Assembly (NCBI RefSeq): GCF_003334815.1
Contig: NZ_QOWO01000052.1
Strand: one strand, 5' to 3'
Length of the DNA: 22,598 bases
Source: Escherichia coli
GTDB taxonomy: Bacteria > Pseudomonadota > Gammaproteobacteria > Enterobacterales > Enterobacteriaceae
Shown here: one piece after another, positions 1 to 22,598 of the stretch
Layout: the number at the start of each line of letters is the position of its first letter
How positions within the stretch are numbered: the first letter of the stretch is position 1
The notes under the pieces: model-generated
Told to the model about the DNA's origin: nothing
Seen by the model: the letters and a program-made list of their open reading frames with translations, nothing else
Database searches by the model: none
Translations under genes and position numbers: made by a program

Positions 1-7619: not shown

Positions 7620-7790
7620 TACTCCTGTGAGTTTTTGAGTTTACCATACTCTTTGTGTGAGTAAAGGTTAATATGAGTTTATGAGTTTATGAGTTTATGA
7701 GTTAAAGTGCATATACTCATTTGAGTTTTGTTGTGTATATGAGTATGTGAGTTTATGAGTGTGGGTGACGATGTCACATTTACTCATTAT
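7620..7790. promoter_or_regulatory. parH-like partition centromere/operator: array of degenerate GAGT/ACTC tetramers in AT-rich DNA
   Basis: Upstream of parF: ...gagtttttgagttta...actctttgtgtgagtaaa...atgagtttatgagtttatgagtttatgagtt...actcatttgagtttt...gagtatgtgagtttatgagtg...; TP228 parH is described as ACTC tetramers with AT-rich spacers. Confidence 0.7.
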
Positions 7791-7890
7791 TTGTTTTTTC
7801 GGTTCTTTTAGAGTGTGCCTTTCCTGTCGATCCACTTTCTGGTTCATTTTGGGTATAGTGGTGTGACCTTATGCGAACTGGTTCTGTAAT

Positions 7891-8535
7891 ATGACTTCAA
7901 ATGCACCAACAAACTTTGTCCGCGCTTATCTGAGAGCTTCAACAGCAGAACAGGATGCTTCGCGTGCCCTGGAAACTATCGAGGCTTTTGCCAGGGAAAG
8001 AGGCCTGATCATTTGCAGCTATTATATTGAGAATGAATCCGGTTCCCGTCTTGACCGTCCAGAACTTTTTCGTCTTCTGAGAGATTGCCAGCAAAATGAC
8101 ATTTTGTTGATCGAGGATGTGGACAGACTTTCCCGCCTGTCAGGGGAAGACTGGAATACGCTGAAGAAAATGATCCGTCAGAAAGATATCCGGGTTATGG
8201 CCGTGAACGTTCCGACCACATGGATTAATTCTGGTATGAGTGAGTTTGATAGCCGGTTGTTTGCAGCCATTAACGATATGCTGCTGGATATGTTGGCCGC
8301 TGTTGCCAGAAGGGACTATGAACAACGGCGGGAACGCCAGAAACAGGGGATAGAGAAAGCAAGGAAAGACGGCAAATATAAAGGGCGCAAACCTAATCAA
8401 GCCAGACATGATGCAATTATCAGGTTGATAGAAAGCGGCAGTTCCTGGACACAGGTACAGAAGGTACTTGGATGCAGCCGTGGCACAATAAGCTGTGCGC
8501 TAAAACGTAAATCCCGGCAATCCACCTGTGAGTAG
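7891..8535 (+). CDS. Serine recombinase (resolvase/invertase family)
   Basis: 214-aa ORF divergent from parFG; N-terminal catalytic-domain pattern (VRAYLRASTAEQD, cf. Y.RVST..Q with a presumptive catalytic Ser) and a C-terminal HTH-like segment (WTQVQKVLGCSRGTISCALKR). Confidence 0.75.
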   Translation: MTSNAPTNFVRAYLRASTAEQDASRALETIEAFARERGLIICSYYIENESGSRLDRPELFRLLRDCQQNDILLIEDVDRLSRLSGEDWNTLKKMIRQKDIRVMAVNVPTTWINSGMSEFDSRLFAAINDMLLDMLAAVARRDYEQRRERQKQGIEKARKDGKYKGRKPNQARHDAIIRLIESGSSWTQVQKVLGCSRGTISCALKRKSRQSTCE

Positions 8536-8568
8536 GGCAGGGCGAAAAGGAAGCGATTATCCTGAATA

Positions 8569-8833
8569 AGGGGTTGTATGCCGGAAACGCCGAAATTTCC
8601 GATACAGAGAATTTGTTGATTTTTACAGCATGTTTGGCAAGTTTTGACGTGTACGTTTATTGTGCAATAAGTAAGAATTTGTCCGTACCAGCTATGTGAT
8701 ACGTTACGAGCAGTGATTTTTCGCTCTAAACAGCTATTTCTTTGCTGTCCGGTTAACAGCGGTCTTGCGTACAGGTTGCCGAGCGCAAAATTTATGCATT
8801 CCGGAAATTTTGGCTGTTGCGGCTTGGAACCCC
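8569..8833. repeat. Left arm of a 265-bp inverted repeat
   Basis: 8569-8833 is the reverse complement of 11522-11786 with only a few mismatches (e.g. ...gccggaaacgccgaaatttccgatacagagaatttgttgatttttacagcatgtttggcaag...). Confidence 0.9.
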
Positions 8834-9141
8834 CTTATACATTAAGATTGACGAAATTTATCCGAACATAAGCAAATGACGGAGTTCGCGTACCTCAAAG
8901 ATGAGTTAAAGTTATTGGACTTCGAGAAGGGATGATAAAGATTTGCGTTCTTTAGAAGCGAAAAACCCCAGCAGAGCCGGGGTCCTTCAATTCTTTTGCC
9001 GGATGTGCCTTCACTAGAACCCATGAAACATGGGGGATGATTCAACACTGGCTAACGTTATGTGATTACAATAGCGTAATATAGTCTGTACGTCAATGCG
9101 CATAGAAATCGAGACAGGGTAGTCCCTGAACAGGAGATTAA

Positions 9142-10086
9142 ATGCCTCAAAGAATCAATGATTACAAACCTGTACTTTCACTACTATCAACAGCAAGGCT
9201 TGCAAGCGTTCCAGCTATCTTTAACGTACACACCGATTTGGAAAAGTATGGATTTAGTCTGTGGATCCAGAACGCAGCTGCCTCACTCTATCCACTTGTG
9301 CAGCAACTTGAATTGGTTCTCAGGAATTCGGTTGATAAAGCAGCTCGTACAAGATTTGGTGAACGGTGGTGGGATACCATCTCGTATGATACGACGAAAG
9401 ACAATCACGATAAGTTCATCAATTGCATCAGAGATGCTGAACGGAGCTTATTAAAAAAATGGAAAGCCAAAGAGGTCGCTCGCCTTGGTTTAAGCCATCC
9501 ATCGCAAATAACAACGACGCCACCAGTTTTTTCACATGATGATATTATTGCAGCGACCACATTTTCCACATGGGAGAATGTTTTTCTTGAGGCGCTTCAT
9601 ACAGACGATAACGCTAAAAAAAATGATTTCCTTTGGCCTAACTCTCTTCCAAAAGCTCTGAGAAGGCTAAGTGTAATTGATAACAAACCCGTCGAGGCTC
9701 GTCGTAAGTTATTGAATCTACTCAAAGAGATAAGAGACTACCGCAATAGACTTTTTCATCATGACTGTATCTGGATAAAAATTAAAACTGTAGATAAACA
9801 GACTGCAATTGAATCAATTCGTGAAAAAATCAATCTAATCGAAAAGATCATAACAGCGATCAGTCCTGTAACTAACCGCGCTTTGACTGCGTGGGGTATG
9901 TATGAAAATGCCCGCAGAATCTGCTCCACTGCAGAACTATCCATTTATACAAATCTTAACTATCAGGTACCAAACATAGCTACGCCAGGGCTGCTTGGTC
10001 AATTAATGCTTCAGACAAATGGTGGAAAAGAAACGGTGCCTATGATGCTGCAAAATGAGGCCTGTGTTTTCTATAAATTAAGGTGA
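9142..10086 (+). CDS. Abortive-infection candidate, Abi_2 (AbiD/AbiF-like) family
   Basis: 314-aa ORF with a strong SD (aggag 7 bp upstream); contains IRDYRNRLFHHDCIW, matching the R-N-x-x-H-H pattern I recall for AbiD/AbiF-type proteins; sits in an IS-scarred cassette. Confidence 0.5.
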   Translation: MPQRINDYKPVLSLLSTARLASVPAIFNVHTDLEKYGFSLWIQNAAASLYPLVQQLELVLRNSVDKAARTRFGERWWDTISYDTTKDNHDKFINCIRDAERSLLKKWKAKEVARLGLSHPSQITTTPPVFSHDDIIAATTFSTWENVFLEALHTDDNAKKNDFLWPNSLPKALRRLSVIDNKPVEARRKLLNLLKEIRDYRNRLFHHDCIWIKIKTVDKQTAIESIREKINLIEKIITAISPVTNRALTAWGMYENARRICSTAELSIYTNLNYQVPNIATPGLLGQLMLQTNGGKETVPMMLQNEACVFYKLR

Positions 10087-10367
10087 AAGTACATAGCTTT
10101 AGCGGAAGCGAGACGCCGCATGTCAGCGGCTACTATCAAAACAGATGATCTCCCGCTACCCATATTTTCCTGGTTCTCCCTGTCTGGCCATCAGAGTAAA
10201 CTGGTGGGGCAGGGAGGCATCTCCTTCAGGAACGGCTATCCAGCCGCAGCTTTTCAGCAACTCATTGAGCGCTTCAGCCTGCCCGCTTATTCTGGCTGGC
10301 ACTGGTAGATGATATGACCTTTATATACTCACTATAGCATTGGTGGGATATTCCAGAGGAGGTCATC

Positions 10368-11337
10368 ATGCATTCGGAAAATATTGCGGCTTACGTCGGG
10401 CTGGATGTGCATAAAGAAACGTTGGCGGTTGCTATTGCTGTACCTGAACGGCTTGGCGAAGTTCGTTATTATGGTACGATTAACAGACAGAATCAAAAAT
10501 GATCATCGGGACGCAATTTCTCTCGCCAGGTTACTGCGGGCTGGAGAACTTACCCCTGTCTGGATCCCTGAGCTGACTCATGAAGCTATGCGGGATCTAA
10601 TCAGAGCCCGTGCAGCAGCTAAACGAGACAGCAGAGTTGCCCGACAGCGAATTCTGAGCATGCTATTGCGAACAGACAAACATTATGCTGGAAAGCACTG
10701 GACAGGAAAACACCGAACCTGGTTAGCTAATCAATCATTTAGTCAGCCATCTCAACAGATTGCTTTTCAACACTATTGTCAAAGTCTGGAGCAGATTGAA
10801 GATCGCATACTTCAACTCGACCAGGAAATATCTCGCCTGTTACCTGAGTGGTCTCTGTGCAATCTGGTCTGCCAGTTGCAGGCTCTTAAAGGTGTTGGTC
10901 AGCTAATCGCAATAACCCTGGTTGCTGAACTGGATGATTTTTCGCGATTTTCCAATCCCAAACAGCTCATGGCTTTTTTGGGACTGGTGCCAGGTGAATA
11001 TTCCAGTGGAAACAGTATTCGTCCCAGAGGAATAACAAAAGTTGGAAACAGCGAACTGAGTCGTCTGCTTTACGAAGCCGCCTGGTCTTATCGTACACCT
11101 GCAAAAGTTGGTGCATGGCTTATATATTACCGACCGGATTCTGTAACACAATATTCCAAAGATATTGCATGGAAAGCTCAACAACGATTGTGTTCTCGTT
11201 ACCGAAGTCTGACAGCAAAAGGGAAAAAATCACAAGTAGCCATTACGGCGGTGGCTCGTGAGTTGACTGGATTTATGTGGGATATTGCACTTGCTGCCCA
11301 TCATCATTCAGTCAGCAGAAGCAAAATTAAACCCTGA
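10368..11337 (+). pseudogene. IS110-family transposase remnant (frameshift plus internal deletion)
   Basis: ATG at 10368 (SD aggagg) gives MHSENIAAYVGLDVHKETLAVAIAVPERLGEVRYYGTINRQNQK then a stop; the rest (NDHRDAISLARLLRAGEL...KGVGQLIAITLVAELDDFSRFSNPKQLMAFLGLVPGEYSSGNSIR...) continues in another frame; most of the N-terminal catalytic domain between the VGLDV and NDxxDA motifs is missing. Confidence 0.7.
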
Positions 11338-11521
11338 ATTTGTTTCCCTTCTTCATTGAAGGCGATGTCCAGAGCGCTTTTCAGAAGACAGATGCTGTTT
11401 ACTGATGCCGAGGTCTGGATTCGGTGCCGGCCAGTCCAGTCTCTGTTGCTAAGGGCCTGATAGACCCAGGCATGACCCATCAGGAGTTCCATGGCGTAGG
11501 TCAGCCGGAACATATCATTTT

Positions 11522-11786
11522 GGGGTTCCAAGCCGCAACCGCCGAAATTTCCGGAATGCATAAATTTTGCGCTCGGCAACCTGTACGCAAGACCGCTGTT
11601 AACCGGACAGCAAAGAAATAGCTGTTTAGAGCGAAAAATCACTGCTCGTAACGTATCACATAGCTGGTACGGACAAATTCTTACTTATTGCACAATAAAC
11701 GTACACGTCAAAACTTGCCAAACATGCTGTAAAAATCAACAAATTCTCTGTATCGGAAATTTCGGCGTTTCCGGCGTACAACCCCT
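11522..11786. repeat. Right arm of the 265-bp inverted repeat
   Basis: Reverse complement of 8569-8833. Confidence 0.9.
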
Positions 11787-11803
11787 ATCTGCGTGAAGGT
11801 CGA

Positions 11804-12262
11804 ATGTCAGCCAGGTACGCAACAAGCGCTGTTGGCGTCGACTTAGGGACCCTTCTCACGGTGAAAAGCTGGTTGCCGGCCGTCTGCATCGCGATCTGGA
11901 ATCAGCATCAGGGAAAGTACTGTGGGCACGTAAAAAAGCCCGTGTTCGCGCTATCCATTCAAAACAGCAAAGACGCTCTGTACAAATTTAGCACGGCGTA
12001 TGCGGCAATCTTCCTTCGTAGGCAAAATGGCTAAGAGCGCTTTAGACACTGGCTGGTCAATGCTCAAAAAACAACTGAAATACAAGGTGATAGCACGGTC
12101 AGGGGGGGCGTCGTAAACGACAGTTATTCCACCTAGGGTTTTTCATGCTCTCCTGGAACTGCTCATGACCCCGACGTAAACACCGAAAAGAACATTCTCG
12201 CGACGGGGCACGCCGTTCTGTCTGTGGAGGGTGGGACAGTCAGGGGGCCCGTTGAAGCATAA
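11804..12262 (+). pseudogene. Degraded TnpB (IS200/IS605-family OrfB) remnant
   Basis: Fragments across three frames: AVGVDLGTLLTV (cf. VGIDLGLK), MAKSALDTGWSMLKKQLKYK (cf. DAGWG.F...LEYKA), and AHDPDVNTEKNILATGHAVLSVEGG (cf. TnpB C-terminal DADVNAA.NIL..G); interrupted by stops and frameshifts. Confidence 0.55.
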
Positions 12263-12765
12263 ATCCATGCTTTTCAGGACGAGGGGGCTCTTAAAAGAAG
12301 TATAAGAGAATAGTTATCACATTTCAGATAATTTTCATCTTAATTATTTAACCAGATACCATGTATCAAGTATTAGTAAGAATATAAACTAGTTGATTGC
12401 ACAAGTAACAAACAAAATATGCATTAATAATACATAAAATATTGCGTGGTAATATTTTATGTATTTTTTTATTTCTAAAATATGTAAAATATTTAACTAC
12501 ATTTACAATTCATTACGCAAGGTATTTTTGTGATAAAAAACCAAAAAACAACACAATCGTAGTTGATTGTATTGCGCATTTATACTAAATTAGTGTTATA
12601 TACTAGATTGGTGTGTTATTTGTGATTTTTGTCTTTTTTATGTGTTTGTGTGATTTTTAATAAAAGCATCTTCACAGAATTAATTTTATGAATATACTTT
12701 TCGTAAAAACACAGGCTGCCCGCTTAATTATATTTCTGGCTTTTCATTAACGACGGAGCGCTGAA

Positions 12766-13077
12766 ATGGATGGTGTGGTTTCTGATTATAAATTTTTTCT
12801 AGAGGAATCTCATTGTTCGCGAATTAGGCGAGGAGTGATAAAACCCGGGATATTGACTGATGAGCAATATGAATTGCTTATTGAGTTATCTCCTGTTTAT
12901 AGCTGTAAAATAATATATGCAATGAGAGATTATCTGGTGGCGGGGCATCCGAGAAAAACTGTATGTGAAAGGCACAATGTGAGTAATGGATATCTTAGTA
13001 CCAGTTTAAAGAAACTCTACTATACGAACAGTGTAGTAATTAGATTGATGCAAATTTACAAAAGTAATCATCAATAA
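12766..13077 (+). CDS. PapB/AfaA-family fimbrial operon transcriptional regulator
   Basis: 103-aa ORF; IIYAMRDYLVAGHPRKTVCERHNVSNGYLSTSLKKL matches the PapB-family core (DYLV.G..RK.VCE....NGYFST.L..L) from memory; first gene of the chaperone-usher cluster; ggag SD. Confidence 0.75.
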   Translation: MDGVVSDYKFFLEESHCSRIRRGVIKPGILTDEQYELLIELSPVYSCKIIYAMRDYLVAGHPRKTVCERHNVSNGYLSTSLKKLYYTNSVVIRLMQIYKSNHQ

Positions 13078-13147
13078 TAACACAATTAATTGATTGCAGA
13101 TTATAAAAATCAGCCAAAGAACATTCAGATCTGGCTTCGGGGGGGGT

Positions 13148-13891
13148 ATGCTTAAAAAAATAATTTTAATTATAACAGCGACATTTTCAGTTATATCTCA
13201 TGCAACACAAATAGAAACAACCACAAGAAGTTTTAGCAGTTTTCTTGGTACAACGAGGATTGTTTTCGACTCAGACACTGACAGTTATAACTTGCCTGTT
13301 GATAACAGGCTGGATTATCCCGTTCTGGTCGAAACAAAGATAATGGATGAGAATTCTGAAAAAACATCATCAAAATATATTGCCACACCACCTTTGTTTC
13401 GTCTGGATGGCGGGCAGAAAAACACAGTTTCGATAATTAAAGTTAGTGATGATTTTGCCAAAGATGTGGAAAGTATGAACTGGGTATGTGTCAAAAACAT
13501 CCCGCCGTCTGACGGTAGCGCCTGGACGGATAATGAGTTAAATAATAAAAACAGTGTACTAAACGTCAACATCATGGTTAATAACTGCATCAAGTTAATA
13601 ATGAGACCTGCCTCATTAGAAAACATAAAAGATGCAAGTTATGGTGATAAATTAAAATGGAGCATTGACAGCGGAAAACTTACCGTTGAAAACCCAACAC
13701 CGTATTACATTAATTTTAGTGAAATCAAACTTAACGGTAAAAATATTACACCCCCAGTGTTTGTTAAACCAAAGAGTTCTTATGCTTTTGAAGATCTAAA
13801 GCAAGCTAAACAGACTGGGAATATCACCTGGCAATTACTAAATGATTTTGGTGCTAAAACTCGTGAATTTAAATCTACCGTAAGCCAATGA
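13148..13891 (+). CDS. PapD-like periplasmic pilus chaperone
   Basis: Start placed at MLKKIILIITATFSVISHA (signal peptide; G-rich SD upstream) rather than the ORF-track Met at 13094; PPLFRLDGGQKNTVSII matches the chaperone PPLFRL motif. Confidence 0.75.
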   Translation: MLKKIILIITATFSVISHATQIETTTRSFSSFLGTTRIVFDSDTDSYNLPVDNRLDYPVLVETKIMDENSEKTSSKYIATPPLFRLDGGQKNTVSIIKVSDDFAKDVESMNWVCVKNIPPSDGSAWTDNELNNKNSVLNVNIMVNNCIKLIMRPASLENIKDASYGDKLKWSIDSGKLTVENPTPYYINFSEIKLNGKNITPPVFVKPKSSYAFEDLKQAKQTGNITWQLLNDFGAKTREFKSTVSQ

Positions 13892-13910
13892 TAACAGAGA
13901 AAAGCTAATA

Positions 13911-16367
13911 ATGAAGACAAAAATAAACCCTATAGCCTATATGCTTATTGTGGCAGGCTTTTCTTATAACAATGATTTATTAGCAAAAAAAAGTGATTAT
14001 ATCTTTGATTCGGCATACGTTAATGGTAGTGACGTAACTCGCTTTAATGATGGCCAGCAATTACCTGGTAAATATCTGGTTACAGTCTCTGTTAATGAGC
14101 AGAGAAAAAAAGTTGGCAGTTACAAAGTTAACTTTGAGTACAGAGGAGAAACTCTCACCCCTGTACTCAACAAAGAAAAGCTGGCACTTTTTGGCATCAA
14201 TCCTGACAAGCTAAAGTTAACTTTATCCGGGGATGGAAATGAAATAGACTTTGACAGAAGTGATGTAAAGTTCAATTTTTCCTTTTATGGGATGAATTTG
14301 ACCCTTTATGTTCCTTCAAAGGCATTAGTGAATAAAACAAGTGAACTTGCTCATGAGTCTCAATGGGATGATGGAATTAATGCCTTCATACTCAACTATG
14401 ATGCTAAAGCCTGGCACAGGGATGTGAATTATGATTCACCTGATAATGAATCATATTATTTATCGTTAAATCCTGGTATGAATGTTGGCAGCTGGAGAGT
14501 ACGACACTCGGGCATATGGCGGAAAGGTTACGATAGAGAAAGTTCGTATCAGAAATCTTACACATATGCTGAAAGGGATATCCGGGCTTTAAAAAGCAAA
14601 ATACTTATTGGAGAAAGCAGTACTGGCTCAGATATATTCGGAAGCGTTCCCTTTAATGGCGTTAAACTGGCATCATCAGATGATATGGTTCCGTACTATG
14701 ACAGAGCGTTTGTGCCAGCGATCAGAGGCATCGCCAATAGCGTAGCGCAAGTGGAAGTGCGTCAGAACGGCTATCTGATTTACAGTACGGAAGTTCCCGC
14801 TGGCACTTTTGAACTGACGGATGTGCCAGCAGCACAGGGAGAAACGCTGGATGTAACAGTAAGAGAGGACAACGGAGCAGAGCAGCACTTCAGCGTCCCC
14901 TACAATACTCCTGCGATCTCTTTGAGAGAGGGCAGACTGAAGTACGAATTAACAGCCGGGACATACAGGCCATACTCTCGTTCGGCTAAAGATGACAGTT
15001 TTGGCCAGGCAACATTAATTTACGGCTTTAATGATACTCTTACTGGTTATACCGGATTACAGATCAGTGAGAAATATCAATCAGGTGCTGCAGGCCTTGG
15101 CTTTAATTTATATGACTACGGCGCGGCTTCAGTAGATGGCATTTATTCAAAAAATCGATATTCAGAAAACAAGACCGGAAGTGCATTCAGAGTAAGATAT
15201 AACAAGTTAATAGATACAACGAATACCTCTTTTGCTCTGGCAAGTTATCAATATGCGTCCAGGAGTTATAGTACGTTTGATGATGCTATGGAACCAGGCC
15301 AGAGTTATTCTTTCGGCAAGAGAAAAAATGACTTTAGCATCAGTATAAGACAGGAATTGTCTGATTATGGGAATCTTAACCTGTCCTATAGCAAGACTAC
15401 TTTTTGGGATAAGAAAAATGAATCTTATGCAAACCTGAACTATGACTCTTCATTATTTGGCTATGTTAGTTTTTCTCTTGGATGGAGCCGGGTACTGGAA
15501 TCTTACAGAAATACAAGAGCAAGAGAGGATATATATTCTGCCACATTCTCAATACCTTTGAGCAGGTTTACAGGCAGGAAATTAAATGCAAATATGCGGT
15601 ATCAGATAATTAATGAACGGGATAACAGTGTCAGCAATTCACTGAGTTTAAACGGAAATGCTTACGAAAACAGATTATCATGGAACGTAAGCCAGGGCAC
15701 TAACAGCAGGAATCATAACAATAACAGGACATCAGCCAATGCTTCGTTTAAACATTCGTTTGGTACCGTAAATGGAATGTATAACTACAGTCCTGTTTCT
15801 ACCCAGTTCGGCGGAGGGATGAATGGAAGTGTGATATTGCATGAGCATGGATTGACTTTTGGACAACCTGTTTATGACTCAGCTGCTCTGGTAGATACTA
15901 ACGGTGAATCAGGTATTAAAATCACCAACAAATCCGGTGTACAGACAGATAATAATGGATACGCTGTAGTAACGCCTCTGAATACTTACAGGATGAATGA
16001 CATTAGTATAAAACAAGCCAGGTTACAGAGTAAGTCTGACTTTAAACAGACAGTAACTTCTGTAGTACCAACAAGCAAAGCTCTTGTTTATGCAGGTTTC
16101 AAATCTGTAACAGGTGAAAAAGGGTTATTTAAACTTAAGGACAAAAATGACAAACCACTCCCCTTTGGAGCGATGGTATCTGTAATTGATCAGGATAACG
16201 CAGGCGTAATTGGTGATGAAGGTCAGGTATATTTAAGTGGTTTAAAGGAAAGTGGTGTTATTAAGGTGCGCTGGGGTAGTGGTATTAATCAGACATGCAG
16301 TATTCCATATGCACTTGGAAATAAAAATTCGGCGGGACTATATGTCTCCACCTTTAGATGCCAGTAG
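13911..16367 (+). CDS. Outer-membrane fimbrial usher
   Basis: 818-aa ORF; FNDGQQLPGKYLVTV and LASSDDMVPYYDRAFVPAIRGIANSVAQVEVRQNGYLIY match FimD-type usher segments ([51 protein letters not shown]) from memory. Confidence 0.85.
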   Translation: MKTKINPIAYMLIVAGFSYNNDLLAKKSDYIFDSAYVNGSDVTRFNDGQQLPGKYLVTVSVNEQRKKVGSYKVNFEYRGETLTPVLNKEKLALFGINPDKLKLTLSGDGNEIDFDRSDVKFNFSFYGMNLTLYVPSKALVNKTSELAHESQWDDGINAFILNYDAKAWHRDVNYDSPDNESYYLSLNPGMNVGSWRVRHSGIWRKGYDRESSYQKSYTYAERDIRALKSKILIGESSTGSDIFGSVPFNGVKLASSDDMVPYYDRAFVPAIRGIANSVAQVEVRQNGYLIYSTEVPAGTFELTDVPAAQGETLDVTVREDNGAEQHFSVPYNTPAISLREGRLKYELTAGTYRPYSRSAKDDSFGQATLIYGFNDTLTGYTGLQISEKYQSGAAGLGFNLYDYGAASVDGIYSKNRYSENKTGSAFRVRYNKLIDTTNTSFALASYQYASRSYSTFDDAMEPGQSYSFGKRKNDFSISIRQELSDYGNLNLSYSKTTFWDKKNESYANLNYDSSLFGYVSFSLGWSRVLESYRNTRAREDIYSATFSIPLSRFTGRKLNANMRYQIINERDNSVSNSLSLNGNAYENRLSWNVSQGTNSRNHNNNRTSANASFKHSFGTVNGMYNYSPVSTQFGGGMNGSVILHEHGLTFGQPVYDSAALVDTNGESGIKITNKSGVQTDNNGYAVVTPLNTYRMNDISIKQARLQSKSDFKQTVTSVVPTSKALVYAGFKSVTGEKGLFKLKDKNDKPLPFGAMVSVIDQDNAGVIGDEGQVYLSGLKESGVIKVRWGSGINQTCSIPYALGNKNSAGLYVSTFRCQ

Positions 16368-16436
16368 TTTCTGTTTGCTTTAATCCCGGGTAAACAGAAT
16401 AGCCAATTGGGATGATCAACTAAACATGAGGTTAAA

Positions 16437-22598: not shown

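Follow-up and report, generated by a model that had tools for sequence, protein, structure and literature searches.

What kind of element is formed where long, near-perfect inverted repeats enclose an abortive-infection-like gene beside a gene for a serine recombinase? We addressed this question for a 2.7-kb segment in Escherichia coli (assembly GCF_003334815.1, contig NZ_QOWO01000052.1), using a stretch of 22,598 nucleotides (hereafter the window, in which position 1 is the first letter). The first-pass annotation of this DNA had offered two readings: an invertible cassette that flips the Abi gene relative to flanking promoters, or a composite mobile unit with duplicated ends next to a plasmid multimer resolvase. 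Our results favour the latter. The arms and their cargo very probably form a TIME-COMP, an established category of composite (PMC4133298), in which a pair of Tn3-derived miniature elements (TIMEs) moves an anti-phage gene between plasmids.

Structure and cargo of the inverted-repeat segment

A repeat search of the window aligned positions 8569–8833 with 11522–11786 as inverted repeats of 265 nt that are 99% complementary and lie 2,688 nt apart, which bore out the earlier description of near-perfect 265-bp arms with few mismatches. A near-identical inverted repeat of 264 nt is far above chance expectation. The true unit is 264 bp long (GGGG...CCCC), with a left, Abi-proximal copy at 8570–8833 (+ strand) and a right, IS-proximal copy, inverted, at 11522–11785 (− strand); the 265th pair (A8569/T11786) is a chance match of the flanks. 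Each arm has its own terminal inverted repeats (IRs) of ~32 nt that start with GGGG (in the left copy, IRL at 8570–8601 and IRR at 8802–8833). The two arms are 98.9% identical across 264 bp, and their three mismatches, at element positions 10, 242, and 246, all fall within the terminal repeats, each linked to its own flank. As a sign of exchange between the arms, this SNP pattern is uninformative because position 10 varies inside the IncX1 lineage.

Inverted duplicates can be artefactual, as in CP061268.1, the sole other two-copy plasmid in PLSDB, which proved to be a palindromic duplication and not a composite. Nothing specific, however, suggests that the assembler collapsed or duplicated a repeat in the window: the arms differ at the flank-linked positions, and the identical two-arm structure is shared by at least 10 other, independent assemblies from NCBI and ENA. 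The structure is therefore not an assembly artefact, an origin to which we assign virtually no probability.

The gene content between the arms agreed with the earlier description of an Abi-like gene and a decayed IS110-family transposase. The first is an ORF at 9142–10086 (+) identified as PD-T4-5, a single-gene abortive-infection anti-phage system (described in PMC9519451) and a distant AbiD/F relative, which matched PADLOC model PDLC04038 over its full length (E=3.1e-131; residues 1–313 vs. model positions 1–308 of 309) and had a weak match to Pfam Abi_2. The second, at 10305–11338 (+), is an N-terminally truncated remnant of ISEc45 (IS110 family) that aligned in two pieces at 98.6–99.2% identity, carries an internal deletion of ~170 bp that leaves it shorter than intact copies by that length, and scored 213 bits on NF033542 over profile positions 81–338 only. 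A spacer (11339–11521) separates this remnant from the right arm. An Rfam scan of the whole window matched no family.

Origin of the arms

Tn3-family tnpA genes in Hafnia, Pantoea, Klebsiella, and E. coli plasmids are adjoined at their 3′ end by IRs to which the arm IRs are 88–92% identical over 36–38 nt. The IR pattern was found at no fewer than 120 proteobacterial loci (at least 120), and all five of the loci tested adjoin ORFs that score 769–872 bits on NF033527 (Tn3-family transposase; cutoff 500 bits). Complete parent-type transposons, with tnpR, an intergenic region, and tnpA, were recovered from Hafnia psychrotolerans (L122) and Klebsiella pneumoniae pKP13e (L134, with TnpA encoded at 4001–7048). 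Transposases with at least 90% identity to that of the Hafnia parent are carried on enterobacterial plasmids, including those of E. coli, Klebsiella, and Salmonella. The window itself contains no tnpA detectable by tblastn and holds exactly four IRs, of the same class as those of MITEPsy2/ISPsy30.

The interior of the arm is homologous to the tnpR–tnpA intergenic (res) region of these parent-type transposons. Specifically, the core of the left copy (8649–8773, +) aligned by blastn with positions 2210–2334 of L122 and 2688–2813 of L036; local alignment of the core with the parental intergenic region, compared with 500 shuffled sequences, gave z-scores of 11.6 and 17.5 and was significant in just one of the two orientations, and conserved blocks were visible in a multiple alignment with the parents. 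On the tnpA-proximal side, the core holds a 28-bp imperfect palindrome (TGTCCG-N16-CGTACA; 8746–8773, +), a candidate res site I, and the parents read TGTCCG-N16-CGGACA at the aligned position. In the right copy, the res-like core and palindrome lie at 11582–11706 and 11582–11609, respectively. The subsites seen in the core comprise this one palindrome-like site and extra half-sites, with four TGTMCG half-sites per 264-bp arm vs. ~1 per kb in the window. By this homology, the arm core is a putative res site.

Given the IR identity together with the interior homology to the tnpR–tnpA intergenic region, the arms are, as judged from sequence, Tn3-derived TIMEs. They are 264 bp long, lack tnpA, have Tn3-related IRs, and occur at other sites with target duplications of 5 bp (sometimes 6 bp). 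We also compared the arm with TIME244, IS101, IMU, MITESen1, and MITEKpn1, and obtained chance matches of 8–13 nt only; none of the five is present in the window. The 264-bp element is apparently unnamed, and may carry a name elsewhere.

With the same boundaries, the 264-bp unit recurs in many records. It was found alone in 182 PLSDB plasmids and in 210/5,426 E. coli genomes; among complete E. coli genomes it occurs in ~4%, nearly always on plasmids, and every copy that we examined was either unannotated or mislabelled. Single copies are flanked by the target duplications TTACT (L004) and ACAGTT (Arsenophonus, L068) and by a 4/5 match in L003; most of the diverged E. coli copies had no target duplication. 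One further record, H110 (NZ_CP133874.1), was considered as a candidate parent transposon and set aside: it is a dimeric record of ColE1 type in which a 38-bp IR stands by itself.

Movement of the composite unit

The whole unit spans 3,216 bp (8570–11785) and consists of two inverted TIMEs, with an IRL outermost at both ends, around a cargo without functional transposition genes of its own. A unit with 99.7–99.9% identity exists elsewhere, and the module is 99.2–100% identical in at least four contexts (IncX1, IncI, IS66-flanked, and chromosomal, with further plasmid contexts) in which the backbones differ. An intact second arm was found in IncX1 alone; metagenome contig L143 ends within this arm. 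The last part of the spacer (11464–11521) accompanies the second arm and is missing without it: the match of IncI plasmids to the module stops at 11463, and L143, IncX1, and other two-arm contigs run through 11521 into the arm.

Evidence for movement as a unit came from an IS91-family target, whose occupied ends were taken from the metagenome contig and from IncI plasmids. L143 reads ...ccgtTTTGT directly before an IRL, L002 reads an IRL followed by TTTGTggtg..., and the empty site in L144 reads ...ccgtTTTGTggtg..., from which a 5-bp target duplication (TTTGT) was reconstructed for the composite. The left junction of this insertion comes from L143, a single short-read metagenome contig of low coverage (4.5×; ERZ1032816). 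Since two outward IRLs border this site, insertion of a single element is excluded. The reconstructed duplication is taken to show that the unit transposed as a whole at this other site, and the suggestion of a composite mobile unit with duplicated ends was accordingly upheld, the ends being miniature Tn3-family arms. No unoccupied IncI site was present in PLSDB.

At the IncX1 site of the window, we found no duplication of 5 or 6 bp, whether the flanks were paired for separate insertions, insertion of the unit, inner/inner ends, or inversion-swapped ends, and so the flanks there give no sign of arrival by transposition of the unit. Deletions next to the IncX1 copy, or recombination at the tips of its IRs, probably removed the duplications. 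The stretch from the resolvase stop codon to the left arm is a 35-bp foreign patch (8535–8569) that is 100% identical to Escherichia albertii pEA35_1, in which it ends at the same base as in the window; in IncX1 plasmids without the arm, similarity to the window breaks off at 8519–8545. Two plasmids were tried as empty sites and rejected: pEA35_1 shares the 35-bp left patch only, and the similarity of Salmonella pSNE1 (L010) begins with the first base beyond the right arm and does not extend across the arm.

It can also be asked whether the second arm arose in place, by intramolecular replicative transposition within the IncX1 plasmid, which would leave an inverted duplicate and inverted intervening DNA. 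Tn3-family replicative transposition within one molecule yields exactly such a topology, and an ordinary duplication is absent around either arm. However, such an event should leave the inner flank of one copy and the outer flank of the other as reverse complements, and only 0–3 of 5 positions match. Moreover, two-arm units that agree in internal junctions and arm-specific SNPs are known from the IS91 site, from IS66-flanked DNA, and from chromosomes, so the unit predates its IncX1 location. We consider an origin in place very unlikely.

For the composite, then, the following course is proposed. Each 264-bp copy retains both IRs and the res-like tnpR–tnpA intergenic region of the parental transposon, with tnpR, tnpA, and the passenger genes lost. 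A transposase of the Tn3 family, presumably one of the parent type, would act in trans on the outermost IRs, and the whole 3,216-bp unit would move by replicative paste-and-copy transposition that leaves 5-bp duplications. Resolution of the cointegrates would then fall to RecA or to a cognate TnpR at the res-like cores.

Orientation of the segment and the neighbouring recombinase

The serine recombinase gene (7891–8535, +) lies outside the element and, as had been reported, ends 34 bp before the left arm (a gap of 33–34 bp). This proximity raises the alternative of a programmed switch of the Hin/Gin type, in which the adjacent enzyme would flip the 2.7-kb segment at sites in the arms and turn Abi on or off. 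In its favour, the best NCBIfam match of the recombinase is an invertase family, though at 52 bits it falls below the cutoff of 272, and one difference in orientation is known at another site (see below). The distribution of the two components argues against it. The gene belongs to the IncX1 backbone, with 93–95% nucleotide identity in IncX1-type plasmids, more than 600 of which carry it without the arm, and the arms are present in ~180 plasmids without the recombinase gene. The arms carry the res region of the parental TnpR, to which the enzyme is only 25% identical, and the region upstream of the recombinase gene shares no motif, half-site, or similarity with the arm core; a tie between the IncX1 resolvase and the arms was rejected on these grounds. 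The enzyme is the multimer resolvase of IncX1 and is unrelated to the element, as the second of the earlier readings had it, and inversion driven by it finds no backing.

Promoter switching fared no better. From each arm, a single weak sigma-70-like match faces inward, and matches overall are no more numerous than in shuffled sequence, so that arm-borne promoters were dismissed as the basis of a switch. As both arms carry identical inward-facing signals, a flip is symmetric and alters nothing that is borne by the arms. In addition, all 11 IncX1 two-arm instances, whose backbones diverge by up to 1.75%, and the one-arm relative pISHS7_3 have a single orientation (flanks paired as CCTGAATAA-arm-CTTATACA, as assembled; the flipped pairing would read CCTGAATAA-arm-AAAATGAT). 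The proposal that the cassette flips Abi relative to promoters was thus not supported, and a programmed switch is, in our estimation, extremely improbable.

The expectation that both orientations would be seen in related plasmids failed for IncX1 and held at the IS91-family target (IncI), where this recombinase does not lie beside the module. There, next to an unchanged TTTGT duplication, L143 has the Abi-proximal arm at its left end, and L002, L147, and L153 have it at the right end; this pair of arrangements suggests one past inversion between the arms. It is possible, therefore, that the 264-bp repeats recombine passively, via RecA or a co-resident TnpR acting at the cores, with no regulatory purpose. 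The 98.9% identity of the arms and the reversed arm order with an unchanged duplication speak for such flipping, as does the precedent of the TIME244 tet(A) TIME-COMPs, where 52 vs. 62 orientation isomers are known. The uniform orientation of the 11 IncX1 instances speaks against it; furthermore, the path of L143 through the repeat depends on the 4.5× short-read assembly, and two independent insertions at the same site could have given the two orders. On balance, we hold passive flipping to be plausible at somewhat less than even chances, and it is compatible with the TIME-COMP explanation. The arms make the segment passively invertible, yet it is not a regulated switch.

Implications of a composite with a defence gene

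The composite is a known kind of mobile element and does not reveal a new mechanism. Miniature Tn3 derivatives escape standard annotation and have so far been tied mainly to antibiotic-resistance genes; the paired element described here brings PD-T4-5, an experimentally validated anti-phage type, into IncX1 and IncI plasmids and into chromosomes. It is thus a concrete, added route for the movement of defence genes within cells. The 264-bp sequence also gives annotators a search target and is a testable case of a res-bearing miniature element.

A further reading, which we regard as rather unlikely, is that the res-like cores are functional and that the miniature element is a portable recombination site plus a transposon end. 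If so, the TnpR of any co-resident parent-type transposon could invert the PD-T4-5 cassette, and the cassette could swap between replicons that each carry one copy, with no need for transposition. The position of most copies, both arms in the window among them, exactly at mosaic junctions without a target duplication would then be accounted for, and the element would be a dedicated shuttle by which a phage-defence gene passes between plasmids and chromosomes of E. coli.

Comparison with known systems

The segments flipped by Hin, Gin, Cin, and Pin are similar in that inverted repeats surround a segment beside a serine recombinase gene. These systems have 26-bp crossover sites, an enhancer inside the invertase gene, and a dedicated invertase; in contrast, the window has transposon-derived repeats, a plasmid resolvase that does not co-occur with them elsewhere, and one orientation beside the recombinase.

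The transposons of H. psychrotolerans (L122) and pKP13e (L134) share with the arm their IRs (88–92%) and the intergenic region that includes the 28-bp palindrome. They differ in being 5.3–5.7 kb long and in encoding TnpA, TnpR, and passenger ORFs, none of which is in the arm, and the first ~80 nt of the arm have no counterpart in them. MITEPsy2/ISPsy30 of Pseudomonas syringae (PMC3189936) have almost the same terminal repeats (GGGGTTGTAAGCCGGAACCGCCGAAATTTCCG vs. GGGGTTGTACGCCGGAAACGCCGAAATTTCCG), and MITEPsy2 and the ~262-bp MITEs of Pseudomonas plasmids (bioRxiv 10.1101/2020.12.23.424275) are likewise Tn3-derived, with 5-bp direct repeats. Two-IR loci of 227–228 bp were found in P. syringae pv. 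cilantro (L102, L105), and at L105 the arm terminal repeat was the sole blastn match listed; we took these loci to be MITEPsy2 from their size and IRs, an identity that is assumed. MITEPsy2 differs in length (228 vs. 264 bp) and in host range.

The named enterobacterial TIMEs (IS101, IMU, MITESen1, and TIME244) are also plasmid-restricted miniature Tn3 derivatives that form inverted-copy composites. Some of them have a putative internal res site, a single insertion site can hold their composites as orientation isomers, and direct repeats are missing from some of the composites, as they are from the unit in the window. Beyond the GGGG terminus, however, they have no significant similarity to the arm; their IRs are of the Tn21 or Tn3 class (vs. 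ISPsy30/MITEPsy2), and their composites carry an antibiotic-resistance gene, whereas the cargo here is a defence gene.

TIME-COMP1 of Pseudomonas sp. ZM1 (Szuplewska et al. 2014, PMC4133298) has the same architecture, with opposed, ~262-bp Tn3-derived elements around a ~2-kb core. Its core is also without transposition genes of its own, and it is likewise plasmid-borne, with 5-bp direct repeats (PMC4133298). Its mobility was established by experiment (PMC4133298), whereas that of our unit is deduced from junctions. The sequence of the elements and the host are different, our unit being found in Enterobacteriaceae, and so is the cargo: TIME-COMP1 carries tnpR and a DUF1652 gene (PMC4133298), and the unit in the window carries an anti-phage gene and a dead IS.

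Inverted arms of the segment

The inverted repeat reported in the first-pass annotation is real: a repeat search of the window recovered arms of 265 nt at 8569-8833 and 11522-11786, with 99% complementarity and 2,688 nt between them. Inspection of the sequence set the true repeat unit at 264 bp (GGGG...CCCC; 8570-8833 and 11522-11785), as the 265th pair is a chance match of the flanks; the arms mismatch at element positions 10, 242 and 246. Between them lie an Abi-like ORF (9142-10086) and an ISEc45 remnant (10305-11338) containing an IS110-family ORF, and a serine recombinase ORF (7891-8535) ends at 8535.

Each arm carries its own imperfect terminal inverted repeats (IRs; ~32 nt), and the 264-bp unit occurs alone, with identical boundaries, in 182 PLSDB plasmids and 210 of 5,426 complete E. 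coli genomes. The unit was plasmid-borne in 221 of 225 places, usually as one copy per genome, and copies were mostly 88-92% identical and often truncated. Target duplications were seen as a perfect 5-bp repeat (TTACT) flanking the pSTEC299_1 copy and a 6-bp repeat (ACAGTT) flanking a 74% identical homolog in an Arsenophonus endosymbiont, while the flanks of a further copy (L003) match at 4/5 positions. Three truncated forms (about 1-170, 82-264 and 105-264) recur, each common to many large plasmids, and look like old, inherited remnants. In IncK2/Z plasmids (L007, L137, L138), diverged copies (88-89%) adjoin truncated colicin E5 modules, and the start of one CDS, annotated as 'colicin E5-related ribonuclease', falls within the element; a ColE1-type colicin S4 plasmid has a solo 38-bp IR (L009, 2634-2671). 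Record CP061268.1 (L142) is mirror-duplicated over its whole 35 kb, its gene order being palindromic about the replicon, and is probably an artefact of long-read assembly.

Tn3-family ancestry

A degenerate terminal-repeat pattern was found at 120 or more loci across Proteobacteria, and at many of these the repeat adjoins the end of a ~1,000-aa ORF. All five ORFs tested scored 769-872 bits against the NCBIfam Tn3-family transposase model (cutoff 500 bits). Complete two-ended elements include those of Hafnia psychrotolerans (L122, 5.3 kb) and K. pneumoniae pKP13e (L134, 5.67 kb); in both, a serine recombinase gene is divergent from tnpA, and their IRs are 88-92% identical to those of the arm. 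In its interior (positions ~80-204; window 8649-8773), the arm can be aligned with the intergenic region between tnpR and tnpA in these parent transposons, in one orientation only (z=11.6 and 17.5; 500 shuffles), and a control stretch gave nothing. Among the blocks shared in the alignment is TGTCCG-N16-CGTACA (8746-8773), an imperfect palindrome of 28 bp on the tnpA-proximal side of the arm core; res site I of Tn3 is also tnpA-proximal. TGTMCG half-sites are ~15-fold enriched in the arm. The arm is thus a deletion derivative retaining both IRs and a res-like core, and hence a Tn3-derived inverted-repeat miniature element (TIME). Comparison with the sequences in Table S2 of PMC13367494 ruled out any named enterobacterial TIME.

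Besides the remnant within the segment (10305-11338), ISEc45 occurs in an E. coli plasmid (L133, 1663-2867; NZ_CP060058.1) immediately next to tnpR in a Tn3 transposon of the parent type. The two associations may be coincidental or may reflect a target preference of the IS110-family element.

Evidence of movement as a composite

The unit at 8570-11785 is built like a composite bounded by two TIMEs (TIME-COMP), with IRL facing outward at either end. This module is 99.2-100% identical among IncX1 plasmids (the window and pISHS7_3) and unrelated IncI plasmids, unlike the IncX1 partition region, for which the window and pISHS7_3 share only 92.6% identity. In metagenome contig L143, the module begins with the left arm's first base, extends 56 nt into the right arm (99.7% identity) and adjoins an IS91-family element. 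The uninterrupted target (L144) reads ...ccgtTTTGTggtgtttttt..., the left junction in L143 is ...ccgtTTTGT followed by IRL, and in the IncI plasmids IRL is followed by TTTGTggtgtttttt..., the 49 nt as far as the IS end being 100% identical. Because two outward IRLs with a 5-bp duplication fit the composite only, the unit would seem to have transposed as a whole at this target, with the caveat that L143 is a 4.5x short-read contig. The composite mobile unit with duplicated ends, which the first-pass annotation had offered as an alternative, is thus largely borne out by the TIME-COMP architecture and the reconstructed TTTGT duplication.

Exact-protein look-up added IS66-flanked and chromosomal contexts and another plasmid-like one, in which other elements truncate the right arm. 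In L160 (ERZ28664828 scaffold_326), two inverted IS66 copies flank the module, and an IS66 end (GTAAGCG...) cuts the right arm at element position 86/87. Two 4.8-Mb contigs (L148, L149) carry chromosomal copies; in these, IS66 lies upstream of the left arm, and the right arm is cut at 141/142 by other sequence. In L150 (10694-10770) and L159 (GCA_000356665.2), the cut falls at 200/201, within the 28-bp palindrome-like site; the cutting sequence is a Tn3-family end, GGGGTCAGTTTGGATATCG..., similar to the MITESen1 IR and followed by part of a Tn3 transposase and by a resolvase gene. Twelve nucleotides left of the Abi-proximal arm (AATGGTTTTAAC) are common to the otherwise unrelated flanks of L148 and L150/L154; they are a second micro-patch travelling with the arm, comparable to the 35-bp patch at 8535-8569.

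Insertion site and neighbouring recombinase

No 5- or 6-bp duplication flanks the window's arms under any scenario tested. Both junctions fall exactly at IR tips: on the left is the 35-bp patch, in common with E. albertii pEA35_1, and on the right a fimbrial module whose Salmonella pSNE1 homolog starts at the identical base. We infer later adjacent deletions or tip recombination. The PapB/PapD/usher fimbrial operon (12766-17000) is 96% identical to that of Salmonella Newport pSNE1 and is followed by a 1,370-aa Peptidase_S6 autotransporter ORF (17258-21370; Pfam). In pISHS7_3, the closest PLSDB relative, an IS200/IS605-family element (tnpA and a larger transposase ORF; 9608-11358) replaces window 11123-12128, removing the right arm.

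Hundreds of arm-less IncX1-type plasmids carry the recombinase gene (7891-8535) at about 93-95% nucleotide identity, with variable DNA downstream of it. The gene product is 25% identical to parental TnpR, and the DNA upstream of the gene has neither half-sites nor any similarity to the arm core. As the first-pass annotation had alternatively proposed, it is simply the plasmid resolvase and lies next to the arm by coincidence. A run of 8-bp TGAGTTTA-type iterons (7628-7768) separates parA (6971-7618, minus strand) from this gene and probably represents the IncX1 backbone's ParG/partition site. Identity between the window and pISHS7_3 steps at ~7890 from 92.6% (6365-7890) to 99.8-100% (7891-11123), and then to 97.2%, dropping to 93.6% in the fimbrial operon; the step coincides with the resolvase promoter/res region, a position suggestive of exchange at the res site that the IncX1 plasmids themselves possess.

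Orientation of the segment

An invertible cassette switching the Abi gene had also been proposed, with both orientations to be sought in related plasmids. All 11 two-arm IncX1 instances (the window, L145/155, L146, L151, L152/162, L156, L157, L158, L161, L163 and L164; backbones 98.25-99.97% identical to the window) share one orientation, as does the one-arm pISHS7_3. Each arm has only one promoter-like match, reading inward, and a flip would therefore be symmetric for arm-borne signals. A switch is thus not supported. The IS91 target differs: there, L143 has the Abi-proximal arm on its left, whereas the IncI plasmids have it on the right. The simplest reading of this pair, only suggestive given the 4.5x coverage of L143, would be one inversion between the arms, and passive inversion is plausible.

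Cargo and comparison with known elements

The cargo is a full-length PD-T4-5 (PADLOC, E=3e-131), a plasmid-borne distant AbiF/D relative in abortive-infection defence (PMC9519451). No Tn3-family transposase is encoded in the window, which has exactly four IR-like sequences, and the unit is therefore non-autonomous; E. coli, Klebsiella, Salmonella and Serratia plasmids carry transposases with at least 90% identity to that of Hafnia. Similar IRs are known elsewhere, as MITEPsy2/ISPsy30 and the ~262-bp MITEs of Pseudomonas plasmids have the same IR class as the arm. Inversion between arms has been reported for TIME244 composites, similar to our reading of the IS91-target pair. The TIME-COMP class is already known, and this composite, of an apparently unnamed TIME with a phage-defence gene as cargo, adds a further member to it.

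Follow-up and report, generated by a model that had tools for sequence, protein, structure and literature searches.

Analysis of a 22,598-nucleotide stretch of Escherichia coli plasmid DNA (the window) shows that the phage defence gene PD-T4-5 is accompanied by a conserved, unannotated small RNA (sRNA) gene, which lies upstream of the defence gene on the opposite strand and within the cloned fragment in which the defence was validated. On the strength of sequence comparison across homologous loci, we are fairly confident that this sRNA gene is genuine and that it is coupled in function to the defence gene (abi below), and we consider it probable (about 60%) that PD-T4-5 is not a single-gene system and would consist of an AbiF-type HEPN toxin together with a divergent sRNA antitoxin.

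The abi gene (9142..10086, plus strand; RefSeq WP_001376111.1, 'Abi family protein') starts with ATG, and its 945 nt encode 314 amino acids. It is preceded by the Shine-Dalgarno sequence AGGAG (9132..9136, plus strand), 5 nt before the ATG, so that the frame and the strong ribosome-binding site reported in a preliminary description of this DNA are both in place. That description had also taken abi for a plausible anti-phage cargo gene and had named PADLOC as a means of checking; the PD-T4-5 profile (PDLC04038) matches the protein over its full length (residues 1-313 against profile positions 1-308 of 309; E = 3.1e-131, 435 bits), which makes abi a catalogued abortive-infection defence gene. 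PD-T4-5 was obtained from E. coli ECOR34 (reference entry RCQ99930.1; PADLOC PDLC04038) through a functional selection and, with its native promoter in a low-copy vector, protects MG1655 from T4 by abortive infection (Vassallo et al., 2022, Nat Microbiol, PMC9519451). The genomic parts of both cloning primers (Table S8 in PMC9519451) match in the window, PD-T4-5-F (GCGAAAAACCCCAGCAGAG) at 8958-8976 and PD-T4-5-R (AGCCGCTGACATGCGGC) as the reverse complement of 10115-10131, and the validated clone (pCV6) therefore corresponds to window 8958..10132 (plus strand). The amplicon predicted in the window, 1175 bp, is equal in length to ECOR34 QOXT01000046 4511-5685 and to the published cloned region of 1175 bp, which was reported with an ORF of 945 nt (Table S2 in PMC9519451). 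Compared through the profile, the primer sites and the amplicon and ORF lengths, the ECOR34 gene, likewise plasmid-borne in E. coli, agrees with that of the window, and it is practically certain that the window gene is PD-T4-5. As a candidate the gene is thus ordinary, since it is already known and validated, and in itself it adds nothing new beyond the occurrence of a catalogued defence gene on another plasmid. What is new here is the divergently transcribed sRNA alongside it. The forward primer starts at 8958, at the foot of the sRNA terminator, so that the 'single-gene' clone contains the complete sRNA gene as well as abi; Vassallo et al. handled PD-T4-5 as a single gene, and the sRNA inside the cloned fragment was not noted (PMC9519451).

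The protein very likely has an AbiF-like HEPN fold, as found by structure comparison with a model, at a sequence identity to AbiF of about 10%. The peptide IRDYRNRLFHHDCIW, on which the AbiD/AbiF-type assignment in the preliminary description rested, is present as residues 197-211, with the spacing R-N-x-x-x-H-H (R201-N202-x3-H206-H207) and not the R-N-x-x-H-H that had been given. It contains a HEPN R-x4-6-H catalytic motif in the form R201-N202-R203-L-F-H206-H207 (Rx4H; 9742..9762, plus strand), in which R201, N202, R203 and H206 are invariant across 43 homologues, down to 24% identity. A second invariant motif, E57-x3-R61-N62-x2-D65 (9310..9336, plus strand), has E57, R61, N62 and D65 unchanged throughout the homologue alignment and sits inside a long N-terminal helix (residues 32-72 of the structure model). 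In a plain hmmscan against Pfam, Abi_2 (PF07751) was a marginal match (i-Evalue 0.04, 14.6 bits, residues 49-211), which taken alone is close to a refutation of the Abi_2 (AbiD/AbiF-like) assignment, but published HHpred results for PD-T4-5 give Abi_2 at 99.8% probability (E = 2.8e-25), followed by HEPN_SAV2148 and HEPN_Swt1. PF07751 is matched at E <= 1e-3 by 10 of the 43 homologues (best 5.2e-7) and at E <= 0.1 by 28. The homologue matches, the published HHpred and the invariant motifs together uphold the assignment and place the protein at the periphery of Abi_2 as an AbiF-fold HEPN protein. NCBIfam profiles gave no meaningful match to it, and PHROGs only phrog_26181, of unknown function (E = 1.9e-5). 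When PDB sequences were searched with a profile, the sole matches were to DARPins and spurious, which is why structure comparison was needed. The 'CAAX protease' label that databases attach to some homologues was rejected, having neither fold nor profile support.

Upstream of abi, the alignment of homologous loci whose proteins are 41-94% identical contains an alignable block of about 110 nt with invariant runs and compensatory hairpins, flanked by sequence in which conservation is at the alignment baseline. The block has a common layout on the minus strand, namely TTGAC(G/A/C/T), an unconserved spacer of 17-18 nt, TAnnnT, the conserved block itself, a GC-rich hairpin and a series of U's. In the window, a promoter scan placed the sRNA promoter at 9068..9096 (minus strand), with a -35 box TTGACG at 9096-9091, a 17-nt spacer and a -10 box TATTGT at 9073-9068, a geometry for which 17 of the 22 loci fit a strict pattern and the others show near variants. 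The predicted start lies at about 9061 and the predicted 3' end at about 8956-8961, both on the minus strand, which would give a structured sRNA of about 105 nt (8956..9061, minus strand; ends inferred from promoter and terminator), divergent from abi and a candidate RNA antitoxin. Its terminal hairpin, GAAGGACCCCGGC-UCU-GCUGGGGUUUUU, together with a U-rich tail, forms an intrinsic terminator (8961..8988, minus strand); 11 pairs of the 12-pair helix show compensatory changes, 98% of cells are paired, and a U-run follows the stem in most loci. The core consists of hairpin 2 and the invariant GUUCUAGU (sense strand UCCCCCAUGUUUCAUGGGUUCUAGU; 9013..9037, minus strand), and an invariant single-stranded motif, GGCAAA(A)G, lies at 8993..9000 (minus strand), conserved in all 22 aligned sequences as GGCAAA or, in two of them, as GACAAA. 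The unpaired motifs UCCCC, GUUCUAGU and GGCAAAG are invariant among loci whose proteins are 35-94% identical, and the RNA is more conserved than the accompanying coding sequence (e.g., 92% vs 71% and 88% vs 60% nucleotide identity). RefSeq has no annotation at the position of the sRNA, the core sequence was in none of the papers covered by a full-text search, and Rfam returned no family either for the window at gathering score or for 8500-10400 at E <= 10, the abiF motif RF03085 being absent; for 20 distant loci, Rfam returned tRNA only. A small-peptide reading was rejected, as the sole ATG-led frame (MFHGF and a stop) is not conserved.

The structure of the sRNA is maintained by compensatory change. 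Standard pairs make up 97.1% of cells in the combined alignment, against 27-55% once the partners are slid by 1-3 columns, and double-sided changes occur in 19 of the 22 pairs; none of 500 shuffles reaches any covariation measure, a statistic that overstates significance in that the aligned sequences are phylogenetically related. Because the combined alignment was fitted to a covariance model, and such an alignment leans to the structure of its model, the fold was re-inferred from a plain MAFFT alignment, which agrees. On the minus strand this alignment gives 17 pairs (12 compensatory) at -16.0 kcal/mol, whereas on the plus strand it gives 10 pairs at -10.0 kcal/mol and the long-range helix is lost. 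The window copy has a minimum free energy of -40.5 kcal/mol (z = -3.9). At paired positions, G.U outnumbers A.C by 46 to 7, and this excess assigns the sRNA to the minus strand. A plus-strand leader or riboswitch was rejected on the same count, on its weaker fold, on the presence of promoter and U-run on the minus strand, and on the GNRA loops of a sister family (see below), which are sensible only on the minus strand.

The sRNA is strictly linked to abi. A covariance model (R1), built from 8 sequences with 13 of the 22 clade loci outside model building, matches the window at 8950-9067 (minus strand, 128 bits) and recovers the element in 22/22 clade loci and in Aliivibrio pVSAL840, giving 23/23. 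The loci outside model building include those of Acinetobacter and Alysiella, whose proteins are 34-39% identical. All of these elements lie on the other strand from abi, and their 5' ends are 36-95 nt away from its ATG. The linkage extends over unrelated contexts in Enterobacterales, Vibrionales, Alteromonadales-type contigs, Acinetobacter and Neisseriaceae; homology with a Serratia plasmid sets in precisely at the terminator of the sRNA. R1 gives no match in the beta-proteobacterial homologues (27-31% protein identity), which carry a different, nearly invariant RNA of about 95 nt, found in 17 loci and again divergent from abi, with the layout TTGACn, 17 nt, TA(G/C/A)A(A/C)T and, ahead of a run of U's, a terminator CCCCGGCC...GGCCGGGG. 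Its hairpin is capped by GCAA, GAAA or GCGA, always a GNRA loop. The Legionella clade has a third RNA in an identical layout. Since three clades share the layout while the RNA is replaced between them, the divergent sRNA is characteristic of the branch as a whole.

Part of the sRNA also occurs in phages. Enterobacter phage EC152 and Pectobacterium phage POP15 each contain its most conserved part (sense strand CUUCCCCCAUGUUUCAUGGGUUCUAGU) as an exact 25-28-mer, in first BLAST matches with an E-value of only 3e-3 each. In each phage the copy lies in an unannotated gap within the cluster of tRNA genes and shares their orientation, and the closing helix around the core differs between them (GCAGAUACG...CGUAUCUGC in EC152, UACGG...CCGUA in POP15). 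The core motif is present within the tRNA clusters of 39 Vequintavirinae phage records, 38 of which keep an element of about 90 nt between tRNA-His and tRNA-Ser(gga); records with the element include phages of Klebsiella, Erwinia, Salmonella, Proteus, Raoultella and Enterobacter, and POP15 has the core alone in common, in another gap of its tRNA cluster. Alignment of the phage element shows compensatory changes with retention of the motif UUCCC(C/A)-loop-(G/U)GGUUCUA(G/C)U. Phage variants have bacterial counterparts: CCCAC...GUGUGUUCUAG of phage KB57 matches the sRNA variant of bacterial locus L066, and UUCCCC-UUAAC-UGGUUCUA of Erwinia phage pEa55 matches that of locus L011. Rfam assigned the phage element to no family. 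By analogy with the pseudo-ToxI of PhiTE, we hypothesize that the element may act as a decoy of the antitoxin RNA. More tentatively still, and with some doubt on our part, the PD-T4-5 branch of the AbiF/Abi_2 superfamily might constitute a distinct class of RNA-protein toxin-antitoxin systems, defined by a divergent sRNA antitoxin of about 100 nt with a promoter of its own, drawn from at least three unrelated sRNA families outside Rfam in three protein clades. Vequintavirinae phages would then counter it with decoys, expressed from their tRNA clusters, of the toxin-binding 5' domain of the sRNA (UUCCCC-loop-GGGUUCUAGU). If this were true, UUCCCC-loop-GGGUUCUAGU would mark the inhibitory determinant, and it would possibly mimic the natural RNA substrate of the toxin.

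The identical protein (WP_001376111.1) is recorded in 343 contigs and is rare in finished genomes (3 of 5426 complete E. coli, all plasmid-borne). The surroundings of abi vary, with at least four backgrounds found: plasmids of the IncX1-fimbrial and IncI/K kinds, a StbA/ParM plasmid, and chromosomes, where it lies beside IS66. The same IS110-family gene, intact or remnant, occurs in representatives of all four, though it was not called everywhere. In the window, a frameshifted IS110-family transposase (about 10368..11337, plus strand) was recognized from its ORFs, from RefSeq ('IS110 family transposase, frameshifted') and from its DEDD_Tnp_IS110 and Transposase_20 domains, and inverted arms of 265 nt, 99% complementary, lie on both sides at 8569-8833 and 11522-11786, which bears out the earlier picture of an IS-scarred cassette bounded by inverted repeats. 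Between the arms are abi, a short DUF2913-related remnant and the transposase. Each arm is a MITE-like unit of 264 bp with its own 32-nt terminal inverted repeats (GGGGTTGTATGCCGG..., beginning GGGG), the left copy at 8570..8833 (plus strand) and the second, inverted copy, which closes the cassette, at 11522..11785 (minus strand); unannotated copies of this repeat are present in 182 plasmid records. A composite transposon formed by the two inverted copies was rejected, as there is no 5-bp target duplication around the pair (AATAA vs TATCT) or around either copy. The window is a segment of an IncX1-type plasmid with two replication-initiator genes, ParA/ParG and a resolvase, and its closest relative is pISHS7_3 (83% coverage, 97.8% identity). 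The term 'virulence plasmid' used in the preliminary description is a reasonable one, given a PapB/PapD/PapC-type fimbrial operon and a 1370-aa S6-family (SPATE) peptidase on this backbone.

AbiF belongs to a type III toxin-antitoxin system, in which a non-coding RNA (ncRNA) upstream on the same strand is co-transcribed with the toxin gene and blocks the HEPN site (PMC13064643, PMC12737573, PMC12373285). Like the AbiF/AbiFr group, for which we considered PbAbiF (PDB 8vz6), C. difficile AbiF-RCd22, lactococcal AbiD, AbiD1 and AbiF, and Pfam Abi_2 (PF07751), PD-T4-5 has a conserved structured ncRNA linked to its candidate toxin gene (23/23 clade loci). It differs from this group in the low identity and marginal Abi_2 match of its protein, given above, and in its RNA, which lies opposite abi under a promoter of its own and is not co-transcribed, whereas the AbiF ncRNA is co-directional, and which has neither an RF03085 match nor tandem motif copies. 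Because RF03085 is absent and AbiF ncRNAs are co-directional and co-transcribed, the analogy is one of logic and not of homology, and we classify PD-T4-5 as an AbiF-type RNA-protein toxin-antitoxin defence with a re-oriented, non-homologous RNA. Two other kinds of system invite comparison. ToxIN is a plasmid-borne Abi defence in which a small RNA encoded next to an endoRNase toxin restrains it; the toxin, ToxN, does not belong to the HEPN proteins, and ToxI is a tandem array of 36-nt repeats upstream on the same strand. ToxIN and AbiQ are type III toxin-antitoxin systems, with PhiTE reportedly escaping by means of a pseudo-ToxI. PD-T4-5 resembles ToxIN in combining a candidate HEPN toxin with an adjacent small RNA in a plasmid-borne Abi system, and in that phages carry part of the RNA (the Vequintavirinae element). 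Within 8950-9140 there is no direct-repeat family of the ToxIN antitoxin kind, the RNA being single-copy, structured and on the other strand. Type I systems of the hok/sok type are similar in having a small RNA gene that is opposed to the toxin gene, has a strong promoter of its own and may overlap the toxin gene at the 5' end. In contrast to the small membrane peptides of those systems, the candidate toxin here is a soluble, helical HEPN protein of 314 aa, and no complementarity of the sRNA to the translation-initiation region was found.

We propose that the sRNA would be transcribed divergently from its near-consensus sigma-70 promoter, 45-70 nt upstream of the abi start codon, and would keep the HEPN toxin silent in uninfected cells. 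That it acts as an antitoxin in some way is probable. The likeliest route of silencing would be binding of the protein by the sRNA, as AbiFr binds AbiF in type III toxin-antitoxin logic, and neutralization by direct binding, argued here by analogy, is a reading to which we give somewhat less than even odds. We favour it because the closest structural relative works in this way, because invariant single-stranded motifs and a compensated fold are what would be predicted for a protein-RNA interface, and because cis-antisense pairing would not constrain the sequence so. An excess of RNA over protein would follow from the overlap of a weak abi promoter by a strong sRNA promoter. Once T4 infects the cell, the sRNA would be depleted, either because host transcription is shut off or through RNA decay, and the freed HEPN enzyme, which we infer from its invariant R201-x4-H206 to be an RNase, would cleave RNA and thereby abort the infection. 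Activation by depletion is borrowed from ToxIN, where loss of the labile RNA after phage-induced transcription shut-off is reportedly the trigger, and may apply here as well.

A different explanation, which we regard as unlikely, is that the sRNA regulates the expression of abi and not its protein, either as a cis-antisense RNA to an overlapping 5' UTR in a type I-like manner or through promoter competition. In the validated clone the insert begins at 8958 and the vector, pCV1, is promoterless (PMC9519451), so the abi promoter must lie within 8958-9141 and overlap the sRNA gene or its promoter. Overlap is forced in some loci, where the distance between the 5' end of the sRNA and the ATG is only 36-53 nt, and three marine loci show a plus-strand extended -10 (TGnTATAGT) in direct overlap with the -35 box of the sRNA. 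However, no conserved plus-strand sigma-70 promoter for abi was found across the loci; with that promoter not located, an antisense or transcriptional-interference mechanism keeps some weight. Cis-antisense pairing leaves unexplained both the invariance of the unpaired motifs among such diverged proteins and the upkeep of the fold by compensatory changes, and the closest structural relative of the protein is inhibited by direct RNA binding. Pairing in trans with the abi ribosome-binding region was rejected, as duplex energies were no different from those of shuffled or non-cognate controls and the predicted sites were inconsistent, and no complementarity of the sRNA to the region where abi translation starts is conserved, including at the ribosome-binding region.

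It is improbable, in our estimation, that the published view of PD-T4-5 as a true single-gene Abi system holds, with the upstream block an unrelated co-travelling sRNA or a DNA-level regulatory region. PADLOC does catalogue PD-T4-5 as one gene, but the linkage in 23/23 loci of unrelated genomic context, the Serratia homology that begins exactly at the sRNA terminator and the same architecture with different RNAs in two sister clades all argue otherwise, and the compensatory changes, the G.U asymmetry and the GNRA loops are features of RNA and not of DNA. Still less probable is a role for the sRNA as a positive cofactor, with target recognition or activation depending on it as on a guide-like or sensor molecule, in parallel to the path from AbiF through Cas13e to Cas13. 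Cas13, whose bound RNA has become a guide, is proposed to descend from AbiF-family proteins, and the sRNA does have conserved single-stranded segments. These segments are, however, invariant and not variable, the opposite of what is expected of a guide, and phage copies of the core of a cofactor would harm the phage and not help it.

If the sRNA is an antitoxin, as our preferred reading holds, what DefenseFinder and PADLOC list as one gene, its mechanism unknown, would acquire both a mechanism and a second component, and annotation pipelines that consider proteins only would need correction. The phage copies of the core, which sit hidden in tRNA arrays where nobody annotates genes, would then be the second natural case of RNA-based anti-defence mimicry after pseudo-ToxI. 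The story that leads from AbiF to Cas13 would also gain a branch in which the RNA partner has been replaced and re-oriented several times, and such repeated replacement would bear on how HEPN nucleases recruit their RNA partners.

The cassette of sRNA, abi and IS110 sequences is flanked on both sides by a 264-bp MITE-like element, present as two inverted copies (window 8570-8833 and 11522-11785), whose ends, 32-nt terminal inverted repeats beginning GGGGTTGTA, resemble those of the Tn3 family. The element recurs without annotation in 182 plasmid records, for the most part from E. coli, and a search for a 5-bp target duplication at the MITE-like copies found none. IncI/K plasmids carry the left copy only, and their homology to the window spans 8568 to 11463. 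Directly 3' of abi, window 10174-10300 shares 92-94% identity with part of DUF2913-family genes from Enterobacter and Klebsiella plasmids and is a gene remnant; many assemblies annotate a 62-aa ORF (10120-10308) across it. The IS110-family transposase that follows (window 10368-11337) is split by a frameshift, with its N-terminal DEDD segment in a different frame (10368-10502), and this pseudogene is found beside abi on several replicons, IncX1 and IncI/K among them.

Outside the cassette, about nine or more copies of an 8-bp direct repeat (TGAGTTTA, with variants) are arrayed at window 7628-7768, between the divergent genes for parA (6971-7618, minus strand) and a resolvase (7891-8535, plus strand), and probably form a ParA/ParG partition site or operator. 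On the IncX1 backbone, window 12766-21370 encodes a PapB-like regulator, a PapD chaperone, an 818-aa PapC usher and a 1370-aa S6-family (SPATE) autotransporter peptidase; the closest plasmid carries an IS3 element immediately upstream of the peptidase gene.

Many database entries of the abi protein family bear the name 'CAAX protease', which we rejected for want of support from the fold or from any profile; the name is an annotation error propagated across NCBI records. In Rosenbergiella collisarenosi the abi homologue (locus L006, 3001-3941; 94% identity) is interrupted, with a match length that is no multiple of 3 and an ORF that stops after 172 aa, and the sRNA gene beside it is intact (127 bits).

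Divergent RNAs also accompany sister clades of abi. A second sRNA family (covariance model R2), ~95 nt long, nearly invariant and with a GNRA-capped hairpin, lies upstream of beta-proteobacterial and Rhizobium PD-T4-5 homologues (27-31% identity) and repeats the promoter-RNA-terminator order of the PD-T4-5 sRNA (loci L013-L027, L029 and L044, about 2800-2935 of each, minus strand). In the Legionella homologues (loci L031-L039), the ~150 nt preceding each abi homologue hold a third divergent RNA, likewise conserved, with a promoter layout of TTGACA, 18 nt and CATAAT, a GC-GAAA-GC hairpin and a terminator AACCACC...GGTGGTT followed by U's.

The core motif of the abi-linked sRNA, UUCCCC-loop-GGGUUCUAGU, was also found within a conserved, structured ~90-nt phage element, for example in Enterobacter phage EC152 (PP681140.1 67739-67828, equal to L082 1467-1556, minus strand), with further phage loci in L086-L091. 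Of the 39 matching Vequintavirinae phage records, 38 have the element in the gap separating tRNA-His from tRNA-Ser(gga), oriented in the tRNA sense; Pectobacterium phage POP15 carries the core alone, in another tRNA gap (L083 1494-1536, minus strand). The element has no annotation in the phage records and no Rfam family. Variants of the phage element parallel those of the bacterial sRNA, and the element may act as a decoy of the candidate sRNA antitoxin.

Follow-up and report, generated by a model that had tools for sequence, protein, structure and literature searches.

Relics of ISEc45 and of a TnpB gene lie in different modules that meet at a 264-bp Tn3-type element on an IncX1 plasmid of Escherichia coli

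Layout of the junction region

We analyzed a 22,598-nucleotide stretch of E. coli DNA (RefSeq assembly GCF_003334815.1, contig NZ_QOWO01000052.1), referred to here as the window, in which two decayed mobile-element genes lie between plasmid backbone and virulence genes. The IncX1 backbone, which is common to many plasmids, has its right limit at ~8519-8545, just past the IncX1 resolvase gene (7891-8535), and is directly followed by the first of two copies of a 264-bp element that we identify below as a TIME, a Tn3-derived inverted-repeat miniature element (copy 1, 8570-8833, minus strand). To the right lie a phage-defence gene encoding 314 amino acids (9142-10086, plus strand), the 3′ part of a DUF2913-family gene (10117-10307, minus strand), a dead copy of the insertion sequence ISEc45 (IS110 family, IS1111 type; 10308-11338, plus strand), the middle part of the DUF2913 gene (~residues 93-153; 11339-11521, minus strand), and the second TIME copy (copy 2, 11522-11785, plus strand). 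A pseudogene for TnpB, an IS200/IS605-type RNA-guided nuclease, occupies 11786-12262 on the plus strand, and 3′ of it come an AT-rich spacer, fimbrial chaperone/usher genes, and an S6-family autotransporter (SPATE), with fimbrial and SPATE gene names taken largely from the annotation of plasmid pISHS7_3. The defence gene was matched over its full length to PD-T4-5 by PADLOC (E = 3e-131); in relatives it is annotated as an "Abi family protein" (WP_001376111.1), and its match to Pfam Abi_2 is weak.

These features fall into two modules. Module A (8570-11785) consists of TIME copy 1, the PD-T4-5/abi gene, the DUF2913 fragment with its ISEc45 relic, and TIME copy 2, while module B, which starts at 11786, is the fimbria/SPATE block with the TnpB pseudogene at its left edge. 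An IS110-family relic and a TnpB relic had been predicted between 10368 and 12262 from the nucleotide sequence alone, and both are present there, the first as ISEc45 at 98.6-99.4% nucleotide identity over 1,032 bp and the second as a tblastn match (E = 9e-18), levels of similarity far above chance. Comparison with related plasmids, which the original prediction had proposed as a check, allowed the modules to be traced in IncI-gamma/K1, IncX1, and Salmonella plasmids. Both relics are dead, and they lie in different modules that meet at a TIME. The region is a mosaic junction built from ordinary plasmid debris, and we are confident in describing it as two unrelated dead mobile-element relics, one per module, that come together at the right-hand TIME copy.

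The ISEc45 relic and its target gene

A megablast search of PLSDB returned hundreds of plasmids in which an "IS110-like element ISEc45 family transposase" matched 10305-11338 in two pieces, and intact ISEc45 aligns to 10307-10485 at 99.4% and to 10483-11338 at 98.7% nucleotide identity. The intact copies compared were those on pAA of E. coli O104:H4 and on pMRSN16333_p1 (L006), and an empty ISEc43 site served to set the limits of the full element. When intact, ISEc45 measures 1446 bp (L006 1220-2665), with a coding sequence at 1280-2413 that leaves 60 bp upstream and 252 bp downstream of the gene, and it has the subterminal repeats ATGACCTT/AAGGTCAT; this layout is IS1111-type. Elements of this type insert as discrete units in a site-specific manner directed by a guide RNA, the seekRNA, which is provided by the downstream non-coding region and without which neither circle formation nor transposition takes place; each end, together with its target flank, is required as well (PMC11187229). 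An Rfam scan of the window and of intact ISEc45 returned no bridge- or seek-RNA family and no other RNA.

Set against ISEc45, the relic carries three lesions. The first, located by multiple alignment, is a 170-bp internal deletion after 10482 that removes codons 40-95 and shifts the frame. It costs 56 of the 377 transposase residues, including E64 of a putative D13/E64/D102/D105 tetrad, whose roles are assigned from the family; D13, D102, and D105 are still present. Two open reading frames result: one of 44 amino acids, which starts MHSENIAAYVGLDVHK at 10368, and one of 317 amino acids, which lies in another frame and runs to 11337. The longer one scores 213 bits against the NCBIfam model transpos_IS110 (cut-off, 140) and matches only from model position 81. 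The prediction that this transposase was frameshifted is thus borne out, although "most" of the N-terminal catalytic domain, which it described as lost, overstates a deletion of residues 40-95. The second lesion, a single-nucleotide deletion after 11299, adds another frameshift and alters the last ten residues. In the third, all sequence after 11338, that is, everything more than 8 bp beyond the authentic stop codon, has gone; this amounts to the 244-bp non-coding right end and 2 bp of the target. The left terminus and the ATGACCTT repeat are retained as in ISEc45, while AAGGTCAT and the right terminus are missing, and no complete DEDD transposase frame was found in the relic. Given these lesions, the relic can make neither transposase nor guide RNA, nor can it be moved in trans.

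All three lesions occur in identical form in IncI-gamma/K1 plasmids from a pig and a chicken, and the 170-bp deletion is also present in the IncX1 plasmid pISHS7_3 from a cat. The IncI-type record MT158481 and a plasmid from a dog align with the deleted form as one continuous stretch (99.9%), and a metagenome contig (ERZ1032816) matches 8570-11577 without gaps at 99.7%. The same lesions in at least four independent assemblies were therefore inherited and are not errors of assembly.

We asked what sequence ISEc45 had entered. When 10117-10307 and 11339-11521 are joined, they give one uninterrupted match to DUF2913-family genes in Enterobacter plasmids (92% identity, query positions 31-404). The left part holds the last ~50 codons of the gene (stop codon at 10156-10158) together with downstream sequence and is 92% identical to plasmid pUPC1 of Enterobacter (L009 2501-2691); the right part, of 183 bp, is 93.5% identical to L009 2694-2878. 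Relative to three uninterrupted DUF2913 genes, two target bases (AT) are absent at the right junction of ISEc45. The insertion lies at about codon 153 of the minus-strand gene, which TIME copy 2 truncates on the 5′ side. Since the two halves are contiguous in uninterrupted genes, ISEc45 is a simple insertion, and a simple insertion within the DUF2913 gene does not mark a module boundary. An origin of the ISEc45 flanks in an IS66 transposase gene was ruled out by tblastn, and a search of peptides from these flanks against NCBIfam found nothing.

ISEc45 usually resides inside IS66-family elements at one fixed site. In this respect it resembles the IS4321/IS5075-type elements of the IS1111 group, which target other mobile elements. 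The copy in the window differs from these and from ISEc45 in its usual setting, as it occupies a look-alike site in the DUF2913 gene: the insertion site, GGTA^ATATTTGTTTCC, resembles the usual IS66-family target, ACGTA^ATTTTTCTTTCC.

The TnpB relic and the 264-bp TIME

The nearest intact relative found for the TnpB relic is a 378-amino-acid TnpB of Salmonella plasmid pRSE40, which itself scores 231 bits against NCBIfam guided_TnpB. A tblastn search with this protein matched 11822-12223 in frames 1, 3, and 2 (joint E = 9e-18), in agreement with the predicted breakage across three frames; identity is 69-77% within the two best segments only. The relic spans approximately residues 193-372 of this relative, with stop codons and internal deletions, including a loss of ~75 bp in the zinc-finger region. 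Six-frame translation of 11786-12300 gives GVDLG, ARVRAIHSK..R, KMAKSALDTGWSMLKKQLKYK, and HDPDVNTEKNILATGHAV, dispersed over three frames with stop codons in between, and the GVDLG RuvC-I motif, the DAGW...LxYK motif, and the C-terminal HD.DVN...NIL motif are recognizable in the right order. A peptide stitched across frames matched NCBIfam IS200_TnpB (E = 7e-4), and one open reading frame fragment of the relic matched guided_TnpB (E = 0.008). Compared with IS200/IS605 elements, what remains is a C-terminal half in split frames, lacking tnpA and recognizable element ends; the N-terminal half is missing, cut at 11785/11786, and no TnpA homologue was detected in the window. With its stops and frame changes, and with the lesions of ISEc45 described above, neither relic is functional, as had been predicted. 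The intact IS200/IS605 element of pISHS7_3, the closest plasmid, was rejected as the parent of the relic at 46-55% amino acid identity over short segments; it lies upstream of the old TnpB relic, which is present in that plasmid too.

A longer copy of the TnpB relic, likewise broken across several frames, is carried by the Salmonella Newport plasmid pSNE1 and still includes the zinc finger as well as the WED-domain region. This plasmid is of a different replicon type, and the relic forms the leftmost part of the fimbria/SPATE block that it has in common with the window. Identity between pSNE1 and the window is 92.4% for the relic, compared with 96.5% for the adjoining fimbrial block. From these identities we read the TnpB gene as one whose neutral decay probably began before the fimbria/SPATE block spread to Salmonella and E. 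coli plasmids. Homology to pSNE1 starts exactly at 11786, even though the pSNE1 relic extends further left.

What lies immediately to the left of this limit is the second copy of the 264-bp element. Self-comparison of the window showed that the two copies are inverted and 98.9% identical, with three differences, all within the terminal repeats. The element begins with GGGG and ends with CCCC, its inverted repeats are ~32-34 nt long, and 34 of the first 50 positions are alike between both ends. Its right-hand repeat agrees at 31 of 33 positions with a repeat located immediately at the 3′ end of a tnpA gene of the Tn3 family on a Klebsiella plasmid, where tnpA adjoins a resolvase gene; an element of this family with matching ends lies, for example, at 34.6-37.9 kb of Klebsiella plasmid pL4FAA5_1 (NZ_CP115832). 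A Tn3-family transposon with comparable terminal repeats has been published (PMC6851574). In PLSDB, 211 plasmids have copies that extend over at least 80% of the length. The two copies in the window are closest to each other, and nearly all other plasmid copies are no more than ~92% identical to them. On the strength of its Tn3-type ends, its short non-coding sequence, and its widespread copies, the element is therefore a TIME (PMC4133298).

In common with other TIMEs, the element is non-coding, has GGGG termini and inverted repeats of the Tn3-family type, and occurs mainly on plasmids. Its length is 264 bp as against 262 bp for TIME1-4 (Szuplewska et al. 2014, PMC4133298), the comparison with these Pseudomonas elements being by description only. 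It is apparently unnamed, being set apart by its nucleotide sequence from IS101, IMU, MITESen1, TIME244, and MITEKpn1, which are the resistance-linked TIMEs and, ERIC-type MITEEc1 aside, the enterobacterial MITEs of ISfinder (PMC13367494). Each of these five was tried as the identity of the 264-bp element and ruled out by sequence, including MITESen1, the TIME first described on IncX1 plasmids. A Tn3-family transposase may mobilize the 264-bp TIME in trans; none with matching ends was found in the window. TIMEs typically create target duplications of 5 bp, sometimes 6 bp. No 5-bp duplication was found at copy 1 (AATAA/CTTAT), at copy 2 (ATTTT/TATCT), or around the pair, and the window therefore shows no direct footprint left by transposition of the TIME. 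Described TIMEs, too, often lack direct repeats and lie between truncated genes, and where the 3′ parts of different genes flank such a TIME, Szuplewska et al. invoked recombination between copies (PMC4133298).

Module boundaries and the origin of the join

At the left side of module A, the limit of homology falls exactly where TIME copy 1 has its outer terminus, and this holds for three contexts, each with its own flank: AATAA in the IncX1 plasmid, ACAAA, and TTTGT, where an IS91-like gene adjoins. The contexts other than the window are IncI-gamma/K1 plasmids and a metagenome contig, both without the virulence block. At the other side, TIME copy 2 is flanked by the truncated DUF2913 gene on its left and the truncated TnpB pseudogene on its right. 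Given the limits of homology at this copy and the genes cut there, TIME copy 2 therefore sits between unrelated truncated genes. Neither the junction between the right TIME and TnpB nor the whole two-TIME unit was present in PLSDB or in complete E. coli genomes, and the complete two-TIME unit was not found in GTDB representative genomes or metagenomes either. The only other instance of the right TIME was the metagenome contig, which ends inside that copy.

A provisional history can be drawn from this arrangement. ISEc45 inserted into the DUF2913 gene of module A, and this copy then lost 170 bp of its transposase gene, one base, and the 3′ non-coding region with the right end. The TnpB gene of module B would already have decayed before its block spread. 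The modules could have been joined by transposition of the TIME, with a Tn3-family transposase acting in trans, or, alternatively, TIME copies located on different replicons could have undergone homologous recombination; target duplications would have been lost later, and the ISEc45 and TnpB relics would have been carried along as passive passengers. We lean, by a modest degree, toward the view that one of these two TIME-based routes made the join and that the duplications later disappeared. That the mosaic was built by the TIME is in any case more likely than that it was built by ISEc45 or TnpB.

A more specific reading also involves the TIME. TIMEs were recently shown to move resistance genes, and TIME-COMPs, composite transposons with a TIME at either end, have been documented with inverted TIMEs and in some cases without direct repeats (Gomi & Yano 2026, PMC13367494). 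Here the two inverted TIME copies bracket 2,688 bp, with the intact PD-T4-5 gene as cargo between them; in three contexts the unit begins on its left at the TIME terminus, and the start of the right copy is included in the metagenome contig. It is possible, though we hold this only tentatively, that 8570-11785 (3.2 kb) is a mobilizable TIME-COMP of a so-far unnamed TIME with PD-T4-5 as its only intact cargo. Equally tentative is the corresponding history, in which a true TIME-COMP entered the IncX1 plasmid as a single unit, next to the fimbrial block, and later lost its direct repeats through recombination or an adjacent deletion. However, the outer flanks differ (AATAA versus TATCT), the right copy is missing from the IncI plasmids, the closest IncX1 relative has the left copy only, and no complete instance with direct repeats was found. 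The unit also differs from documented TIME-COMPs (PMC13367494) in its cargo, which comprises debris and a phage-defence gene where those carry a resistance gene, and in that it has no direct repeats. If the TIME-COMP reading were true, the genes that Tn3-derived miniature elements shuttle among IncX1, IncI, and other plasmids would include defence genes as well as resistance genes. A TIME pair around a phage-defence gene would modestly extend the role of TIMEs beyond resistance genes.

The original prediction saw in the two relics the junction between the replication/partition backbone and the adhesin/SPATE block, and it proposed that the block had been brought in by IS-mediated events, through ISEc45 and/or a TnpB element, and then locked in place by their decay. 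IS relics do often mark module borders, and the TnpB relic does lie at the left limit of the block common to the Salmonella plasmid; to this extent the junction claim stands. However, the edge of the backbone lies at ~8520-8545, ~1.8 kb upstream, and ISEc45 belongs to a separate module, where it sits inside the DUF2913 gene with both target halves kept. That module occurs without the virulence block, IS1111-type elements insert as discrete units at sites specified by a guide RNA (PMC11187229), and there is no sign of ISEc45 moving neighboring DNA. As for the TnpB relic, it lacks a tnpA gene and is not repeated at the other end of the block, and the pSNE1 relic extends left of the module limit seen in the window. 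The junction itself falls at the TIME at 11522-11785, and we consider IS-mediated import improbable. Nor are the relics "stacked" as described: 183 bp of the DUF2913 gene and the 264-bp TIME separate the two. The loss of the right end of ISEc45 had gone unnoticed.

Still less credible is the idea that copy 1 gave rise to TIME copy 2 by transposing replicatively into the TnpB relic within one molecule and inverting the segment in between. Such an event would suit two copies that are inverted and closer to each other (98.9%) than to nearly all others (at most ~92%). However, it predicts 5-bp flanks that are reverse complements of one another, and the flanks observed are CTTAT versus AGATA and AATAA versus AAAAT; moreover, the copies differ at three positions, all within the terminal repeats. 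The observed flanks contradict an intramolecular inversion unless further deletions are assumed, and we regard it as very improbable. Finally, the idea that faulty sequencing or assembly produced the frameshifts and deletions, under which the original prediction would have failed, can be set aside, as nothing was found in its favor, the 170-bp, 1-nt, and right-end deletions recur in independent assemblies of the pig and chicken IncI-gamma/K1 plasmids, and the Salmonella plasmid likewise has the TnpB relic split over several frames.

Among the plasmid records examined, none carries a mobile-element or repeat annotation at the TIME copies, and the junctions in this region thus fall at a short, unannotated Tn3-derived element that is invisible to gene-based annotation. 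The ISEc45 and TnpB relics amount to neutral debris, and their one use is as lineage markers of the IncX1 fimbria/SPATE plasmid family.

The right end of the ISEc45 relic and a candidate guide segment

The relic of the IS110-family element ISEc45 in the window lies within a DUF2913-family gene and has lost its 3′ non-coding region and right end. Comparison with uninterrupted DUF2913 genes, including that of the Enterobacter plasmid pUPC1 (L009 2682-2700), placed the endpoint of this deletion (window 11331-11345) just 2 bp past the IS/target junction, where the target reads GGTA^AT|ATTTG in three uninterrupted genes. An endpoint this close to precise may be due to chance, or it may reflect an aberrant transposase-mediated event.

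The intact ISEc45 of plasmid pMRSN16333_p1 carries CACGTAGAAAGA in its 3′ non-coding region (L006 2489-2500), a segment absent from the window's copy. One part of this segment matches the left flank of the IS66-family target (top strand, CACGTA) and the adjoining part matches the right flank (bottom strand, GAAAGA). The joining of both target-flank matches is the pattern expected for a seekRNA/bridge-RNA guide, making the segment a candidate for this role. A further ISEc45 copy, in pAA of E. coli O104:H4 (L001 2937-4447), is hosted by an ISEc43-like IS66-family element that lacks 152 bp beside the ISEc45 left end, compared with a simple insertion in pMRSN16333_p1.

A defense gene between two TIME copies

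The sole intact gene between the two inverted TIME copies, which are Tn3-derived miniature elements, is a full-length PD-T4-5 antiphage defense gene (window 9142-10086; PADLOC, E = 3e-131), annotated in relatives as "Abi family protein." The TIME-abi unit was also found in IncX1 plasmids, IncI-gamma/K1 plasmids, and one metagenome contig. On that contig (ERZ1032816 NODE_416), the unit adjoins the 3′ end of a transposase gene that is IS91-family-like by our own reading of the ORF translation (L012 182-805), and this flank represents a third distinct context for a TIME terminus. The two TIME copies in the window share an identical 200-bp core and differ at three positions (8811, 8815, and 8579 in copy 1; 11544, 11540, and 11776 in copy 2), all within the terminal inverted repeats.

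The old TnpB relic and the spacer before the fimbrial operon

In the closest plasmid, pISHS7_3 (NZ_CP092255; L004 4625-6373), an intact IS200/IS605-family element with divergent tnpA and a 402-amino-acid tnpB stands in place of window 11124-12127. That stretch takes in the last part of the ISEc45 relic, the DUF2913 fragment, TIME copy 2, and the greater part of the old TnpB relic. As a result, the tail of the dead TnpB has a live, unrelated TnpB element directly upstream of it. In the window, the spacer that separates the TnpB relic from the first ORF of the fimbrial operon (12766) contains an AT-rich imperfect palindrome (window 12426-12493; 18-nt arms, 94% complementary, separated by 7 nt) with adjacent repeats, and this palindrome may be regulatory.

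What the first reader, a model, noticed from the sequence alone, without database searches (positions are those of the whole stretch)
12300..12765. ~460-bp extremely AT-rich leader upstream of the PapB-like regulator, with no GATC pair and no PapI-like gene
The region before the fimbrial regulator is near-continuous A/T with multiple A- and T-tracts, typical of curved, H-NS-silenced promoter DNA. I found no GATC in it on reading and no PapI-like ORF, so regulation is unlikely to be a Pap-type Dam/Lrp phase switch and more likely thermo/osmo-regulated H-NS silencing relieved by the PapB-like protein.
Basis: partly seen in the sequence, partly recalled or inferred. Interest (0 to 1): 0.3.

Follow-up and report, generated by a model that had tools for sequence, protein, structure and literature searches.

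The report
AT-rich fimbrial promoter region, no Pap switch
This is the AT-rich control region in front of an uncharacterised plasmid-borne fimbrial operon of E. coli and Salmonella. It lacks every part of the classical Pap methylation switch, which makes it an ordinary example of a simpler, already known type of fimbrial regulation.

Summary
Window 12291-12765 (475 bp, 25% GC) is the most AT-rich stretch of the window. It has no GATC between 11897 and 13127. No PapI/FaeA homologue exists in any frame of the window or of about 300 kb of related loci.

The stretch lies between the right end of an IS200/IS605 remnant and a PapB-family gene (PF03333). That gene heads an FGL-type chaperone-usher operon followed by a Pic-like protease gene, on an IncX1-type plasmid.

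"Leader" is a misnomer. A sigma-70 promoter (TTCACA-16-TATACT, 12671-12698) sits in a 115-bp block that is identical in the E. coli and Salmonella copies compared pairwise and nearly invariant across the leader versions aligned. Only about 60 nt are therefore likely to be transcribed. Upstream, 12436-12650 diverges about 20% between alleles but keeps its AT content and its 9- and 10-bp phasing of A/T tracts.

A Pap-type Dam/Lrp/PapI switch is excluded. H-NS-type silencing countered by the PapB-like protein is plausible by analogy with TosR and PapB, but it is untested, and consensus motif scans were at chance level. PapB-family operons without PapI are already known (fan, pix, tos).

One side observation: a G8-G11 tract at the chaperone ribosome-binding site varies among near-identical relatives.

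The parts
12000..12290 (+). Remnant of an IS200/IS605-family element: a TnpB C-terminal fragment and the GC-rich right end. It forms the left boundary of the AT-rich region.
   Evidence: pISHS7_3 carries an intact TnpB at this place (NF040570, 389 bits). The window ORF 12000-12116 gives a weak TnpB hit. Homology to the pig-plasmid lineage starts only at 12292.
12291..12435 (.). Distal part of the AT-rich upstream region.
   Evidence: It differs by 0.7% from the E. coli copy pISHS7_3, by about 11% from the Salmonella copies, and is only weakly alignable with the pig lineage.
12436..12650 (.). Highly divergent middle part of the upstream region, with A/T tracts phased at 10 bp.
   Evidence: It differs by 18-20% from other alleles, while the adjacent regulator and chaperone genes differ by 0.5-2.6%. 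L020 is a recombinant between the two allele types. AA/TT power at period 10 (and 9) exceeds all shuffles in the window and is retained in most alleles.
12619..12658 (+). T-rich array with a 9-bp period (TTTGTGATT x 4.3), just upstream of the -35. Candidate binding site for oligomers of the PapB-like protein.
   Evidence: Tandem Repeats Finder. Period-9 AA/TT power in 12600-12765 exceeded all shuffles (0 of 200-300) in 8 of 10 alleles and 1 of 200 in one more; it was absent only in the distant relative L012. The link to PapB binding rests on my recollection of Xia et al. 1998, which I could not read here.
12651..12765 (+). Invariant proximal block holding the core promoter, a dyad symmetry and the 5' UTR.
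   Evidence: 0-1 differences in 115 bp against the E. coli and Salmonella copies compared pairwise, and only isolated single-base changes among the aligned versions.
12671..12698 (+). Predicted sigma-70 promoter: -35 TTCACA (12671-12676), 16-bp spacer, -10 TATACT (12693-12698).
   Evidence: It is the only + strand candidate in 12000-13200, matching 10 of 12 consensus positions. Both hexamers and the spacing are kept in the distant relative L012, although 5 spacer bases changed there.
12654..12710 (.). Imperfect dyad symmetry centred on 12682, spanning the -35, the spacer and the -10. Candidate operator.
   Evidence: Inverted repeat I1. 22 of 28 arm positions are complementary; 200 shuffles gave a mean of 16.8 and a maximum of 21.
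12766..13077 (+). PapB-family regulator gene (103 aa), with a GGAG ribosome-binding site at 12755-12758.
   Evidence: Pfam PF03333, E 3e-29. 44% identical to PapB over 79 residues, including the GH-RK-VCE stretch.
13140..13147 (+). G8 tract one base before the chaperone start codon, serving as its ribosome-binding site. Its length varies among relatives.
   Evidence: Among 26 related loci: G8 x13, G9 x4, G10 x7, G11 x2. The lengths do not follow the flanking haplotypes.
13148..13891 (+). Periplasmic chaperone of the FGL type.
   Evidence: Caf1M E 9e-51, DraB E 1e-46, SafB-type chaperone (PDB 2co6) E 1e-38. NCBIfam chaperone models also match.
13911..16367 (+). Outer-membrane usher.
   Evidence: NCBIfam usher models, E 6.5e-166.
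16437..16976 (+). Fimbrial subunit (179 aa), hypervariable among relatives.
   Evidence: Weak match to AfaE-III, E 0.0097. Subunits are 63-89% identical at the protein level between distinct alleles, while usher DNA is 97-100% identical.

Best explanation
Window 12291-12765 is the upstream control region of an uncharacterised plasmid-borne FGL-type chaperone-usher operon, in the order PapB-like regulator, chaperone, usher, subunit.

Proposed mechanism:
- Transcription most likely starts about 60 nt before the regulator's ATG, from a conserved sigma-70 promoter (TTCACA-16-TATACT, 12671-12698).
- The roughly 380 bp of 25%-GC DNA upstream, with helically phased A/T tracts, most likely acts as a landing platform for nucleoid proteins (H-NS, possibly Lrp) that keep the operon silent.
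- The PapB-like protein, made from the first cistron, binds as an oligomer to the 9-bp-periodic T-rich array and to the dyad over the promoter. It would counteract silencing at low levels and possibly repress itself at high levels, as PapB, FocB and TosR do.
- There is no Dam/Lrp/PapI epigenetic switch.

What is shown and what is inferred:
- Shown: composition, absence of GATC and PapI, family of the regulator, conservation pattern, periodicities.
- Inferred: the promoter assignment (supported by conservation), and the roles of H-NS and the PapB-like protein (by analogy only).
For: - It is the lowest-GC stretch of the window, and GC stays at 24-28% in every related leader examined despite up to 20% sequence divergence.
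- No GATC and no PapI homologue in the window or in about 300 kb of related loci, while control loci show both.
- The regulator is a PapB-family protein (PF03333, E 3e-29).
- The promoter lies in a 115-bp block with 0-1 differences against the E. coli and Salmonella copies compared. Its hexamers and spacing survive in a relative whose regulator gene differs by 27% in DNA.
- AA/TT periodicity at 10 bp (12436-12660) and 9 bp (12600-12765) exceeds the shuffles and is retained across alleles. TRF finds the period-9 array.
- The dyad over the promoter exceeds all 200 shuffles.
- Literature: PapB and FocB bind AT-rich DNA as oligomers; PapB competes with H-NS and Lrp silencing; TosR works with H-NS and Lrp (PMC5956150). 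The fan and pix operons have PapB-type regulators without PapI, and fan is not Dam-dependent (PMC12388093).
Against: - No binding or expression data exist for this operon.
- The H-NS high-affinity motif (0 hits against 1.5 expected) and the Lrp SELEX, CRP, IHF and Fis consensus sequences are at or below chance.
- The distal and middle parts evolve faster than neighbouring genes and could be largely dispensable.
- In most pig-plasmid copies the region is cut at about 12464.
- The upstream flank is an insertion-sequence end in every lineage. An ancestral PapI gene lost to insertions therefore cannot be ruled out.
- The periodicity tests compare related sequences, and several periods were tried.
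Confidence: 0.55

Rival explanations
1. Only the proximal 115 bp is functional. The distal and middle AT-rich DNA is a weakly constrained spacer, possibly what remains after insertion sequences removed an ancestral divergent PapI-like gene and its GATC sites.
For: 12291-12650 diverges 11-20% between lineages whose coding genes differ by 0.5-2.6%. The left edge is an IS200/IS605 end here and in Salmonella, and IS3 lies nearby in the pig lineage. Most pig-plasmid copies are truncated at about 12464. Consensus motif scans are at chance.
Against: AT content and the 9/10-bp phasing are retained despite the divergence. The full 475 bp is homologous in three lineages. Short islands within the variable part are conserved, such as TTTACAATT-ATTAC, TTGTGAT and GTTGATT. 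The one pig-lineage copy whose annotation I inspected (pCV839) is itself decayed, with IS1 lying just beyond the chaperone gene where the usher should be.
Confidence: 0.2
2. Fan (K99)-type control. Lrp and/or CRP activate a non-phase-variable promoter, and the PapB-like protein acts after initiation as an antiterminator rather than against H-NS.
For: It has the same layout as fan: a PapB-type gene first, no PapI, no Dam dependence (PMC12388093). The loose Pap-type Lrp motif GNNNTTT occurs 15 times against 7.4 +/- 2.7 in shuffles.
Against: No terminator-like site is predicted on the + strand anywhere in the 12000-13200 scan, which covers the promoter, the regulator gene and the intergenic stretch up to the chaperone start. 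There is one regulator gene, not two. No CRP site is found within two mismatches, and the Lrp SELEX consensus is at chance.
Confidence: 0.12
3. Variable expression comes from slippage at homopolymer tracts instead of methylation. The main candidate is the G8-G11 tract at the chaperone ribosome-binding site, with T/A tracts in the upstream region as a lesser one. This could coexist with the best explanation.
For: The G tract is 8, 9, 10 or 11 long in 13, 4, 7 and 2 related loci, and its length is unlinked to flanking haplotypes: G8-G11 occur within one PapB protein group, and L026 (G10) has an usher identical to L027 and L028 (G8). Two contigs end inside the tract. T- and A-run lengths differ by 1 bp between leader alleles. 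The pig lineage shows A7/A8 in chaperone codons 3-5.
Against: Homopolymer lengths are the commonest assembly and sequencing error. No within-strain data are available. An effect of tract length on translation is only inferred. The pig lineage has no G tract at all.
Confidence: 0.15
4. The region encodes a small RNA or leader peptide that controls the operon. The candidates are a minus-strand hairpin with a U-run at 12548-12575 and the 20-codon ORF at 12688-12750.
For: The minus-strand hairpin folds better than shuffles (z = -2.9) and is followed by a U-run. A 20-codon ORF lies inside the invariant block.
Against: The hairpin is specific to the window's allele: consensus energy is -0.6 kcal/mol and no pair is compensated across 10 alleles. 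There is no Rfam match at E <= 1. The small ORF has no ribosome-binding site, overlaps the -10, and is broken by a 5-nt insertion in L012. The 5' UTR fold is ordinary.
Confidence: 0.03

Closest known systems
pap, sfa, foc, daa/afa, fae, pef and clp regulatory regions (PapB + PapI + Dam/Lrp switch)
   Same: A PapB-family gene is the first gene of a chaperone-usher operon. It is preceded by a roughly 400-500-bp AT-rich region (control regions are 29-33% GC). The structural genes resemble the Afa/Dr group: a DraB-like chaperone and a weak AfaE-like subunit.
   Different: No divergent PapI/FaeA/AfaF gene and no GATC at all, whereas 4 of 6 control regions have a pair 102-103 bp apart. No AfaD-like gene. 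Methylation-dependent phase variation is therefore impossible.
K99 fan operon (FanA/FanB) and pix operon (PixB)
   Same: PapB-family regulators at the 5' end with no PapI partner. fan is reported as neither phase-variable nor Dam-dependent (PMC12388093).
   Different: A single regulator gene instead of two. No predicted terminators for an antitermination mechanism. A different class of fimbria (FGL type). The regulator is only about 40-50% identical to any named family member.
tos operon promoter with TosR, H-NS and Lrp (uropathogenic E. coli)
   Same: A PapB-family autoregulator heads the operon, lacks PapI, and is proposed to oppose H-NS and Lrp on AT-rich DNA, activating at low and repressing at high levels (PMC5956150).
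   Different: tos encodes an RTX adhesin, not fimbriae. No experimental data exist for the locus studied here.

Membership tests
Pap-type Dam/Lrp/PapI epigenetic phase switch | PapB-family regulator as the first gene of the operon | tested here: met
   PF03333, E 3e-29; 44% identity to PapB.
Pap-type Dam/Lrp/PapI epigenetic phase switch | Divergently transcribed PapI/FaeA-family gene upstream | tested here: not met
   A custom PapI HMM scored at best 6.8 bits (E 0.8) in the window and no better in about 300 kb of related loci. Controls scored 98-124 bits.
Pap-type Dam/Lrp/PapI epigenetic phase switch | Two GATC sites about 102 bp apart in the intergenic region | tested here: not met
   No GATC from 11897 to 13127 and none in any related leader. 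Controls: pairs at 102-103 bp in 4 of 6.
Pap-type Dam/Lrp/PapI epigenetic phase switch | Two triplets of Lrp-binding sites | tested here: inconclusive
   The Lrp SELEX consensus is at chance (5 hits against 4.8). The loose GNNNTTT motif occurs 15 times against 7.4.
PapB/FocB family transcription regulators | PapB domain with the DNA-binding Arg and Cys of the GH-RK-VCE stretch | tested here: met
   Pfam hit. The alignment shows GHPRKTVCE against GHSRKEVCE. The importance of these two residues is from my memory of Xia and Uhlin 1999.
H-NS-silenced AT-rich promoter region | Extended stretch far more AT-rich than the host genome | tested here: met
   25% GC over 475 bp, the lowest in the window.
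H-NS-silenced AT-rich promoter region | Helically phased A/T tracts (intrinsic curvature) | tested here: met
   AA/TT power at period 10 in 12436-12660 exceeds every shuffle (0 of 300, 0 of 200) and is retained in most alleles. No curvature model was run.
H-NS-silenced AT-rich promoter region | High-affinity nucleation motif (TCGATAAATT-like) | tested here: not met
   0 hits within 2 mismatches against 1.5 expected. The degenerate form gave 4 against 5.8.
H-NS-silenced AT-rich promoter region | H-NS occupancy and derepression in an hns mutant | not testable with these tools
   Needs ChIP or EMSA and reporter assays.
Fan (K99)-type PapB-homologue antitermination | Intrinsic terminators between the promoter and the structural genes | tested here: not met
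   No + strand terminator-like site in 12000-13200.
FGL chaperone-usher (Afa/Dr, Saf, Caf1) operons | FGL-type chaperone plus usher plus Afa/Dr-like subunit | tested here: met
   Caf1M 9e-51, DraB 1e-46. Usher models 6.5e-166. The subunit match is only weak (AfaE-III, E 0.0097).
Simple-sequence contingency locus (slipped-strand variation) | Homopolymer of 8 or more bases whose length varies among near-identical relatives, at a site that can affect expression | tested here: inconclusive
   G8-G11 at the chaperone ribosome-binding site in 26 loci, unlinked to haplotype. Assembly error and the functional effect could not be assessed.

The most novel reading that the evidence does not exclude
This operon has replaced the Pap methylation switch with a different way of generating variability. 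It would combine interchangeable, highly divergent upstream-region alleles around an invariant core promoter with a slippage-prone G8-G11 tract at the chaperone ribosome-binding site that tunes or switches assembly. This sits alongside a hypervariable subunit gene. If real, it would be a translational simple-repeat switch in an E. coli/Salmonella chaperone-usher operon, which I believe is not an established mechanism in these species.
Probability: 0.12. Interest if true: 0.5.

Novelty: new member of a known kind. Interest (0 to 1): 0.25.

Why it matters
The operon is carried with a Pic-like mucinase gene on IncX1 and other plasmids in hundreds of E. coli and Salmonella assemblies, and its subunit is still annotated as hypothetical. 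Knowing that it lacks the Pap switch narrows how its expression should be studied: hns, lrp and the PapB-like gene rather than dam. The regulatory finding itself adds a member to a known class (fan, pix, tos) and overturns nothing. The variable G tract and the mosaic upstream alleles are the only parts that might repay bench work.

Tried and rejected
- Small RNA or terminator on the minus strand (12548-12575). It folds well in the window but is not conserved or compensated in 10 alleles. Rejected.
- Near-perfect AT-only inverted repeat at 12426-12468. It is degraded in the commoner allele, so it is probably not functional.
- RNA thermometer or structured 5' UTR. z = -0.8. Rejected.
- Rfam scan of 11300-13300 at E <= 1. 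Only a chance snoRNA hit.
- Leader peptide (20-codon ORF at 12688-12750). No ribosome-binding site, overlaps the -10, and is broken in L012. Rejected.
- Consensus scans for Lrp, CRP, IHF, Fis and H-NS. All at chance.
- Exact-pattern scans of genome contigs and metagenome contigs with the invariant block found nothing. Relatives were reached instead through the protein cluster.
- Link between upstream-region allele and subunit allele. Only a weak correlation (Spearman 0.30) and no strict linkage.
- Papers by Xia et al. and by Engstrom and Mobley 2016 could not be opened. The 9-bp PapB site rule therefore rests on my memory.

Full report
**Context.** The window is an IncX1-type plasmid segment. 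It holds replication genes, ParA/ParG, a resolvase and an Abi-like gene. It is 97.8% identical over 83% of its length to E. coli plasmid pISHS7_3. Reading rightwards from there:
- an IS110 transposase gene (10384-11337);
- the decayed 3' part and right end of an IS200/IS605 element, whose TnpB is intact in pISHS7_3;
- the AT-rich stretch under study;
- a PapB-family gene (12766-13077; PF03333, E 3e-29);
- an FGL-type chaperone (13148-13891; Caf1M 9e-51, DraB 1e-46);
- an usher (13911-16367);
- a 179-aa subunit with a weak AfaE-III match;
- a Pic-like autotransporter protease (17258-21370; 1881 bits to the Pic passenger).

The same cassette occurs on other plasmid backbones in Salmonella Newport and Oranienburg, and in a decayed form on pig E. 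coli plasmids. No paper on this operon was found, and sources call the subunit hypothetical.

**The observation.** It is correct.
- 12300-12765 is 25.5% GC. The lowest-GC 466-bp stretch of the whole window starts at 12288.
- The natural limits are 12291-12765. Homology with the pig-plasmid lineage starts at 12292, exactly where the GC-rich insertion-sequence end stops.
- There is no GATC from 11897 to 13127. Only 0.5-1.0 is expected by composition, so the absence is not statistically striking. It does, however, remove an indispensable part of a Pap switch.
- As a positive control I fetched eight real PapI-family loci. In six, a PapB-like gene lies divergently upstream, and 4 of those 6 intergenic regions show GATC pairs 102-103 bp apart.
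- An HMM built from those PapI proteins found nothing in six frames of the window (best E 0.8) or of about 300 kb of related loci. It scored 98-124 bits on the control loci it was built from.

**Anatomy.** Nineteen distinct versions of the region were aligned. Three zones emerge.
- *Proximal, 12651-12765.* The E. coli and Salmonella copies compared pairwise differ at 0-1 positions. This zone holds the only + strand promoter candidate, TTCACA-16-TATACT at 12671-12698. Both hexamers and the spacing survive in a distant relative (L012; regulator 79% identical in protein, and 27% different in DNA), although five spacer bases changed there. An imperfect dyad centred on 12682 covers the promoter and is stronger than in any of 200 shuffles. 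So only about 60 nt is likely to be a transcribed leader. Its fold is ordinary.
- *Middle, 12436-12650.* The window's allele differs by about 20% from all others, although the flanking regulator and chaperone genes differ by 0.5-2.6%. One locus (L020) is a recombinant between the two allele types. GC stays at 24-28%.
- *Distal, 12291-12435.* It differs by 0.7% from the E. coli copy pISHS7_3 and by about 11% from the Salmonella copies.

AA/TT dinucleotides are phased at 10 bp in the middle zone. They are phased at 9 bp next to the promoter, where Tandem Repeats Finder also reports TTTGTGATT x 4.3 at 12619-12658. Both signals persist in most alleles.

**Mechanism.** A Pap-type switch is excluded. 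The best-supported reading has two parts. First, a sigma-70 promoter is embedded in AT-rich, phased DNA that nucleoid proteins can coat. Second, the first cistron encodes a PapB-family protein that binds AT-rich repeats as an oligomer and opposes silencing.

This is what has been described for PapB, FocB and TosR (PMC5956150). The layout, a PapB-type gene without PapI, is known from fan and pix (PMC12388093). That PapB recognises 9-bp repeats with T/A triplets is my recollection of Xia et al. 1998, which I could not retrieve.

The support is circumstantial. The Lrp, CRP, IHF, Fis and H-NS consensus motifs are at chance, and nothing in the sequence addresses temperature or osmolarity. I put the exclusion of a Pap switch at about 0.9 and H-NS-type silencing at about 0.6. 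Taken separately, the PapB-like counter-silencing step stands at about 0.5. The overall figure of 0.55 is a summary weighting of these parts, not their product.

**Rivals.**
- Most of the AT-rich DNA may be poorly constrained spacer, left between an insertion sequence and a compact promoter (0.2).
- Fan-type Lrp/CRP control with antitermination lacks predicted terminators (0.12).
- A small-RNA or leader-peptide reading was tested and rejected.

**Outside the given coordinates.** A G tract immediately before the chaperone start codon (13140-13147) is G8 here. Among 26 related loci it is G8, G9, G10 or G11 in 13, 4, 7 and 2 loci. Its length varies within groups that share identical regulator proteins or identical usher DNA, and two contigs break inside it. 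This is the pattern expected of a slippage-prone tract at a ribosome-binding site, but assembly error cannot be excluded.

The subunit gene is also hypervariable: 63-89% protein identity between distinct alleles, against 97-100% usher DNA identity.

**Verdict.** This is a new member of a known kind and of modest interest.

Noticed in passing
window 13140-13147: A G8 tract one base before the chaperone ATG. In 26 related loci it is G8 (13), G9 (4), G10 (7) or G11 (2), unlinked to flanking haplotypes, and two contigs end inside it. It could be a slippage-prone ribosome-binding site or an assembly artefact.
   Followed up: partly
window 16437-16976: The fimbrial subunit gene is hypervariable. Protein identity between distinct alleles is 63-89% and lengths are 175-179 aa, among loci whose usher DNA is 97-100% identical. 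This is typical antigenic diversification.
   Followed up: partly
window 12436-12650: The window carries a rarer upstream-region allele, about 80% identical to the common one, shared with L021 and L023. L020 is a recombinant of the two. The flanks on both sides are identical.
   Followed up: yes
window 17258-21370: A 1370-aa serine protease autotransporter very close to Pic (1881 bits to PDB 9z7b). It follows the fimbrial operon in every full-length relative, including Salmonella plasmids.
   Followed up: partly
window 10384-12290: An IS110-family transposase gene (10384-11337), followed by a decayed IS200/IS605 TnpB and right end that stops at about 12290. The element is intact in pISHS7_3. 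If it were active, its guide RNA would read into the first bases of the AT-rich region.
   Followed up: partly
window 846-1068 and 1357-1393: Two tight clusters of GATC sites, seven in 223 bp and four in 37 bp, upstream of the replication genes. They are probably origin-associated Dam sites of the IncX backbone.
   Followed up: no
L013-L015 versus L002, L016, L017 (pig-plasmid lineage), chaperone codons 3-5: An A7/A8 length difference in otherwise identical sequences. It shifts the chaperone frame relative to its ATG, and gene callers then pick an upstream start.
   Followed up: no
window 12390-12399, 12560-12569, 13088-13096: The motif (T)AGTTGATTG occurs twice in the upstream region, and a similar AATTGATTGCA lies after the regulator gene. 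Only the 12562-12568 copy (GTTGATT) is kept in nearly all alleles; it is changed only in the distant relative L012.
   Followed up: partly
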